In this document: positions 1 through 64,000 of the stretch, in pieces
How the letters are laid out: each line of letters starts with the position of its first letter
Numbering within the stretch: the first letter of the stretch is position 1
Assembly (NCBI GenBank): GCA_025351185.1
Contig: JANXWJ010000094.1
Coordinates: 5,172-69,171 of the forward strand
Direction: 5' to 3'
DNA length: 64,000 bases
Source: Candidatus Nanopelagicales bacterium
Lineage (GTDB): Bacteria > Actinomycetota > Actinomycetes > S36-B12 > CAIYMF01
Position numbers and translations under genes: made by a program
Notes under the pieces: model-generated
Databases searched by the model: none
Seen by the model: only the letters and a program-made list of their open reading frames with translations
What the model was told of the DNA's origin: nothing

Positions 1-1
1 A

Positions 2-976
2 GTCGACGCCGTAGAGGTCCTCGTGCATCTGGGTGCGGTTGAGGATGACGGGCACGTCGAGCGCACCGAACTCCAGCACCTTGGTCGAGAGCTCGAGACT
101 GCCGTCCATCGACGGGTCGCGCCAGGACAGCCCGACGTCCATGGCGGCTGAGGTTCGCATCGCGTCCTGGCGCGGCACGCCGCCGTGCCAGATGACCCCG
201 GCGCTCGACTCGAGGGACTGCTGCATACGAGGTGCGTAGGTCGGATCGGCCGTCACCTCGTGGACCTTGTCGCCCACCATGTGCAGCTCAGCGGCGACGC
301 CGAGATCCTTGAGCCGGGCCGGCAGGGTGGTCATCTGCAGGGTGTTCCACAGCGGCGCGAACTTGCCGGTGTAGACCAACCGGATCGCCCGGCCAGCGAG
401 GGGTTCTCGGCTCGGGAGCTCGAAGTCGGGGGACGGCACCGTCGGTGTCCAGAGCACGCTGCGACCGCAGGCTGACGCCACAGCCGACTCGAGGAACGAG
501 CGCAGCTCCTCGGTCTGGCAGAGCATGAACCTGCTCGCGGCGCTGATCCTCTCGAGCTGCGTCACCGCGTCCGGCTGGAGAGCCGTCACGGTCTGCGCCA
601 TGTCGGTGAGATAGGTCCACAGCCGTCCGTCGAACGACCCGTCGGCGACAGCGAGGTCGACCGCTGCGAGACCGCGCATGACGACGAGATCGAAGCGGCG
701 GCGCTCGTCGAGCACGCGCATGATCTCGATCGCCTGGGTGCGGGTGAGGGCCCGCTTCGTGCGCCGCACCATGCCCTCGTCGTGAGGTCGTACGACAGTC
801 ACGCCCGACATCGCCGCGATCGGGTCGACCAGGCGCGCGGTGCGCACGGGCGCCTTGAGCACCAGGGTGACCTCGACGCCACAGCTGCTCAGCGCCTCGA
901 CCATCGACTGCACCCAGATCGCCGAACCATCGATGACGTTGAGATTGACGTCGCCGTAGACCAAGGCGCGCGTCAT
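2..976 (-). CDS. Glycosyltransferase (GT-B/GT4-like), partial; 3' end runs off the left edge
   Basis: Not in the ORF track because it is open-ended. Manual translation from ATG 976: MTRALVYGDVNLNVIDGSAIWVQS...RLVYTGKFAP...LSTKVLEFGALDVPVILNRT (GT-B C-terminal signature). ATGA overlap with the upstream gene's stop. Confidence 0.85.
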   Translation of the reverse strand, partial: MTRALVYGDVNLNVIDGSAIWVQSMVEALSSCGVEVTLVLKAPVRTARLVDPIAAMSGVTVVRPHDEGMVRRTKRALTRTQAIEIMRVLDERRRFDLVVMRGLAAVDLAVADGSFDGRLWTYLTDMAQTVTALQPDAVTQLERISAASRFMLCQTEELRSFLESAVASACGRSVLWTPTVPSPDFELPSREPLAGRAIRLVYTGKFAPLWNTLQMTTLPARLKDLGVAAELHMVGDKVHEVTADPTYAPRMQQSLESSAGVIWHGGVPRQDAMRTSAAMDVGLSWRDPSMDGSLELSTKVLEFGALDVPVILNRTQMHEDLYGVD

Positions 977-3270
977 GAGCCGGCTCCGACGGCCACGAGC
1001 GTGCGTCCTCGTCGCGACCACGCCGTGAGGTCGACAGCAGGACCGTCGTCTGCCACCACGTGTGCCCGTCGGAGCAGGGTCGCGTTGCCCTCGAAAGCTG
1101 CCATGGCCCGCACCCCACCACCAGCGGTCAGGGTCACGGCGTCGACGTCGTCCCCGGCTTCGGCGCCGACGAGAAGGTCGAGCAGGTAGGTGTCGGCCCA
1201 CTGCTCCTGGGAGCCGGGCGCCCACGACGTGATCCACGGCGAGTCCGCAGCAGCCGCAAGGTCGACGTGGGTGGGGTCGGCCATCGACACGGCACGCACT
1301 GCGACGCCCGAGGCCGCCAGCTCGCGGAGCGCACCGGACGACTCGAGGTCGCGACGCGACACGACGACCTCGGCCGGCCGCACCGACTGACGCAGCACCG
1401 ACTCGACGAGCTGCCGCGTGTCGTGGCCGTTGCCCGGCGACACGACGACGGCGACCCGGCGCTCGTGGCTCACGACGACGTCGAGACCGAGTCGCTGCAC
1501 GAGCTCCGCCAACCGCGCAGTCACTGTGTGCGAGAGGGAGATCGTGCGCAGCACCGCAAGGTGCTCGGCCGCTGTGAGCGGTCCGTCGGCGACCGCTGCG
1601 CGCACGACGGCGGCCACATCTCGCACGTCCGCGACGCGTACGGCTGAGCCCAGGCCCGAGAGCGCAGCGAGGTCCCGGTTGGGGCCGGACACGAGGCGAG
1701 CACCCGAGGCGAGCGCGAGCAGGTCGTCGTCGCGCAGCCCGAGCATCGAGTCTGGTACGACGAACGGCGACGCGACCACGACAGCGGCACCGCGACAGGC
1801 GACGGCAAAGCCGTCCCCTGCGATCTCGCGGCCGATCGCTGCACGCACCGACTCTGGGAAGCCGTGCGCCGGCGCTCCCCCGCGACGCGGACGGATCGTG
1901 AGACCCGGACCAGCCGCCTCGAGCGCCTCGACGAGCAACGACCGGCGTCGTGCGGTGTCCCGCGGGTCAAAACCTCCGGCGTAGAGCACCGACGTACGTG
2001 CATCACGGTCGGCACCGAGGTCGACGGCGTCTGCCAGCGACACCCCCACCGACCACGGGATGCCGCCGGATCGCGCGGGCGAGGAGTCGACGACGAGGTC
2101 ACAGCGCCGGGCGAAGTCGTCGAGGGCTGCCGTCTCGTGCACCGGGGTGTTGCGCCAGAGCACGACGGGACTGCTGATCCCCTGTGCCGCGTCGACGAGT
2201 CCAAGGAGTCGTCGCTCACGCTCGCTCGCCGCCGGGTTGCCGAGGTGTGCCCACGGCGACGACGGTCGAGACACCGCCGTCTCGACCAACAGCAGGTCAG
2301 GGTCAGCACGCACGAGCAGTGGCATCGCGTCGTCCGGCATCGCACTCACGACAAAGGAATGGCGTCGAAGCGCCGACTCCGTCTCGGGGCGTATGACACC
2401 CAGCACGCTGACCCGCGTGCGCGGCTCCAGCGATGCACCACGCCATGCGGCGAGCCGCTCGACCTCGCCGCCCGAGGCTGGCAGACCTGCGCCGACCGCG
2501 GCCGAGGTGCGCGCCTTGGCGAGCCCGGCGCGGCCACCGCGCAGGCGCCACATCCGCACGGCCTCACGGGGAAGCCTCGCTGCGGTGCGTGGATTCCTCG
2601 CCACGCCTACCAGCGCCTTGCCCACCCGCATCGCGGTCGACGCCTCAGCCTGCGCCACCTGCTCGCGCGCAACCTTGAGCTCGAGCTCGGTCGATCGCAG
2701 TGACGCGGCGAGCGACGCGCGCTCGTGCGACAGCTCAGCGATCCGCACCACCGGATCGGCATCATCCCCGCCCGTCGAGAGCCGGGCGCGCAGGTGAGCG
2801 ACCTCGTCGACGAGCCAGTCCGCCGACGCCAGCGCCAGCGCCTGCCGCAGCACGACTTCATCATCGGTACCGCGCGCCTCGTTGCCCACGCGAGTGAGGA
2901 GCACTGCGACCGGCAGCTCGGGATAGGTCGTGGCCGTCGCCCGCACCAGCGAGAACCCATCCGCCGCAAGGCTCTCCGCCACCGGCGAGCCAGCGAGGTC
3001 AGCAGCGGACCAGCCCAGCAGGAGGAGCACATAGCCACCCAGCGCGACGCGGGACAGTGCGGCGACCGCTGCGCCGAGGTCACCGTAGGGCGACGCATCC
3101 GGCCCGGCCGCGACCGCCAGGAGAACGTCGACGTCGAGAACCTCGCTCGAGGTATCACGCGCCGCGGGGGGCAGGTCGACGTAGGACGACAGGTCGAGTC
3201 GCCCGGCGACGACGACCGACGCGACCCCCAGATCGGCTGACGCGACGAAGTCGCGGACGCGCGTCTTCAC
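973..3270 (-). CDS. Multidomain glycosyltransferase-like protein (N-terminal domain, coiled coil, CgeB-like GT-B region, degenerate GT2-like tail)
   Basis: 794-aa ORF; GTG 3270 overlaps the wecB stop (GTGA). Contains DLLLVETA...VVLWRNT..P and a LASGARLVS motif typical of CgeB-like GTs; heptad-like stretch IAELSHERASLAASLRSTELELKVAREQVAQAE. Confidence 0.7.
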   Translation of the reverse strand: MKTRVRDFVASADLGVASVVVAGRLDLSSYVDLPPAARDTSSEVLDVDVLLAVAAGPDASPYGDLGAAVAALSRVALGGYVLLLLGWSAADLAGSPVAESLAADGFSLVRATATTYPELPVAVLLTRVGNEARGTDDEVVLRQALALASADWLVDEVAHLRARLSTGGDDADPVVRIAELSHERASLAASLRSTELELKVAREQVAQAEASTAMRVGKALVGVARNPRTAARLPREAVRMWRLRGGRAGLAKARTSAAVGAGLPASGGEVERLAAWRGASLEPRTRVSVLGVIRPETESALRRHSFVVSAMPDDAMPLLVRADPDLLLVETAVSRPSSPWAHLGNPAASERERRLLGLVDAAQGISSPVVLWRNTPVHETAALDDFARRCDLVVDSSPARSGGIPWSVGVSLADAVDLGADRDARTSVLYAGGFDPRDTARRRSLLVEALEAAGPGLTIRPRRGGAPAHGFPESVRAAIGREIAGDGFAVACRGAAVVVASPFVVPDSMLGLRDDDLLALASGARLVSGPNRDLAALSGLGSAVRVADVRDVAAVVRAAVADGPLTAAEHLAVLRTISLSHTVTARLAELVQRLGLDVVVSHERRVAVVVSPGNGHDTRQLVESVLRQSVRPAEVVVSRRDLESSGALRELAASGVAVRAVSMADPTHVDLAAAADSPWITSWAPGSQEQWADTYLLDLLVGAEAGDDVDAVTLTAGGGVRAMAAFEGNATLLRRAHVVADDGPAVDLTAWSRRGRTLVAVGAGS

Positions 3271-4382
3271 GCAGTGGCTCCGCGACCGTCGGCGGAACGC
3301 TCCTCGAGGAACGCCGTGATGATCTCGGCGATTCGGGGGCCCGCGTGACCGTCCCACAGCGGCGGGATCTTGTGCGGGGCCCCCGCCGGGCGAGCGAGCA
3401 CCTCGTCGAGCACGGCGATCACGTCGTCGGTCGTGACGAGCCGGTTGGTGCCGCTGGTGATCGTGATCGGGCGTTCGGTGTTGGGGCGCAGGGTGAGGCA
3501 GGGAACGCCGAGCACGGTCGTCTCCTCCTGCACTCCCCCCGAGTCGGTGATGACCGCGGATGAGCCGCGCACGAGGGAGATGAACTCGGTGTAGCCCAGC
3601 GGGTCAACGACATGGATGCGCTCGTGCGTCATCAGACCTTGCGACTCCAGCATCGCGCGGCCGCGCGGGTGCAGGGGGAAGACGACATCGAGACGGTCGG
3701 CAGCCTGGTGGAGCACGGCGACGAGCGCCGCCGCCGACTCGGCGGAGTCGACGTTGGCCGGACGGTGCAGGGTGGCCACGGCGTACGCCCCGGTCAGGCC
3801 GTGCGCAGCGGTCACGGCACCCACGTCGAACGTGTCGAGGTGCGCGAGCAACGTGTCGATCATCGGGTTGCCGACGAAGTGGATGCGCGCCGGATCGATG
3901 CCCTCGTTGGCGAGGTGCGCGATGGCGTCGGGGCTCGTGACGAAGAGGAGGTCGGACAGCTGGTCGGTGAGGAGCCGGTTGACCTCCTCGGGCATCGTCA
4001 TGTCGAAGGACCGCAGACCGGCCTCGACGTGAGCGACAGGGATGTGGAGCTTGGCCGCGACCAGGGCTGCGGCCACCGTGCTGTTGACATCGCCGTAGAC
4101 GACGACCAGGGCAGGCCGCTGCTCGAGGAAGAGCTCCTCGAGCCCGACCATCGTCGCGGCGGTCTGCACCGCGTGGCTGCCCGAGCCCACACCGAGATTG
4201 ACGTCGGGGTGCGGGAGGTTGAGCTCGCGGAAGAAGATCTCCGACATCCGGTCGTCGTAGTGCTGCCCGGTGTGCACGAGGAGCTGAGCCACGTCGAGGT
4301 CCGTCAGGGCAGCCAGGACGGGTGCTGCCTTCGGGAAGTTGGGCCGAGCTCCGGTCACGTGGATCACAGGCGCGGGGCTCAT
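3267..4382 (-). CDS. wecB: UDP-N-acetylglucosamine 2-epimerase (non-hydrolysing)
   Basis: GARPNFPK, HTGQHYD, HVEAGLRS, PEEVNR, TDSGGVQEE and NTERP motifs. Confidence 0.95.
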   Translation of the reverse strand: MSPAPVIHVTGARPNFPKAAPVLAALTDLDVAQLLVHTGQHYDDRMSEIFFRELNLPHPDVNLGVGSGSHAVQTAATMVGLEELFLEQRPALVVVYGDVNSTVAAALVAAKLHIPVAHVEAGLRSFDMTMPEEVNRLLTDQLSDLLFVTSPDAIAHLANEGIDPARIHFVGNPMIDTLLAHLDTFDVGAVTAAHGLTGAYAVATLHRPANVDSAESAAALVAVLHQAADRLDVVFPLHPRGRAMLESQGLMTHERIHVVDPLGYTEFISLVRGSSAVITDSGGVQEETTVLGVPCLTLRPNTERPITITSGTNRLVTTDDVIAVLDEVLARPAGAPHKIPPLWDGHAGPRIAEIITAFLEERSADGRGATA

Positions 4383-4481
4383 GGAGACCTTTCGTCGCGC
4401 ACGCGCGACCCGGAGGCCCGCGGCTGCTGATGGCGCCCACTAGCATAGGCGACCGCACCCTGTGGGCTTGGAGAGTGGATC

Positions 4482-6254
4482 GTGCCGGACCTGCGCTTGA
4501 TCGCGTCCCGCAGCCTCTCCGTGGCCCGCAACGTCGCGCACAACGCCCCGCTCGCCGCCTCGGTCGCCGTCCGTAGGTTCGGAGTCGACCCGATCGAGAC
4601 TGCGGTGCGCCTCGCCGACAAGCTCCCCGACGCGCTGCTCCGCCGGGTGGAGAACCACCCCGAGGCCCGACTCTTGCTGGCCGACGACGACGAGGTGGCG
4701 GTGTCGGTGACCGCTGTCGTGCCGGGCGTGAGCCGGCAGCCACGCACGGTGCGACGGCTGGTGGCCGTGGCGACCTCGCAGAACCGCACCGACCTCGCGA
4801 CCGACCTGCTCGCACAACTGCCCGCAGATGACCCGGCACGAGCACGGTTGACCGCCCGCCTCGACTGGAAGCTCGGCCTGCTGACCCAGGCACGCGACGA
4901 GCTCGCGCTGTCGCCGGGGTCCTCACGCCGCGACTCGCGTCTGCTCGCCTCGATGGTCGACGACCTCGCGGTGCTCCACGTGCCGGCACCGTCTTCGAGC
5001 ATCCGGAGAGGGACATCGTTCCAGCCCGCGCCCGGGCGTGTGCTGCACCTGGTGACCAACTCGCTGCCCTACGCGAACGCCGGCTACACCACGCGCACCC
5101 ATCAGATCCTCCTGGCTCAGGCGCAACTCGGTCTCGACCCGCATGCTTTGACCCGGTTGGGATTTCCCGTGGCGCAGGGCGCCCTCACGGCGGCCACGAC
5201 CGACCTGGTGGATGGCATCCCGTATCACCGGTCGCTGCCTGTTCGATTGCTGCCTCAACAGGCGACCGATCGGCTGAAGACCGAGATCGACGCGGCCTCG
5301 GCGATCGTGAGCGACCTGTGTCCCGGCGTGCTGCACGCAGCCTCCAACCACTGGAACGGCCGCGTTGCGCTTTCGCTGCGCGACCGGCACGGCATCCCGG
5401 TCGTCTACGAGGTGCGCGGCTTCCTGGAGGAGTCCTGGCTCTCCCGGCGCGACGGGGTCGAGAGCGACGGCAGCAGCACCGATCGCTATCGCCTCGAGCA
5501 CGCGCTCGAGACCTGGGTCATGCAGGAGGCCGACCTCGTCACGACCCTCGGCGAGGTAATGCGTGAGGAGATCGTGTCCCGCGGAGTAGATGCCGACCGG
5601 GTCATCGTGGCCCCCAACGCGGTCGACGAGCGCTTCCTCACGACAGCCCCGGACGCGCGCGACCTTCGTCGCACCCTCGGCATCGCCGACGACGAGATCA
5701 CGGTCGGTGTGATCTCCACGCTCTATCGCCACGAGGGCATCGTCACGCTCGTCGATGCGGTCGCCCGGCTGCTGCCGGACAACCCACGGCTGCGACTGGT
5801 CGTCGTCGGAGACGGCCCGGAGCGTGACGCGATCCGGCATCGGGTGGCGGAGGCCGGGATTGCCGACCACACGCTGCTCACCGGGCGGGTGCCCTTCGAC
5901 CGCGTGCACGACTACTACGCGGCCATCGACGTCTTCTGTGTCCCTCGCGTCCAGGCCCGGGTCAGCGATCTCGTCACTCCGCTCAAGCCGGTGGAGGCGA
6001 TGGCCACCGGGCGCGCGGTGATCGGCAGTGACGTCGGAGGCCTGCGCGAGGTCATCACCGACGGGGTCACCGGACTGCTGGTGACCCCCGACGACGCGGT
6101 CGCGCTCGCCGACTCGATCGCCTCGCTCCTGTACGATACGGACCTGCGCAGCCGTCTCGGCGACGCGGCTCGGGACTGGGTGGCGGAGCACCGCACCTGG
6201 ACCCAGGTCGCCTCTCGATATCGCGACGCCTACGCCCGCCTCGGCGCCCGGTGA
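4482..6254 (+). CDS. GT4 glycosyltransferase with N-terminal helical extension
   Basis: HLVTNSLP..AGY..RT, YEVRGFLEESW, TPLKPVEAMATGRAVIGSDVGGLREVI. Confidence 0.9.
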   Translation: MPDLRLIASRSLSVARNVAHNAPLAASVAVRRFGVDPIETAVRLADKLPDALLRRVENHPEARLLLADDDEVAVSVTAVVPGVSRQPRTVRRLVAVATSQNRTDLATDLLAQLPADDPARARLTARLDWKLGLLTQARDELALSPGSSRRDSRLLASMVDDLAVLHVPAPSSSIRRGTSFQPAPGRVLHLVTNSLPYANAGYTTRTHQILLAQAQLGLDPHALTRLGFPVAQGALTAATTDLVDGIPYHRSLPVRLLPQQATDRLKTEIDAASAIVSDLCPGVLHAASNHWNGRVALSLRDRHGIPVVYEVRGFLEESWLSRRDGVESDGSSTDRYRLEHALETWVMQEADLVTTLGEVMREEIVSRGVDADRVIVAPNAVDERFLTTAPDARDLRRTLGIADDEITVGVISTLYRHEGIVTLVDAVARLLPDNPRLRLVVVGDGPERDAIRHRVAEAGIADHTLLTGRVPFDRVHDYYAAIDVFCVPRVQARVSDLVTPLKPVEAMATGRAVIGSDVGGLREVITDGVTGLLVTPDDAVALADSIASLLYDTDLRSRLGDAARDWVAEHRTWTQVASRYRDAYARLGAR

Positions 6255-7615
6255 TCGGGCTCGACCCCACCGAGCAGGCTCGGTACGACCCCCATTCCGG
6301 GGCGCAAGCACGGCCGACCCACGCGGCCGCCGTCACCACCCCAGGGAGCAGCGTGTCCGTCGATCTGGTCGTCATCGGCCTGGGTTACGTCGGCCTCCCG
6401 TTGGCGCAGGAGGCCACCCGGTCCGGGCTCACCGTCGTCGGGCTCGACGTCTCGACCCGCATCGTCGACGGGCTCCGCGCCGGCCACTCCCACGTCGACG
6501 ACCTCTCCGACGACGACGTGGCGACGATGCTCATCGCCGGCTTCACCGCGACGACCGACGCCTCCGTCATCGCCGGCGCCGACGCGGTCGTCATCTGCGT
6601 GCCCACCCCGCTCGGCAGCGAGGGCGGTCCCGACCTCGCGTTCGTGCTGACATCCACGCGCACGATCGCCGACCACCTCACGCCGGGCACCCTCGTGGTG
6701 CTGGAGTCCACGACGTATCCCGGCACGACCGACGAGCAGGTCCGACCCATCCTCGAGGGCACGACCGGGCTCGTGGCAGGCGCCGACTTCAACCTCGCTT
6801 TCTCCCCCGAGCGCATCGACCCGGGCAACGCGGTCTACGGCATGCGCAACACCCCGAAGGTCGTCGGCGGTCACACGCCCGGGTGCACGGCTCGCGCCGC
6901 GGCGTTCTACCGCCGCTTCGTCGACACCGTTGTCGAGGCCAAGGGAACCCGCGAGGCCGAGATGGCCAAGCTGCTCGAGAACACCTACCGCCAGGTCAAC
7001 ATCGGGTTGATGAACGAGATGGCGGTCTTCTGCCACGAGCTCGACATCGATCTCTGGGACGTCATCGAGGCGGCCAAGTCCAAGCCCTTCGGCTTCCAGG
7101 CGTTCTATCCAGGACCCGGCGTCGGCGGCCACTGCATCCCGATCGACCCGATGTATCTCAGCTATCGGGTCCGCGCGCGGCTCGGCGCGCCGTCGCAGTT
7201 CATCGAGATCGCGCAGGCGGTCAACAACAGCATGCCGAAGTACGTCGCCCGCCGTGCGCAGGATCTGCTCAACACCGTCGGCAAGCCGATGAAGGGATCG
7301 ACGATCCTGGTGCTGGGTGTGACCTATAAGGCCGACATCGCCGACCAGCGCGAGTCACCGGCCGAGCCGCTGGCCGTGCACCTCGCAGAGATGGGCGCGA
7401 TCGTGGCGTTCTTCGACCCCTATGTCGGGGACTGGCACGTGCCCGGTGTCACCACCGTCAAGGTCCACGACCTCGACGCCGGGCTGGCGGCATGCGACAT
7501 CGCGATCCTCGTGCAGAACCACACGGTGCTCGACCTCGCGGCTGTGGCTGCAGCGGCGCCCCTCCTCCTCGACACCCGCGGCAAAGCCTCCGGCCCGCGT
7601 GTCGAGCGGCTGTGA
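6251..7615 (+). CDS. Nucleotide-sugar (UDP-N-acetylhexosamine) dehydrogenase, WecC/WbpA family
   Basis: VIGLGYVGLPLA, ICVPTP, LESTTYPGTT, FSPERIDPG, KLLENTYR, GPGVGGHCIPIDP. The true start could be the internal GTG (VSVDLVV). Confidence 0.92.
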   Translation: MIGLDPTEQARYDPHSGAQARPTHAAAVTTPGSSVSVDLVVIGLGYVGLPLAQEATRSGLTVVGLDVSTRIVDGLRAGHSHVDDLSDDDVATMLIAGFTATTDASVIAGADAVVICVPTPLGSEGGPDLAFVLTSTRTIADHLTPGTLVVLESTTYPGTTDEQVRPILEGTTGLVAGADFNLAFSPERIDPGNAVYGMRNTPKVVGGHTPGCTARAAAFYRRFVDTVVEAKGTREAEMAKLLENTYRQVNIGLMNEMAVFCHELDIDLWDVIEAAKSKPFGFQAFYPGPGVGGHCIPIDPMYLSYRVRARLGAPSQFIEIAQAVNNSMPKYVARRAQDLLNTVGKPMKGSTILVLGVTYKADIADQRESPAEPLAVHLAEMGAIVAFFDPYVGDWHVPGVTTVKVHDLDAGLAACDIAILVQNHTVLDLAAVAAAAPLLLDTRGKASGPRVERL

Positions 7616-7627
7616 GACGAGGCGACC

Positions 7628-8509
7628 ATGACCATCGGTGACATCGAACGCAGCCCAGCGGCAGAGCTTGCGGCGCAGGCGGGCCTCACCCCCATCGGAC
7701 GCCGCCCGACGCTCTTCGCCTACATCGCATCGATCTGGGAGCGCCGCCATTTCCTCGCGGCGTTCGCGCGCAGCCGGCTCACCGCAGACAACAGCGAGAG
7801 CCGCCTGGGCCAGCTCTGGCAGGTGCTCAACCCGCTGCTCAACGCGGGCGTCTACTACCTCATCTTCGCGGTGGTGCTCAAGACCACCAGCTCCATCGAC
7901 AACTACGTGCCGTTCCTCATCACGGGCGTGTTCATCTTCGGCTTCACCCAGCGCGTCATCGTGACGGGGTCGAAGGCGATCACGGGCAACATCGGCCTGG
8001 TCCGGGCGTTGCACTTCCCCCGAGCCGTCCTCCCCCTGGCCACCGTGTGGGAGGAGCTGCTCAAGACCGGCACGTCGCTCGCGGTTCTGTCGGTGATCGT
8101 GCTCGCCTACCGTGAGCCGCTCACCTGGAACTGGTTTCAGCTGCCGGTCGTGATCTTCCTGCAGCTGCTCTTCAGTGCCGGTATCGCACTCGTCTTCGCC
8201 CGCCTCACCGCATCGATCTCCGACGTCGCGCAGTTCCTGCCCTTCGCCATGCGCATCTGGATGTATCTCTCCGGCGTGATGTATTCGATCTCCGCGTTCA
8301 TCTCCCGTCACGACGGCCAGGAGTGGGTGGTCGTCCTGCTGCAGATCAACCCTGCGGCGGTCTACATCCAGCTGGCGCGGGGCTCGATCATGAGGTCGGA
8401 GCCCGCTGCCGTGACCGACTGGTATCTCGGTATCGCCTGGGCCGTGGTCGCTTTCGTGATCGGCTTCGTCTTCTTCTGGCGGGCGGAGTCCAGCTATGGC
8501 CGCGGCTGA
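7628..8509 (+). CDS. ABC-2 polysaccharide exporter permease (Wzm/TagG family)
   Basis: LGQLWQVLNPLL, six hydrophobic segments, WMYLSGVMY, INP motif. Confidence 0.92.
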   Translation: MTIGDIERSPAAELAAQAGLTPIGRRPTLFAYIASIWERRHFLAAFARSRLTADNSESRLGQLWQVLNPLLNAGVYYLIFAVVLKTTSSIDNYVPFLITGVFIFGFTQRVIVTGSKAITGNIGLVRALHFPRAVLPLATVWEELLKTGTSLAVLSVIVLAYREPLTWNWFQLPVVIFLQLLFSAGIALVFARLTASISDVAQFLPFAMRIWMYLSGVMYSISAFISRHDGQEWVVVLLQINPAAVYIQLARGSIMRSEPAAVTDWYLGIAWAVVAFVIGFVFFWRAESSYGRG

Positions 8510-9290
8510 GGAAATGACTGCTCGCGCTGCCCAGCAGGGCACGCCGACCGTCGTCGTCGACGACCTGCACATCACCTACCGCGTGATGGGACCGAAGCTC
8601 GCAGGTGCTCGCACCGACAGCACGTCGGCGTTGCGTCGCGTGCTGACTCGCCAGAACGCCCCGGGCATGCGCGAGATCAAGGCGATCCGCGGCGTCACCT
8701 TCGTGGCCAACCACGGCGACGCCATCGGGCTCATCGGTCGCAACGGCTCGGGCAAGAGCACCTTGCTGCGTGCGATCGCCGGCCTGCTCCCCCCGGTCGA
8801 CGGCGTCGTCTACACCAACAGCCAGCCATCGCTGCTCGGCGTCAACGCCGCCCTCATCAACAGCCTCTCGGGCGCGCAGAACATCATGCTCGGCGGGCTC
8901 GCCATGGGGATGACTCCGAGCGAGGTCCGGGAGAAGTACGCCTCGATCGTCGACTTTGCGGGCATCGGCGAATTCATCGACCTCCCCATGACTGCCTACT
9001 CCTCCGGCATGAGCGCCCGTCTGAGGTTTGCGATCGCCGCATCCGTCTCGCACGAGGTCCTGCTCATCGATGAGGCTCTCGCCACCGGCGATGCGGAGTT
9101 CCGCCGCAAGTCCGAGACCCGCATCCGCGAGCTGCGAGACGAGGCGGGCACGGTGTTCCTCGTGAGCCACGGCCTTGGCGTCATCCGCGAGACCTGCAAC
9201 CGTGCCATCTGGCTCGACAAGGGTCTCATCACCATGGACGGCGACGTCGACACCGTGCTCGACGCCTACGAGGAACTCGTCGAGCGGTAG
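8496..9290 (+). CDS. ABC polysaccharide exporter ATPase (Wzt/TagH family), no C-terminal carbohydrate-binding domain
   Basis: GRNGSGKST Walker A, YSSGM signature, LLIDEALATGD Walker B; only 264 aa. Confidence 0.93.
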   Translation: MAAAEEMTARAAQQGTPTVVVDDLHITYRVMGPKLAGARTDSTSALRRVLTRQNAPGMREIKAIRGVTFVANHGDAIGLIGRNGSGKSTLLRAIAGLLPPVDGVVYTNSQPSLLGVNAALINSLSGAQNIMLGGLAMGMTPSEVREKYASIVDFAGIGEFIDLPMTAYSSGMSARLRFAIAASVSHEVLLIDEALATGDAEFRRKSETRIRELRDEAGTVFLVSHGLGVIRETCNRAIWLDKGLITMDGDVDTVLDAYEELVER

Positions 9291-9298
9291 GTGATCTC

Positions 9299-10372
9299 GT
9301 GCGCGTGCTCGTCATGACCGTCGTGCACCACCCCGGCGACGCCCGGATCGCCCACCGTCAGATCCCGGCGCTGCTCGCCGCAGGTCACAGCGTCACCTTC
9401 GCCGCACCGTTCGTCGCCTATGCCGCGACGCGCACGCCGGGCGTTCGCACCATCGACCTTCCGCGTGCCGTGGGCCGGTCCCGGCTCGGCGCGCTGCAGG
9501 TCGCACGTGACGTCGTACGCCACGAGGCGCCCTCGCACGATGTCGTGCTGCTGCACGATCCCGAGCTCCTCCTCGCCGTCCCGCGTGCGACCCGAACACC
9601 GGTGGTGTGGGACGTGCACGAGGACACAGCGGCGGCCGTATCGATGAAGTCGTGGCTCCCCGGACCCTTGCGTCCCGTTGCGGCATCAGGGATCCGGCGC
9701 CTTGAGCACTCCGCGGAGAAGCGAGTCGGGCTCCTGCTCGCCGAAGACGGCTACGCAGTGCGGTTCACCGGCGAGCACGCCGTGGTACCCAACACGACGG
9801 TTGTCCCCGAGACGGTCGCAGCGCCGGGATCAGACCGGCTCGTCTACCTCGGTGCCGTCACGCGTGCGCGGGGCGCGCTCGAGATGGTGGAGGTCGCGCG
9901 GCGACTCGGCGACGACGTACGGGTGGAGCTCATCGGTGCCGTCTCTAGCGATGTCGCAGGAGAGGTGGGCCGGGCCCGCGACTCCGGCGTGCTCGTCGCG
10001 CACGGCTTCGTGCCCAACGACGAGGCGGTGCGGATGCTCGACGGGGCGCTCGCGGGGCTCTCGCTCCTGCATGACGAGCCCAACTACCGGCACTCGCGAC
10101 CGACGAAGATCATCGAGTACATGGCGCACGGCGTACCCGTCATCACCACTCCGCTTCCCGTTGCCGTCGAGATCGTCGACACGGCGCGCAGCGGGGTCGT
10201 CGTGCCGTTCGGCGACATCGACGCCATCGTGACGGCGGTCCAGGCTCTGCGCGCCGACACCGGACGCCGCGAAGCCCTCGGTGCCGCGGGGCACGTGGCA
10301 GCGCTGGCCCGATACGACTGGCGTACGCAAGGACCGGCGTTCGTGGCCGCCCTCGAGGCAGCCGCTCGCTGA
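9299..10372 (+). CDS. GT4 glycosyltransferase
   Basis: VVHHPGDARI, HDPELL, PTKIIEYMAHGVPVITT. Confidence 0.9.
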   Translation: MRVLVMTVVHHPGDARIAHRQIPALLAAGHSVTFAAPFVAYAATRTPGVRTIDLPRAVGRSRLGALQVARDVVRHEAPSHDVVLLHDPELLLAVPRATRTPVVWDVHEDTAAAVSMKSWLPGPLRPVAASGIRRLEHSAEKRVGLLLAEDGYAVRFTGEHAVVPNTTVVPETVAAPGSDRLVYLGAVTRARGALEMVEVARRLGDDVRVELIGAVSSDVAGEVGRARDSGVLVAHGFVPNDEAVRMLDGALAGLSLLHDEPNYRHSRPTKIIEYMAHGVPVITTPLPVAVEIVDTARSGVVVPFGDIDAIVTAVQALRADTGRREALGAAGHVAALARYDWRTQGPAFVAALEAAAR

Positions 10373-10416
10373 CAGTGCGGCGGGGATCCTCTCGACGTAC
10401 GAACAACCTCCTCCAG

Positions 10417-10481
10417 CGCGTGATCCTGGTCCAGTGGTCGTTTCCCGCACCCGGAAGCAGCCACTGAACCAAGATCACGCG
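10417..10481. repeat. 65-bp palindromic REP-like element, family A copy 1
   Basis: Arms cgcgtgatcctggtccagtg / cactgaaccaagatcacgcg; 53/65 identical to the reverse complement of 26891-26955; lies between convergent genes. Confidence 0.85.
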
Positions 10482-10493
10482 AGACCGGCGGGG

Positions 10494-12911
10494 TCAGGTG
10501 GGCGTCGAGGTTCGCAGGCGCAGGGCGGTGTCGAGGAGCACTCGGGCGCGGGCATCGAAGGAGTGGTCTCGCGCCACGGCTGCCGCGATGCGCGCCAGCG
10601 AGGCGTCGTCGGGGAACCTGTCGCGGCCGGCGGGCGAGCACAGCAGCGCGAGGTCGTCGACGTCTCGGTAGACCTGCACCGCGCCGCCGAAAACGCCCAC
10701 GTCGGCACCGACCTCGTCGGTGACCACCCGGGCGCCGCTCGCCACCGCGTCGAAGAGCCGGTTGGGCATGAAGCCCTCCCGCGCCATGTCGGCGTGGGAG
10801 TCGTTGAGCACGATGCCCGCACCGGAGTAGATCCGCCCGAGCTCGTCGTTGGCGACGAACCCTGAGCGCACGTGGTCGCGCACCGAGGTGTCGTCCCAGC
10901 CGTTCCCGTAGATCGAGAGATCCAGACCTGCCGCGTGCGCCGCGTCGACGATGGGTCGATTGGCGCGGAAGTTCGCCACGACCACCACGTCCTCGCCGTG
11001 GTGGTCGGCGGCGCCGGGGTGGAATCGCCGGGGGTCGGTCGCCTGCAGCAGCGGAGCGACGGGTCTGCCTGCCAGCTGCGTCATCCTCGCCGACCACCCC
11101 GTGCTCGCGGCGAAGGCAGCGTCGTAGCGACCTACCTCCTCGGGCGTGACGAGATCGGGATGGCTGATGATCCAGAGCAGGTTGGTGCGAGCGGGGTCAG
11201 GCACGACGTCGACCAGCCCGCGAATCGTGACAGTGACGTCGTCGAGGTAGGACGTGCGACGCACGATCGCGTCACGGCGGTCGACGACGACCTCCTGACC
11301 GAGTCGACGCAGCGCGGCCGCGAGGTCGGCACCGAAGAACGTGTCGCCCCACGTGTCGCCTGAAGGTCCTGAGCGAGAGGGGATCTTGATCGCCCACCGC
11401 AGTTGCGGCACACCGTCGACGTCGGGTCGCAGCGGGCGGCGCAGCACCGGTCGAGGGGCATGCAACTCGTGACCGACCTGCGCCGGGTCGACGTCGAGCC
11501 CGACGAGATCGAAGCCGGCGAGGGTGATGAGCGCCTCGTCGCCAGCGTCGAGCCGGTCCCGCCAGCGGCCGACGAACAGCTGACGATTCTCCTTCTGGAA
11601 GCGACCGCGACCCGGAGTCTTGCTCTCGAAGTGCACCACCTGGCTGTCGGTCACGACCCGCAGCCGCGCCGACGGGGCTCCGTCGGTCAGGCGCATGCAC
11701 AGGTCGATGTCCTCCCAGCCATTGACATAGGCGGCGTCGAAGCCGCGCATGCGCACCACATCTGCGGCGCGCATCGCGAACGCAGCCCCGGTGATCGCGC
11801 GGACGTCGAAGCGCCCCATCCGCAGGGCGTCGGGCGCCGGATGTTCGGCGAGGAAGTGCGACGGCAGCCCGCCGCCGCCGGGAAACCACACGCCCGCGCA
11901 CTGCACCGTGCCGTCGTCGTAGGTCAGCAGCGGCTGCGCCGCCATGACGTGCGCATCATCGAGCTCCTCGAGCAGCGGGCCGAGCCAGCCCGGCTGCACG
12001 ATGGTGTCGTTGTTGAGGAAGACGATGCGGTCACCGGTCGACGCTGCGAACGCGAGGTTGCTCCCGGTAGCGAAGCCGGTGTTGTCGCCCATCGTGCTGA
12101 TCTGCACCCGGCTGTCACCACCGAGCGCCGACGCGAGCAGCCGGCTCACGAACGCGGCCGATCCGTTGTCGACGACGATCACCTCGACATCGAGGTCGGG
12201 AGTCGCGTGCAGGACAGCCCGCACAGCATCGACCGTCATCCGCCAGTCGTGATAGGTCGGGATGAGGATCGAGATGCGCCCCGTCGTGCGACCAGACACG
12301 TTGCGCTCCAGCGCATCCCAGTCGTTGCTGGCCAGCTCGGATGTTGATGCGACCGCAGTGTCGGAGCGATGCAGATCGTTCCAGCTCCGGACGCGGGCAA
12401 GACCCTGCCCGCGCCACGCACCCCACGTCGGTGCGCTGCCAGGGTGGGCGGGCGGCACGGGCAGCACCGTGTCGTCGGCAGCAGCCGCGACGAAGTGACC
12501 GATCCCCCGCCCGGGGTGTTCCCATGCGTCGGGGTGCTCACTCAGGTAGGACGGCTCGTCGAACATCGGGTGCGGGACGGGGTAGGAACCGGGATCGGCG
12601 AGATAGCGCAGAACCGGGTCACGCGGGTCGGTGCCCCACCGACGCGGCTCGAGCGCCGAGGGCTCGAGGAGCGGGTGCAGCGAGAGTCCCGCGACGCGAC
12701 CGCGTGCGAGGTAGTGGCTGGCGACGGCCAGCGGCGAGGAGAAGGTCTGACCGGCCTGCGCTTCGTACCAGTCCTGATCGACCAGACCGGTGGCGACGAG
12801 GCGGGCGGGCATCCCCCGGTTGATGACCGTGCGACGCACGGTGACGCGGAGCGCCAGCGCGGAGCGACCGACAGACGACCGTCGTGCGGCCTTGGCCAAG
12901 CGGCGACGCAT
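10494..12911 (-). CDS. Bifunctional GT2 + CgeB-like GT-B glycosyltransferase
   Basis: GT2 core ISILIPTY...VVDNGS...GFATGSN...FLNND...GWEDIDLC; C-terminal region with [19 protein letters not shown]. Confidence 0.88.
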
Positions 12912-13066
12912 GTGATTCCTCGGGTGGGCCTGGGTGCGACTGTGATCCTACCGCCGGCCATCGGGGCCGAGGGTCGCTCACAGCCACGCCGGGAGACCTC
13001 ACCCGGCCAGCCGGCTTCGTCGTCGATGGGAACCTCGCGGCGCGCAGGCCCGCTAGTGTTCTGGCC

Positions 13067-13939
<873 letters not shown>

Positions 13940-13968
13940 GAGCAAGAGCCGACCACGCCGCGCGGGCT

Positions 13969-15006
13969 CTACCGCTGGGTGGCGGGGTTGTGCGGCAGCA
14001 GGAACCCCAGACCCCAGCAGCCGTGCATCGTGGCGAGGACCGCGGGGACGCGTAGGCGGATGGCGACGGGCGAGCCCCGGCTGATCCAGAGCCCCCCGAA
14101 GGTGACGAGCAGCGCGTAGCCGATCGGCGCGAGCCAGCCCAGGGCGAGCCAGGCCGGACCACCGATCGAGAGCAGACCGGCCGCGGTGCCGACCACGACA
14201 CCCAGGAGCGCCACGGGTGCCGCGAGATAGCGCGCACTGACGGTGTCGGGGTGACGGCGGACGACCTCGCGACGCCAGCGCCCGTATCCGAAGTACTGCC
14301 GGGCGAGCGCGCGCAACGTGGGCCGGGGCCGATAGGTCACGGGCATCCTGGGGGTGAACCAGATGAGTCCGCCGCTCTGCCGGATCCGGTAGTTCATCTC
14401 CCAGTCCTGCGCACGCACCATCGACTCGTCATAGCCGCCGACCCGCTCGAGAGCCGACCGCCGGAACGCCCCGAGATAGACGGTCGGCTGCGGGCCCTCC
14501 TCGCCGCCCGTGTGGAACGAAGCAGCGCCGACACCGAGTGGTGACCGCATAGCGATCGCGACCGCCTTCTCGAACGACGTCTCACCCTCTGCCGCCATGA
14601 TCCCGCCGACGTTGTCCGCACCCGTACGGGTCAGGACCTCCACCGCAGTGGCGACGTAGTCGACGGGCACCAGAGCGTGCCCGTCGATACGCACGATCAC
14701 GTCGTACGACGCTGCCGCGATCGCGGTGTTGAGCCCTGCCGGGGTGCGCCCGCTCGGGTTGTGCACGAGGCGCACCCGGGGATCAGTGCCCGCGAGGTCG
14801 GCAGCGATCTGATCGGTGCGGTCAGAGCTCGGACCGAGCGCCAGCACGACCTCGAGCGCGCCGGCGTAGTCCTGGCCGAGGAGCCGCTCGACCGCACCTG
14901 CGAGATGGCGCTCCTCGTCGAGCACGGGGACGACCACGGACACGCCGGGGAGGTCGGCGCCGCAGGTCGGAGGCGTCGGGACGGGGTCAGGTGAGGTCGT
15001 CATCAC
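13969..15006 (-). CDS. GT2 glycosyltransferase (ExoA-like) with C-terminal membrane segments
   Basis: VSVVVPVLDEE, IVRIDGH, TVYLGAFRR, AQDWEMNYRIR, RQYFGYGRWR. Confidence 0.9.
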   Translation of the reverse strand: MMTTSPDPVPTPPTCGADLPGVSVVVPVLDEERHLAGAVERLLGQDYAGALEVVLALGPSSDRTDQIAADLAGTDPRVRLVHNPSGRTPAGLNTAIAAASYDVIVRIDGHALVPVDYVATAVEVLTRTGADNVGGIMAAEGETSFEKAVAIAMRSPLGVGAASFHTGGEEGPQPTVYLGAFRRSALERVGGYDESMVRAQDWEMNYRIRQSGGLIWFTPRMPVTYRPRPTLRALARQYFGYGRWRREVVRRHPDTVSARYLAAPVALLGVVVGTAAGLLSIGGPAWLALGWLAPIGYALLVTFGGLWISRGSPVAIRLRVPAVLATMHGCWGLGFLLPHNPATQR

Positions 15007-15186
15007 GGGAGAACGTAGTCGACGCGCGGGCCGCGACCGCAGGGGTGACTCACATCACCCGGCGTTGCGGGACCTGCGAGAGCGCGAGCGCGTCGTACCG
15101 TGGTCGAGGCCTCTCGACCCGTGGGCCGTCCGCGGCCGCCCGGCCGCCCCGTCTCCCACCCGCACCGAGATCCGCTGGAGGACGAT

Positions 15187-16644
15187 GTGAGCACGACGCC
15201 ACCGCCTATCTCGGGGCACCTGTCCGCGGAGCGCCCGGCCTCGAGGACCGCCCCGCGACGCGGCCTGCGGATCGCCGCCGGTGTCGTGTCAGGCGCCGTC
15301 CTGCTGACGAGCGGCGTCGCCTGGGCCGGCACGTCGCGCTATTTCAGCCAGGTGACCCAGATCGCGATCCCGGGCCTTCAGGCGAGCGGTCACAGCGATC
15401 CGATGACGATCCTCATGGTCGCCAGCGACAGCCGGGTCGGGCTCAGCCGGGCTGATGCCGCCACGCTCCACCTCGGCCACGACAACTACGGCGCTCCCCG
15501 CACCGACACGATGATGCTGGTGCACATCGGCGCCGACGCCAACGCCGTGACCGTCGTCTCGCTGCCGCGCGACACCCTCGCGAACATCCCGTCCTACACC
15601 GACGCGAAGGGAAAGACGCACGCCTCGCACCGCGCCAAGCTCAACGCGGCCTACTCCGAGGGTGGTCCGACCGGCATGGTCGCCACCGTCGAGTCGATGA
15701 CTGGTGTGACGATCAACCACTACGTCGAGATGAACTTCAACGGCTTCCTCAGCATGGTCGATGCCCTCGACGGCGTCGAGGTCTGCCTGGCAAAGCCTCT
15801 GAAGGACAAGAACTCCGGGCTCAACCTCCCCGCCGGCCGACAGACGATCAGCGGCCCTCAGTCACTCGCCTACGTCCGGGCCCGCTATGTCGACGCCACC
15901 TCCGACCTCGGTCGGATGAAGCGCCAGCAGAAGTTCGTCGCCTCGATCGTCAAGAAGGCCAGCGGCGCCAGCACGGTGCTCAACCCGGCCAAGCTCAATG
16001 CCTTCCTGTCCGCGGTCGCCGGGAGCATCACGACCGACTCCGGGCTGACCAAGGACGACATGCTCGATCTCGCCGACCGGCTCAAGGGCACCAACCCCGC
16101 CAACGTCGCGTTCGTGACGGTGCCGCTCGCTGCACCCCAGAAGATCGCGGGCGTCGGCGACGTGCTCATCTGGGACAAGGTGAAGTCGGCCGCCCTCTTC
16201 ACGGCAATGAACAAGGACCAGCCGATCGTGGCGCCGGCACCGTCGGCCTCGACGTCCGCCGGGTCGACCGTCACCGTCGCACCGAGCGCCGTCTCGGTGG
16301 CCGTCTTCAACGGCACGACCACCAAGGGCCTCGGGAGCAAGGCGGCCACCGACCTTGCGGGGCTTCACTTCTCGGTCGTCGGCGCTGCAGCGAACGCCGC
16401 ATCGCCCGTCGGCGAGGCGACAGTGATCACCTACGACCCGAAGTTCGACCAGTCCGCGAAGACCGTCGCCGCTGCGATCCCGGGGGCCGTCCTCACCGCA
16501 GTCACCGGCTTGGGCCGCACCATCCACGTCACCGTGGGTACGTCCTACGCCGGGGTCAAGGCCGTCACCGTCTCGAGCGCCAGACCGTCGCCGTCAGCCA
16601 CTGGTGCCAAGCCCCGCACAGCGGCCGACGACCTCTGCGCCTGA
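15187..16644 (+). CDS. LCP (LytR-CpsA-Psr) glycopolymer ligase with LytR_C domain
   Basis: N-terminal TM segment; RTDTMMLVH, VSLPRDT, KLNAAY, LAYVRARY, SDLGRMKRQQ; C-terminal VAVFNGTTTKGL. GTG follows a GGAGGA RBS. Confidence 0.93.
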   Translation: MSTTPPPISGHLSAERPASRTAPRRGLRIAAGVVSGAVLLTSGVAWAGTSRYFSQVTQIAIPGLQASGHSDPMTILMVASDSRVGLSRADAATLHLGHDNYGAPRTDTMMLVHIGADANAVTVVSLPRDTLANIPSYTDAKGKTHASHRAKLNAAYSEGGPTGMVATVESMTGVTINHYVEMNFNGFLSMVDALDGVEVCLAKPLKDKNSGLNLPAGRQTISGPQSLAYVRARYVDATSDLGRMKRQQKFVASIVKKASGASTVLNPAKLNAFLSAVAGSITTDSGLTKDDMLDLADRLKGTNPANVAFVTVPLAAPQKIAGVGDVLIWDKVKSAALFTAMNKDQPIVAPAPSASTSAGSTVTVAPSAVSVAVFNGTTTKGLGSKAATDLAGLHFSVVGAAANAASPVGEATVITYDPKFDQSAKTVAAAIPGAVLTAVTGLGRTIHVTVGTSYAGVKAVTVSSARPSPSATGAKPRTAADDLCA

Positions 16645-16675
16645 CCTACGCCGCACCCCCGCGATGAGCCTGTGG

Positions 16676-17194
16676 TCAGAGGTGCTCGGCGCGGCGGGCG
16701 CGGATGGCCTCGCGCCGGGCGAGACGTGACTCACGGCGGATGAGCGCCTCGGCCCAGCGGTGCCGGTCCTCGTCGGACTCCGGCAGCAGCGCGACGACGG
16801 GCCGCGGCAGCTCGTCGTCGCCGATGTGGACGAACACGAGGTAGGCCGATGCGACGTGCCGCCCGACGGCGTCGGCGTCGTCCCATCGCTGCGTGGTGAC
16901 CCGGACCCCCACCTCCATCGACGACGAACCGGTCCAGTTGACCTGCGCGCGGCAGGTGAGGATGTCACCGAGCCGGACCGGCTGCAGGAACACCATCTCG
17001 TCCATCGACGCCGTCACCGCCTTGCCTCGCGTGTGCCGCGTGGCAGAGACCCCGGCCGCGTCGTCGACCGCCTTCATGATGACGCCACCGTGCACGTTGC
17101 CGTGGAGGTTGGCATCGCCCTGCTGCATGATCCGCGCGAGCGTGACGCGGCTGAAGGAGGTGAGGGTGGCGGGATACGCAGGTGCCTCGGGCAT
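16676..17194 (-). CDS. Acyl-CoA thioesterase (HotDog fold)
   Basis: DANLHGNVHGGVIMKAVDDAAG, VNWTGSSSMEVGVRV. ATG 17194 follows TAGGCT. Confidence 0.92.
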   Translation of the reverse strand: MPEAPAYPATLTSFSRVTLARIMQQGDANLHGNVHGGVIMKAVDDAAGVSATRHTRGKAVTASMDEMVFLQPVRLGDILTCRAQVNWTGSSSMEVGVRVTTQRWDDADAVGRHVASAYLVFVHIGDDELPRPVVALLPESDEDRHRWAEALIRRESRLARREAIRARRAEHL

Positions 17195-17246
17195 GCCGTC
17201 GAGCCTAGAGCCAGGGGTCGATGAAGGAGCGCCGTACCCTGCGGAG

Positions 17247-17558
17247 GTGATCCTCATCGACTCGCCGCAGTGGTGGCACCGCGAGCGCTGGTGGGGTCAC
17301 ATGGTGAGTGATGTCAGTGTCGCGGAGCTGCACGCGTTCGCCGAGGTTCTCGGCATCCCGCGCCGCGCCTTCGAGCGCGACCACTACGACATCCCCGCGC
17401 ACCTGCATCCGATGGCTCTTGAGGCCGGTGCCGTGCTGGTGCCGAGCAAGGATCTCGTCCGACGCCTGACCGCAGCAGGTCTCCGGCGCCCCAAGGACCG
17501 CCCCGCCCCTCCGGCTGCTCAGCCGCCGACGGCGACCTTCCCGGAGTCCCTGGCGTAG
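17247..17558 (+). CDS. DUF4031-family small protein
   Basis: ILID.P.W....R.WGHMVSD.S..ELHAFA..LG...AFERDHYDIP pattern; GGAG before GTG. Confidence 0.8.
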   Translation: MILIDSPQWWHRERWWGHMVSDVSVAELHAFAEVLGIPRRAFERDHYDIPAHLHPMALEAGAVLVPSKDLVRRLTAAGLRRPKDRPAPPAAQPPTATFPESLA

Positions 17559-17610
17559 CGGGTCGCCGATCGTGATGACGCGACGACGGTGACAGCAGTG
17601 GCACCGGCAG

Positions 17611-18060
17611 TCATGCAGGTGCGCTGCTCCAACGACGGTTGTCCCACTCGTCGGGTCCGTCCAGGGTCCACGCGATCGCCCGGGCAGGTGTCACGACGTA
17701 GAGCCGCGACGCGGAGTTGAGCGTCGCGTCGGGGAGATACTGCAGGTCGCTCGGGTCGGTGTACTTCGCAGCGTACGCGGCGTTAACCCCTGGGTCGGCT
17801 CCGGCCAGCGACACCGACGTCGCCGTCCCGTGGAGCAGCAGCACATCGCTGCCGCTCTCGAGGTGCAGCACGAGTCGCGGGTCGGCAGCGAGGTTGCGCG
17901 AGCGCACTGCGCTGGGATCGCCATAGAAGTGCAGCGCCTCGCGGGCGACGACACCCCAGACCGGAACCGCGTGCGGGCCAGAGTCACCCAAGGTCGACAC
18001 CCACCAGTTCTGCGCCTCGGCAAACCGCCTCGCGATCTCTTCCCAGGAAAGGGACGACAC
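17611..18060 (-). CDS. Pyridoxamine 5'-phosphate oxidase-like (split-barrel flavin/F420-binding) protein
   Basis: WVSTL..SGPHAVPVWGV, RSRNLAADPRLVLHLESG. Confidence 0.85.
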   Translation of the reverse strand: MSSLSWEEIARRFAEAQNWWVSTLGDSGPHAVPVWGVVAREALHFYGDPSAVRSRNLAADPRLVLHLESGSDVLLLHGTATSVSLAGADPGVNAAYAAKYTDPSDLQYLPDATLNSASRLYVVTPARAIAWTLDGPDEWDNRRWSSAPA

Positions 18061-18062
18061 CG

Positions 18063-19241
18063 TCAGCTCCCGGTGGTGAGCTCGGCCACCGCCGCGAGCA
18101 GCGCTGCCACATCGTCGGACGTCGTGTAACGCACGACTCCAGCACGGACGAGACCACCGCTGTCGCGGAGGCCGAGAGCGTCGACGAGCTCGCACGCGTA
18201 GTTGTCACCGTGCCACACCGCGATCCGACGCGACGCGAGATGGTGGTCGACCTGCTCCGGGGAGTGGCCCGCGACGGTGAACACCACGGTCGGCGCGCGA
18301 TCCGGTGTCACGGAAGGCCCGTGGATCGTGACGCCCGGAATCTCGTGCAGCCCTTCCTGAAGCAGCGCGAGGAGACGCGTCTCACGCTCGGCCTCGTCTG
18401 CGATCGAGGTCGAGAGCATGTACTCCGCCGCAGCCGTGACACCAGCGAGCAGCTCGATCTGGGTCGTGCCCGTCTCCCAGCGCAGCGGGCCGGCGTAGTC
18501 GGCCGGCCGCACGCGGTAGGGCTCGATCTCCCCGAGCAGCCCGTTGCGCACGGCGAGGACGCCCGCGTGCGGGCCGTACCACTTGTAGGGCGAGGTCGAG
18601 AGCACGTCGACGTCGAGGGCCGAGGCGCTGGTCGGCAGGTGCGGCACCCGGGCGACACCGTCGACGAGGATCTTGGCGCCGTACTCGTGGGCGATCGCCG
18701 TGGCGCGCTCGAGGTCGGGGGCGTGGCCGGTGAGGTTGGAGGCGCCGGAGATGGCGACCCACCTGGTGCGTCCGTCGGCACACAGACCCTTGAGCGGCTC
18801 GACGTCGAGCGTGCCGTCGACCGGGTCGACCTCGAGGAGCTCGACGGTCGCACCGACGTCGCGGGCCGCGAGGATCCAGGGCGACACGTTGGAGTCGTGG
18901 TCGAGCTGCGTGCAGACGATGCGGTCGCCAGGCTGCCAGTGCCGCGAGAGCGCCCTCGTGAACGAGAACATGAGGTTGGTGGTGCTCGGTCCGAAGACGA
19001 TCTCGTCGGCACTGGCGCCCACGAGCTCGGCGGTGGCCGCACGCGCGCGGTCGACTACGGCGACGCTCGCGATGCTCGCATCGAACAGGCCGCCGAGGTT
19101 GGCGGGAGCGGGCGAGCGCATGTAGTCGGCGATGGCATCGACACAGGTGTCGACAGGCAGCGTGCCTGCGGGGCCGTCGAAGCGGACCCACCCGTCGGAG
19201 AGCCCCGGGAAGCGCGAACGGACATTGTCAGTGGTGGCCAT
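18063..19241 (-). CDS. Cysteine desulfurase-like aminotransferase class V
   Basis: FDGPAGT, LDHDSNVSPW, VDGV, SPYKWYGPH (PLP lysine), ETGT. Confidence 0.9.
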   Translation of the reverse strand: MATTDNVRSRFPGLSDGWVRFDGPAGTLPVDTCVDAIADYMRSPAPANLGGLFDASIASVAVVDRARAATAELVGASADEIVFGPSTTNLMFSFTRALSRHWQPGDRIVCTQLDHDSNVSPWILAARDVGATVELLEVDPVDGTLDVEPLKGLCADGRTRWVAISGASNLTGHAPDLERATAIAHEYGAKILVDGVARVPHLPTSASALDVDVLSTSPYKWYGPHAGVLAVRNGLLGEIEPYRVRPADYAGPLRWETGTTQIELLAGVTAAAEYMLSTSIADEAERETRLLALLQEGLHEIPGVTIHGPSVTPDRAPTVVFTVAGHSPEQVDHHLASRRIAVWHGDNYACELVDALGLRDSGGLVRAGVVRYTTSDDVAALLAAVAELTTGS

Positions 19242-19299
19242 GACGCGATCCTGCCAGTCCGGTCCCGCACAGTCGATCAGCCCGGACCCCGACGGGCTC

Positions 19300-19326
19300 T
19301 TCAGGCCCCGCTCCGACCGGCCGATG
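19300..19326 (+). promoter_or_regulatory. sigma28/FliA-like promoter motif upstream of the GAF-EAL gene
   Basis: TTCA-N16-GCCGATG, 7 nt before the ATG at 19334. Confidence 0.5.
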
Positions 19327-19333
19327 GGACTCC

Positions 19334-20557
19334 ATGGCCCGCCGAACGCCGAGCTCCGTCGACCTTGGGGCCGAGCAGCAGATCAGCGACCTGCTGCGCA
19401 CCGCCAAGGATTCGCTGCGCCTCAGTGTCGCCTTCCTGAGCCGTCTCGACGGCGAGACCCAGCATCTCGAGGTCGTCGAGGCGAGCGGTCCGGCGGCACT
19501 GTTCTTCCGCGAGGGCGTCACGCAGAACCGGGACACGTCGTTCTGCCAGGCGATCCTCGACGGACGGCTGCCTGCCGTCATCCCGGACGTGGCGAAGAAC
19601 AAGGTCGCGATGTCGCTGCCGTCATCGCGCATCCCGCGCATCCGCAGCTATGTCTCGGTACCGGTAAGACTCTCGGACGGCAGCCTCTACGGCACGTTCT
19701 GCGCCGCCGGGCTGACCAGCGACCAGGGCCTCACGACACGTGACCATGCGCTCATGGAAGTGCTCGCCAAGGCCGCCGCACTCGTGCTCGAACCGGGTCT
19801 GCGAGTCCGGGAGCGGCGCGAGGCGATCGAGGCACGACTCCTCCCCCTCATGGACATCCATCGAGGCCCGGTCATCGTCTATCAGCCCATCGTCGATCTG
19901 ATGACGGGCCTGCGAGTGGGCGCGGAGGCGCTCAGCCGCTTTCCCGCCGAGTGGGGCATGACCCCTGATCTCTGCTTCGCCGAGGCGCACAGCGTCGGGC
20001 TGGGACACGAGCTCGAGATCCTGGCGCTGCGCCGCGCCGCCGAAGCGGTCGACGAGGTGAGCGGATACGTCGCCCTCAACGTCTCACCCGCGACCCTGAT
20101 ACGGGAGGACTGCCGCGCGCTGCTCGCGACCCTGCCGCTCGACCGGGTGCTGCTCGAGCTCTCGGAGCACGACCCGGTCGAGGACTACAACGGCCTGCTG
20201 GTAGCCCTGGACCCCATGCGCCGCAGCGGGATGCGGCTCGCGATCGATGACGTCGGCGCCGGGTTCTCCTCCTTGCGCCACATCGTGCTTACTCATCCCG
20301 ACGTGATCAAGCTCGACCGTTCCATCGTCGACGGTGTCAGCCGTGACGACGTCCTGTCGACGCTCGTCCGCTCGCTCGTCGCCTTTGCCGGCAGCGCCGG
20401 CGCGCGCGTGGTGGCAGAGGGCATCGAGACCCAGGACGATGCCGTCTGGCTCCGCGGTCTCGGCGTCGACTACGGGCAGGGCTGGTTCTTCGGACGCCCC
20501 GGCCCGATGTCGGACCTCCTCTCCGCATCGACGCCTGCGCACGTCCCTGCCCCCTGA
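19334..20557 (+). CDS. GAF-EAL c-di-GMP phosphodiesterase
   Basis: N-terminal GAF (SFCQAILDG...SYVSVPV..SDGSLYGTFCA); EAL domain with YQPIVDL, AEALSRF, DDVGAGFSSL, KLDRS, AEGIE, GQGWFF intact. Confidence 0.92.
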   Translation: MARRTPSSVDLGAEQQISDLLRTAKDSLRLSVAFLSRLDGETQHLEVVEASGPAALFFREGVTQNRDTSFCQAILDGRLPAVIPDVAKNKVAMSLPSSRIPRIRSYVSVPVRLSDGSLYGTFCAAGLTSDQGLTTRDHALMEVLAKAAALVLEPGLRVRERREAIEARLLPLMDIHRGPVIVYQPIVDLMTGLRVGAEALSRFPAEWGMTPDLCFAEAHSVGLGHELEILALRRAAEAVDEVSGYVALNVSPATLIREDCRALLATLPLDRVLLELSEHDPVEDYNGLLVALDPMRRSGMRLAIDDVGAGFSSLRHIVLTHPDVIKLDRSIVDGVSRDDVLSTLVRSLVAFAGSAGARVVAEGIETQDDAVWLRGLGVDYGQGWFFGRPGPMSDLLSASTPAHVPAP

Positions 20558-20610
20558 GGCACGTACGGCCCCGAATCGATGGCCGCCGCCATCACCGCAT
20601 TCGCAGTGCG

Positions 20611-20637
20611 CTCAGGACGTCGGGGCTGCGACCGATA
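20611..20637 (+). promoter_or_regulatory. sigma28/FliA-like promoter motif upstream of the NlpC/P60 remnant
   Basis: CTCA-N16-ACCGATA. Confidence 0.55.
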
Positions 20638-20693
20638 AACGGGTGAGCACCCTCGGCGCACGGACTCGCCCCGACCCACGTGTGGAGCGTCCG

Positions 20694-21020
20694 TTGTCCC
20701 TGTCCGAGATCTCGGCGCGTATCGCGCAGATCCAGTCGTTGGTGTCGCCGTCCTCGACCGCCGCGACGATGGCGACGACAACCTCCGGCACCGACTTCGC
20801 CAGCACCCTCGACGGTGCCCTGGGCACGTCGTCGGTCGGCGCCTCCCCCTCGGCATCGTCGACGACGGGCCCGTCTGCCAGCGTCCTGGCCGCCCTGCGC
20901 GGCCGCGCCACGACCGGCACGTCGACTCGTGCCGATGGTGACGACCTCGCCACGTGGGCCACGAAGTTCGTCGGGACGCCGTACGTCGCCGGCGGCCGCT
21001 CACCCTCGACCGGCTCGACC
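20694..21020 (+). pseudogene. Truncated NlpC/P60 cell-wall hydrolase of the type found in actinobacterial flagellar clusters
   Basis: TTG after GGAG; MSLSEISARIAQIQS...TDFASTL...ATWATKFVGTPYVAGGRSPSTG, then loss of homology just before the expected (F)DCSG catalytic motif (ggc tcgac suggests a 1-nt loss from ggc ttc gac). Confidence 0.75.
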
Positions 21021-21070
21021 GGAGCGAGCGGTGCGACGACAGCGAGTCCGGCTGAGCGGCCGCTGACGGG

Positions 21071-21541
21071 TCAGCGTCTCCAGGTGTTCTTGGTCGGCCC
21101 CGTGCCGGCGCGCTTCACCGGACGTTGTGCGTGGGTGGCCGACACCGGGTTCGGGATGAGCCGGCGCAGGACGTCGGGCAGCGCCTCCCAGTCCTCGCGC
21201 TCCAGCCACACGTGCGCGACTGCGTCGGCCCAGACGCGATCCGTGCGACAGCGCTCGGCGATGTCGTCTTCGTACTCGTCGGCATAGTCGCTCAGCAGGT
21301 CCTCGATCGGACCCGCGGCGACATACGCGCGATGCCGGTCGTCGGCCTGGGGGTCAAGGAGCATGGCGTCGAGGACCTCGATCGGCAGGTCACCGTCGCG
21401 CACCGCCGCATGGACCGCATCCCACGCCCACCAGTGGTCCCGGTCGGCGACCAGTCGGTCCTCAGCGCTCCCCTGGCTCAGCTCGTGCTGCCGTCGGTAG
21501 GAGCGCACGATCTCGGCCTCGTGGGCAGGGTCCCAGGTCAC
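21071..21541 (-). CDS. Uncharacterised protein, DUF6869-like
   Basis: WWAWDAV...YVAAGPIEDLL...IAERCRTD..WADAVAHVW pattern; GTG preceded by CATGAT-N6. Confidence 0.65.
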   Translation of the reverse strand: MTWDPAHEAEIVRSYRRQHELSQGSAEDRLVADRDHWWAWDAVHAAVRDGDLPIEVLDAMLLDPQADDRHRAYVAAGPIEDLLSDYADEYEDDIAERCRTDRVWADAVAHVWLEREDWEALPDVLRRLIPNPVSATHAQRPVKRAGTGPTKNTWRR

Positions 21542-21582
21542 AGCACGATCATGTCCGACCGTCGGCCTCGTCGTCTCCCACC

Positions 21583-21627
21583 ACCGATAGCGTCTTCGCA
21601 GGCTATAGCCCTGCGGTGACGCTATCG
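21583..21627. repeat. Palindromic REP-like element, family B copy 1
   Basis: accgatagcgtc...gacgctatcg; 38/45 identical to 49401-49444. Confidence 0.75.
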
Positions 21628-21760
21628 ATGACGTCAGCGGCCCGACGTCCGCCGGACGTGGGACGACCCCGGTGCTTCCGTCCGGGGGAGGAACAGGAGG
21701 CATCGGGGCCGTCGTCTGGGGGTGGCCGAGGCGTCGGTCGAGTCCGTCGAGGACCCAAGA

Positions 21761-22157
21761 CTAGAACGGGCGGACGATCGAGATCGTTGCCCTTGCCAGA
21801 TCAACTGAGGTGCCGGTGAGCTCGATGGTGCCGAGCAGCTCGCGGACGGTGTCGACCATACACAGCAGGATGGGGGTGATCTCGGGCGTCAGCTCGAGGT
21901 GACCGTCGTGCAGCTTCGCTCAGGACGTTCTCCCCGACGTGGGCCACTGCCTCGAGCCGGTTGAACGCCGGGAAGCCGCTCGTGCCCTTGATCATGTGGA
22001 TCGTCCGGAAGATCGATGCGCGGCGCAGCCGGGAGTTCGGCTCCTTCTCCAGCGCCACGAAGGCTCGGTCGCGCTCATCGAAGTTCTCATAGCTCTCGAC
22101 CAGGAACCCCTGGGTGATGTCATCGAGTCCGTCGGCGAACACCGGGGCGTTGAGCAT
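21761..22157 (-). pseudogene. cheA: cheA remnant (Hpt/P1 domain only, frameshifted and truncated)
   Basis: DDITQGFLVESYENFDE.DR.FVALEKEP...SIFRTIHMIKGTSGF.AFNRLEAVAHVGENVLS. One extra base at about 21917; the other frame continues KLHDGHLELTPEITPILLCMVDTVRELLGTIELTG, then ends at TAG 21761. Confidence 0.88.
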
Positions 22158-22217
22158 GCACACACCTCGCTGCCGTCCGTGGCTCCCGGGGCAGCGCCGG
22201 GATCCTGCAGACGTCCC

Positions 22218-22243
22218 ATCGGTCGAGAGGCGACCCGGCTGAG
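22218..22243 (-). promoter_or_regulatory. sigma28/FliA-like promoter motif upstream of the cheA remnant
   Basis: Minus strand CTCA-N16-ACCGAT(G). Confidence 0.55.
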
Positions 22244-22349
22244 GGAAGCAGTCGGACCTGCGGACCCGTCCCGCTGCGACGCGCCAGATCATCCCAGCGT
22301 GCTGCAGGAGATCTAGGACGAGGCACGCGACCACAGCCTGCCTGCCGCG

Positions 22350-22997
22350 TGCGTCATCGTGTGCGGGTCGAGCCCGTCAATCATGACCGAGCTGCAGTCG
22401 GGGACCAAGCCGCTGTGCGGGCGCGCCCAGCTCGACATGACCGTGCAGCCCTTCGACTTCCGAACGGCCGCGCAGTGCTGGGACGCCGCCGACCCCGATC
22501 TCGCCTACCTGCTGCACACCGTGTTCGGCGGCACCGCCGGCTACCGGCCTCTCGTCGACGCCGCCCCGGCCAGTGCCGCCACCTTCGACACGTGGCTCGC
22601 CCGCAACGTCCTGGACCCCGCGCACGCTCCGTACGGGGAGAAGGACAACCTGCTCCACGAGGACAGCCACATCGGGGACACACAGCTCTACGACTCGATC
22701 CTGTCCTCGGTCGCGGGCGGCAACCACAGCATCGCCGACATCGGAGCTCCGCTGGCACGCACCCGCGACGCGCTGAGCCACCCGATCAGCATCCTCGTGG
22801 CGACCGGCTTCCTGCTCAAGGTCGACGACATGACGAACCTGCGCCGGTCGCTGTACTTCCTGGTGGACCCGATCGTGCGCTGCTCCGAGGTCGTCATCGA
22901 GCCCTACCGTCCCATGCTCGAGGAGGGCGCATCCGCCGATGTGGAAGCTGGCCGCGCCGACGTGCACCTGGTGTCCCTGGCCGACATGTACCGCTGA
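22350..22997 (+). pseudogene. Fragment of an AAA/ATPase_2 (DUF234-associated) ATP-binding protein; lacks the P-loop and is internally deleted
   Basis: CVIVCGSSPSIMTELQSGTKPLCGRAQLDMTVQPFDFR...VFGGTAGYR...LYDSILSSVAGG...YFLVDPIVR, then a jump to a terminal ADVHLVSLADMY. No Walker A. Confidence 0.7.
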
Positions 22998-23057
22998 GCG
23001 ACCCGGCCACACAGGCGGGTGAATGACCGTCGTGCCTGTGGCGTGGGAAATGCCGTA

Positions 23058-24233
23058 TCAGTGCTTGGCCAGGAGCTGTTTCGCCGCGACGACGCGCTGG
23101 ATCTGGTTGGTGCCCTCATAGATCTGGGTGATCTTCGCGTCGCGCATCATGCGCTCGACGGGGTAGTCCTTGACGTAGCCATAGCCGCCCAGCACCTGCA
23201 CCGCGTCGGTCGTGATCTCCATGGCGACGTCGGACGCGAAGCACTTGGCTGCGGCACCGAAGAACGTCAGGTCGGCGTCGCCGCGCTCGCTCTTCGCAGC
23301 AGCGGTGTAGACCAGCTGACGCGCGGCCTCGAGCTTGATCGCCATGTCGGCGAGCATGAACTGCAGACCCTGGAACTCCGCGATCGCCTTGCCGAACTGC
23401 TTGCGCTCCTTGGCATAGGCCGCCGCGTAGTCCAGGGCGCCCTGCGCGATCCCGACCGCCTGGGCGCCGATCGTGATGCGCGTGTGGTCGAGAGTCTGCA
23501 TCGCGACCGCGAAGCCCTGCCCGACGTCGCCCACGCGTCGCGAGTCAGGGATGCGTACGTTGTCGAAGTAGAGTTCCCTCGTCGGCGATCCCTTGATGCC
23601 CAGCTTCTTCTCCAGCGCCCCGAAGGTAAAGCCCTCGTCGCTCTTCTCGACCACGAACGCCGTGATCCCGCCGCGAGTGCGCTTCTCCGGATCCGTGACA
23701 GCCATGACGGTGTAGAACTCCGAGACGCCGGCGTTGGTGATCCAGCGCTTGGCACCGTTGATGACCCAGTCGTCGCCGTCGCGGACTGCCGTGGTGCGCA
23801 TGCCACCGGCGTCGCTACCCGCCTCGGGCTCGGACAGTGCGTAGGAGAACATCCCCTCGCCGCGCGCGAGACGCGGGAGGTAGGCCTGCTTGACCTCCTC
23901 CGAGCCGCCGACGATGAGCGGCATCGAGCCCAGCTTGTTGACGGCGGGGATCAACGAGCTCGACGCGCAGGCGCGGGCGACCTCCTCGATCACGACGCAG
24001 ACCGCGAGCGCATCGGCGCCGGCGCCGCCGTAGGCCTCCGGGACGTGGATCGCGTGCAGGTCGTTGGCGACCAGAGCCGCGAGAACGTCGTGCGGGAACT
24101 CGCTCGTCTCGTCTATCTCTGCCGCGCGCGGCGCGATCTTGTCGGTAGCCAGGGCTCGCACGGACTCCCGGAGCATCTCGTGCTCCTCGGAGGGCCGGTA
24201 GAGGTCGAAGTCAGGATTGCCTGCGCTGGCCAT
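23058..24233 (-). CDS. Acyl-CoA dehydrogenase (short-chain, FadE25-like)
   Basis: YALSEPEAGSD, INGAKRWITNAG, KLGIKGSPT, QVLGGYGY, KITQIYEGTNQIQR. Confidence 0.95.
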   Translation of the reverse strand: MASAGNPDFDLYRPSEEHEMLRESVRALATDKIAPRAAEIDETSEFPHDVLAALVANDLHAIHVPEAYGGAGADALAVCVVIEEVARACASSSLIPAVNKLGSMPLIVGGSEEVKQAYLPRLARGEGMFSYALSEPEAGSDAGGMRTTAVRDGDDWVINGAKRWITNAGVSEFYTVMAVTDPEKRTRGGITAFVVEKSDEGFTFGALEKKLGIKGSPTRELYFDNVRIPDSRRVGDVGQGFAVAMQTLDHTRITIGAQAVGIAQGALDYAAAYAKERKQFGKAIAEFQGLQFMLADMAIKLEAARQLVYTAAAKSERGDADLTFFGAAAKCFASDVAMEITTDAVQVLGGYGYVKDYPVERMMRDAKITQIYEGTNQIQRVVAAKQLLAKH

Positions 24234-24391
24234 CGTGGTTGCCTTCCTCACACTCGTTCCGGCGCGTTCGGGGGTCCGGTCGTCCTTTCCCGCGAGGCTA
24301 CGCGCGGGCCCTCCCGACCGCCCCTCCGGGCACGCACCCTGGACGAAGCCAGGGTTCACGACGCACCCCCCGGACCCCCTAGAGTCGTTCC

Positions 24392-25753
24392 GTGACCAAG
24401 GCCAACGACGTTCCTGTGTTCACCCCCCGGCGGATGACCGTGATCGGTTGCGGCTATCTGGGAGCGGTGCACGCCGCTGCCATGGCGACCCTCGGGCACG
24501 ACGTGGTCGGGTTCGACCTCGATGCCTCCAAGGTCGAGCTGCTGAGCACCGGTCGGACCCCCTTCTACGAGCCCGGGCTCGATGACCTGCTGAGCGAGGC
24601 GCTCGCGACCGGCCGTCTGCGGTTCACCACGTCGTACGCCGAGGCAGCCGAGTTCGCTGACGTGTTCTTCCTCTGCGTGGGCACCCCGCAGAAGAAGGAC
24701 TCCAACGCTGCCGACATGACCTACGTCAACGGTGCGATCGACACCCTCGCGCCGCTGCTCACACGCCCCGCGCTCGTGGTGGGCAAGTCCACTGTGCCGG
24801 TCGGCACCGCCGAGGCCCTGCGCGACCGGCTCGTCGCGCTGTCACCGGCTGGCGTCGACGTACGTCTGGCCTGGAACCCGGAGTTCCTGCGCGAGGGCTT
24901 CGCCGTCAAGGACACCCTGTCGCCGGACCGCGTGGTCGTCGGCGTCGACGACCCGGCCGACGCCGACGAGCTCGCTGCCCTCTACGCACCGGTGCTCGAG
25001 CTCGGCATGCCGTGGGTCGTCGTTGACCTCGCGACCGCGCAGCTGGTGAAGAACGCCGCCAACGCCTTCCTGGCCACCAAGATCTCCTTCATCAACGCGA
25101 TGGCCGAGCTGTGCGAGGCCACCGGCGCCGACGTCGTCGCACTCGCCGACGCCATCGGCCACGACGCCCGCATCGGTCGACGTTTCCTGCACGCCGGTCT
25201 CGGCTTCGGCGGGGGCTGCCTGCCCAAGGACCTCCGCGGGTTCATGGCCCGCGCCGAGGAGCTCGGTGTCGACCAGGCCCTTGCCTTCCTCAGCGAGGTC
25301 GACGACATCAACAAGCGTCGGCGGCTCCGAGCGGTCGAGGTCACGACGGACCTGCTCGACGGCGACGTCAGCGGCAAGCGCGTCGCGGTGCTGGGTGCCG
25401 CATTCAAGCCCGACAGCGACGACATCCGGGACTCGCCCGCCCTCGACGTCGCGACGCTCCTCCACGATCTCGGAGCCGAGGTGCGCGTGCACGACCCCAA
25501 GGCGATGGACAAGGCGCGCGAGACCCGACCCGAGCTCACCTACATCGACGACCCAGTCGAGGCCTGCCGCGACGCCGACGTCGTGCTGCACCTCACCGAG
25601 TGGGCGGTCTTCCGCGAACTCGACCCGGTCAAGCTCGGTGAGGTCGTGAAGCACAAGCGCATCCTCGAGGGCCGCAACACTCTGGACTCGGGCGCCTACG
25701 TCCGTGCCGGCTGGGACTTCCGCGCGCTCGGCCGTCCCATCATCAAGGGCTGA
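24392..25753 (+). CDS. ugd: UDP-glucose 6-dehydrogenase
   Basis: VIGCGYLG, LCVGTP, KSTVPVGT, NPEFLREG, GFGGGCLPKD, FKPDSDDIRDSP. Confidence 0.93.
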   Translation: MTKANDVPVFTPRRMTVIGCGYLGAVHAAAMATLGHDVVGFDLDASKVELLSTGRTPFYEPGLDDLLSEALATGRLRFTTSYAEAAEFADVFFLCVGTPQKKDSNAADMTYVNGAIDTLAPLLTRPALVVGKSTVPVGTAEALRDRLVALSPAGVDVRLAWNPEFLREGFAVKDTLSPDRVVVGVDDPADADELAALYAPVLELGMPWVVVDLATAQLVKNAANAFLATKISFINAMAELCEATGADVVALADAIGHDARIGRRFLHAGLGFGGGCLPKDLRGFMARAEELGVDQALAFLSEVDDINKRRRLRAVEVTTDLLDGDVSGKRVAVLGAAFKPDSDDIRDSPALDVATLLHDLGAEVRVHDPKAMDKARETRPELTYIDDPVEACRDADVVLHLTEWAVFRELDPVKLGEVVKHKRILEGRNTLDSGAYVRAGWDFRALGRPIIKG

Positions 25754-25825
25754 CCCGCTTCACCGTAGGCGCCGGATGCTCTGCTGGCGCGTGTGATCCG
25801 GTCGCCGTGCGCATAGCCTGCTCGG

Positions 25826-26263
25826 GTGACCCGAGACCCTGACCTCTACCGCGACGGCGAGCGCGTGCGCGCAGTGCTGCGCGACCTCGACGTCTGGGCG
25901 GTGGTCGGCCTCTCCGACAACGCGATCCGTCCGGCGTACGGCGTCGCCCGGGTGCTCCAGTCGCACGGCAAGCGCATCGTGCCCATCCATCCCACGGCCC
26001 GCACGGTCCACATCGAGCGCGGCTACGCGACCCTTGCCGACGCCGTCTTCGAGATCGGCCCGGTCGACGTCGTCGACTGCTTCGTGAACTCCTCGCGCGT
26101 GGGCGCGGTGGTTGACGAGGCGATCGCCATCGGCGCAAAAGCCGTGTGGATGCAGCTCGATGTCGTCGACGAGGACGCCGCCCGACGCGCACGAGCCGCT
26201 GGCCTGCAGGTCGTCGTGGACCGCTGCCCCGCCATCGAGTGGCGTCACGACCCCACCCTCTGA
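25826..26263 (+). CDS. CoA-binding protein (YccU-like)
   Basis: WAVVGLS....RPAYGVA..LQ..G..IVPIHP, AKAVWMQLDV, VVVDRCPAIE. Confidence 0.92.
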   Translation: MTRDPDLYRDGERVRAVLRDLDVWAVVGLSDNAIRPAYGVARVLQSHGKRIVPIHPTARTVHIERGYATLADAVFEIGPVDVVDCFVNSSRVGAVVDEAIAIGAKAVWMQLDVVDEDAARRARAAGLQVVVDRCPAIEWRHDPTL

Positions 26264-26317
26264 CCGTCGATGTGTCAGCACGACGGGCTAGAGGCGGTCG
26301 TGATCGCACATCGACGG
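26264..26317 (+). terminator. Hairpin directly after the CoA-binding gene stop
   Basis: Perfect 11-bp arms ccgtcgatgtg / cacatcgacgg plus inner cacgac/gtcgtg; no U-tract. Confidence 0.5.
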
Positions 26318-26405
26318 GGTCCTGGGCGCTACCGTCGCGTCATCGTGCGTCGCGCAGAGCGTCCGAGTGCTGCCGGCCGGCGGTGGAACGACACCAGGGG
26401 GACGC

Positions 26406-26867
26406 ATGAGTGACGCGATGGTCTCGACATTCATACCCATCGTCGTCTTGGCGCTCGTCGCCGCGATCGGCGTCCTTCGCGTGCGTGCGGGAAGGGTCCA
26501 GGACTTCGACCGCACACCGGTGCAGACGCGCTTCGTCGCGGCCGTCAACGTCTCGGTGATCGTGCTCGTCGTGGGGGTCCTGGCGTTCGTGATCGTGACC
26601 ATGGTCGCCAGCGTGCTCTCGCTGCCGTGGGGAAACCTTGCCTCGCGCGTCACCGACCGCGGCGGTTGGGTCGTCGTGCTCGGCGCCTTCATCCTGCTCG
26701 TCGCGGTGCTGGTGCTCACGCCGGCGTGGTTCCGCCCCGCCCACATGCGCGCGATGCGCGACGACGAGTCGTCGTGGGACAGCCGCGGTCATCGCAGCGC
26801 GCCGAAGACCTTCGACACGACCGGTCGCACCTACCCCGACGGCACCGGCCTCGACCCCCGAGGCTGA
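26406..26867 (+). CDS. Hypothetical membrane protein (three hydrophobic segments)
   Basis: Gene-like codon usage; three hydrophobic stretches; acidic/Pro-rich C-terminal tail. Confidence 0.7.
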   Translation: MSDAMVSTFIPIVVLALVAAIGVLRVRAGRVQDFDRTPVQTRFVAAVNVSVIVLVVGVLAFVIVTMVASVLSLPWGNLASRVTDRGGWVVVLGAFILLVAVLVLTPAWFRPAHMRAMRDDESSWDSRGHRSAPKTFDTTGRTYPDGTGLDPRG

Positions 26868-26890
26868 CGCCCCCCACCGGGAGCAGGTCC

Positions 26891-26955
26891 GGCGTGATCT
26901 TGGTCGTGTGACTGTTTCCGGGCGCGGGATACGACCACACGACCAAGATCACGCC
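26891..26955. repeat. 65-bp palindromic REP-like element, family A copy 2
   Basis: Perfect 20-bp arms ggcgtgatcttggtcgtgtg / cacacgaccaagatcacgcc with a 25-nt loop; overlaps the stop of the convergent gene. Confidence 0.88.
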
Positions 26956-28937
26956 AGGTGTGCGGGAGTGGGGACTCGCTGGAGGACTCGGGCGCCGTCG
27001 ACGTCGTAGACGACGCGCCAGTCGGGTGAGGCGAGGATCGCCGCCTGGTCCAGGGTGCCCTCGCGGAAGGGGAACAACCGCGGGCCGAGGTAGAGCCACT
27101 GCACGTCCCACTGGTCGGCCGCGGCGCGGGCGAGCGGGTCGGTGTTGACCGCGGCGGCGTGCGCGCGCAGATAGCTGCGGTCGCCCCAGCCCGACATCGC
27201 ATGCTCGGCCGAGGCGAACACCGGTGCCACGTCGTCGATCGCATACAGCCAGCCCGAGCCGTCGCTCACGTCGTTGAGCACCCGCTCCCCCGAGCGAACG
27301 TGCACGCGCAGGTAGTCGAAAGCACGCAGCGACGGAGCATCGACCAGGCTCGCCTCGCGGAAGCCGAAGTCGGCGGTGGAGTGGCTCAGTCGCAGCTGCG
27401 GCAGCACCGGCAGCGCGACCAGCGCTGCGGTCACGCCGGCGACGACGAGCTTCGCGCGGTGGGCCGCGAGGCGAGCGCCCATGAGCGCGGCGCCGACACC
27501 GGCGTAGGTCGCGATGAAGTAGATCTCGTTGAGCACCACGCGATCCCAGCGGGAATACCACGGCAGCGTGAGGCCGGCCGCCAGCGGCGCTCCCACCCCC
27601 ACGAGGACCGTCAGCACGACCACGACGACCCCCGCCAGGATCCACTCCGGTCGCTCGCGCCGACGCACCGTCACGACGATGCCGACGACCATGAGCACAG
27701 CGAGAACGGCAAGACCGAGCATGCCCAGGGTGGCGCGAAGGCCGGACGGGTTGCCGAGAAACTCGAGCTGGTCACCGCTGATCGTCGGCGAGACGCCGAA
27801 GAACGTCGTGAAGGCGTTGCCGATCGATGCACCGAGCGGCACGTCGGGCATCAGCGCGATGTCGGAGCGCAGGTCGGTGCTGCTGCGCAGCACCGAGAGC
27901 TGGGGCACGACGTAGGCCGCTAGCACCACCGCTGCGGCGCCAAGTCGCAGCACGAGCGCACGTGCGAGACCGCGACCATGACGCAGCGCATCGGCACCGA
28001 GCAGCACCGCGGCGAGCGCCAACGCGGTCACGACCTCGCTGCTGTGCAGTCCGAACATCCCCACGAGCGCCAGCCCGGCAACCGCGCCCACGACGACCGC
28101 ACCTGTCGTCGAGTGCTTCTCCTCGCCGATGCTGAGCAGGTGGGCGAGCAGCGGTGCCATGAGCACCATGCCGAGGATGAGCCCGAGACCACCCCAGTAG
28201 ACGGGGTAGTAGGGGAACGCCGGGAACGCGATCGCCACGACGGCCGACGCCGGCGCGGCCCAGCGCGCGGACGGGAACAGCGCCCGGGTCAGCACGGCGA
28301 TCCCGACAGGCAGCAGCACCGCAGCACCGAGGATCAGCGCGACGTCGAGCGCGGTGCCGACCGCGATCCCGGTCATGCCCGACACGAGCGCTGCAGCCGT
28401 GTGCAGCGCAAGCGGGTAGTAGGCAACCGAAGGGTCGCCGGTGATGACGTCGCCGACCACGACCTGCGAGGGATCGACCGTGCCCAGCGCGAGGATGCGC
28501 GCCGCATAGAGGCCGTGATGCGTGCCGTCGTCGTTAGGAGGCACCAGCGAGGCACCGGCGGTCACGTCCCACCAGATCAGCAGCGCCACCGAGCACACGA
28601 CCAGCAGGGACCACGCCTCGACCCGACCGATGCCCACGCGTCCGGCCCAGACGCGAGAGCTCCACGCTCCTGCAGGGGATCCGAGCGATCGCCGCCGGAT
28701 CACGACGGCGGCCAGCAGGAGCGGGAGCCCGAGCACCACAGGCAGCACCGACCACGGCGACACCCGGGTCCCGAGGGCCGTGAGCACCATGGCCCACGCG
28801 TGCACGAGGCCGAGCGAGACCAGGGGTGCGGTCGTGAAGGAAGCGGCCAGACCGGCAGCCGGGCGCACGGCGAGCACGAGCAGTGCACCAGGCACGAGCG
28901 CGACGAGGATCCATGCCGTCACGCCCAGGAGGATCAC
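26949..28937 (-). CDS. Polytopic membrane protein, DUF6541-like (possible GT-C glycosyltransferase)
   Basis: About 660 aa with many TM segments; early extracytoplasmic PPNDDGTHH and YYPLALH motifs; C-terminal [20 protein letters not shown] is 1 nt after the purE stop. Confidence 0.75.
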
Positions 28938-28938
28938 G

Positions 28939-29493
28939 TCATGCCCCGTGCGGTCCTCCGAGCGATGCGCGCAGCGCCTCGCCCTTCGCCTTCGCGGTCG
29001 CACGGAGCGACTCCTGGAAGTCCACCATCCGCGCGCGCAGCGCAGTGCCGCGCTCGTCGTCTGCAGCGGCCAGGATGCGTACGGCGAGGAGCCCGGCGTT
29101 GCGGGCGTTACCGATGGCGACGGTGGCGACCGGCACGCCCGCGGGCATCTGCACGATCGAGAGCAGCGAGTCCATGCCGTCGAGCGCGGCCAGCTTCACT
29201 GGCACCCCGATCACCGGCAGCGGCGTGAGCGACGCGAGCATGCCGGGGAGGTGTGCCGCACCGCCCGCACCGGCGATGACGACGCGCAGCCCGCGGTCTG
29301 CCGCGCTGCGGCCGTAGGCCACCATCTCCTCGGGCATCCGGTGCGCCGAGACGACGCCGACCTCGTAGCGGATCCCGAACTCCCCCAGCACATTCGCCGC
29401 TTCGCACATCGTCGGCCAGTCTGAGTCGGAACCCATGACGATGCCGACGACGGGGCTCTGACCGCTCTCGCTCATCTCAGCGCTCTCATTCAT
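28939..29493 (-). CDS. purE: N5-carboxyaminoimidazole ribonucleotide mutase
   Basis: [40 protein letters not shown]. Confidence 0.97.
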
Positions 29494-30685
29494 CGATCGT
29501 GCCGGTGAGGTAGTCGGCGGCGTGATGCGCCCGGGACAGCAGGTCGTGGAGGTCGTCGCCGACGACCGTGACGTGCCCGAGCTTGCGACCGGGGCGGACG
29601 TCCTTGCCGTACATGTGCACCTTGAGGCCCGGATCGCGCGCCATGCAGTGCAGGTAGGCGTGGTACATGTCGCCCTTGTCGCCGCCGAGGACGTTGACCA
29701 TGACCGCGTGCGGCGCCGTCGCGGACGGGTCGCCGAGCGGCAGGTCGAGCACGGCGCGCAAGTGGTTCTCGAACTGCGACGTCACGGCGCCGTCGATCGA
29801 CCAGTGCCCGGAGTTGTGCGGGCGCATCGCGAGCTCGTTGACGAGCACCCGGCCGTCACGCGTCTCGAACATCTCGACGGCCAGCATGCCGACGACATCG
29901 AGAGCGCCAGCGACGGTCAGGGCCGCGTGCTGCGCGGCAACCACCTCGTCGTCGGTCAGGCCCGGCGCGGGCGCGACGACCTCGGTGCAGATGCCGTCGG
30001 TCTGGACCGTGCGGACCACCGGATAGGCCACGGCCTGGCCGTGCGGGCTGCGCGCCACCTGCGCGGAGAGCTCCTGCACGAAGTCGACGCGTTCCTCCGC
30101 GAGCCAGCGGGCACCGTCGGCGAGGGTCGTCGAGGCCATGAGGTCATGCGCCGCCTCGAGGCCAGCGAGCACCCACACGCCGCGACCGTCATAACCGCCG
30201 CGCGATGTCTTGAGCACGACCGGCCACCCGGCCGTCTCGGCGAAGGTGGCCACCTCGGCTGACGAGGAGACCTCGGCCCAGAGCGGGCAGGGAACTCCGG
30301 CCGCGGTCAGCGCCTCGCGCATCACGATCTTGTCCTGGGCGTGGACCAGTGCCTTCGATCCCGGGCGTACGGCGACGCCCTCGGCCTCGAGCACCTCGAG
30401 GTAGGCGGTCGGCACGTGCTCGTGGTCGAACGTCACGACGTCGCAGCCGGCGGCGAACGCACGCAGCGCGTCGAGGTCCTCGTGACTGCCGATGCGGACG
30501 TCGCGGACAGCCTGGGCAGCGCTGTCCTGCATCGAGGTCGCGAGCACGCGCAGACCGATGCCGAGCGCGATCGCCGGCTGCTGCATCATCCGCGCGAGCT
30601 GGCCACCGCCGACCACGCCCACCACCGGGAAACCCGGTGCGACGTGGGCCGTCGCTTCGGCCGGTGGCTGGGCGGACTCGGTCAC
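29486..30685 (-). CDS. purK: N5-carboxyaminoimidazole ribonucleotide synthase
   Basis: [51 protein letters not shown]. Confidence 0.97.
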
Positions 30686-31647
30686 CCGCGAAGCCTAATG
30701 GCCGTCATCTCGAAGACCGCCGTCACGGTCTCGCCCGGCTCGGCCGTACGCAGCGGGAAACGTCCGCTGAACGGGTCGGTGGGCGCTGTCATCGGCTCGA
30801 TACAGAGCACGTCCATCGACAGCGGTGCGAAGACCACCCCGACGGGGTAGCCGCTGACATAGCGGAACGCCACCGCCAGGTCACCCCCACGCGCCGTCGC
30901 GACGGCGCCGTCGGGCACGTCGAGGAACACGTCGTCGAGGAACAGGTCGCCGATCGCGCCCACCGGCACCGGCACGTCGAGCACCTCGCCCGTCGGGATG
31001 TCGGTCGGCCCGAGGGTGGCCCGACGGACGAACGGGACGTCGAGATCCCATTCGGCGCGAGGCACGTCGGGGAACTCGACCCACGGGTGCCAGCCGAAGG
31101 CCACCGGCACCGCGTGGTCGCCGGTCGGGGTGAGCGAGGTCGAGATCCGCAGGGTGCGCCCGCGCAGCTCGACCTCGACGACGAGGTCGTGCGCGAACGG
31201 GAAGGCCGCGAACCGGTCGAGGTGGCCGCCGAACCGCAGCCGCGCCACGAGACGTGCGACGTCGCCGCTTGCCGAGACGTCCTCCACCTCCCACTCCTGG
31301 GCGCCCGCGAGCAGCCCGTGGATCGGCTGGCCGAACTCGTCGAGGTGCACGTGAGCATCTCCGGGCGCGACGTCCCAGGCGACGTCGCCGACCTGCTGAT
31401 GCCCGTCGGCGAGACGGTTCGCCCACGGCGCGAGGATCGGGATGCCAAAGGTCGACGCGTGGTGGAGATAGTCCGGGAGCCCGCCCCTGCGTGCCAACAG
31501 CTCGGTGCCGTCGAGGGTCATCGAGGTGCCGACCATGCCGCCGCGCGGCACGAAAGCCACCTCGACGCCGTCGGGTGACGACAGCGTGATCCGTTCCAGC
31601 GCAGGGACTTCCGCGTCAGGACTGCGGCGTACGGAGTAGCCGGTCAT
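30682..31647 (-). CDS. Aldose 1-epimerase family protein
   Basis: C-terminal half of the 597-aa ORF: GIPILAPWANRL, PIHGLL, FGWHPW, LDD, CIEPMTAP. ATG overlaps the upstream stop (ATGA). Confidence 0.88.
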   Translation of the reverse strand: MTGYSVRRSPDAEVPALERITLSSPDGVEVAFVPRGGMVGTSMTLDGTELLARRGGLPDYLHHASTFGIPILAPWANRLADGHQQVGDVAWDVAPGDAHVHLDEFGQPIHGLLAGAQEWEVEDVSASGDVARLVARLRFGGHLDRFAAFPFAHDLVVEVELRGRTLRISTSLTPTGDHAVPVAFGWHPWVEFPDVPRAEWDLDVPFVRRATLGPTDIPTGEVLDVPVPVGAIGDLFLDDVFLDVPDGAVATARGGDLAVAFRYVSGYPVGVVFAPLSMDVLCIEPMTAPTDPFSGRFPLRTAEPGETVTAVFEMTAIRLRG

Positions 31648-32801
31648 GCGCCTGTCATCCCGAGCTCGCGTGCGATGAGCATGCGTTGCACCTCCGAAGT
31701 ACCTTCGCCGATCTCGAGGATCTTCGCGTCGCGATAGAACCGTCCCACCGGGAACTCGATCATGAAGCCGTAGCCACCGTGCACCTGGGTGGCCCAGCGC
31801 GCGTTGTCCATCGCCGCCTCCGACGCGTGCAGCTTGGCGATCGCCGCCTCGCGCTTGAAGGGCAGGCCAGCAGACATCCGCGAGGCCGCATCTCGCCAGG
31901 CGAGGCGTGAGGTGTGCGCGCGCACCTCCATGTCGGCGACGAGGAACTGCACGGCCTGGTTGGCACCGATCGGCCGTCCGAACGCCTCGCGCTGGGCGGC
32001 ATAGCGCACCGACTCGTCGACGCAGCCCTGCGCCAGCCCGGTCGCGAGCGCGGCGATCGCGATGCGGCCCTCGTCGAGGATCTGCAGGAACTGCGCATAG
32101 CCACGACCGCGCTCCCCCACGAGGTTGGCCGCCGGCACCCGGACGTCGACGAGCGAGAGCTCGTGGGTGTCCGATGCGTCCCAGCCGACCTTGCGATACG
32201 ACGGCGCCACCGTGAGTCCGGGCGTTCCGCTCGGCACGAGGATCGCGCTGATCTCCTTGCGCCCGTCTTCCTGGGTCCCGGTGACGGCCGTGACCGTGAC
32301 GAACCCCGTGATCGCCGTGCCCGAGTTGGTGATGAACGCCTTCGTACCGTTGATGACCCACTCGTCGCCGTCGAGCACCGCCGTGGTCTTCGTCGCGCCG
32401 GCGTCCGTGCCGCCACCGGGCTCGGTCAGGCCGAAGGCCGCGACCATCTCGCCACTCGTGAGACGGGGCAGCCACTCGCGCTTCTGCTGCTCGGTGCCGA
32501 AGCGGAAGATCGGCATCGCGCCGAGAGACACGGCGGCTTCCAGAGTGATCGCGACCGACGAGTCGACCCGCGCGAGCTCCTCGATGGCGACGCAGAGCGC
32601 GACGTAGTCACCGCCCATGCCGCCGTACTCCTCGGGGAAGGGCAGGCCGAACAGTCCCATGCGGCCCATGCTGGCGACGAGGTCGTACGGGAACTCCCCG
32701 CGGGCGTAGTGCTCACCGATGACCGGGGCGACCTCGCCGCGCGCGAAGGCCTCCACCGTGACCCTCAGGTCTTCGAGCTCGTCTGACAGACGCAGGTCCA
32801 C
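31644..32801 (-). CDS. Acyl-CoA dehydrogenase (branched-chain/isovaleryl-CoA-like)
   Basis: AFGLTEPGGGTDAG, INGTKAFITNSG, KVGWDASDT, QVHGGYGF, KILEIGEGTSEVQR. Confidence 0.95.
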   Translation of the reverse strand: MDLRLSDELEDLRVTVEAFARGEVAPVIGEHYARGEFPYDLVASMGRMGLFGLPFPEEYGGMGGDYVALCVAIEELARVDSSVAITLEAAVSLGAMPIFRFGTEQQKREWLPRLTSGEMVAAFGLTEPGGGTDAGATKTTAVLDGDEWVINGTKAFITNSGTAITGFVTVTAVTGTQEDGRKEISAILVPSGTPGLTVAPSYRKVGWDASDTHELSLVDVRVPAANLVGERGRGYAQFLQILDEGRIAIAALATGLAQGCVDESVRYAAQREAFGRPIGANQAVQFLVADMEVRAHTSRLAWRDAASRMSAGLPFKREAAIAKLHASEAAMDNARWATQVHGGYGFMIEFPVGRFYRDAKILEIGEGTSEVQRMLIARELGMTGA

Positions 32802-32943
32802 GTCGTCCTCCCTCCACCGGTCGTCGCGCCGGGTGGGCGCGCTCGGCCAGGCTGTACAACCCGGATCTCGGGTGGGGCGAGGCTACCTTCCACAGCGCCG
32901 ACCGATCGCAGTCGCAGCGGCGTACGCCAGGTAGACTTCTTCG

Positions 32944-33456
32944 GTGCCTGACACGTCCCGCCGACCCGCCGACCTGGTGCGTGGTCTCTACCGTCAGGCC
33001 GACCACCTGATCCACGAGGTCGCCAAGTTCGGCGCCGTGGGTCTGGTCGCTCTGGTGGTCGACGTCGGGCTGTTCAACCTGCTGCGTTTCGCCGGCGGCG
33101 AGGGCCCGATGTATGACAAGCCGCTCACCGCCAAGGTGATCAGCGTCACGGTTGCCGCGACGGTCGCCTACTTCGGCAACCGCTACTGGACGTTCCGCCA
33201 CCGCGGCCGCACCAGCTTCCACCGCGAGTACCTGCTGTTCATCGTGCTCAACGCCGTCGGCCTGGGCATCTCTGTCGGCTGCCTGTGGTTCTCGCACTAT
33301 GTGCTGAACCTTCGCGGCCCCATCGCCGACAACATCAGCGCCAACGTGATCGGCCTGGGGCTCGGCACGCTGTTCCGCTTCTGGTCCTACCGGCGCTGGG
33401 TCTTCCCCGAGGACACCGACGCAGCCGACGAGGAAGCCATCTCCACCGTCGCCTGA
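32944..33456 (+). CDS. GtrA family protein (putative lipid-linked sugar flippase)
   Basis: KFGAVG..ALVVD.GLFNLL, AYFGNRYWTFR, LFRFWSYRRWVF. Confidence 0.92.
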   Translation: MPDTSRRPADLVRGLYRQADHLIHEVAKFGAVGLVALVVDVGLFNLLRFAGGEGPMYDKPLTAKVISVTVAATVAYFGNRYWTFRHRGRTSFHREYLLFIVLNAVGLGISVGCLWFSHYVLNLRGPIADNISANVIGLGLGTLFRFWSYRRWVFPEDTDAADEEAISTVA

Positions 33457-34844
33457 GCAACTACCGACCGTTCGACGTCCGACTGCTCGACTGCGGGCGG
33501 AGCGGCTGCGGGCACCAAGGGCTCAGGACGTGCCTGCTCGGATGACATCTCGGCACTGGCCAGGTCGGGCAGCGGGGGGTCCGCCGCCACCTCGTCGGCG
33601 ACCTGGATCGCCGGGAGGAACATCGCGAACACCGCCGGGCGAGACGACAACAGCTCGAGCCGACCGCCGTCGGCAGACACGAGGGTGCGCGCCAGCGCGA
33701 GCCCGAGACCGGAGGAGTTACCGCCGCTGACGTTGCGCTCGAAGACGCGCGGCTCGACGTCCGGCGCGACCCCGGACCCCTCGTCGCTCACCTCGACGAC
33801 GGCCCATGTGCCCGAGCTGCGCACCCGGACGGTCGTGCGACCGGCGCCGTGCTGTAGGGCGTTCTCGATCAGGGTCCCCAACGCTTGGGACTGCGCGCCG
33901 AAGGCGCCGTCGATCTCGAGCCTCGACAACCCTTGCGACCGGATTTCGCGACCGGCTGCCTGGAAGGTTGGCGTCCACTCGAGCACCTGGCTCTCGACGA
34001 GTGCGTCGAGGGAGTACCGCGACTGCGGGCCGAGCGGAAAACCACGGCTCACAGACACGACGTCATCGACGACACCCGAGAGCCGCTCGACCTGCCCGAG
34101 CGCCGCAGTAGCCTCGGCATGCACGACGTCGAGATCGTCGGAGGCCAGGATCTCCTCGAGCCGCAACGACAGTGCCGTGAGCGGGGTCCGCAGTTGGTGG
34201 CTCGTCTCGGCCGTGACGCGACGCTCACTCTCGAGGAGGTCGTTGAAGTTCGATGCTCCCTGGTCGAGCACGTCCGCGACCGCATCGAGCTCGGCGATTC
34301 CGTATCGACGTGACACCTGGCGTCGGTCGCCGGTAGCCAGCCGGCCCGCCGCCTCAGCAAAGTCCTCGAGCGGGCGGGTGAGGCGACGGGCGTAGAACAG
34401 CGCGATGACCATCGAGACGGCGAGTGCGAACACCGACAGCGCGATGACAACGAAGCCTTGGGAACGCACGAGCTTGACGTTGACCTCGAGCGGAATCTTG
34501 GCCTCGACCGTGACCGACTCGCCGGCGGGTGTGACCTGGGTGTCGCGGCCGTCGAAGACAGAGCCGGTGGGCGCGGCCCCTGTCGAGAACGTCGACCCGT
34601 CGGGCAGCGTGGCGCGCAGCCACGCCTCGTCGCGGACATAGCCACGCAGGGTGTCCTCGGTGATCGTGCCGTGCGCCTCGACCAGCTCCTCGAGTCCGGA
34701 CGCCGCGACGCGGGCGGTGTCACCGGCCCGGTTCTGCATCGCGGAGCCCATGGCGGCCCAGATGACCGCGACGAGAACAACGCCCAGAATCGTCAGCGCG
34801 AGCAGCGTCGTGGAGAACACCAGGGTCAGCAGGCGCCGGCGCAC
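33387..34844 (-). CDS. Sensor histidine kinase (DraK-like by sequence start and gene position)
   Basis: Two TM segments, HAMP, SHQLRTPLTAL H-box, LIENALQHG N-box, SGLGLALAR G-box. The 3' end overlaps the GtrA gene by 70 nt. Confidence 0.9.
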   Translation of the reverse strand: MRRRLLTLVFSTTLLALTILGVVLVAVIWAAMGSAMQNRAGDTARVAASGLEELVEAHGTITEDTLRGYVRDEAWLRATLPDGSTFSTGAAPTGSVFDGRDTQVTPAGESVTVEAKIPLEVNVKLVRSQGFVVIALSVFALAVSMVIALFYARRLTRPLEDFAEAAGRLATGDRRQVSRRYGIAELDAVADVLDQGASNFNDLLESERRVTAETSHQLRTPLTALSLRLEEILASDDLDVVHAEATAALGQVERLSGVVDDVVSVSRGFPLGPQSRYSLDALVESQVLEWTPTFQAAGREIRSQGLSRLEIDGAFGAQSQALGTLIENALQHGAGRTTVRVRSSGTWAVVEVSDEGSGVAPDVEPRVFERNVSGGNSSGLGLALARTLVSADGGRLELLSSRPAVFAMFLPAIQVADEVAADPPLPDLASAEMSSEQARPEPLVPAAAPPAVEQSDVERSVVAQATVEMASSSAASVSSGKTQRR

Positions 34845-34845
34845 G

Positions 34846-35532
34846 TCACACCGCCTTGTCGAGCCGGAACCCGACCCCGCGGACGGTGGTGATGCGCGAT
34901 CCCGCGTCGCCGAGCTTGCGGCGCAGCGTCGAGACATGCATGTCGAGCGTCTTGGTCGCCCCGAGCCACTCGGTCTGCCAGACCTCGCGCATGAGCTCGT
35001 CGCGGCCGACAACCGTGCCCGCACGGCGCATGAGCATGAGCAGCAGGTCGTACTCCTTCGGCGTCAGCGCGGCCTCGACACCGTCGACCGTCACGCGACG
35101 AGACGGCACGTCGAGCGCGATCTCACCGACGGAGTAGGAATCCGGCTCGGGCAGGCCGGCCCGGCGCAGCTGGGCGCGCACCCGGGCGAGCAGCTCCGCG
35201 ATGCGGAACGGCTTGCCGACGTAGTCGTCGGCGCCCGCGTCGAGCCCGACGACGAGGTCGGGCACATCCGTCCGCGCGGTGAGCACGAGCACCGGCAGCG
35301 TGCTGCCGCGCCCGCGCAGCGAGCGGCAGACGTCGAGACCGTCCATGCCGGGGAGCCCCAGGTCGAGCACGAGCAGGTCGGAGGATCCCGACAGCGCCGA
35401 CGTGAGGGCGGTCGGACCGTCGGTGACCAGGGTGACGTCGTAGCCCTCGCGGGACAGCGCGCGCACCAGCGGCTCGCTGATGTCGGTGTCGTCCTCGGCC
35501 ACCAGGATGCGGTTGGGGTGGCCTGGGTTCAT
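34846..35532 (-). CDS. OmpR-family response regulator (DraR-like)
   Basis: ILVAEDD, LDLGLPGMDG, GADDYVGKPF, KTLDMHVSTLRRKL, TVRGVGFR. Confidence 0.95.
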   Translation of the reverse strand: MNPGHPNRILVAEDDTDISEPLVRALSREGYDVTLVTDGPTALTSALSGSSDLLVLDLGLPGMDGLDVCRSLRGRGSTLPVLVLTARTDVPDLVVGLDAGADDYVGKPFRIAELLARVRAQLRRAGLPEPDSYSVGEIALDVPSRRVTVDGVEAALTPKEYDLLLMLMRRAGTVVGRDELMREVWQTEWLGATKTLDMHVSTLRRKLGDAGSRITTVRGVGFRLDKAV

Positions 35533-35585
35533 GCCGTCAGGATAGGTCGCCCGGCGGCGCATGGGGACAACGGACGCGACAGCGA

Positions 35586-37316
35586 TCAGCGGCGCACGGC
35601 CAGCGCCACGCCGGCGCGCAGCGCCGATACGTAGGGCCGGACGGGCGCGGAGAGGTCGTCGCCGAGGATCTCCACGACCCAGTGGTTGCCCTCGCCGTCA
35701 GCAGCGCCGGTCATGAGCATCTCGGACTGGCCGGCGAGCATGAGGAGCGACGTCTCGGCCGGGTCGCTGCGCGGGTCGTCGACGTCGACGACGACGTGGT
35801 GACCGGTGAGCGCGGCGTAGGTCGCGGGATAGTCGTCGACCTTGTATTCGTCGAGCACGAAGTAGTCGGCGCCCTCGACCCCGCGGGCGACCGCCGACGC
35901 CTGGGTGACGACCGTCTTGGAGCCCGCAGCCATGCGTGAGACGAACCAGCTCGACGCATCGACGCTCTCGGCGATCGTCTCAGTGACGACGACGAGCCGC
36001 TTCAGCGGATCGCCCTCCGCGACCGAGTCGAGGCGAAGGAGGAGCTCGTCGAGCACCGGTCCGGGTCCCAGGGCACCACGCCCGCGGAAGTGGCGCCGCT
36101 CCGGGTTCTCCGAGTCGTCCCCCGCTTCCGCGGTCACTGCGGTACGCCCGGCGACGACCGGTCCGTGCAACCGGGCCCGCTTGGCGCGGTACTGCGCCGC
36201 GTCGGCCGCACGAAGGAACCGCGACGGCGTGACCGACACGGCGGGGAGGTCGTCGGTCGTGGCGACACCGCAGGCGACGCCCTCGTCGAGGACCATCGCG
36301 GCCCGCCTGCAGATGTCGTGCGCGAGCGCCACGACGGCGTCGCCCGTCGAGCCCTGGACCAGGACGCAGAACTCGTCTCCGCCGAGTCGTGCAGCGAGCG
36401 CGTCGGGCAGCGACGACGCCGAGGCGGCGAGCTCGCTCGCGAAGGTCAGCAAGGAGGAGTCACCCGCGACGTGGCCGTGCCGGTCGTTGATCCTCTTGAG
36501 CCCGTTGACGTCGACGACGACCATGCCCACCGAGACGCCGGCCGTGCGGTGCAGCGCGAGAGCCTCGTCGAGCCGGTCCTCGAAGGCGCGGCGGTTGGCC
36601 AGACCGGTCAGGTCATCGGTATACGCGAGGCGCTCGACACGTGCCAGGTGCTCGGCCTGGGCGATGCCGGCCCCGACCTGGGAGGACACGACGCGGGCGA
36701 AGTCGAGGTCGTCAGGCGAGAACGAGGGCTGGTCCGCGGTGCGGGTTGCCCAGAGCTCACCCCACACCCGTCCCTCGTACATGATCGGGACTGCCAGCGC
36801 GCACTGCTTGCCCTCGGCCTCGAGGATCCGGCGTACTCCGTCGTCGCCCTCCCTGACCTCGTCGAGGTGCTGCACATAGCCGATGCCCTCGGCGAACATC
36901 CTGCGAGCGAGCGGGAACTCCGAGAGCAGGTAGGTCTCGTCGGCGGGCTCGTGCACCTGGCCGGGCGCGATGTCGCCGTCGTTGACGAGGGTGCGGATCC
37001 GGCCTCGGTCGCGCTCCCAGACGGAGAGCGACACGGTCGAGGCCTCGAGCGCCTTGCGGCCCTCGGTCGCCATGACCCGCAGCAGGTCGGCGTAGCCACG
37101 CGCGGCCGACACCAACGACACGAACTCGATGAGCGAGCGCAGCCGGAAGCCGAGGTCGGCAGTGGACGCAGCTGATGCGTCCACGCGTCCGACCCCCGGA
37201 TCCACGTCCGTCACGTCCCGCACGGGATGAGTATCGGCAAGGATCGCTGCGGATCGTTCGCCCGAGCGGGTGGTCCGCTGGCCCGTTCGGATGACGGCGC
37301 GTGCGTCGCTGAGCAC
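35586..37316 (-). CDS. GAF-GGDEF diguanylate cyclase (CdgE-like); start uncertain
   Basis: GAF (LAVPIMYEGRVWGELWATR), DDLTGLANRR, DVNGLKRINDRHGH..GD, RLGGDEF; no RxxD I-site; C-terminal GAF-like region. Confidence 0.9.
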   Translation of the reverse strand: MLSDARAVIRTGQRTTRSGERSAAILADTHPVRDVTDVDPGVGRVDASAASTADLGFRLRSLIEFVSLVSAARGYADLLRVMATEGRKALEASTVSLSVWERDRGRIRTLVNDGDIAPGQVHEPADETYLLSEFPLARRMFAEGIGYVQHLDEVREGDDGVRRILEAEGKQCALAVPIMYEGRVWGELWATRTADQPSFSPDDLDFARVVSSQVGAGIAQAEHLARVERLAYTDDLTGLANRRAFEDRLDEALALHRTAGVSVGMVVVDVNGLKRINDRHGHVAGDSSLLTFASELAASASSLPDALAARLGGDEFCVLVQGSTGDAVVALAHDICRRAAMVLDEGVACGVATTDDLPAVSVTPSRFLRAADAAQYRAKRARLHGPVVAGRTAVTAEAGDDSENPERRHFRGRGALGPGPVLDELLLRLDSVAEGDPLKRLVVVTETIAESVDASSWFVSRMAAGSKTVVTQASAVARGVEGADYFVLDEYKVDDYPATYAALTGHHVVVDVDDPRSDPAETSLLMLAGQSEMLMTGAADGEGNHWVVEILGDDLSAPVRPYVSALRAGVALAVRR

Positions 37317-37378
37317 GCCTGGGCCCGATCCGCTGGGCCGGACGAGGTGAGCCGGTGCCGGGATGGGAGCAGCACGGC

Positions 37379-38395
37379 TCAGGACCTGGCGCGCTCCAGG
37401 ACGTAGGGCTGGACCAGGCCGATGCCGCGTACGGCCCGCGGGAGCATCGCGCGCAATCTCAGGCCGGGCACCTCGCCGATCGCCTCAGCGGTCGCCGCAT
37501 CGACCAGCACCGAGTCGGGCCGCGCCTCTGCGGTGAGGCGGCTGGCCAGGTTGACCGTCGTGCCGAACACGTCGCCCCGACGCGAGACGACGACACCGGT
37601 CGCGAGCCCGATGCGCAGCCGCGGCACGGTCTCGTCGTCGCCGTGTGCCTCGATGAGGCGCACGGCGACCTCGGCAGCGGCGACCGCGTCACCGGCGACG
37701 AAGAGGATCTCGTCGCCCAGCGTCTTGATGAGCCGGCCGCCGGCGGCGGCGACGACATCGGCGGAGCGCGACTCGAACCGCTCGACCAGGGCCGCGAGCT
37801 CGTCCTCCTCGAGCCGCCGGGTGAGGCGGGTGAACCCCACCTGGTCGGCGAAACCGACCGTGAGGTGGCCGGTCTCGACGTTGCCGTCGCGCTCGGCGTC
37901 GCCGAGGCCCCGCTCGATGGCTGCCGCGAGCTGCCGCCGCCACCCGTGGACCAGCAACCGTTCGAGCACCGGCAGCAGCACGTCCATCTCCCGGAACATG
38001 CTCGCCGCGGACTCCTCCGACAGCGGGTCCCGCGGATCGATCGACCCGCGTTCGACCAGCAGCCGCCCGAACGTGTCGGCCTGCCAGTCCGCGAGCCGCG
38101 CGGTGGTCTGGCCGAGGCTGCGCGCGACGTCGACTGCCGTCCTGCGGTCGAGCACGCCACGGTCGAGCAGAGCGCCGAGGAGGCGCAGCGCATCGACGTC
38201 CGCATCGGTGAACGCCACCGCGTCGCCGACGTCAGCGAATCCCATGGCGCGCCAGAGCCGTCGGGCGTCCTCCAGGGGCACACCAGCGGCAGCGGCGACC
38301 TGCTCGCGGGTCAGGCGTCGCGGGGCACCAAGCACGACGTCGACGAGGTCGTCGACGACCTCGTCGCTGCGGCGCCCGCGCGCCTCGTCGGTCAC
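37379..38395 (-). CDS. cya: Class III adenylate cyclase
   Basis: GFADQVGFTRL, IKTLGDE, LRIGLA.G, GDVFGTTVNLASRL; Lys and Asp indicate ATP specificity. Position next to birA matches the Streptomyces cya locus as recalled. Confidence 0.88.
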   Translation of the reverse strand: MTDEARGRRSDEVVDDLVDVVLGAPRRLTREQVAAAAGVPLEDARRLWRAMGFADVGDAVAFTDADVDALRLLGALLDRGVLDRRTAVDVARSLGQTTARLADWQADTFGRLLVERGSIDPRDPLSEESAASMFREMDVLLPVLERLLVHGWRRQLAAAIERGLGDAERDGNVETGHLTVGFADQVGFTRLTRRLEEDELAALVERFESRSADVVAAAGGRLIKTLGDEILFVAGDAVAAAEVAVRLIEAHGDDETVPRLRIGLATGVVVSRRGDVFGTTVNLASRLTAEARPDSVLVDAATAEAIGEVPGLRLRAMLPRAVRGIGLVQPYVLERARS

Positions 38396-38949
38396 TCGCC
38401 AGGCTGCGGCGCGGGCGGCGTGCCGGGCTGCTGCTCGTACTGGTTGCGCCGACGCATGTCGTCCTCGTCGTGCAGCCGGTAGATATCGCGTTGGATCTGC
38501 TCGACGTTAGGGACGCTCTGGATGATGAGCTGCCCCTGGGTGCCGGCCGACTCGACCTGCAGCGTGCCGCAGTTGACGAACCGCTCCACGAACGAGTGTG
38601 AGAACGACACGTCGTTGACGCGCGAGAGCGGCATGTCGCGCCCCTTGCGGGCGACCACACCGGTGCGCACGATGATGCGGTGGTCGGTGAAGACGTACTG
38701 CGTGGAGTACCAGTAGATGAACGGGCGCAGCACGAGGATCACGAGCGCGAGGACCATGATGATGCCGACGATCCAGCGTCCCGCCGGTGCCATCGAGCTG
38801 TCCGAGCCCGACAGCTTGGCGAGCAGGAACACGCCCACGCCGATCGTGACCAGGAACCACAGGATCGGAGCGATGAGCGCGCGCCAGTGCGGACGCAGCT
38901 CATACACGATCGTCTCGTCGTCGGCCAGGAGCTTCTTCGGATACGCCAT
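38392..38949 (-). CDS. Membrane protein with bacterial PH domain (bPH_2)
   Basis: Two TM segments, then YVFTDHRIIVRTG...PLSRVNDVSF..SFVERFVNCGTLQVESAG. Confidence 0.9.
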   Translation of the reverse strand: MAYPKKLLADDETIVYELRPHWRALIAPILWFLVTIGVGVFLLAKLSGSDSSMAPAGRWIVGIIMVLALVILVLRPFIYWYSTQYVFTDHRIIVRTGVVARKGRDMPLSRVNDVSFSHSFVERFVNCGTLQVESAGTQGQLIIQSVPNVEQIQRDIYRLHDEDDMRRRNQYEQQPGTPPAPQPGE

Positions 38950-39096
38950 GCCCGCATCGTGGCACGACGTACCCCTCACCGGCGCCCACACCGCCGGAAG
39001 ATCGCGACACCGGGTCACCCCGTGCAGGTCAGCCGGTTGTCCCGAGATCGCGATCATGTCGTGCTCGGGGTGGGTACACGCGTCAGGATGGGTGCG

Positions 39097-39951
39097 TCAG
39101 CGGAGGTGCTCGATGTCTCCGGCGGAGACCGGGTGCGTGCTGCCGTCCCGGCGCCGCAGCAGGAGGCGGCCATCGTCGTCGAGGGCGTACGCCGTGCCCT
39201 CCTCGACCCGGTCGCCGGGCAGCGACGCCCGCACCTCGCGACCCAGCGTGAGACACCGCCGGGTGTAGGCGTCGGCGACACCCGAGCGACGGGCGTCGCC
39301 CGACGCGAGCTGCCAGAGCAGGTAGTGCCGACGCAGGGCGACACCGATGTCGACCACGAGATGCTCCCGGCGCACCCGGACCCCCTCGAGGACGGTCGAG
39401 GTCGCGCGCGCGACGGGGAGCTCGTCGGCACGCAGGTCGACGTTGACGCCGATCCCCACGACGAGCGACCCCTCGACCCGCTCGACGAGGATCCCGCCGA
39501 GCTTGCGCGGGCCGGCGCTCCCGTCACGGGCGTCACCGTCGACCACCACGTCATTGGGCCACTTGAGAGCGCAGGTCACCTCCTGTGCCTCCAGCGCCTC
39601 GACGACCGCGAGCCCGGACAGCAACGGGACCCAGCCCCAGGACGACTCCGGGGCGAACGGCCGGAGCACGATCGACATCGCGAGGCCCGCGCCCCAGGGC
39701 GAGTGCCAGGAGCGGTCGAGGCGACCGCGGCCGAGCGTCTGCTCCTCGGCGACGATCGTGAAACCCTCGGGAGCGCCTTCGCGTACCTGGTCGGCCGCAT
39801 CGGCGTTGGTCGACCCGGTCGACCCGAGCACAGCGACCGGCTCCCACGACCCGTCACCCGCGGCATCGAGAGCCGCCTGGAGCAGGTCGTCGCGCCAGTG
39901 CCGCGGATCACCAGACGGGTCTTGCGGGTGCGCTGAGTCAGGGGCGGTCAC
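39097..39951 (-). CDS. birA: Biotin-protein ligase (no HTH)
   Basis: TGSTNAD, AEEQTLGRGRLDRSW, LKWPNDV, RKLGGILVE, VGIGVNV. Confidence 0.93.
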   Translation of the reverse strand: MTAPDSAHPQDPSGDPRHWRDDLLQAALDAAGDGSWEPVAVLGSTGSTNADAADQVREGAPEGFTIVAEEQTLGRGRLDRSWHSPWGAGLAMSIVLRPFAPESSWGWVPLLSGLAVVEALEAQEVTCALKWPNDVVVDGDARDGSAGPRKLGGILVERVEGSLVVGIGVNVDLRADELPVARATSTVLEGVRVRREHLVVDIGVALRRHYLLWQLASGDARRSGVADAYTRRCLTLGREVRASLPGDRVEEGTAYALDDDGRLLLRRRDGSTHPVSAGDIEHLR

Positions 39952-40015
39952 CTGGCTAAGGTACGAGAGAAGGCCTGGTCCGACAGGCCGCACGACCACG
40001 AGAGGGTGACGCGCG

Positions 40016-41623
40016 GTGACCGCAGCGGCAGAGCTCGAGACCTCGGGCGCGCCCGAGGACGACCCGAAGACGACCGCCGGCAAGATCGCGGACTTCGAGG
40101 TCCGGCGCGAAGCCGCGGCGCATGCAGCGTCGGAGAAGTCGGTCGAGAAGCAGCACTCCCGCGGCAAGGGCACCGCACGGGAACGCATCGACCAGCTGCT
40201 CGACGAGGGGTCCTTCGTCGAGCTCGATGCCCTTGCCCGACACCGCTCCAACGCCTTCGACCTCCCCGACAACCGTCCCTATGGCGACGGTGTCGTCACC
40301 GGCTACGGCACGATCGACGGCCGTCAGGTCTGCGTGTTCGCCCAGGACTTCACCATCTTCGGCGGCAGCCTCGGCGAGGTCTACGGCGAGAAGATCATCA
40401 AGATCATGGACCTCGCCATGAAGACCGGCGTGCCCATGATCGGGATCAACGACTCCGGCGGTGCGCGCATCCAGGAGGGTGTCGTCTCGCTCGGGCTGTA
40501 CGGCGAGATCTTCCGCCGCAACGTGCTCTCCTCCGGCGTGATCCCGCAGATCTCACTCATCATGGGCCCGTGCGCCGGCGGCGCGGTCTACTCCCCCGCC
40601 ATCACCGACTTCACGATCATGATCGACAAGACGTCGCACATGTTCATCACCGGACCCGACGTCATCAAGACGGTCACGGGCGAGGACGTCGGCTTCGACG
40701 AGCTCGGTGGCGCGCTCACGCACAACAGCAAGAGCGGTGTGGCCCACGCGATGTCGGCCGACGAGGCCGAGGGCATGGAGTTCGTCAAGGCGCTGCTCGG
40801 GTTCCTGCCGAGCAACAACCTCGACGAGGCACCCGCCTTCGACGTCGAGGCGGACCTCGAGCCGGGCGAGAGCGACCTCGCGCTCGACACGCTCGTGCCC
40901 GACTCCCCCAACCAGCCCTACGACATGCACGCTGTCCTCGAGTCGGTGCTCGACGACGGCGACTTCCTCGAGATCCAGCCGCTCTGGGCGCCCAACATCA
41001 TCGTCGGTTTCGGCCGGGTCGAGGGACGCTCCGTCGGCGTGGTCGCCAACCAGCCGATGCAGTTCGCGGGCACGCTCGACATCGAGGCATCGGAGAAGGC
41101 CGCGCGCTTCGTGCGCACGTGCGACGCGTTCAACGTCCCGGTGCTCACCTTCGTCGACGTGCCAGGCTTCCTCCCCGGCACCGACCAGGAGTGGAACGGC
41201 ATCATCCGGCGAGGCGCCAAGCTCATCTATGCCTACGCCGAGGCGACCGTGCCCCTCGTCACCGTCATCACGCGCAAGGCCTATGGCGGCGCCTACGACG
41301 TGATGGGCTCCAAGCACCTCGGCGCCGACGTCAACCTCGCGTGGCCCACCGCGCAGATCGCAGTCATGGGTGCGCAGGGTGCGGTCAACATCCTCTACCG
41401 CCGCGACCTCGCGGCGGCCGACGACCCGGACGCCCGGCGTACCGAGCTGGTCGACGACTACGAGAAGACGCTGGCCAACCCCTACATCGCGGCGGAGCGC
41501 GGCTACATCGACGCCGTCATCCGCCCGAGCGAGACGCGCGTGCACATCACGCGAGCGCTGCGCGCGCTGCGCACCAAGCGCGCGACGCTGCCACCCAAGA
41601 AGCACGGGAACATCCCGCTGTGA
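40016..41623 (+). CDS. pccB: Propionyl/acyl-CoA carboxylase beta (carboxyltransferase) subunit
   Basis: [56 protein letters not shown]. Confidence 0.96.
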
Positions 41624-41877
41624 GCGACCAGGTCACTACGCCCGACACGGCTCCCGACACCACGTCCGACATCGCACCCGAGCGCCCGCTGCTCCGCGTC
41701 GTACGTGGAACCCCCGACGCACTCGAGCTGGCCGCTCTCGTGGCAGTCGTGGCCGCCTCCGGAGGCGGCGACGGCGACGCGCCCGCACCCGTCCGCTCGG
41801 CATGGGCGGCCCCCCACCGCTCGGTCCGAGGCGCGCTGCCCACCGGCGGCTGGCGCACCTCCCTCGCCCCACACTGA
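41620..41877 (+). CDS. Acyl-CoA carboxylase epsilon subunit
   Basis: [20 protein letters not shown]...SAWAAP...WR; GTGA overlap with the pccB stop. Confidence 0.88.
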
Positions 41878-41899
41878 CCCGACCGCCCCGACACCCACA

Positions 41900-41971
41900 G
41901 TCCTCGAGTCACTGCCCGAATCCTTCGTTTCAGCAGGCTCACATCATGGATTGCGGCCGTGACTCGAAGAC
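41900..41971. repeat. Imperfect long hairpin between accE and maf
   Basis: gtcctcgagtcac / gtgactcgaagac (12/13) plus inner aatcc/ggatt; AT-richer loop. Confidence 0.55.
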
Positions 41972-42013
41972 CTGAGGCGGTGCGGGCGGGTGGTCCGTGG
42001 CACGGTTCTCGGT

Positions 42014-42670
42014 GTGACCGAACCCTCCTTCTCGCTGCCGCGCACCGTCGTCCTCGCGTCCGCATCGCCTGCTCGTCTCGGCCTGCTGCGCGCTGCGGGC
42101 ATCGAGCCGGTCGTACGCGTCAGCGACGTCGACGAGCCCGCACTCGAGGCTGCGCTCGCGGCGCAGGGCCGCACCGACCCGATGGACGTCGCGTCGACCC
42201 TCGCCGACGCGAAGGCCCGGGTCGTCGCCGACCTCGTGCGCGGCGAGCACCCCGGTGCCGTGGTCATCGGGTGCGACTCGGTGCTCGACCTCGACGGCGA
42301 GGCGCTGGGCAAGCCAGCGGACGCCGCGGATGCCATCAGCAGGTGGCAGACCATGCGGGGCCGCTCCGGCCACCTGCGCACCGGCCACACGGTGGTGCTG
42401 CTCGGAGCCACATCATCGAGTGACCGCGCCAGCACCGACGTGGCGTCGACGTACGTCACCTTCGCCGACCTCGACGACGCGAGCATCGAGGCCTACGTCG
42501 CCACCGGAGAACCACTGCGCGTCGCCGGCGCGTTCACCCTCGACGGCATCGGCAGCGCCTTCGTCGAGCGCATCGACGGCGACCCGAGCAACGTGGTCGG
42601 CCTCAGCCTCCCCCTCGTTCGCCGCATGCTCGAGAGCCTCGACGTCCGCTGGCACACCCTCTGGACCTGA
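42014..42670 (+). CDS. maf: Maf-family nucleoside triphosphate pyrophosphatase
   Basis: VLASASPAR, SDVDE, VIGCDSV, GKP, AGAF, NVVGLSLP. Confidence 0.94.
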   Translation: MTEPSFSLPRTVVLASASPARLGLLRAAGIEPVVRVSDVDEPALEAALAAQGRTDPMDVASTLADAKARVVADLVRGEHPGAVVIGCDSVLDLDGEALGKPADAADAISRWQTMRGRSGHLRTGHTVVLLGATSSSDRASTDVASTYVTFADLDDASIEAYVATGEPLRVAGAFTLDGIGSAFVERIDGDPSNVVGLSLPLVRRMLESLDVRWHTLWT

Positions 42671-42717
42671 CCCTTGCTGCGCCGGACGCGAGGCAGTGAC
42701 GAGAGCAGTGCTCGATG

Positions 42718-43011
42718 TCAGGTGCGGGTGCGGAGAACGGGGAAGATCGGGTGGTGCATGGGGGCGCCTGCCGGGAGTTCGAGACCCTCGAAGGGCGGGC
42801 TCGTCCGCCAGGGCCGCGGGGCGTGGGTGGCGCCATCGCCGAGGAAGCGCAGCGAGAGCGGGCTCGGATCGGCCAGGTTGCGCTCGATGCCGCGCTCGAT
42901 CGTCGCGACCTCGGCGGGCTAAAACAGCTGGCGCACGACGACCGCGCCCTGCTCTCGGAACGCCTCGACCGTCGCGTCGTCGACCACAGCCGGATCGAGA
43001 GCCACCGTCAT
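42718..43011 (-). pseudogene. Phytanoyl-CoA dioxygenase (PhyH) family remnant with an in-frame stop and a large internal deletion
   Basis: Manual translation after a GAGGAGG RBS: MTVALDPAVVDDATVEAFREQGAVVVRQLF*PAEVATIERGIERNLADPSP joined to SLRFLGDGATHAPRPWRTSPPFEGLELPAGAPMHHPIFPVL; TAG at 42919-42921. Confidence 0.75.
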
Positions 43012-43175
43012 CGTCGCCTCCTCGTCGTATCGCAAGGACACGCACACGCTAGGGCTCCTCGGCGTACGACGTCACTGCGGCGGACTCTCGGCACCCAGCC
43101 CCGGAGCACGACGCCGGACGAACACCCAACCCAGCGCGCCCACAGACCCCACCGAAGGCCACAGACCCCACTCCT

Positions 43176-43287
43176 GATGAATGTGCCCCGCAGTGCGCTA
43201 GGCGCAACCGAGACGCCATTCACAGTGAGCGAACACCGCCATGGGGTGCGATGAGTTGCGCCTATCGCACGTTGGGGCACATTCATC
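43176..43287. repeat. 33-bp inverted repeat (29/33) with a 46-nt spacer; MITE/REP-like
   Basis: gatgaatgtgccccgcagtgcgctaggcgcaac / gttgcgcctatcgcacgttggggcacattcatc. Confidence 0.8.
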
Positions 43288-43316
43288 CGGAACTGTGGGG
43301 TGGGGGCTCCGGGGGG

Positions 43317-44837
43317 TCAGACGGGGGGGACTCCGTGGCGGCGGGTGGTGAAGTTGCGGTCCTTGCCGGCGGCTGCGGCGAGGCGCAGGGTGATCTCGCG
43401 GCGGAGGTCGCCGGGCTCGACGATCGCGTCGATGACGAGGTCGCTGGCGAGTCGCAGGAGGTCGACATCGGCCTCGTACTCCGTACGCCGCGCGGCCACG
43501 AACTCCGCTCGCTCGGCGTCGTCGGTGATCGCCTCGATCTTGTTGGCATAGACGGCGTTCACGGCCGCCTCCGGTCCCATCACCGCGATGCGCGCCGACG
43601 GGAGCGCGAGACAGGCGTCGGGGCCGAACCCGGGGCCGGCCATGGCATAGAGCCCGGCGCCGTAGGCCTTGCGCAGCACCACCGACACCTGCGGCACGGT
43701 CGCTTCGGAGACGGCGGTGATCATCTTCGCGCCGTGCCGGATGATCCCCTCCCGCTCCACGCGCGACCCGATCATGAAGCCGGGTACGTCGGCGAGGTAG
43801 AGCAGCGGCACGTTGAACGCGTCGCACCACCAGATGAAGCGCGCGGCCTTGTCGGCACTGTCGCTGAAGAGCACCCCGCCGCGCACTGCACTGTTGTTGG
43901 CCACGACACCGACGGACCGGCCCTCGATGCGCCCGAACCCCACGACGAGCTCGCCGGCGAACAGCGGCTTGATCTCGAAGAACGACTCGTGGTCGACGAG
44001 CGCCTCGATCACCTGGTGCACGTCGAAGGGCTTGCTCTCCGGCATCGGCACAAGATCGGCGGTCAGCTCGTGCGCCGCAGGCTCCGCCTCATAGACCGGC
44101 GGCTGCTCGCGCCAGGAGCCGGGGAGGTAGGACAGCACGAGCTTGGCCTGCTCGATCGCGTCGTGGTCGTCGAGCGCGAGGTTGTCGCCGCACCCCGACA
44201 GCGTGGCGTGCATCCGCGCGCCACCCATCTCCTCGAGCGAGACCTTCTCCCCCACCACCATCTCGGCCATCCGCGGGCTGCCGAGATACATCGAGGCGTT
44301 GCCCTCGACCATGATCACGACGTCGCAGAAGGCCGGGATGTACGCCCCTCCCGCCGCCGACGGCCCGAACAGGCAGCAGATCTGAGGCACCTTGCCCGAG
44401 AGCGCCACCTGGTTGCGGAAGATCCGGCCGGCACCGCGGCGACCCGGGAAAAGGTCGACCTGGTCGGTGATCCGGGCGCCGGCGGAGTCGATGAACCAGA
44501 ACACCGGGAGCTCGTCGCTCAGCGCCGCCTCGGTGATGCGCACGATCTTCTCGACCGTACGAGCTCCCCAGGAACCCGCCTTCACCGTGGGGTCGTTGGC
44601 GACGACGAGCACGTGGCGGCCGTCGACCGTGCCGCGTCCGGTGACCACGCCGTCGGCCGGGAGGCCGGTCGCGAGGGCGTTGGCGAACTGCCCGTCCTCG
44701 ACGAACGAGCTGGCGTCGAGGAGCAGGTCGATGCGCTCTCGGGCATGCAGCTTGCCCGCCGCCGCGAGCTTGGTGGCCGCCGCCTCCGACACCCGCAGCG
44801 TCGCAGCACGCGCCCCACGGACCGCTTCCTCGCTCAC
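43317..44837 (-). CDS. Second acyl-CoA carboxylase beta subunit (methylcrotonoyl-CoA carboxylase/YngE-like)
   Basis: [72 protein letters not shown]. Confidence 0.92.
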
Positions 44838-45068
44838 CGCCACCCCCCTGCCCAGGCTCGCCCTCGAGCCGTCACCGCGACCGTACCCCGGCGCTCGCGG
44901 TCCGCGGGTCGCCGACGTCACGTCACGGGCTTCGGCCCCGACCCGCGTGAGGGGTGCCCGTTCTGGCAAGGTGGCAGGTGGTCGTACGGGCGGGGCCGAT
45001 GCCGGCCGCACGCCCGACCAGACCTGTGCACGACCCGAGTCCCTTCCTGCGTCAGGAGCGAAGCCGCG

Positions 45069-46838
45069 ATGACCATCTCCAAGGTCCTCATCGCCAACCG
45101 TGGCGAGATCGCCATCCGCGTCGCGAGGGCCTGCCGTGACACCGGCATCGCCAGCGTCGCCATCTATGCGGACCCCGATCGCGACGCCCTGCACGTGAAG
45201 GCCTGCGACGAGGCCTACGCCCTCGGTGGCTCGACCGCGGCGGAGACCTACCTCGTCGTCGAGAAGATCCTCGACATCGCGCGCCGCAGCGGCGCCGACG
45301 CCGTGCACCCCGGCTACGGCTTCCTCTCCGAGAACGCCGACTTCGCCCAGGCCGTCATCGACGCCGGGTTCACCTGGATCGGTCCGCCCCCGGACGCCAT
45401 CCGATCTCTCGGCGACAAGGTCTCTGCCCGCCACATCGCCCAGCGCGCCGGCGCCCCGCAGGTCGAGGGCACACCCGACCCGGTCGAGACGGCCGAGGAG
45501 ATCCAGGAGTTCGCGCGCACCCACGGTCTGCCCATCGCCATCAAGGCGGCGTTCGGCGGCGGCGGTCGTGGCCTCAAGGTCGCGCGCACGATCGAGGAGA
45601 TCCCCGAGCTCTTCGAATCCGCTGTGCGCGAGGCGATCGCGGCATTCGGTCGCGGCGAGTGCTTCGTCGAGCGCTATCTCGACAACCCGCGCCACGTCGA
45701 GACCCAGATCCTCGCCGACCAGCACGGCAACGTCGTCGTCGTCTCCACGCGCGACTGCTCGCTGCAGCGCCGTCACCAGAAGCTCGTGGAGGAGGCTCCC
45801 GCTCCTTACCTCTCGGCTGCGCAGCTCGAGGAGCTCTACCGCGCCTCGAAGGCCATCGTGAAGGAGGCCGGCTACTACGGCGCCGGCACGTGCGAGTTCC
45901 TCGTCGCCGTCGACGGCACCATCTCGTTCCTCGAGGTCAACACCCGCCTGCAGGTCGAGCACCCGGTGACCGAGGAGGTCGCGGGGATCGACCTCGTACG
46001 CGAGCAGTTCCGCATCGCCAACGGTGAGGCCCTCGGCTTCGACGACCCGGTGCTGCGCGGCCACTCCTTCGAGTTCCGCATCAACGGCGAGGACCCCGGT
46101 CGCGGCTTCCTGCCCGGTCCCGGCGTGCTGTCGGTGTGGAAGCCGCCGTCGGGCCCCGGAGTACGCCTCGACGCCGGTTTCCAGGCTGGCGACGTCATCG
46201 GCGGCAACTTCGACTCGCTGCTCGCCAAGCTGATCGTCACCGGCGCCACGCGCCAGGAGGCGCTCGAGCGCTCGCGCCGCGCACTGGACGAGTTCCAGAT
46301 CGAGGGCATCGCAACTGCGCTGACCTTCCACCGCGCCGTCGTGCGCGACCCGGCCTTCGCGACCGACGACGCCACCCCGTTCACGGTGCACACCCGTTGG
46401 ATCGAGACCGAGTTCGTCAACACGATCCCGGCCTACTCCGGCACGGCGGCCGAGATCGCGGAGCCCGAGGAGCGCCAGTCGCTCACGGTCGAGGTCGGCG
46501 GCAAGCGCCTCGAGGTCGTGCTGCCTGCGGGCATCGCGCTCTCCCACGGCGGAGGCGGTCACGCCGGCAGCCCGAAGAAGGCACCCAAGCGCACCACCAA
46601 GAAAGGCGGCAGCGCCGCCTCGGGCGACGCCGTCGCCGCGCCCATGCAGGGCACGATCGTCAAGGTCGCGGTCGAGGAGGGCCAGGTCGTCGAGGCCGGC
46701 GACCTCGTCGTCGTGCTCGAGGCGATGAAGATGGAGCAGCCGCTCACCGCGCACAAGGCGGGCACCGTCACCGGCCTCACAGCCGAGGTCGGCGCGACCG
46801 TCCCGAGCGGCACCGTGCTCCTCGAGATCAAGGCCTGA
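45069..46838 (+). CDS. Acetyl/propionyl-CoA carboxylase alpha subunit (biotin carboxylase + BCCP; AccA/BccA)
   Basis: [52 protein letters not shown] biotinyl lysine. Confidence 0.96.
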
Positions 46839-46848
46839 CCGCCGTACG

Positions 46849-46894
46849 ACCCACCCGGCACCCACCCCGCTTCCGGGATCGGCGCCGGGTGGGT
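46849..46894 (+). terminator. GC-rich hairpin after the biotin carboxylase gene
   Basis: acccacccggcacc / ggcgccgggtgggt (13/14). Confidence 0.55.
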
Positions 46895-46906
46895 GAGTAT
46901 GGATCT

Positions 46907-48220
46907 ATGAGCCCTGCTCGAACGTCCCACCGCACCCTCCGCTCCGTGCTGGCCGCGCTCGGCGCCGGCGTCGTGCTCGCGCTGACTGCGACCATCGGTG
47001 CGACCCCGGCCTACGCCGACAGCACGCTGCAGGACGCGATCACCGCGCTGCGCAACGGCGACGTCGTCTACGTCGCACCCGACGCGAGCCCCACGATGTC
47101 GCAGGCCGACACCGACCAGCTCAAGGCCCGCGTGCGCACCATCGGCTCGCCGTTCTTCATCGCCGTGGTGCCGAAGTCGGCCGCCGTCGGCGGCTCCTCG
47201 GACAACACCCTGCGCGCGCTCAAGGACGGCGTCGGACGAAGCGGCACCTACGCCCTCTACATCGGCGACTCGTTCCGCGCGGGCAACGACCTGGGCAAGG
47301 TCAGCGACCTCGCGACCGTGGCCTATGCCGACCATCGCGACGAGGGCGTCTTCGCGGTCCTCGACGCATTCGTCGCGAGCGCGGGCAAGCGCATCACCGG
47401 CAAGGACGGCAGCACCACCAACGTCGCCGCTGTCGGCGGCGTGCTGCTCGGCGGCGCCGCTCTGCTGGGCGCGGGCGGCGTCTACGCCTATCGCCGTACG
47501 CAGAAGGTGAATGCGGCGAAGACGGCCGCGGTCAAGCGCACCGTGTTCGAGGACGTCACCGACTACGGCGAGAAGGCCGCGCTCATCAACGTCGAGGACC
47601 CGCGCCTGGATGACGCCGGTCGCGCCGACGCGCAGCGTGCCCTCGACAGCTATGAGACCGCCAAGATGAGCGCCGACAAGATGGCGCGCCCTGAGGATGC
47701 CGCGACGGTCACGACCGCCCTCGAGGACGGCCGATTTGCCCTCGCCTGCGTCGACGCCCGGCTCGCCGGGCAGCCGGTGCCGGAGCGCCGCCCGCCGTGC
47801 TTCGTCGACCCGCGGCACGGCCCGAGCGTCAAGGACGTCACCTGGTCGCCCGACGGCGGTGCCGCGCGCCCTGTGCCGGTGTGCCAGGCGTGCGCCGTGA
47901 CGCTCGAGTCGGGGCAGCTGCCCGCGCCCCGCGAGGTCGAGATGGCCGGCGGCCAGCGAGTGCCTTACTGGGCCGCGGGCCGGTCCTACGCCCCGTACGC
48001 CGGCGGCTACTACGCCAACAGCGGCGCCGACCTCATGACCCTGCTCTTCGTCGGCTCGATGTTCGGCGGCGCCTTCAGCGGCCCGTCGTACGGCGACAAC
48101 AACGCCTCCGGTGGCGGCTTCGGCGACAGCTCGGGCGGCGGTTTCGGCGACTTCGGCGGTGGTGGCGGCGGCGGCGACTTCGGCGGAGGAGGGGACTTCG
48201 GCGGCGGTGGCGACTTCTAG
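46907..48220 (+). CDS. Membrane protein: signal peptide, TPM-like extracellular domain, TM, Cys-containing region, Gly/Asp/Phe-rich tail
   Basis: AYA signal-peptidase site; hydrophobic segment at VGGVLLGG; PPCFVDPRHG and VPVCQAC; tail GGGFGDFGGGGGGGDF repeats. Confidence 0.8.
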   Translation: MSPARTSHRTLRSVLAALGAGVVLALTATIGATPAYADSTLQDAITALRNGDVVYVAPDASPTMSQADTDQLKARVRTIGSPFFIAVVPKSAAVGGSSDNTLRALKDGVGRSGTYALYIGDSFRAGNDLGKVSDLATVAYADHRDEGVFAVLDAFVASAGKRITGKDGSTTNVAAVGGVLLGGAALLGAGGVYAYRRTQKVNAAKTAAVKRTVFEDVTDYGEKAALINVEDPRLDDAGRADAQRALDSYETAKMSADKMARPEDAATVTTALEDGRFALACVDARLAGQPVPERRPPCFVDPRHGPSVKDVTWSPDGGAARPVPVCQACAVTLESGQLPAPREVEMAGGQRVPYWAAGRSYAPYAGGYYANSGADLMTLLFVGSMFGGAFSGPSYGDNNASGGGFGDSSGGGFGDFGGGGGGGDFGGGGDFGGGGDF

Positions 48221-48294
48221 CTCGGCAGTGCGGTGGAGCACCCGTGCGGGGGATCGGGTCCGGTTCTGCGTACGTCGATGAGCGAGACGTGACG

Positions 48295-49377
48295 ATGAAC
48301 CGGGTGCTCGGTCAGGGCGTGTCGCAGGGGCGAGCGGTGCTCGTGGGCTCCGGTCTTGCGCTCGCCGCGGTCGCGCTCACCGCCCCAGGCACCGCGTGGT
48401 CGAGCCCGGCGATCGCGGCGTCACCGCCCGCCGCGCCGGCTGTCGCGTCACCGCCGGCCGCGCCAGCGGTCGTGGCAGCGCCGACATCGGGATTCCTGCC
48501 CGGCACCCGCTGCCGGGCGTTCCCAGCCGACAACTACTGGCACGCCGACATCTCTCGCCTCAAGGTCAACGTGCGCTCGGCGCAGTGGCTGAGCCACATG
48601 CAGGTCTCGACCCGGCGGCTGCACGCCGACTTCGGTCCGGCCTACGGCGCCCAGCCGGTGCCCTACGGCATCCCGATCACCATCGTGAACCGCGCGCCTC
48701 GGGTGAAGGTGTCGTTCGACTACGCCGCGGAGAGCAACCGGGTGCTGTATCCGCTGTCGTCGGCGACGAAGATCGAAGGTGGCGCCGGGGCATCCGGTGA
48801 CCGGCACGCGATCGTCGTCGACGCCGCCACGTGCACTCTGTTCGAGACCTGGAACACCCAGCACCTGCGCACCGGGTGGCACGCCGGCTCCGGGGCCGTG
48901 TGGTCGTTGGGATCCCACGCGCTGCGCCCAGCCGGGTGGACGTCGTCGGACGCCGCGGGCCTCCCGATCCTGCCCGGACTCCTGCGCTACGACGAGGTCG
49001 CCACCGGCCGCGTCGACCACGCGATCCGCTTCACCACCAACGTCACCGACCGCGCCTACGTCTGGCCCGCACGGCACCAGGCCGGATCGGTGAGCAATCA
49101 CGCGTTTCCGCCGATGGGCGCCCGTTTCCGGCTCAAGGCATCGTTCCCGATCTCGTCGTACTCCAAGGCTGCCCAGGTCGTGCTGCGCGCGATGAAGACC
49201 TACGGCCTCGTGCTCGCCGACAACGGCAGCCCGTGGTTCTTCCAGGGCACCTCCGACACCCGCTGGCAGTCGTCCCTCATCAGCCAGCTCGCGCGGGTGC
49301 CCGCATCAGCCTTCCAGGCAGTCGACACCGCACCCCTGCGCATCAGCACCAGCTCCGCAGCAGCCCGCCGGATCTGA
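48295..49377 (+). CDS. Secreted protein of unknown function
   Basis: Signal peptide, duplicated ASPPAAPAV linker, then FPADNYWH...GDRHAIVVD..TCTLFE...DAAGLPILPGLLRYDEV...HAIRFT...MKTYGLVLADNG. Confidence 0.82.
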   Translation: MNRVLGQGVSQGRAVLVGSGLALAAVALTAPGTAWSSPAIAASPPAAPAVASPPAAPAVVAAPTSGFLPGTRCRAFPADNYWHADISRLKVNVRSAQWLSHMQVSTRRLHADFGPAYGAQPVPYGIPITIVNRAPRVKVSFDYAAESNRVLYPLSSATKIEGGAGASGDRHAIVVDAATCTLFETWNTQHLRTGWHAGSGAVWSLGSHALRPAGWTSSDAAGLPILPGLLRYDEVATGRVDHAIRFTTNVTDRAYVWPARHQAGSVSNHAFPPMGARFRLKASFPISSYSKAAQVVLRAMKTYGLVLADNGSPWFFQGTSDTRWQSSLISQLARVPASAFQAVDTAPLRISTSSAAARRI

Positions 49378-49400
49378 CCCCACCCCCGACCAGCATCCCC

Positions 49401-49444
49401 ACCGATAGCGTCAGCGCAGTCCATAGCCCGCGCTGACGCTACCG
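49401..49444. repeat. Palindromic REP-like element, family B copy 2
   Basis: cgatagcgtcagcgc / gcgctgacgctaccg (14/15); lies between convergent genes. Confidence 0.78.
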
Positions 49445-49462
49445 CTGGGCGCGCCACCAGGT

Positions 49463-50857
49463 TTAGGCCTCATGGTGGTGGAGCTGGCGGGCGGCTTCGG
49501 CGATGGAGCCGGTGAGTGACGGGTAGACCGTGAAGGAGGCGGCGACCTGGTCGACGGTGAGGCGGTGCTCGACGGCGAGGGCGATGGGGAAGATGAGCTC
49601 GCTGGCCTTCGGCGCCACGACGACACCGCCGACGATGATCCCCGTGCCCGGACGGCAGAACAGCTTGACGAAGCCGTCGGTGAGGCCCTGCATCTTGGCC
49701 CGCGCGTTGGTCGCGAGGGGCAGCTTGATCGCCTGCACGTCGAAGTCGCCTGCGTCGGCCTGCGCCTGCGTCACCCCGATCGTGGCGATCTCGGGATCGG
49801 TGAAGACGTTGCTCGACACGGTGGTGAGGTCGAGGGGGCGTACGGCGTCACCGAGCGCGTGCCACATCGCGAGGCGCCCCTGCATCGCCGCCACCGAGGC
49901 GAGCATGAGCACGCCCGTCACGTCGCCGGCGGCATAGACACCGCGCGCGGAGGTGCGTGAGACGCGGTCGACCTCGACGTAGCCCGACGCGGTCAGCGTG
50001 ACTCCGGACTCCTCGAGACCGAGGGCCTCGGTGTTGGGCAGCGAGCCCACCGCCATCAGGCAGTGCGAGCCCTCGATGCGCGTGCCGTCGGCGAGCGTCA
50101 CGACGACCCCGTCGCCGACGCGCTCCGCGGCCTGGGCTCGGGACCGGCCCAGCACGTTCATCCCACGTCGGCGGAAGACATCCTCGAGCACCTGCGCCGC
50201 ATCGGCGTCCTCGCCGGGGAGCACTCGGTCGCGTGAGGACACGAGCACGACCTCGGACCCGAGAGCGTTGTAGGCAGAGGCGAACTCAGCCCCCGTGACA
50301 CCGGACCCGACGACGATCAGACGCTCGGGGAGGTGGTCGAGGTCATAGACCTGCTCCCAGGTGAGGATGCGCTCGCCATCGGGCTCCGCGCCCGCGACGA
50401 TGCGCGGGCGCGCACCCGTCGACACCAGGATCGCGTCAGCGGCATGCGTCTCCGTCACGCCGTCCGACGACTCGGAGACGACTGTGGACGGGCCGTCGAG
50501 ACGACCGAGTCCGCGGACCACCCGGACCCCCTCGCGCTCCAGCCGCGCCTGGATGTCGACCGACTGAGCCGAGGCCAGGCGCTTCACCCGGTCATTGACC
50601 ACCCCGAGGTCCACGGACACGAGCCCCGCGGCCGGACGGCCGTCAGCGATGCGTACGCCGAGCTCACCGCTGTCGGCGGCGAGCGTCATGACCTCGGCGG
50701 TCGCGATGAGGGTCTTGCTCGGCACGCAGTCCGTGAGCACCGCCGAGCCGCCCAGGCCGTCGCGGTCGACGACCGTCACCTCGGCCCCGAGCTGCGCCGC
50801 CACGAGCGCCGCCTCATAGCCACCGGGACCACCGCCGACGATCACCACGCGCGTCAT
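49463..50857 (-). CDS. lpdA: NAD(P)H-quinone dehydrogenase (LpdA)
   Basis: GGGPGGYEAA; GSAVLTDCVPSKTL has a single Cys, unlike the CxxxxC of true lipoamide dehydrogenase; YPSLTGSIAEAAR lacks the HP..E motif. Confidence 0.93.
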   Translation of the reverse strand: MTRVVIVGGGPGGYEAALVAAQLGAEVTVVDRDGLGGSAVLTDCVPSKTLIATAEVMTLAADSGELGVRIADGRPAAGLVSVDLGVVNDRVKRLASAQSVDIQARLEREGVRVVRGLGRLDGPSTVVSESSDGVTETHAADAILVSTGARPRIVAGAEPDGERILTWEQVYDLDHLPERLIVVGSGVTGAEFASAYNALGSEVVLVSSRDRVLPGEDADAAQVLEDVFRRRGMNVLGRSRAQAAERVGDGVVVTLADGTRIEGSHCLMAVGSLPNTEALGLEESGVTLTASGYVEVDRVSRTSARGVYAAGDVTGVLMLASVAAMQGRLAMWHALGDAVRPLDLTTVSSNVFTDPEIATIGVTQAQADAGDFDVQAIKLPLATNARAKMQGLTDGFVKLFCRPGTGIIVGGVVVAPKASELIFPIALAVEHRLTVDQVAASFTVYPSLTGSIAEAARQLHHHEA

Positions 50858-50894
50858 GTCCTCATCCTTGCGTACGGGTCGCTAGCCTCGCGGT

Positions 50895-51350
50895 GTGACG
50901 CTGTATGCCGCCTACGGGAGCAACCTCGACCCGATGCGCATGCACCTGCGCGCCCCGCACTCGCCCGGCCGGGGTACGGGGTGGCTGCTCGGGTGGCGAC
51001 TCACGTTCGGCGGGGAGGACCTCGGCTGGGAGGGCGCGCTGGCCACCGTCGTCGAGGCCGACGACGCCGCGAGCCAGGTGTTCGTCGGGCTCTATGACAT
51101 CTCCGACGCCGACGAGGAGGCGCTCGACGAGTGGGAGGGCAGCGACCTCGGGCTCTACACCAAGATCCGGGTTCGCATCGCGACCCTCGAGGGCGACGTC
51201 ACCGCCTGGCTCTATGTGCTCGACGGCTACGAAGGCGGCCTGCCGAGCGCTCGCTACCTCGGGCTCATGGCCGACGCCGCCGAAGCTGCTGGTGCGCCGA
51301 CGGACTACGTCGAATCGTTGCGCCAGCGACCGTGCCAGAGCGTAGGCTGA
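50895..51350 (+). CDS. Gamma-glutamylcyclotransferase family protein
   Basis: LYAAYGSNLD, GWRLTFGG, LDEWEG, PSARYLG. Confidence 0.9.
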   Translation: MTLYAAYGSNLDPMRMHLRAPHSPGRGTGWLLGWRLTFGGEDLGWEGALATVVEADDAASQVFVGLYDISDADEEALDEWEGSDLGLYTKIRVRIATLEGDVTAWLYVLDGYEGGLPSARYLGLMADAAEAAGAPTDYVESLRQRPCQSVG

Positions 51351-51371
51351 TCTCCTCCTCAGGGGGGAACG

Positions 51372-51533
51372 ATGAACGGCCCGATCGCGACCGCGGAACC
51401 ACGCGGCGTGGACACCCGAGCGACATGCGCTCTGGCCAACTCCGGTCCGCACGCGCTCGCGCGGTGCAACGACCGTTCCCTGCGCACCGGGATCCCCGAC
51501 GCCGTCGACCCGCCACGGGCCACGACCGGCTGA
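51372..51533 (+). CDS. Possible 53-aa small protein
   Basis: ATG after a G-rich RBS-like run; most third codon positions are G/C; MNGPIATAEPRGVDTRATCALANSGPHALARCNDRSLRTGIPDAVDPPRATTG. No recognised family. Confidence 0.3.
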   Translation: MNGPIATAEPRGVDTRATCALANSGPHALARCNDRSLRTGIPDAVDPPRATTG

Positions 51534-51745
51534 GATCCCGTCGCCTGGCACCTGCCGGCCACGACTCGGCACCCCAGCCGCGCACGCACCTCGGTCGACG
51601 TCGCATCTGACGACGTGGCCCTCGGCATGCCCGCGGGCACCCCGACCGTGCGACACATGCGTTCCGCGCCGCTCCACGACCTCGACGTGCGGGCCTGGCG
51701 TACCCCTCCGCTCGTCCCAGACACTCTCCAGGAGCTCGAACCGTC

Positions 51746-52749
51746 ATGTCGTCCTTCCCGCGTCCCTCCGTCCGCGAACGATCCGCCGCCCCGCGCCTCA
51801 TCGCCGGCGTGGTGGCAGTCGTGATCGCACTCGTCGTGGGCATCAGCCTGCTCTCCGGCGTCGTCGCCAAGACCGGACCCGGCGAGGTGGCCGTGATCCG
51901 CAACGGCGGCCCGGCGGCCTCGCAGATCCGCCTCGTCCTGCAGCCCGCATCGAGCCTCACCTGGGCCGGCTTCTTCCACTCGACGCACGCCTACCCCGCG
52001 TCGCAGCGCTTCTACACGATCACGGCCGACCCGTCCGGTGGTGACAAGCCGGGTGTCGACGTCGAGTCCGTCCCCACGAGAGACGGTGTGCAGGTGGGGA
52101 TCGAAGCCACGGTCTACTTCACCCTCAACACTGATCCGTCGGTGCTCTCGAACTTCGATGACAAGTACGGCAACCGCACGTTCCGGTCGTTCGACGGGCA
52201 GCAGCTCTTCGCGTGGGAAGGCGCGGACGGCTGGTCGGCGTTCCTCGACCAGATCGTGCGCCCGGTCATCTCCAACAACTTCCGCGAGCAGATCGGCAAC
52301 TTCCGCTGCCAGGATCTCGTGTCGTCGTGCGCGCTCGTCCAGAACAACAGCTCCGTCACGGGCAGCAGTGCGGTGGCGTCGGACTCGAACCAGAACAACG
52401 TCAACATCGCCCAGGTGCAGGAGTCGGTGCGACAGGGGTTGATCGCCGACGTGTCGAGGACTCTCGGTGGCGCGTTCATCGAGAACTTCCAGGTCAACCT
52501 CGTGAAGATCAGCCTGCCCGACAACGTCCAGACCGCGGTCAACAACGCCCAGGCAGCGTTCGCGCAGGTGACCGAGGCCCAGGCCAAGGTGCAGTCGGCC
52601 AAGGCCGAGGCGCAGGCCAACGAGCAACGCCGAAGGGGTACGCCGCGTGCCCCGCCTGCGCCGCGATCGACCAGCTCAAGGCGATCCCCTCGACCATCAC
52701 GACGTACGCACCGGGAGCCGGCTTCGCCGTGACCTCCACCGGCAGGTAG
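51746..52749 (+). pseudogene. SPFH/Band 7 family protein with a 1-nt frameshift near the C-terminus (mutation or sequencing error)
   Basis: TM segment, GEVAVIRNGG, VPTRDGVQVGIEATVYFTLN, coiled-coil AQAKVQSAKAEAQAN. Gene-like coding continues in another frame from about 52632: KGYAACPACAAIDQLKAIPSTITTYAPGAGFAVTSTGR* (TAG 52749). Confidence 0.75.
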
Positions 52750-52762
52750 CGGTCTCGAGCCC

Positions 52763-52816
52763 CCCGAGATGTGTAGTCACACCATTGTCCAGCAACGCGT
52801 GGCTACACATCTCGGG
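52763..52816. terminator. 18-bp-arm hairpin after the SPFH gene
   Basis: cccgagatgtgtagtcac / gtggctacacatctcggg (17/18). Confidence 0.65.
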
Positions 52817-52891
52817 AAGGCCATCGCGCGGATGTACGCCTGCGGGTGCGCAACGGCTGCCTCGGGGCGCGGTTGTCGATAGCGTCGCGGC

Positions 52892-53710
52892 GTGACCGAC
52901 TCCTCTGACCTGCTGATGTCTGATCCCGCTGCTGCCGCTACGGAGGCCGCCGCCGAGCTGGCCCGCCTGACCGGCGTCGAGCGGCACGACGTGGCGCTCG
53001 TCCTGGGCTCCGGGTGGGTGCCCGCCGCCGAGCTCATCGGCGAGACGGTCGCCGACCTGTCGATCACCGACCTCCCGCACTTCGCGCCGCCCGCTGTCGC
53101 CGGTCACGCCGGCCGCGTGCGCAGCGTTCGCGCCGGCAGCACCCGCGCCCTGGTCTTCCTCGGGCGTACGCACTACTACGAGCAGCGCGGCGTCGAGGCG
53201 GTCGTGCACGGCGTGCGCACCGCCGCCGCGGCCGGCTGCCGCGTCATCGTGCTGACCAACGGGTGCGGTGGCCTCGACCCCACGTGGACACCCGGCACAC
53301 CGGTGCTCATCAGCGACCACCTCAACCTCACGGGCGCATCCCCTCTGCGCGGTGCGACATTCATCGACCTGACCGACCTCTACTCCTCGCGGCTCCGCGC
53401 TAAGTGCCGCGAGATCGAGCCGTCGCTGCCCGAGGGCGTCTATGCGCAGTTCCGCGGTCCGCAGTACGAGACACCGGCCGAGGTGCGCATGGCCGGCGTC
53501 ATCGGCGCCCAGCTGGTCGGGATGTCGACTGCTCTCGAGGCGATCGCGGCGCGCGAGGCCGGCCTGGAGATCCTCGGTCTGTCACTCGTCACCAACCTCG
53601 CCGCCGGCATGACCGGCGAGCCGCTCAACCACGAGGAGGTCCTCGAGGCCGGCCGGGCGGCAGCCGAGCGCATGGGTCACCTGCTCGCCCAGGTGGTGCC
53701 TGCCCTGTGA
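52892..53710 (+). CDS. punA: Purine-nucleoside phosphorylase
   Basis: VLGSGW, GHAG, GRTHYYE, TNGCGG, ISDHLN, GPQYETPAE, VGMST, VTNLAAG, NHEEV. Confidence 0.96.
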   Translation: MTDSSDLLMSDPAAAATEAAAELARLTGVERHDVALVLGSGWVPAAELIGETVADLSITDLPHFAPPAVAGHAGRVRSVRAGSTRALVFLGRTHYYEQRGVEAVVHGVRTAAAAGCRVIVLTNGCGGLDPTWTPGTPVLISDHLNLTGASPLRGATFIDLTDLYSSRLRAKCREIEPSLPEGVYAQFRGPQYETPAEVRMAGVIGAQLVGMSTALEAIAAREAGLEILGLSLVTNLAAGMTGEPLNHEEVLEAGRAAAERMGHLLAQVVPAL

Positions 53711-55404
53711 GCGTCGACGCCGCGCTCGTGCCGGATCCCACCTTGATCGACCGGGCTCGCGCCTGGCTCGCCGACGACATCGACCCTGACACGCGTACGG
53801 CTCTCGACCGCCTGCTCGACGCCGCCGGGAGCGGCGACGAGGGAGCAGCCACCGAGCTTCTCGACGCGTTCGACGGACGGCTGGAGTTCGGCACGGCCGG
53901 TCTCCGCGGTGCTCTCGGTCCCGGCCCGAACCGGATGAACCGCGCCGTCGTGACGAGGGCGGCCGCGGGTCTCGCTGCGTATCTCCACGCGGCGACACCG
54001 GGCGGCGAGACCCGACCGGTCGTCATCGGCTACGACGCGCGTCACAAGTCCGACGCGTTCGCGCGTGACACCGCCGAGGTGCTGGAAGGGGCCGGGATCC
54101 ACGCGCTCGTCCTTCCGCACGCGCTGCCGACTCCCGTTCTCGCGTATGCGATCCGACACCTCGGTGCGGCGGCGGGCGTCATGGTCACCGCGAGCCACAA
54201 CCCGCCTCAGGACAACGGCTACAAGGTCTATCTCGGTGACGGCACCCAGATCGTGCCGCCCTCCGACAGCGACATCAGCAGGCACATCGATGCAGTCGGT
54301 GCGGTGCGCGACGTTTCCCGCGGCGACGGTTGGACGACGTTGGGCGGCGACGTGCTCGCGGCCTATCTCGACGCCGTGGTGTCCCTCGTCGCGACAGACT
54401 CCCCGCGCGCGGTCACGATCGCCTACACGCCGATGCACGGTGTCGGCGGCGACGTGATGGTGCAGGCGCTACTGCGAGCCGGGTTCCCCGCGCCGCGCGT
54501 GGTCGCAGCGCAGTTCGCGCCCGACCCGGACTTCCCCACGGTGTCCTTCCCCAACCCCGAGGAGCCGGGTGCGATGGACCTCGCCCTCGAGGAGGGTGTC
54601 GAGGTCGACGCTGATGTCGTCATTGCCAACGACCCCGACGCCGACCGGTGCGCCGCAGCGGTGCCGACCAGCGACCGCGGTGCGCACGGCGGACCCGCCT
54701 ATCGCATGCTCCGCGGCGACGAGCTCGGCTGGCTGCTCGGCTGGTGGCTGCACGAGCGCGGCGCGACCGGAGTCTTCGCCAACTCCATCGTGTCGTCGTC
54801 GCTGCTCTCGAAGATGGCGGCGTCCTACGGCGTGGAGCATCGCGAGACGCTCACCGGGTTCAAGTGGATCGGGCGCATCCCCGGGCTCGCGTTCGGCTAC
54901 GAGGAGGCGCTCGGCTACTGCGTCGACTCCGCCGATGTCGCAGACAAGGACGGCGTGAGCGCCGCTCTGCGCGTGGTCGAGATGGTGGCATGGCTCAAGG
55001 CGCAGGGGCGCACGGTGCACGACGTGCTCGACGACCTCGCCGTCGAGTACGGGGTGCACGCGACCGATCAGCTGTCGGTGCGCGTCGACGACCTCTCGCT
55101 CATCAGCGCCGCGATGTCACGGCTGCGGGCCACACCACCGACCGAGGTCGCCGGGCTCGAGGTGGAGGCGTTCGAGGACCTCGAGGACGGCCTCGACGGT
55201 CTGCCCCCGACCGACGGGGTCCGGCTGCGCCTCGCGCAGCACACCCGGGTCATCGTGCGTCCGAGTGGCACGGAGCCCAAGCTCAAGTGCTATCTCGAGG
55301 TGGTCGTGCCGGTGACGAGCGACGTCGAGGCCTCCCGACTGATCGCAGCGCACCGTCTCCAGGAGCTCAAGTCCGGCATGGCCGCGACCCTCGGTCTGCG
55401 CTGA
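53707..55404 (+). CDS. Phosphomannomutase/phosphoglucomutase family (phosphopentomutase-like context)
   Basis: LEFGTAGLRG, VTASHNP, DPDADR, GYEEALGY, RPSGTEPKLKCY; GTGA overlap with punA. Confidence 0.94.
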   Translation: MSVDAALVPDPTLIDRARAWLADDIDPDTRTALDRLLDAAGSGDEGAATELLDAFDGRLEFGTAGLRGALGPGPNRMNRAVVTRAAAGLAAYLHAATPGGETRPVVIGYDARHKSDAFARDTAEVLEGAGIHALVLPHALPTPVLAYAIRHLGAAAGVMVTASHNPPQDNGYKVYLGDGTQIVPPSDSDISRHIDAVGAVRDVSRGDGWTTLGGDVLAAYLDAVVSLVATDSPRAVTIAYTPMHGVGGDVMVQALLRAGFPAPRVVAAQFAPDPDFPTVSFPNPEEPGAMDLALEEGVEVDADVVIANDPDADRCAAAVPTSDRGAHGGPAYRMLRGDELGWLLGWWLHERGATGVFANSIVSSSLLSKMAASYGVEHRETLTGFKWIGRIPGLAFGYEEALGYCVDSADVADKDGVSAALRVVEMVAWLKAQGRTVHDVLDDLAVEYGVHATDQLSVRVDDLSLISAAMSRLRATPPTEVAGLEVEAFEDLEDGLDGLPPTDGVRLRLAQHTRVIVRPSGTEPKLKCYLEVVVPVTSDVEASRLIAAHRLQELKSGMAATLGLR

Positions 55405-55463
55405 TCCAGCCCCCGTGTGATTCGCCCGGTCAAGGACGGCGGGCCGGCTGCCGATGAGGCTGC

Positions 55464-56009
55464 ATGACGACGACGGGGGTCCTTGCCGGTTGGTACACCG
55501 ATCCGCTCGAGCCAGCGACGACGCTGCGCTACTGGAGCGGTGCCGAGTGGACCGAGCACGTCGCACCGCGGGCGCAGGTCGCGCCACCCTCGACGGGCTA
55601 TGACCCGTCGGCGCCGATGCCCTACGCACGACCACCGTACGGACAGCCGCCCCACGGAGCCGCCGCTCCTGCCTGGGCGACGCACGGATCAGTGCCTCAC
55701 GGATCGGCACCCTACGGACCACCGAGCGGCCAGGGCGAGCATCCCTCCGACGCCCTGCACTGGATCGTGCCGACCGGACGCTCCTGGCAGACCATCGCGG
55801 CGGGCTATGTCGGGCTGGTCTCGTTGCTGCTCTTCCCCCTCGGCCCGGTCGCGATCGTCCTGGGCGTCCTGGGTCTGCGTGCCGCGTCGCGGCAGGGATC
55901 GCACGGACGCGGTCGGGCCATCTTCGGGATCGTCGCCGGCGTCATCGCCACCATCATCGGGATCGCGGTCCTCATCGACGTCCTCAACGGACCCGGCCAC
56001 CCCCGCTGA
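55464..56009 (+). CDS. DUF2510 + DUF4190 membrane protein
   Basis: AGWYTDP....LRYWSGAEWT; Pro-rich linker; two TM segments with GRGRAIFGI. Confidence 0.85.
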   Translation: MTTTGVLAGWYTDPLEPATTLRYWSGAEWTEHVAPRAQVAPPSTGYDPSAPMPYARPPYGQPPHGAAAPAWATHGSVPHGSAPYGPPSGQGEHPSDALHWIVPTGRSWQTIAAGYVGLVSLLLFPLGPVAIVLGVLGLRAASRQGSHGRGRAIFGIVAGVIATIIGIAVLIDVLNGPGHPR

Positions 56010-56010
56010 G

Positions 56011-56034
56011 CCCACTGACCCACTGACCCACTGA
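56011..56034 (+). repeat. Tandem repeat (cccactga) x3
   Basis: Three exact 8-mers immediately after the DUF2510 gene stop. Confidence 0.8.
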
Positions 56035-56112
56035 GCCCGTTGATCAGCCGGACCCTGCTCACTCGGCTGAGCCCACCGACCCCACGCCTGGTCAGTTGGC
56101 CTGGGGGGAGCC

Positions 56113-56127
56113 ACTGGTCCAACCAGT
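56113..56127. promoter_or_regulatory. FadR-type operator
   Basis: Perfect palindrome ACTGGT-cca-ACCAGT (TGGT-N3-ACCA core), 36 nt upstream of the FadR-family gene. Confidence 0.75.
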
Positions 56128-56163
56128 TGACCGCAAGGTCAGGCTGGGCCACACTCCTGCGTC

Positions 56164-56934
56164 ATGACGGTCCCTCGACCTGCCGGCCCCGGCTATCTCG
56201 CCGATCCCGTGCTGCGCCCTGCGACGGTCGCGGATGCTGTGTTCACCCGACTGCGCGACGCTGTGCTCTCCGGCGACCTGGCTCCCGGTGACCCGCTCCC
56301 GGGCGAGCGGGACCTGGCCGAGTCGTTCGGCGTCAACCGCCACGCGGTCCGCGAGGCGCTACGCCGCCTCGAGCAGGTCCGGCTCGTGGCGGTGCGCCAG
56401 GGCGAGCAGACCCGGGTCCTGGACTGGCGGCGTACGTCAGGGCTCGATCTCGTTCTCGGCCTCGTCGACGGCGACGTGCTCGACACCCCGACCCTGACGC
56501 GCGACATGCTCGAGATGCGCGCGTGTCTCGGTGCCGACGCGGCTCGACTGGCCGCCGATCGGGCCGATCCGGCAGCGCGCCGAGCGGTGATGGACGCCGT
56601 GCGCGCCTATGACGATGCAGTGTCCGACATCGCCGACCTGCACGACGCCGACATCGCGTTCTGGCGGGCCATCGTGGAGGCCAGCGACAACGTCGCCTAC
56701 CTGCTGACGTTCAACAGCCTGGTCAGCCACGCGTTGGCGATCGCGCCCGTGCCGAGCGACCACCGCGCCGACGAGCTGCTGGACATCGCGTCGCACCGCC
56801 AGCTGGCTGGCCACATCCTCGAAGGACGGTCGGCCGACGCGCACCGCGTGGCGACGTCGCTGCTCACCCGCAGCATCCCGCTGCTCGAGCACCACGATCC
56901 CGTGACACCCTCTGCCGCAGGAGAACGCACATGA
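56164..56934 (+). CDS. GntR/FadR-family transcriptional regulator
   Basis: PGDPLPGERDLAESFGVNRHAVREALRRLE wHTH; FCD with D..FW..IVEASDNVAY.L..NS. Confidence 0.93.
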   Translation: MTVPRPAGPGYLADPVLRPATVADAVFTRLRDAVLSGDLAPGDPLPGERDLAESFGVNRHAVREALRRLEQVRLVAVRQGEQTRVLDWRRTSGLDLVLGLVDGDVLDTPTLTRDMLEMRACLGADAARLAADRADPAARRAVMDAVRAYDDAVSDIADLHDADIAFWRAIVEASDNVAYLLTFNSLVSHALAIAPVPSDHRADELLDIASHRQLAGHILEGRSADAHRVATSLLTRSIPLLEHHDPVTPSAAGERT

Positions 56935-57776
56935 TCATCATCTTGGTCGCCATCCCGATGTTCGTGCTGTTCCTCGCCATCGAGGCGATCTCCTACAAGT
57001 ACCTCCCCGCCGACGACGAGCTCGGCTATGAGCTGCGGGACACCGCGACGAGCCTGTCGATGGGTCTCGGCTCTCGCGTGTGGGGACTGCTCTGGGACGT
57101 CGTCGCCCTGCTCGGGCTCAGTGCGGTCTATGCCCTCTCCCCGTTGCGCATCGAGATGTCGCACTGGTGGGCGTGGGTGCTGCTGCTGTTCGGCGAGGAC
57201 CTCTGCTACTACGCGTTCCACCGCGGCTCGCACCGCATCCGGCTGTTCTGGGCCAGCCACGTCGTGCACCACTCCAGCCAGCGCTACAACTTCTCGACCG
57301 CACTGCGTCAGGAGTGGACCGGGCTCGGCACCTTCATCTTCTGGATCCCGTTGGCAGCAGTGGGATTCCCGGTGTGGGCGATCTACCTGCAGCAGTCGGT
57401 CTCGCTGCTCTACCAGTTCTTCCTGCACACCGAGCGCATCGACAAGCTGCCGCGCATGATCGAGGCGGTCATGAACACGCCGTCGCACCACCGCGTGCAC
57501 CACGGCATCAACAACCACTACCTCGACAAGAACTACGCCGGCATCCTCATCATCTGGGACCGCCTCCTCGGCACGTTCGAGCCCGAGGTCGAGCGGCCCC
57601 GTTACGGCATCACCACGCAGCTGACCACCCACAACCCAATCCGGGTCGGCTTCCACGAGTGGTACGCGATCGGCCACGACGTACGCCAGGCGTCGCGCCT
57701 GCGGGATCGTGTCGGCCACGTGCTCCGGGGTCCCGGCTGGGCGCCGGCCACGGGCGATCGCGTTGTCGCCGCATGA
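56931..57776 (+). CDS. Fatty-acid hydroxylase/sterol desaturase family, alkylglycerol monooxygenase-like
   Basis: His boxes YYAFHRGSH, SHVVHHSS.RYNFSTALRQ, LYQFFLHTE, NTPSHHRVHHG...DKNYAGILIIWDRLLGTF; ATGA overlap with FadR. Confidence 0.92.
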   Translation: MIIILVAIPMFVLFLAIEAISYKYLPADDELGYELRDTATSLSMGLGSRVWGLLWDVVALLGLSAVYALSPLRIEMSHWWAWVLLLFGEDLCYYAFHRGSHRIRLFWASHVVHHSSQRYNFSTALRQEWTGLGTFIFWIPLAAVGFPVWAIYLQQSVSLLYQFFLHTERIDKLPRMIEAVMNTPSHHRVHHGINNHYLDKNYAGILIIWDRLLGTFEPEVERPRYGITTQLTTHNPIRVGFHEWYAIGHDVRQASRLRDRVGHVLRGPGWAPATGDRVVAA

Positions 57777-58483
57777 CCGCACTCGACAGCGCCCTGCCCA
57801 CGGAGCGCCGCCGGATCCTGGTGGCGTTCCTCGGGATAGCGGTCGTCGATGTCGTCGCCGAGCTCACCGACCTCGATGTGATTGCCAACCTGGCCAAGCC
57901 ACTGCTCATCCCGGCGCTCATCTGGTGGGTCCTCGCCGTACTCGGTCCCGCGGCCCCGCGGCTCCTCGTCGGTGGCCTGGTGCTCGCCTGGCTCGGCGAC
58001 CTCGCGCTCCTGCTCCCCGGTGACACGGCGTTCATCGTCGGGCTGCTGCTCTTCCTCGGCATGCAGGTCTGCTACTCCCGCGGGTTCATCGGTCTCGGCG
58101 GGATCGCGGCACTGCGATCGGCGCGGTGGCTGCCGGTCGTGGGTGCGGCTCTCTGGGTCGGCCTCAACGTCGCGCTCGGCCCGTCGCTCGGCTCGCTGCG
58201 TCTGCCGCTGCTGGTCTACAGCGCGGCGCTCACCACGATGGCCGTGCTCACGTTCGGCGTCTCACTCGGGGTCCACAGCCCTCGCCTCGGCATCGGCGGC
58301 GTGACCTTCCTCGTGTCCGACCTGCTCATCGGCCTCGACGCCGCAGGGATCGACGTACCCCTGCACGGTCCCCTCGTCATGGCGACCTACGTCGTCGGGC
58401 AGCTGCTGATCGTCACCGGCTGGGTCGCCGCACAACGGCTCGCCACCACCGAGACCGCTGCCGTCGCGACCGCAGAGGCGTAA
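57773..58483 (+). CDS. Lysoplasmalogenase (YhhN family)
   Basis: KPLLIP, WLGDLALL, PLLVYSAAL..M, FLVSDLLIG, VMATYVVGQ; ATGA overlap with the desaturase. Confidence 0.9.
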   Translation: MTALDSALPTERRRILVAFLGIAVVDVVAELTDLDVIANLAKPLLIPALIWWVLAVLGPAAPRLLVGGLVLAWLGDLALLLPGDTAFIVGLLLFLGMQVCYSRGFIGLGGIAALRSARWLPVVGAALWVGLNVALGPSLGSLRLPLLVYSAALTTMAVLTFGVSLGVHSPRLGIGGVTFLVSDLLIGLDAAGIDVPLHGPLVMATYVVGQLLIVTGWVAAQRLATTETAAVATAEA

Positions 58484-58590
58484 CCCCGCATCGTGTCCGG
58501 GCTCGCCGGTGTGGGGCGTGCCCAGGGGACCGGGCTCCGTCGGAGGCGGTCTGGTCGGGCACTGCTGGTGATCGACGGTGGCCCTGCTGG

Positions 58591-59985
58591 TCAGGGCCGA
58601 GGTCTCGGTGGGGTGAACGCCCAGTAGCCGGTCGCGGTCGGCGGCAGATCGGTCGCGGTGATGACCCAACCGCCCTCGTGGACGTAGTGGTGATGGAGCG
58701 GGCAGAGCAGGACGAGGTTGTCGATGTCGGTGGCGCCCCCGCTCTCCCAGGGGTTCACGTGGTGGGCGTGGGTGCGGCTGACGTCGACCCGGCAGCCGGG
58801 GAAGCAGCAGTGCCGGTCGCGGTGCTCCAACGCCCGACGGAGCCGCGGCGACACGGTGCGCTGCTCGCGTCCGACGTAGAGCACGTCGTGGGACGCCTCT
58901 CGCAACCACGCCACCAGCTCGGCGAGGCTGTCTCCCCGGTCGGAACAGGTGAGGCGCCGCGCGAGGATCCCGGTGACCATCGCATCGCACATCATCCGAC
59001 GCACGGTGGTGGACGGCAGGAGGATCGGATCGTCGTGGCCGGGGACGAGCAGCTCTCCTCCGCGTCCGGAGAGGATGTCGGCGAGGTCGGCGGTCAGCAC
59101 GATGTGCGGCTTGGCCTGGTGACGCGTGCCCAGGAGCCCGGTCTCGAGCTGGCGGCGCGAGAGCTCGACGAGCGCCAACGCCATCAGGTGGGCACGCCTC
59201 GGCCGGCGCATCCGGCGGCCCTCCGCCGACTCCGGGTCGACGCCTTCGGGCAGGCGATCCTCCACGGGCAACGACCCCGTGCGGAACCACTCGTCGATGA
59301 TCTGGTCCAACGCCGTGGCCACGGTGGCGCCGCCCTCGGCGTCGAGCCATCCGTCGACTCGGACCATCGCACCTGTCGCAATGACCCGCATCGTCTGGTC
59401 CTCGTGCGCGGCGAGCGCTGCCGCCGTGGTGCCGTCAGCGTCGAGGTAGAACCGGATCCGCGTGGCTGCCTTCTTCACCTTTGCCACCGTCGCGGTGCCG
59501 GCCAGCTCGACCAGGACCCGCTCCGCAACGTCCCGCTGCTCCGCGAGGTGCTCCTTCGGGAGGCCGCGCAGCGCAGTGTCGAGACCGCAGGTGATCTCCC
59601 GCGCATGTGCGCCCGTGATCAGACCGGCAAGCAGCGCCTCCCGGGTGACGGGGTAGTCCGAAGCCAGCGCCGACGCACGCGCGAGGATGGTCGTCGCATC
59701 GGATCGGGAGATGCCGACCTCGTTCTCCAGCCACCGCGGGGTCGACACGTATCCCTCGGCTGCGAGCGCCCCGGAGCGGTGCAGCACCCCAGCGCCGATC
59801 GTCATCACCGACGTCGCAGCATCGGCAGACTGTGCCGCGGAGGAAACGAGGTCTGACAGCGAGGCCGCGGACACCGCTGTCCACGCGCCCGCCGACGTCA
59901 GCGCCGCCAACCGCGACGTGACCTGGGCGAGCTCACCCAACGTGACCACCAGATCGGTGGCCAGCGTGGACGGGTGCGAGGTCAT
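58591..59985 (-). CDS. DUF222 + HNH endonuclease (13E12-repeat family)
   Basis: LDAEGGA....ALD, RRMMCDA, VGREQR.....RRALEHRDRHCCFPGC....HAHHVNPW..GGATDIDNLVLLCPLHH..VH. Confidence 0.92.
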   Translation of the reverse strand: MTSHPSTLATDLVVTLGELAQVTSRLAALTSAGAWTAVSAASLSDLVSSAAQSADAATSVMTIGAGVLHRSGALAAEGYVSTPRWLENEVGISRSDATTILARASALASDYPVTREALLAGLITGAHAREITCGLDTALRGLPKEHLAEQRDVAERVLVELAGTATVAKVKKAATRIRFYLDADGTTAAALAAHEDQTMRVIATGAMVRVDGWLDAEGGATVATALDQIIDEWFRTGSLPVEDRLPEGVDPESAEGRRMRRPRRAHLMALALVELSRRQLETGLLGTRHQAKPHIVLTADLADILSGRGGELLVPGHDDPILLPSTTVRRMMCDAMVTGILARRLTCSDRGDSLAELVAWLREASHDVLYVGREQRTVSPRLRRALEHRDRHCCFPGCRVDVSRTHAHHVNPWESGGATDIDNLVLLCPLHHHYVHEGGWVITATDLPPTATGYWAFTPPRPRP

Positions 59986-60212
59986 GCCAGAAACACTACC
60001 GACCACCTCCGACAGTGAACCCCCGCCGAGAGCCGTTGGGCAACAACTACTTTCAGCGATCTATCACTACCGTCCGAGATCACTCCGAGGGCGCACGCGT
60101 CCCACCTTGCAGCTGTGGACGACGCGCCCATTGACCATCCTGTGGATGCCGAGCACCAGTGCAAGGGCGAACGGGGCCGAGGTCGAGGCCCGGCTCTTCC
60201 CATCGACTCACC

Positions 60213-60284
60213 CACTCGCGAGGTCACCGCGCGCTCGGCCCTCAGACGCACTCGCGAGGTCGCCGCGCGCCCGTCCCTCAGACG
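60213..60284 (+). repeat. 36-bp tandem duplication (33/36) spanning the GNAT stop codon
   Basis: cactcgcgaggtcaccgcgcgctcggccctcagacg / cactcgcgaggtcgccgcgcgcccgtccctcagacg, with no spacer. Confidence 0.85.
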
Positions 60285-60826
60285 TCGAGGTCGTCGCGGA
60301 GGAACGAGTAGCCGAACAGGTCGTGGCGACCGTCGGCACGCTCTTGCGCCGAGCGCAGGACGCCCTCCTGGGTGAAGCCGGCGCGCTCGAGCGCCCGCTG
60401 CTCCCCGATGTTCTCGACATCGGTCGAGGCCTCGATGCGGTCGACGTACGTCGTGTCCAGCAGCCACTCGGCGAGCAGCCGTTGCGCGACCGATCCGATG
60501 CCGTGACCTCGCACCGCCTCGATGAGACCGATGCCGATGTTCCACGCGTGCGATCCAGGGGTCGGGCCATATCTTTCGAGGTGCCACGACACCATGCCGA
60601 CCACCGCAGCGATGCCAGCGGCGTCGGTCACCTCGACGAGATAGCGGCCGAGGCCCCGTGGCTCCTCCCGGTCACCGTCGGGCCAGTCCTCGTAGGGCGA
60701 CGGGGTGTCGGGTGAGAGGTCCTTGTCCCACGGCACGAGCGAGACCCGCAGGCCCTTGGGCGTCATCCCGTGAGTGACCACCCGTGACCGGTGATCGCTG
60801 AGATCGATGCTGTGCCCCTCGTCCAC
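60278..60826 (-). CDS. GNAT acetyltransferase (RimJ/RimL-like)
   Basis: WNIGIGL....RGHGIGS.AQRLLAEWLL, IEASTDVENIGEQRALERAGFTQEGVLR. Confidence 0.9.
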   Translation of the reverse strand: MDEGHSIDLSDHRSRVVTHGMTPKGLRVSLVPWDKDLSPDTPSPYEDWPDGDREEPRGLGRYLVEVTDAAGIAAVVGMVSWHLERYGPTPGSHAWNIGIGLIEAVRGHGIGSVAQRLLAEWLLDTTYVDRIEASTDVENIGEQRALERAGFTQEGVLRSAQERADGRHDLFGYSFLRDDLDV

Positions 60827-60909
60827 GCCGCGATCATGCCCAACCGCGGCGACCGACGCAGCCCGACGCGCAGATGCACCGGGCCAGCGCGTCGAGCGCG
60901 CAGCGTCGA

Positions 60910-62373
60910 TCAGACGGTGGTGGCCAGCACCTCGCGCAGCATCTCCAGCGTCGTGGCGGGGTGGATGAAGGAGAAGCGCCCCACCGTCTCCCCCTCCCAC
61001 GAGGTGCTGGTGATGAAGGCGACCTGGTCCTTGAGCAGTCGGGCCGCCCAGGCGTCGTAGTCGGCTGCGGTCCATCCGACGCGACGGAACAGCACCATCC
61101 CGAGGGTGGGTTCGCGCAGCAGCTCGAGGTGCGGGGCCGCGTCGATCTCGCGCGCGACGGCTGTCGCCAGCGTGATCGAGTGCTCGATCGCCTCGGCGTA
61201 GGCGTCGGTGCCGTTGACGACGAGGGAGAACCACAGCGGCAGACCGCGCGCGCGACGGGTGAGGTGGTAGGCGTAGTCGGTCGGGTTCCACTCGTAGGAA
61301 CCGTCGTCATGGTGGATCGCGTCGAGGTAGGAGGCATCCTGCGTGTGCACCGCCTTCGCGAGGCGCGGCTCGCGATAGAGCAGGGCGGCGCAGTCGTACG
61401 GCGCGAACAGCCACTTGTGCGGATCGACGACGAAGGAGTCGACGAGCTCGATGCCGTCGTACAGCTCACGGACGCTCGACGCGAACAGACCCGCGCCGCC
61501 GTAGGCACCGTCGACGTGGAACCACATGCCGCGCTCGCGCGCGATCGTGCCGACTCCGCGGAGGTCGTCGATGATGCCGGCGTTGGTGGTGCCGGAGGTG
61601 GCGACGACGGCGATGACCGAGCCGGGGTCGCCGTCGGCGTCGAGGGCTGCGCGCAGTGCCTCGCCGGTGAAGCGGTGGTCCGCGGTGCGCACGACGAGCG
61701 GGTCGACGTCGATGATCGACATCGTGTTCTTGACCGACGAGTGCGCCTGGTCCGACACCGCGATGCGCAGCCGGCGGTGCCGGGCGTGCTCCCCGTCGCG
61801 CTCGACGAGTCGACGACGAGCAGTGTCGCGCGCGACGACGAGAGCCGACAGGTTGCCCGCTGATCCCCCTGACACGAACGTGCCGCCAGCGCCGGCCGGA
61901 AGTCGTGCAGCGTCGGCGATCCAGCGCAGCGCCTGATTCTCCGCAGCGACCGCTCCTGCTGCCTCGAGCCACGAGATGCCCTGCAGCGACGCCGCGGAGA
62001 CGACCATGTCGAACAGCAGCGCGGCCTTGGTCGGCGCCGACGGGATGAACGCCCAATAGCGCGGCGAGTCGGCCGAGAGCACTGTCTTGCTCAGGTGCTC
62101 GGAGTAGATGTCGAGGACCTTCTCCGCATCCATGCCCTCACGGGTGACGAGCCCGTCGAGGATGGCGTCGACCTCGGCCTTCTGGCCCGGATGGTCGAGC
62201 GGCGTCTCGGGGATCGAGAGGCGCTCGGAGACGTAGTCGAGGACGAGGTGCACGAGGCGGTCGTCCGGCGTGTGCATGCGCTGCTGCGACGGGCGCGTCG
62301 GTGCGAAGCTCGGCGATGCGGGGACGGTGGAGTCAGAGACCACGGCTGGTCGGCCTTCCAGGGGTGTCGGCAC
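60910..62373 (-). CDS. Group II PLP-dependent amino-acid decarboxylase; start uncertain (62277-62373)
   Basis: AFIPSAPT, GTFVSGGSAGNLSAL, HSSV, SGTTNAG..D, HVDGAYGG, DPHKWLF. Confidence 0.92.
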   Translation of the reverse strand: MPTPLEGRPAVVSDSTVPASPSFAPTRPSQQRMHTPDDRLVHLVLDYVSERLSIPETPLDHPGQKAEVDAILDGLVTREGMDAEKVLDIYSEHLSKTVLSADSPRYWAFIPSAPTKAALLFDMVVSAASLQGISWLEAAGAVAAENQALRWIADAARLPAGAGGTFVSGGSAGNLSALVVARDTARRRLVERDGEHARHRRLRIAVSDQAHSSVKNTMSIIDVDPLVVRTADHRFTGEALRAALDADGDPGSVIAVVATSGTTNAGIIDDLRGVGTIARERGMWFHVDGAYGGAGLFASSVRELYDGIELVDSFVVDPHKWLFAPYDCAALLYREPRLAKAVHTQDASYLDAIHHDDGSYEWNPTDYAYHLTRRARGLPLWFSLVVNGTDAYAEAIEHSITLATAVAREIDAAPHLELLREPTLGMVLFRRVGWTAADYDAWAARLLKDQVAFITSTSWEGETVGRFSFIHPATTLEMLREVLATTV

Positions 62374-62591
62374 GCCGGTGGCTGTCCACGCAGCAGGCGC
62401 CGAAGGCGAACTCTAGCGCCGCCCCTGCGTGCCGCCGAAATCGTCGAGCCGCTCATCGAACGGGTCGCGCATGTGCTGCCAGCACCCGTGACAGCGCTTG
62501 CAGGTGAGACACCTCACCCCTGCGCTGCGTCGACGGCGTGCGCCCTCGCGACAGCCACCCGGCGGCCACGCACCGCGTCTAGGATCGAACG

Positions 62592-63572
62592 GTGAGCCCC
62601 TCCCCCGTCGCACTCATCGCCGAGCCGGGAGCAGTCGGTGACGTCACCCGCAGCGACGCCGCCCTGCGCCGGTTCCTCCACGGCCTTCCCGGCGTCGACC
62701 AGGTCGGCGCCGACGCCCGGGCCGCAGCGCTCTCGACCCGCTCGATCAAGACCACGGCCAAGGCCTTCGCCATCGACCTCGCCATCTCGATGATCGACCT
62801 CACCACGCTCGAGGGGTCTGACACACCGGGCAAGGTGCGCAGCCTGTGCGCGAAGGCGCGACGCCCGGACCCGCACGACCCGTCGGTCCCGATGACCGCG
62901 GCGGTCTGCGTCTACAACGACCTGGTCGGACTGGCGAAGGATGCGCTCGGTGACTCCGGCGTCAAGGTCGCAGCCGTCGCGACTGCCTTCCCCTCGGGGC
63001 GCGCGTCCCTGGCAGTCAAGCTGGCCGACACCCGTGACGCCGTCGTGCAGGGCGCCGACGAGATCGACATGGTCATCGACCGCGGCGCGTTCCTGTCGGG
63101 TCGCTATCTCGAGATCTTCGAGGAGATCGCGGCGGTCAAGCAGGTGTGCCAGGAGGACGGTGCCACGGCGCACCTCAAGGTGATCCTCGAGACCGGTGAG
63201 CTGCAGACCTACGACAGCGTGCGACGAGCCTCGTGGCTCGCGATGCTAGCCGGCGCCGACTTCATCAAGACCTCGACCGGCAAGATCTCACCGGCCGCGA
63301 CCCTTCCCGTGACGCTGGTGATGCTCGAGGCATGCCGCGACTGGTTCGACGCCACGGGGCACCGGATCGGCATGAAGCCCGCCGGTGGCATCCGCACGAC
63401 GAAGGACGCCATGAAGTTCCTCGTGCTCGTCAACGAGACCGTCGGCACCGAATGGCTCACGCCCGACCTCTTCCGCATCGGCGCCTCGAGCCTGCTCAAC
63501 GACCTGCTGCTCCAGCGCCAGAAGATGGCCACCGGTCGCTACTCCGGCCCCGACTACGTCACCGTCGACTGA
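62592..63572 (+). CDS. deoC: Deoxyribose-phosphate aldolase
   Basis: IDLTTLEG.DT, VATAFPSG, GADEIDMV, LKVILETGEL, ADFIKTSTGK, MKPAGGI, FRIGASSLL. Confidence 0.96.
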   Translation: MSPSPVALIAEPGAVGDVTRSDAALRRFLHGLPGVDQVGADARAAALSTRSIKTTAKAFAIDLAISMIDLTTLEGSDTPGKVRSLCAKARRPDPHDPSVPMTAAVCVYNDLVGLAKDALGDSGVKVAAVATAFPSGRASLAVKLADTRDAVVQGADEIDMVIDRGAFLSGRYLEIFEEIAAVKQVCQEDGATAHLKVILETGELQTYDSVRRASWLAMLAGADFIKTSTGKISPAATLPVTLVMLEACRDWFDATGHRIGMKPAGGIRTTKDAMKFLVLVNETVGTEWLTPDLFRIGASSLLNDLLLQRQKMATGRYSGPDYVTVD

Positions 63573-63598
63573 CGCGCGACCACAGACCAGAGGGACAC

Positions 63599-64000
63599 AT
63601 GCCCACCCCGTTCGAGTACGCCCCCGCACCCGAGTCGCGCGCCGTTGTCACCATCGCGTCGTCGTACGGCTTGTTCATCGACGGTGAGTTCACCGACGGC
63701 ACCGGCGGGTCGCTGAAGAGCATCAACCCCGCGACCGAAGAGGTGCTCTCCGAGATCGCGATCGCGAGCGACGCCGACGTCGACCGTGCCGTGAAGGCGG
63801 CGCGGCGCGCCTACACCCGGGTGTGGTCGAAGACGTCCGGGGCGGAGCGGGCGAAGTACCTCTTCCGCATCGCGCGGCTCGTGCAGGAGCGCTCGCGCGA
63901 GCTCGCGGTGCTCGAGACGCTCGACAACGGCAAGCCCATCAAGGAGTCGCGCGACGTCGACATCCCCTTGGTGGCAGCGCACTTCTTCTACTACGCCGGG
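63599..64000 (+). CDS. Aldehyde dehydrogenase, partial (runs off the right edge)
   Basis: MPTPFEYAPAPES...GLFIDGEF...INPATEE...DVDRAVKAAR...ETLDNGKPIKESRDVD. Confidence 0.92.
   Translation, partial: MPTPFEYAPAPESRAVVTIASSYGLFIDGEFTDGTGGSLKSINPATEEVLSEIAIASDADVDRAVKAARRAYTRVWSKTSGAERAKYLFRIARLVQERSRELAVLETLDNGKPIKESRDVDIPLVAAHFFYYAG

Follow-up and report, generated by a model that had tools for sequence, protein, structure and literature searches.

Three short boxes within 2.95 kb of the genome of a Candidatus Nanopelagicales bacterium are very probably sigma-28-type promoters, two of them marking the ends of a ~38 kb flagellar and chemotaxis deletion and the third heading an intact GAF-EAL gene. 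They lie in the window, the whole stretch of 64,000 nucleotides that was analysed, which belongs to an assembly of 3.88 Mb in 303 contigs with 95.7% completeness. As an instance of motility loss in a known regulatory system the locus is clear but unexceptional, and it represents no new kind of system. It also shows, with good resolution, how a flagellar regulon comes apart: a single deletion takes away the structural genes together with the cluster sigma factor, and the edge promoters, the flanking c-di-GMP phosphodiesterase gene and a second sigma-28 paralogue survive.

Sigma-28-type boxes in the window

Site 1, the GAF-EAL promoter, occupies 19300–19326 on the forward strand, with TTCA at 19300–19303, a 16-nt gap and GCCGATG at 19320–19326 (-35 TTCAGG, -10 GCCGATG, PWM score 20.9). 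The ATG of the 407-aa GAF-EAL ORF, at 19334, is only 7 nt past this box, so the GAF-EAL mRNA is predicted to be leaderless. Site 2, the former promoter of an NlpC/P60-SLT gene, spans 20611–20638 (+), with CTCA at 20611–20614, N16 and ACCGATA at 20631–20637; its -35 CTCAGG and -10 ACCGATAA give a PWM score of 19.2, and a GTG at 20643 lies 5 nt past the box. Site 3, the former promoter of a cheA operon, is on the reverse strand at 22216–22243 (CTCA 22243–22240, N16, ACCGATG 22223–22217; -35 CTCAGC, -10 ACCGATGG), and the ATG of the Hpt stub follows at 22158–22156 (-). Because its -35 reads TCAGC instead of TCARG, site 3 is a poorer fit to the genome-wide consensus. At both sites 2 and 3 the first -10 base is A, not G, and the PWM scores are below those of the best sites.

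Direct reading found all three boxes in place, with the 16-nt spacing and before the neighbouring genes, as the original prediction had it; the box of site 3 is indeed on the minus strand, but its end, given there as 22218, is at 22217, one base off. All three sites read YTCA-N16-RCCGAT, within the 15–17 nt spacing range. The published sigma-28 consensus has a -35 of xT(C/A)Ax and a -10 of GCCGA, of which the first two bases may vary, and the published search permits the A found at sites 2 and 3 (PMC13595943). Neither a sigma-70-like promoter nor a terminator-like site was found in a scan of 19100–22500. A fourth promoter of the same class, absent from the original prediction, lies at 55430–55457 (+), reads TCAAGG-N14-GCCGATGA with a score of 24.1, and precedes a DUF2510/DUF4190 membrane protein gene at 55464–56009 (+, ATG 55464).

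Counted over the two strands of the genome (3.88 Mb), YTCA-N16-RCCGATR has 35 matches, compared with ~16 expected from the two half-sites, and three of the 35 fall within the 2.95 kb described here, where 0.027 would be expected. Non-core DNA was defined as intergenic sequence together with the leading 120 nt of each ORF and makes up 26% of the genome. It contains 14 copies of TCARG-N15-CCGAT and 13 of TCARG-N16-CCGAT, where 17 other spacings average 3.8; genes were called by a rough GC3-based approximation, which makes these counts of 'non-coding' sites approximate. The motif enrichment proposed as a check is thus present, as a spacing-specific excess. The start of a long ORF lies 8–9 nt past CCGAT at seven strict-motif sites, those of GAF-EAL, DUF2510/DUF4190, cheW, two GGDEF-EAL genes, the C179 ORF and the C272 ORF. 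Since the motif stands so often 8–9 nt ahead of a start codon, many of these genes look leaderless.

The boxes are conserved in relatives

All three boxes are kept at orthologous positions in the flagellated congener G017, where they precede intact genes. The counterpart of site 1 is conserved in L009 and L010, and in G017 it reads TTCAAG-N-GTCGATGA-N-GTG. Site 2 counterparts precede intact genes in G017 (CTCAGG-N14-GCCGATGG-ATG) and in G022; the -10 of the sister genome L009/G005 is ACCGACGG, with a T-to-C change. Site 3 is near-identical to the G017 cheA promoter, CCCTCAGCC-N-GACCGATGGG, and the same CTCAGC/ACCGATG variant precedes cheA in congeners and flagellin genes in G017 and G025. Promoters of this class are also found before the motA, flhA and fliC operons of three congeners. 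Upstream of cheW, 18 of 20 congeners have cTTCAGG-N14-G(C/T)CGATG-N7-GTG, for which 0.0085 matches are expected per window searched; boxes, spacing and distance to the start are constant in this footprint and the spacer is variable. The genus consensus can be put at about cTCA(A/G)G-N14/15-GCCGATG.

GAF-EAL orthologues were found in 80 genomes, at 56–94% identity, and a sigma-28-like -10 box is present upstream of 52 of the 80, compared with 6.4 expected. The 80-orthologue pattern beginning T[CGA][CA]A[GAC] misses TCAGG, which makes its 30 of 80 an undercount; the controls were run with the identical pattern, so the enrichment at orthologues stands. At these 80 loci tblastn with the NlpC, FlgB, FliF, FliG, FlgD and CheA proteins of G017 returned no flagellar neighbours within the flank searched (up to 4 kb where the contig allowed), suggesting that the adjacency of GAF-EAL to flagellar genes is specific to this genus.

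The GAF-EAL gene itself (19334–20557, +) encodes a predicted c-di-GMP phosphodiesterase and is intact, as had been claimed for the c-di-GMP enzyme: the full ORF matches Pfam EAL at 144 bits and GAF_2 at 36 bits. Its translation shows the EAL, NVSP, ELSE, DDVGAG, KLD, EGIE and QG motifs, and we take these residues to be the catalytic signature of EAL enzymes.

A flagellar cluster deleted between two stubs

In flagellated congeners the locus is ordered GAF-EAL and NlpC/P60-SLT on one strand, then ~38 kb of flagellar and che genes, closed by cheA on the opposite strand. Either side of this 38 kb block is collinear between the window and G017, where the block holds FlgE, MotB, FlhB, FlhA, FlgK, FliD, flagellin, a second FliA/WhiG, CheB, CheW and CheA. 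G017 has flagellin (PF00669) and FlhA (PF00771) in the syntenic position, and no match to either was found in the 95.7% complete assembly of our genome; flagellin occurs in 6 of 27 congeners.

What remains of the two end genes was identified by tblastn with G017 proteins, which confirms that the NlpC/P60 and cheA pieces are remnants, as originally proposed. The NlpC/P60-SLT 5' stub (20643–21002, +) corresponds to residues 8–109 of the 380-aa G017 protein and stops at PYVAGGRS, directly before the catalytic Cys; its frame stays open to 21287, and that part has no homology. The stub ORF matches no Pfam or NCBIfam model, the NlpC/P60 catalytic domain being absent. The intact G017 orthologue scores 68 bits for NLPC_P60 and 74 bits for SLT_3, and the G022 orthologue also has the domain. 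The cheA 5' stub (21809–22158, -) retains Hpt/P1 only (Pfam Hpt, 25.9 bits): residues 1–81 are in frame, a frameshift follows near 21915–21919, and homology to the 750-residue G017 CheA extends to about residue 117. Its NCBIfam CheA match covers the N-terminus only, and at the nucleotide level it is 75–82% identical to cheA of G025, G017, G022, G021 and G004. Of the P1, dimerisation, HATPase and CheW-like domains of a CheA kinase it has the Hpt domain alone, in a broken frame, and judged by this architecture the cheA piece is a pseudogene stub. That the stubs are recent duplicates of intact genes was considered and rejected, as tblastn against the own genome finds the stubs alone.

The gap between the stubs is filled by a DUF6869 gene (21071–21703, -; Pfam DUF6869, 33.8 bits). 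We rejected it as an ancestral part of the locus, its 76% identical copies in G006 and G020 being non-syntenic. Other non-flagellated relatives (G022, G005/L009 and L010) have different deletion junctions at the same locus; the closest relative, G005/L009, has lost the whole segment corresponding to 20683–23057. The original reading of this patch as the relic of a FliA/WhiG motility regulon therefore holds; its picture of a slowly eroding island does not, as the remnants are the outer ends of an internally deleted ~38 kb cluster.

A retained WhiG2-type sigma factor and an RsiG-like protein

A FliA/WhiG-family sigma gene, the presence of which had been set as a further check, was found at C130:3001–3945. 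It scores 430 bits against the WhiG model NF004935 (cut-off 343), 284–285 bits against TIGR02479 and 389 bits against WhiG of S. venezuelae (6PFJ_A). It is of the WhiG2 type, with its gene beside rpsB. Each of 28 genomes has one WhiG of ~280 bits, and a second copy occurs only in the six flagellin-positive genomes, adjoining flagellin. Judging from this distribution, the cluster-borne sigma factor, of the WhiG1 type, is lost together with the deleted flagellar block. WhiG1 is known to accompany flagellar clusters and WhiG2 to accompany RsiG, and both read similar promoters (PMC13595943, PMC8325347).

The RsiG-like candidate, at C191:2922–3716, is the sole ORF of the genome with E(X)3S(X)2R(X)3Q(X)3D, the signature that an RsiG carries on two helices. 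Its first RsiG motif, ETQVSYWRRIIQARLD, is exact, and its second, EAELSAYRRELHHRID, has H replacing Q. The top PDB matches are RsiG chains, 6PFJ_T (weak, E 4e-5) and 7LQ2-4, and none of the NCBIfam models matches the protein.

The motif is found, too, before a type IV pilus cluster and a cheW-MCP-cheA operon, and before two GGDEF-EAL genes and the genes of cell-wall hydrolases. This gene set matches published WhiG2/RsiG regulons, whose predicted targets are DGC/PDE genes as the most widespread class, with che and type IV pilus genes besides (PMC13595943, PMC8325347). The claim that motility parts are disappearing accordingly applies to the flagellum, for which flagellin and FlhA are gone, and not to everything, for the pilus cluster and the second che operon remain. 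As a separate observation, the CheA dimerisation domain PF02895 has no match in the own genome, which does not mean that CheA is absent: the C287 kinase has the order Hpt-HATPase-CheW-REC with no detectable H-kinase_dim match.

Proposed mechanism and alternatives

We infer that the boxes are active promoters read by a sigma-28-family (FliA/WhiG) RNA polymerase holoenzyme, with transcription predicted to start ~7–9 nt past the box, often on the start codon. The ancestral locus would have run from GAF-EAL through NlpC/P60-SLT and flgB, across ~38 kb including a WhiG1-type sigma gene, to the oppositely oriented cheA, each operon being headed by a sigma-28-type promoter. An internal deletion then took everything from about codon 110 of NlpC/P60 through about codon 118 of cheA, so that the outermost promoters and 5' stubs now face each other over ~0.8 kb of unrelated DNA with DUF6869. 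GAF-EAL retained its promoter and coding sequence, and the genome retains WhiG2 and an RsiG-like, putatively c-di-GMP-dependent anti-sigma factor. At low c-di-GMP, RsiG would free WhiG, and free WhiG would transcribe GAF-EAL, the two GGDEF-EAL genes, the type IV pilus cluster, cheW-MCP-cheA and the cell-wall hydrolases; the phosphodiesterase may then feed back on c-di-GMP.

The possibility that the three boxes match by chance, the pattern being short and degenerate and the DNA rich in GC, has in its favour that the pattern was defined after the sites had been seen, that half of the loose genome-wide matches lie inside coding regions, and that CCGATG by itself is found 5138 times. The non-coding excess is nevertheless specific to the spacing, the boxes are kept at orthologous positions in congeners with diverged spacers, their clustering far exceeds expectation and a cognate sigma factor is present, and we regard coincidence as exceedingly improbable. 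It is also very unlikely that the scar is a misassembly in which the contig wrongly joins the two ends of a flagellar cluster still present in the genome. The assembly is indeed fragmented, and the junctions are read from it; against this, flagellin, FlhA and the second sigma factor are absent throughout, the cheA stub is frameshifted, the gap holds an unrelated gene and no clean join, and the independent assemblies of G022, G005/L009 and L010 collapsed differently at this locus.

The stubs could instead have been reused, with the cheA-stub promoter driving DUF6869 or the convergent promoters silencing each other or the insert. DUF6869 shares the strand of the cheA-stub promoter and lies downstream of it, ~100 nt beyond the stub end; the -35 and -10 of both stub promoters are intact and resemble those of functional genes, and the scanned interval offers no terminator-like site and no sigma-70-like promoter. 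Such reuse is unlikely, since the remaining promoter of G005/L009 carries the T-to-C change in its -10 and the segment loss there, with that change, speaks for neutrality; the GC3 of DUF6869, 0.81, is low for this genome. Returning to retention of edge promoters after a deletion, a fuller version is possible, if rather doubtful as a whole: the genus would form a natural series in which the regulon is rewired once flagella are lost. The cluster and WhiG1 would have been deleted several times independently, WhiG2 may still read the orphan promoters, GAF-EAL would be kept as a positive-feedback arm and DUF6869 may have captured the cheA-stub promoter. In that version the RsiG-WhiG2 switch may now govern only type IV pili and the pilus-type che genes.

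Relation to known systems

The closest parallel is the WhiG2-RsiG-(c-di-GMP) switch (Denis et al., 2026, PMC13595943; Schumacher et al., 2021, PMC8325347, in Rubrobacter), which likewise has sigma-28-type promoters before DGC/PDE, type IV pilus and che genes. Shared with those systems are also an implied feedback by a phosphodiesterase, the link of WhiG1 with the flagellar cluster and the occurrence of WhiG2 in every genome of the genus. In contrast to the published regulons, promoters here flank the scar of a flagellar cluster, many targets appear leaderless, the genus has both flagellated, two-sigma and non-flagellated, one-sigma states, and the system is predicted from sequence. In Actinoplanes missouriensis, too, flagellar, che and pilus operons are preceded by FliA promoters with a -35 of CTCA type and a -10 of GCCGA type (Jang et al., 2016; Hashiguchi et al.; both as relayed in PMC8325347 and PMC13595943). 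Actinoplanes possesses several paralogues of FliA and lacks RsiG, whereas this genome has a single WhiG2-type sigma factor, an RsiG-like protein and no flagella. PMC13689560 gives no Actinoplanes promoter consensus.

Flagella of Actinomycetota are vertically inherited with many losses (PMC13595943), and the locus resembles flagellar-cluster loss in general in its large internal deletion, its truncated or frameshifted end genes and the patchy occurrence of flagella within the genus. It differs in the survival of both terminal sigma-28 promoters, intact, in the scar, and in having at least three different junctions at one locus among related genomes. With flagellated and flagellum-free species as well as differing junctions, the genus could be used to estimate the rate of orphan-promoter decay and to learn whether WhiG1 targets pass to WhiG2. 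To the known cases of WhiG control over c-di-GMP enzymes, chemotaxis and type IV pili an uncultured lineage is added, for which the promoter consensus can be written out and many targets look leaderless.

Sigma-28-type promoters in the window and the genome

The window lies on contig C53 (C53:5172–69171) of a 3.88 Mb assembly with 303 contigs and 69.5% G+C. All three bipartite sigma-28-like boxes of the original prediction could be read in the sequence, with only the end coordinate of the third off by one base. Site 1, on the plus strand, has TTCA at 19300, a 16-nt spacer and GCCGATG at 19320–19326, and the ATG of a 407-aa ORF follows at 19334, 7 nt past the box. Site 2, also on the plus strand, has CTCA at 20611, the same spacing and ACCGATA at 20631–20637, with a GTG at 20643, 5 nt past the box. 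On the minus strand, site 3 has CTCA at 22243–22240, N16 and ACCGATG at 22223–22217. PWM scores are 20.9 for site 1 and 19.2 for site 2. Site 3, whose −35 reads TCAGC, does not fit strict TCARG, and no PWM score for it is among the matches listed. A fourth promoter of this class, absent from the original list, was found at 55430–55457 (plus strand; TCAAGG-N14-GCCGATGA), heading a DUF2510/DUF4190 membrane protein gene (55464–56009) whose ATG at 55464 is 6 nt past the box.

Genome-wide, YTCA-N16-RCCGATR has 35 matches on both strands, compared with ~16 expected from half-site counts, and three of these lie within 2.95 kb, where 0.027 would be expected. Because coding periodicity distorts such counts, spacings were compared instead in non-core DNA, the 26% of the genome that is intergenic or lies in the opening 120 nt of an ORF, with genes called crudely by GC3 and therefore only approximately. 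There, TCARG and CCGAT are separated by N15 in 14 cases and by N16 in 13, against a mean of 3.8 over 17 further spacings in the 8–26 range, an excess of ~19 sites. The motif is thus above background, as a spacing-specific excess. The N15 and N16 sites share a consensus of approximately cTCA(A/G)G-N14/15-GCCGATG, and at seven strict-motif sites a long ORF of high GC3 begins 8–9 nt past the T of CCGAT, which suggests leaderless mRNAs.

In G017, a flagellated congener of another species, all three boxes precede intact genes: TTCAAG-N-GTCGATGA-N-GTG for GAF-EAL, CTCAGG-N14-GCCGATGG-ATG for NlpC/P60 and CCCTCAGCC-N-GACCGATGGG for cheA. In G017 and two further congeners (G025 and G004), the motA, flhA and fliC operons are also preceded by this motif, and CTCAGC/ACCGATG, the variant at site 3, occurs at flagellin promoters too. 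Of 80 GAF-EAL orthologue loci from genomes of several orders, 52 have a [GAT][CT]CGAT[GA] box in the 100 nt before the start (6.4 expected), and at least 30 have a bipartite match, which is undercounted (2.0 expected). Acidimicrobiales orthologues have, in place of the sigma-28 box, a TAGTGT-type −10: a conserved CCTAGTGTCG... box (TAnnnT type) directly precedes a leaderless ATG (Acidimicrobiia loci L049, L051, L052, L054, L055, L058, L060, L061, L066 and L076). In Acidimicrobiales, GAF-EAL seems to be read by another sigma. An independent footprint comes from the region upstream of cheW, a predicted target on contig C287: cTTCAGG-N14-G(C/T)CGATG-N7-GTG is found in 18 of 20 congeners (0.0085 matches expected per upstream window), and boxes, spacing and start distance are conserved while the spacers vary.

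Remnants of a flagellar and chemotaxis cluster

The c-di-GMP enzyme gene behind site 1 is intact, as had been predicted: 19334–20557 (plus strand) encodes a GAF-EAL protein with a Pfam EAL score of 144 bits and the EAL-domain signature motifs in its translation. The ORF after site 2 had no family match in Pfam and NCBIfam searches, and the ORF after site 3 has an Hpt domain only, CheA models matching at their N-terminus alone. Neither flagellin (PF00669) nor FlhA (PF00771) was found in this assembly, rated 95.7% complete; flagellin is present in 6 of the 27 other species of the genus.

A DNA search with 20558–22358 found the cheA piece to be 75–82% identical to sequences in G025, G017, G022, G021 and G004, all congeners, with the NlpC piece matching the same contigs ~38 kb away and flagellin genes in between. 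Using BLAST, clean collinearity with G017 was seen on both sides: 13.0–20.7 kb of the window corresponds to G017:C1 425.6–432.8 kb, and 21.8–29.4 kb to 471.0–480.0 kb. The 38-kb interior in G017 codes for NlpC/P60+SLT_3 (380 aa), FlgE, MotB, FlhB, FlhA (826 bits), FlgK, FliD, flagellin, a second FliA/WhiG homologue, CheB, CheW and a 750-aa CheA. In the window, the NlpC/P60 remnant comprises residues 8–109 and stops at PYVAGGRS, just short of the catalytic Cys, at position 21002. The CheA remnant is in frame for residues 1–81, is frameshifted near 21915–21919, and retains homology to approximately residue 117 at position 21809. The collinearity and the truncated remnants together mark 20.6–22.25 kb as a deletion scar: the interior of the flagellar/che cluster is gone, and of the outermost gene on each side, both reading inward, the 5′ end remains. 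The proposed relic of a chemotaxis/flagellar regulon is borne out by the remnants and the congener cluster, and can now be described more precisely as the ends of one 38-kb deletion. Locally it is an ordinary deletion scar, though an unusually legible one.

Exactly in the deletion gap lies a DUF6869 gene (21071–21703, minus strand), with a GC3 of 0.81, below that of its neighbours. Two congeners have 76% identical copies at loci unrelated to this one (G006:C63 and G020:C8), and the gene may be mobile or of an immunity type. Beyond the scar, an ORF at 22359–22997 (plus strand) seems to have lost its 5′ end and resembles the C-terminal portion of a longer protein; it has no family match and has an 85% identical paralogue at C165:6055–6639, with DNA similarity extending upstream to the ORF start. 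In G017 this position is occupied by ~4.9 kb of other genes.

Sigma factor and candidate anti-sigma

A single FliA/WhiG-family sigma, the gene that the original prediction called for, is encoded at C130:3001–3945, adjoining rpsB. It scores 284 bits with TIGR02479, 430 bits with the NF004935 ‘WhiG’ model (cut-off 343) and 389 bits against S. venezuelae WhiG (PDB 6PFJ_A). The RsiG signature E(X)3S(X)2R(X)3Q(X)3D (PMC8325347) is found in only one ORF genome-wide, C191:2922–3716, where a second copy has H for Q. Its best PDB matches are the RsiG chains of 6PFJ/6PFV (E 4e-5, weak) and 7LQ2-4, and on this motif and weak match we consider it a candidate RsiG-like anti-sigma.

Each of the 28 genomes in the genus carries one WhiG scoring ~280 bits (in G022 only a partial match of 148 bits), and a second copy (179–208 bits) occurs beside flagellin in exactly the six flagellin-positive genomes. 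This pattern fits the published split between WhiG1, tied to flagellar clusters and without RsiG control, and WhiG2, controlled by RsiG and c-di-GMP, the promoters of the two being similar (PMC13595943). On this pattern, the window genome has lost WhiG1 along with the flagellar cluster and keeps WhiG2 and the RsiG-like protein. With the sigma gene, motif, congener synteny and stubs all pointing the same way, interpretation of the locus as a FliA/WhiG-controlled motility relic is supported.

Predicted regulon

Predicted targets are genes with a motif site upstream in this genome. They include two GGDEF-EAL genes (C246 and C285), a PilT gene (TIGR01420, 451 bits), a type IV pilus cluster on C185 (Roadblock/LC7, DUF4388, small GTPase, PilB with MshEN, PilT-like ATPase, PilC and two pilins), and a cheW-MCP-cheA(Hpt-HATPase-CheW-REC)-REC/GAF operon on C287. 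Others are another MCP, a CHAP hydrolase, a 1524-aa amidase/SpoIID protein, a collagen-repeat protein, a GT2 and the DUF2510/DUF4190 gene of the window. The highest motif scores genome-wide, 28.9 and 25.7 bits, belong to sites upstream of a pair of paralogous secreted proteins (~120–214 aa; C119:6783–8380), which could be fibre or pilus-like subunits; the one scanned (C119:6783–7427, 214 aa) had no Pfam or NCBIfam match.

The MshEN domain, which binds c-di-GMP, is carried by PilB at C185:3624–5300, and an HD_5 (HD-GYP-like) protein at C203:21639–23057 follows a weaker motif site; from these two, c-di-GMP may act on pili at several levels. The remaining CheA-like kinase (C287:6994–9240, minus strand) is an Hpt-HATPase-CheW-REC hybrid followed by a REC-GAF protein. 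No H-kinase_dim domain was detected in it, and the system looks closer to pilus-type or alternative chemosensory systems than to flagellar ones. The predicted regulon matches that of Rubrobacter, where type IV pili and DGC/PDE genes have been shown to be targets (PMC8325347), and the phylum-wide prediction, in which DGC/PDE genes are the most widespread target class, with che and pilus genes in addition (PMC13595943). The system is of a described kind, the WhiG/sigma-28 regulons of Actinomycetota.

Present in this genome are sigma-28-type promoters and their cognate sigma, together with a candidate anti-sigma, the deletion with its stubs, and an intact phosphodiesterase gene. In the proposed working, WhiG2 would read these promoters. 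Low c-di-GMP would free WhiG2 from RsiG, and free WhiG2 would switch on the pilus and che genes along with three c-di-GMP enzymes, of which GAF-EAL would act as positive feedback on the RsiG-WhiG2 switch. The two stub promoters are probably still firing into non-functional DNA. That of the cheA stub may read into the same-strand DUF6869 gene, no terminator-like site having been found between them.

Repeated loss in relatives

Scar structure varies among relatives. G022, which has no flagellin, keeps NlpC/P60-SLT intact together with its promoter and flgB, and also the first few codons of flgC, where a fusion to cheA at approximately codon 270 begins; this junction is an independent deletion. 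The closest relative, G005 (locus L009, ~92% nucleotide identity), keeps GAF-EAL, the second promoter with −10 = ACCGACGG and ~40 nt beyond, then jumps to the 3′ end of an acyl-CoA dehydrogenase gene, and the equivalent of 20683–23057 is missing. In L010, another GAF-EAL locus (80% protein identity), an aminotransferase gene directly follows the GAF-EAL gene. The GAF-EAL locus is a rearrangement hot spot.

The class-V aminotransferase gene, absent from the G017 locus, is upstream of GAF-EAL in the window (18063–19241, minus strand) and in L009, whereas in L010 and G022 it follows GAF-EAL or the scar.

Follow-up and report, generated by a model that had tools for sequence, protein, structure and literature searches.

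A three-gene locus within the 64,000-nucleotide stretch of DNA analysed here (the window), which encodes a GntR-family regulator, a homologue of animal alkylglycerol monooxygenase (AGMO) and a YhhN-family membrane protein, is best explained as a self-regulated operon. Sequence comparison supports true homology of the hydroxylase to AGMO, and its functional coupling to YhhN is well supported. Since the hydroxylase-YhhN pair recurs across phyla and is fused in one proteobacterial genome, it is probably a bacterial module for the cleavage of ether lipids. We think it somewhat likelier to be right than wrong that the operon as a whole combines a repressor with AGMO-like and YhhN-type ether cleavage of exogenous ether lysolipids. 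The initial annotation had named no characterised bacterial example of such a system, and our literature searches likewise found no published example of bacterial AGMO activity or of an AGMO-YhhN pair.

The three-gene locus and its candidate operator

The regulator (256 aa, FadR/FCD subfamily; 56164-56934, forward strand) was delimited from its open reading frame and Pfam matches. The hydroxylase (281 aa; 56931-57776, forward strand), an AGMO-like membrane di-iron monooxygenase of the FA_hydroxylase superfamily, was assigned by Pfam PF04116 (90 bits) and homology, and the YhhN-family membrane protein (lysoplasmalogenase family, 236 aa; 57773-58483, forward strand) by Pfam PF07947. The chaining of the three genes by ATGA start/stop overlaps, as initially described, was confirmed in the window sequence, the overlaps being at 56931-56934 and 57773-57776. 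The yhhN reading frame is open from 57080, and the ATG at 57773 was picked as its start by homology and by the ATGA junction. The 3.88 Mb actinobacterial genome contains a single PF04116 gene and a single PF07947 gene, and these are adjacent to each other. A link to the neighbouring genes for PNP, a phosphomutase, DeoC and an aldehyde dehydrogenase was rejected because they belong to a conserved nucleoside-catabolism synteny, which is kept with or without the regulator and YhhN.

The perfect TGGT-N3-ACCA palindrome that had been noticed upstream was found at 56113-56127 (ACTGGTCCAACCAGT), 37 bp upstream of the regulator ATG. Its 6-bp arms are perfect and its spacer is 3 bp (ACTGGT-CCA-ACCAGT), making it a candidate operator and the presumed site of a GntR/FadR-like repressor. 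The 8-base core TGGTN3ACCA is expected by chance about once per 64 kb and is thus without significance by itself, whereas the 12-base palindrome form occurs once in the whole genome, and of 27 orthologous GntR genes from other lineages, 22 are preceded by a conserved operator with the consensus (C/T)AACTGGT-N3-ACCAGTTG. A whole-genome regulon search revealed no other convincing operator; those one-mismatch sites that were examined apparently lie inside coding sequence, and none adjoins a lipid gene. Because the operator is unique in the genome, the regulator appears to control its own operon only.

A putative -35 hexamer, TTGACC (56128-56133, forward strand), abuts the operator and overlaps its extended arm, and TTGAC directly follows the operator in most orthologous loci. 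A putative -10 hexamer, CACACT (56151-56156, forward strand), is separated from the -35 by 17 nt and from the ATG by 7 nt; an nAnnnT element stands 7-10 nt ahead of the start codon in more than ten orthologous loci. A generic sigma-70 promoter and terminator scan found nothing at the locus, so that the -35/-10 proposal rests on phylogenetic footprinting. The position of the -10 only 7 nt before the ATG implies that the regulator transcript is apparently leaderless or near-leaderless.

The regulator matched the Pfam families GntR (70 bits), FCD (46 bits) and FadR_C (26.7 bits, cut-off 23.6), and its N-terminal winged helix and all-helical FCD/FadR_C domain fit the FadR subfamily of GntR proteins. 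Its best PDB matches were the Rv0494/FadR chimera 9wfi (E 3e-19) and E. coli FadR (E 7e-12). It is nevertheless distinguishable from FadR proper, as defined by equivalog similarity and an acyl-CoA binding site: NCBIfam sets equivalog cut-offs of 189 and 249 bits for FadR, which its scores of 66.6 and 65.5 bits are far from reaching, and its alignment with FadR ends at residue 186, leaving out the acyl-CoA contact residues G216, S219 and W223 (PMC4259882). The description of the operon as FadR-regulated is thus borne out as far as a FadR-like protein, judged by the nearest solved structures and the operator core, and should not be extended to FadR itself.

The AGMO-like hydroxylase and the YhhN protein

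BLASTP aligned residues 7-273 of the hydroxylase with residues 43-307 of human AGMO (reference sequence verified as NP_001004320/Q6ZNB7) at 40% identity over 272 residues (E 3e-59), and the metazoan AGMO blocks quoted in the initial annotation proved to be real. All 15 residues reported to be essential in human AGMO (PMC7911779, PMC3304488) are present, with one 1-residue indel in the alignment. The eight-histidine di-iron motif, composed of H97, H101, H110, H113, H114, H187, H190 and H191, aligns with AGMO H132, H136, H145, H148, H149, H221, H224 and H225. In addition, equivalents of the ninth His of AGMO, H201, and of Q162, D233, N235, Y236, W243 and D244 are present and are invariant or nearly so among 176 bacterial homologues, although H201, W243 and D244 are generic to animal fatty acid hydroxylases (PMC3304488). 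These homologues, which are mostly actinobacterial, are all 37-50% identical to AGMO. The similarity of the window protein to AGMO runs past the Pfam domain to a GPGW motif. An identity as OlsE was rejected, the score being 42 bits against a cut-off of 475. A confident AlphaFold2 model of the hydroxylase had a pLDDT of 85.7; a Foldseek search with this model found no PDB entry at an E value under 1, and a PDB sequence search returned no relatives for either the hydroxylase or YhhN.

Among animal fatty acid hydroxylases, Glu137 occurs only in AGMO, where it is a determinant of the Km for tetrahydrobiopterin. This AGMO marker is absent from the window hydroxylase, which has Arg102 at the equivalent position; Glu is found there in 62 of 91 close relatives, those of the Micromonospora three-gene operons included, and Thr or Val elsewhere. 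The C-terminal domain of AGMO, PF24858 (transmembrane helices 6-9), is absent as well, the protein ending at residue 281 with no PF24858 match, while homologues from Bacteroidota reach about AGMO residue 400-440. No PTPS gene was found in the genome, and a pterin-4a-carbinolamine dehydratase homologue is present. With Arg in place of the marker Glu (other lineages have Thr or Val) and no PTPS gene found, the electron donor of the hydroxylase is probably not tetrahydrobiopterin.

The YhhN protein scored 101.6 bits against PF07947 (cut-off 25.6) and retains seven of the eight proposed lysoplasmalogenase residues. An alignment of 77 sequences shows K42, G75, D76, S182, D183 and Y206 to be invariant; G175 was identified in the window sequence itself. 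The catalytic residues proposed for TMEM86A/B are K43/53, G81/87, D82/88, H104/108, G182/175, S189/182, D190/183 and Y213/206 (PMC11994398). The His of this set is replaced by Gln98 in the clade of the window YhhN and is His in Streptomyces YhhN; His-to-Ala mutants of TMEM86A/B retain more than 10% of their activity (PMC11994398). Lysoplasmalogenase activity has been demonstrated for bacterial YhhN proteins (PMC9052158). The proposed lysoplasmalogenase role draws on the domain match and the seven residues, and the substitution of the eighth speaks against it.

Linkage of the pair and its possible function

Among 301 genomes of the class, YhhN was found in 35 of the 44 that carry the hydroxylase and in 32 of the 257 that do not (odds ratio 27, p 4e-19); at the genus level, the corresponding counts were 8 of 14 and 18 of 136 (p 4e-4). 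The hydroxylase occurs without any YhhN in nine of the 44 genomes, and about half of the YhhN-bearing genomes of the class are without the hydroxylase. YhhN directly follows the hydroxylase in 53 of 79 Streptomyces loci (it is not adjacent in 26), in Micromonospora and genome G080, and in nine of the 80 loci most similar to human AGMO, mostly from Bacteroidota, while no YhhN adjoins the hydroxylase in about 70 of its 80 nearest relatives. The family tree places the cases of adjacency in at least six separate clades, covering Actinomycetota and Bacteroidota, and the order from hydroxylase to YhhN was fixed in all lineages examined. Furthermore, scanning genomes with human AGMO revealed a hydroxylase-YhhN fusion, a single 577-residue protein with both Pfam domains, in one Alphaproteobacteria MAG. 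Searching the protein database with a concatenated hydroxylase-linker-YhhN query returned slightly longer single-domain hydroxylases only, and the search limited to the YhhN part of that query gave no matches. In a genome of the same genus the two genes lie on different contigs, and in the close relatives L002, L003 and L082 the hydroxylase has neither regulator nor YhhN beside it. The gene context also points to aldehyde metabolism: a Zn-dependent alcohol dehydrogenase gene lies 3' of the pair in 25 Streptomyces loci, and genes for thiolase, acyl-CoA synthetase, thioesterase and alcohol dehydrogenase occur as neighbours in other lineages. The pair of Bacteroidota forms a self-contained two-gene unit. 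The functional linkage is well supported by the co-occurrence, the recurrent adjacency in several phyla and the natural fusion. The regulator is absent from the Streptomyces and Bacteroidota pairs, so that control by a FadR-like repressor applies to part of the family only; many GntR-hydroxylase pairs, in turn, have no adjoining YhhN.

Judged by analogy with characterised relatives, ether-lipid cleavage appears to be the best available reading. The FadR-subfamily GntR repressor would bind the palindrome at 56113-56127 and, because this site abuts and overlaps the -35, should thereby block transcription until a lipid-derived ligand frees the repressor and the leaderless mRNA is transcribed. As in AGMO, the di-iron centre of the hydroxylase would hydroxylate C1' of the 1-O-alkyl chain of a lyso-ether lipid or alkylglycerol, and the resulting hemiacetal would decompose, releasing a fatty aldehyde from the glycerol moiety. 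YhhN would act like TMEM86A/B, Legionella YhhN and M. tuberculosis Rv1401 and hydrolyse the vinyl ether of lysoplasmalogens, also releasing a fatty aldehyde, and both enzymes would thus serve the breakdown or detoxification of exogenous ether lysolipids. Several points count against this reading: the Arg at the Glu137 position and the missing C-terminal domain of the hydroxylase, the Gln of YhhN, the many hydroxylase genes with no YhhN beside them, the YhhN-bearing genomes that lack the hydroxylase, and the non-ether reaction of the AGMO-like enzyme PRUB680. In addition, actinobacteria of this type are not known to synthesise ether lipids, so that the substrate would need to be exogenous.

A substrate other than an ether lipid is unlikely but a serious contender: the hydroxylase might hydroxylate, desaturate or cyclise the alkyl chain of another amphiphile, such as a lipid of the cell's own membrane, an aminolipid or a product of secondary metabolism, and YhhN might process or transport a related compound. 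A precedent is PRUB680 of Pseudoalteromonas rubra, an AGMO-like enzyme that is reported to cyclise prodigiosin and to cleave no ether, and that is the only bacterial AGMO-like enzyme with a demonstrated reaction (cited in PMC6667630). Other bacterial proteins of the 'sterol desaturase family' hydroxylate ornithine lipids, which the weak OlsE match recalls, or tetramate macrolactams; the variation of the Glu137 position among E, R, T and V according to lineage and the small number of YhhN proteins with established substrates, just a handful, are also consistent with this possibility. On the other hand, the pair lies outside biosynthetic clusters and is self-contained in Bacteroidota, the local repressor of the window operon is typical of catabolic or detoxification operons, and the alcohol dehydrogenase, thiolase and acyl-CoA synthetase neighbours suit catabolism. 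Both partners, moreover, independently indicate ether cleavage to an aldehyde.

If ethers are cleaved, the two proteins might act in sequence as one machine and not as parallel enzymes, the hydroxylase producing a vinyl ether (as a 1'-desaturase) or a 1'-hydroxy hemiacetal and YhhN completing the cleavage; YhhN could finish either version because the hydration of a vinyl ether proceeds by way of the same hemiacetal. The constant order of the genes in every lineage examined would fit such a pathway, as would a fusion in that same order, given that fusions usually join consecutive steps or subunits, and the FA_hydroxylase superfamily comprises desaturases as well as hydroxylases. We nevertheless find a sequential pathway quite improbable: the residues for hydroxylation by AGMO are all kept at 40% identity, the hemiacetal formed by AGMO is thought to decompose spontaneously, the nine hydroxylase genomes without YhhN imply that the hydroxylase can function alone, and YhhN proteins by themselves are active on lysoplasmalogens (PMC9052158). 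We give a small chance to the specific proposal of a two-step, tetrahydrobiopterin-independent ether-cleaving machine whose parts share a 1'-hydroxyalkyl hemiacetal or vinyl-ether intermediate, which would account for the constant order of the genes and for their natural fusion. If this were true, it would amount to a widespread, unrecognised bacterial route for degrading saturated alkyl ether lipids, and AGMO structure and mechanism would gain their first tractable model in the short bacterial protein. Finally, that three unrelated genes were merely packed together beside a chance palindrome is scarcely credible and already contradicted by the comparative data, for although the expected frequency of the 8-base core and the isolated hydroxylases of L002, L003 and L082 would suit it, the gene order repeated in several phyla, the fusion, the co-occurrence among both genomes and genera, the conserved and unique operator and the two ATGA junctions all argue against it.

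Cleavage of exogenous ether lysolipids by the hydroxylase and YhhN as parallel enzymes remains the reading we prefer. If it is true, soil and water bacteria would recycle or detoxify the ether lipids of animals, anaerobic bacteria and myxobacteria, and the idea of bacterial defence against ether lysolipids, developed for the YhhN proteins of Legionella and M. tuberculosis, would be broadened. AGMO is not known to have been obtained pure in an active state, and its structure has not been solved. A 281-residue bacterial homologue with 40% identity may offer an easier handle on AGMO chemistry and on the cofactor question. Culturable Streptomyces and Micromonospora commonly carry homologues of this kind, which are genetically tied to a lysoplasmalogenase-family protein and a simple repressor-operator switch.

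Comparison with known systems

The window hydroxylase belongs to the same sequence family as animal AGMO/TMEM195 (EC 1.14.16.5) and shares its full set of His and other essential residues, but it differs from the 445-aa human enzyme in its length of 281 aa, in being without PF24858 and in having Arg for Glu137. It falls in the enzyme family of PRUB680, which performs C-H activation on an alkyl chain; by its description, PRUB680 acts on a pigment and has neither a YhhN link nor a FadR-like repressor (cited in PMC6667630). The YhhN protein is a member of the same Pfam family as TMEM86A/B, Legionella YhhN and Rv1401 and keeps their K, G, D, G, S, D and Y residues, whereas their conserved His is Gln in the window clade. 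Its residue spacing matches that of Rv1401 from K to D (34) and from D to Y (23), and is close to it from D to the substituted position (22 to Q98, against 23 to His125 in Rv1401) (PMC9052158, PMC11994398). The window yhhN is translationally coupled behind an AGMO-like gene, whereas the characterised bacterial YhhN proteins are described without such a partner. The regulator resembles E. coli FadR and M. tuberculosis Rv0494 in combining a winged-helix GntR domain with a helical C-terminal domain, and, by alignment offset, it carries Arg where FadR has R35, R45 and R49. Its candidate operator shares the core CTGGT-N3-ACCAG with the fadBA site of E. coli FadR, as read from primer sequences (PMC4259882), whereas the part of FadR that binds acyl-CoA falls outside the alignment with the regulator.

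Operon architecture and putative upstream control region

The operon consists of three forward-strand ORFs arranged head to tail: a GntR-family regulator (56164-56934; Pfam GntR and FCD, with FadR_C weaker), an AGMO-like gene, hereafter the hydroxylase (56931-57776; Pfam FA_hydroxylase, 90 bits), and yhhN (57773-58483; Pfam YhhN, 102 bits). At both junctions an ATGA overlaps the start codon with the preceding stop, and a perfect palindrome, ACTGGT-CCA-ACCAGT (56113-56127), lies upstream as a candidate operator; reading the ORFs from the window sequence bore out both the overlap chain and the palindrome described in the initial annotation. The yhhN frame is open from 57080, and its start was set at the ATG at 57773 from homologues and the ATGA junction. 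GGAG precedes the hydroxylase start, whereas no GGAG-type motif was found in the window before that of yhhN, which fits translational coupling.

The source assembly is an actinobacterial MAG (3.88 Mb, 95.7% complete) whose closest public relatives carry the label Candidatus Nanopelagicales. According to Pfam, the 5' neighbours of the operon are PNP, a phosphomutase and, between the phosphomutase and the regulator, a DUF2510/DUF4190 membrane protein (55464-56009, forward strand). On the opposite strand at the 3' side, a DUF222/HNH endonuclease gene (58591-60006) separates yhhN from GNAT and PLP-decarboxylase genes; since it is missing at the equivalent position in the homologous loci L081 and L082, it resembles an inserted mobile-type HNH element. 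The DUF2510/DUF4190 gene is likewise missing from these two loci, where the hydroxylase comes after the phosphomutase or a GNAT gene. A nucleoside-catabolism-like synteny (PNP, phosphomutase, then GNAT, PLP decarboxylase, DeoC and two aldehyde dehydrogenases) flanks the hydroxylase gene in the window lineage (52892-55404 and beyond 60278 in the window; also L081 and L082), and is kept with or without the regulator and YhhN.

Since the 8-base core of the palindrome, TGGTN3ACCA, is expected by chance about once per 64 kb, it is no proof by itself. Of the 12-base form there is a single copy genome-wide, and 22 of 27 loci have a palindrome with the consensus (C/T)AACTGGT-N3-ACCAGTTG upstream of their regulator orthologue; they belong to Micromonospora, Gordonia, Mycolicibacterium, Nocardia, Nocardioidaceae, Streptomyces and Solirubrobacterales. 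Three Solirubrobacterales loci (L037, L070 and L080) carry two tandem CTGGT-N3-ACCAG operators, 22 bp centre to centre, upstream of the GntR gene, whereas the window has only one copy. In the alignment of orthologous upstream regions, TTGAC immediately follows and overlaps the right palindrome arm, and is itself followed by a 17-18 nt spacer, an nAnnnT hexamer (CACACT in the window, 56151-56156) and, 7-10 nt on, the start codon. This arrangement resembles a leaderless promoter, and a bound repressor would occlude its -35; because a generic sigma-70 scan of the upstream region did not call it, we infer the promoter from conservation. The one-mismatch copies of the palindrome examined elsewhere in the genome are apparently inside coding sequence, and none lies beside lipid genes; the regulator therefore looks local.

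The hydroxylase and YhhN as enzymes

The AGMO likeness initially proposed for this desaturase-family gene held in comparison with human AGMO (NP_001004320/Q6ZNB7, confirmed by exact look-up): BLASTP gave 40% identity over 272 residues (E 3e-59), aligning bacterial residues 7-273 with AGMO 43-307 and running well past the Pfam domain as far as a common GPGW motif. Mutation of Q162, D233, N235, Y236, W243 or D244 abolishes AGMO activity (PMC3304488, PMC7911779). The hydroxylase retains these six essential residues and all nine His, with one single-residue indel, and all fifteen are invariant or almost so across 176 bacterial homologues, every one 37-50% identical to AGMO. On sequence grounds the hydroxylase qualifies as a genuine homologue of AGMO. 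Its AlphaFold2 model is confident (pLDDT 85.7, pTM 0.85); neither this model nor the sequence retrieved relatives from the PDB.

Two features set the window protein apart from animal AGMO: it lacks the C-terminal domain, and Glu137 is replaced by Arg102 (codon 57234-57236). Glu137 has been linked to tetrahydrobiopterin affinity and described as AGMO-only among animal family members (PMC3304488, PMC3617469). Although the animal literature uses it as an AGMO-specific marker, the position varies by lineage among bacterial homologues (Glu, Arg, Thr or Val; L001-L176). It is most frequently Glu in the nearest relatives (62 of 91, including Micromonospora three-gene operons); Streptomyces has Val there, and the mycobacteria/Nocardia/Gordonia group has Thr. 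That apparent orthologues differ in this way speaks against a critical role in bacteria. The genome encodes a pterin-4a-carbinolamine dehydratase homologue and no PTPS gene was found in it; the short bacterial form is probably tetrahydrobiopterin-independent. A genome scan with human AGMO also detected homologues in Bacteroidota, Myxococcota, Acidobacteriota and Alphaproteobacteria, many spanning the AGMO C-terminal region. Among these loci (L177-L256), the Bacteroidota and Myxococcota homologues are near full length (human residues 43 to about 400-440), and L181 weakly matches the Pfam AGMO C-terminal domain.

In YhhN, K42, G75, D76, S182, D183 and Y206 are invariant across 77 sequences taken from the fetched loci, and the window protein has G175 as well. 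Against Rv1401 (K68, D102, H125, D211, Y234; PMC9052158), the K-to-D (34) and D-to-Y (23) spacings are identical and the overall spacing is close, D102-H125 being 23 and D76-Q98 22. The conserved His is Gln98 (codon 58064-58066) in a coherent clade comprising the window, close relatives, Micromonospora and the comparison genome G080, and His in Streptomyces. In TMEM86A/B, over 10% of the activity survives replacement of the His by Ala, but almost none survives mutation of the Lys, Asp or Tyr (PMC11994398). On this basis, the window YhhN looks catalytically competent.

Linkage of the pair and its proposed function

The genome holds exactly one gene of each family, side by side. In an even sampling of the class (301 genomes), the hydroxylase orthologue was patchy (44 genomes, 14 genera), and YhhN was present in 35 of the 44 genomes with it versus 32 of the 257 without (odds ratio 27, p 4e-19); counted by genus, it was 8/14 versus 18/136 (p 4e-4). 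The three-gene synteny put forward in the initial annotation, hydroxylase-to-YhhN adjacency together with the regulator, is kept in Micromonospora and G080, as in the window, while other relatives have the pair only or the hydroxylase alone. Adjacency without the regulator was found in one metagenomic relative and in 53 of 79 Streptomyces loci, and YhhN lies immediately downstream in 9 of 80 loci from the human-AGMO scan. The hydroxylase stands alone at the equivalent chromosomal position in L002, L003 and L082 (73-81% identical), and a same-genus genome has the two genes on separate contigs. As the three genes thus occur in all combinations, the three-gene form is one variant of a modular system. 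In a family tree of 207 members, linked pairs are spread over no fewer than six separated clades (15 parsimony changes), and human AGMO is placed among bacterial clades. In one Alphaproteobacteria MAG the two domains are encoded together, in one ORF of 577 residues (Pfam FA_hydroxylase 89-221, YhhN 385-559). In another alphaproteobacterial locus, L252, YhhN is encoded in a different frame that overlaps a long hydroxylase ORF in its 3' part; possibly a second fusion was split there by a frameshift or an assembly error.

Like AGMO, the hydroxylase would hydroxylate alkyl ethers at C1', and YhhN would hydrate vinyl ethers, each releasing a fatty aldehyde. Because both partners independently indicate aldehyde-releasing ether cleavage and the context is fitting, we favour, with some reserve, an operon that would cleave ether lysolipids through two parallel activities. 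A same-strand Zn-dependent alcohol dehydrogenase after the pair in 25 of the 53 paired Streptomyces loci, and thiolase, acyl-CoA synthetase, thioesterase and alcohol dehydrogenase genes as neighbours in other lineages, fit aldehyde-producing lipid catabolism, and inducible operons for catabolism or detoxification are typically controlled by a local repressor, as proposed here. Actinomycetes secrete plasmalogen- and lysoplasmalogen-acting enzymes (PMC5095149), and mycobacterial YhhN guards against host lysoplasmalogen (PMC9052158). That the pair acts on a different lipid is a lesser prospect, for which PRUB680, the AGMO-like prodigiosin cyclase of Pseudoalteromonas rubra, offers a precedent with a non-ether substrate. 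Somewhat more doubtful is a sequential mechanism, hydroxylase then YhhN, at which the invariable gene order and the fusion hint: one hemiacetal is common to both reactions; alternatively, desaturation by the di-iron enzyme might yield a vinyl ether. A coincidental neighbourhood is very improbable, chance adjacency being excluded for practical purposes by the co-occurrence, recurrent adjacency and fusion.

Comparison with FadR and AGMO

Among PDB sequences, the regulator best matches an Rv0494/FadR chimera (E 3e-19), followed by E. coli and Vibrio FadR (E about 1e-11), above NanR and PdhR. The E. coli FadR site at fadBA shares the operator core CTGGT-N3-ACCAG (site from primers in PMC4259882), and Arg occupies the positions matching, by alignment offset, the DNA contacts R35, R45 and R49. 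Thus the FadR-like part of the earlier "FadR-regulated" label stands, but FadR proper does not: the regulator scores far below the NCBIfam equivalog cut-offs and its alignment stops short of the acyl-CoA contact residues, so that 'FadR-like' seems fair while 'FadR' and an acyl-CoA ligand are not established.

Our literature searches found no description of bacterial AGMO activity or of an AGMO-YhhN pair, in line with the initial annotation, which knew of no characterised bacterial example; reviews describe AGMO as the sole known alkylglycerol-cleaving enzyme and treat it as an animal one (PMC3617469, PMC7911779). The operon is not a categorically new system. What appears new relative to AGMO is a bacterial, short-form enzyme, operon-coupled to YhhN and placed under a putative FadR-like switch.
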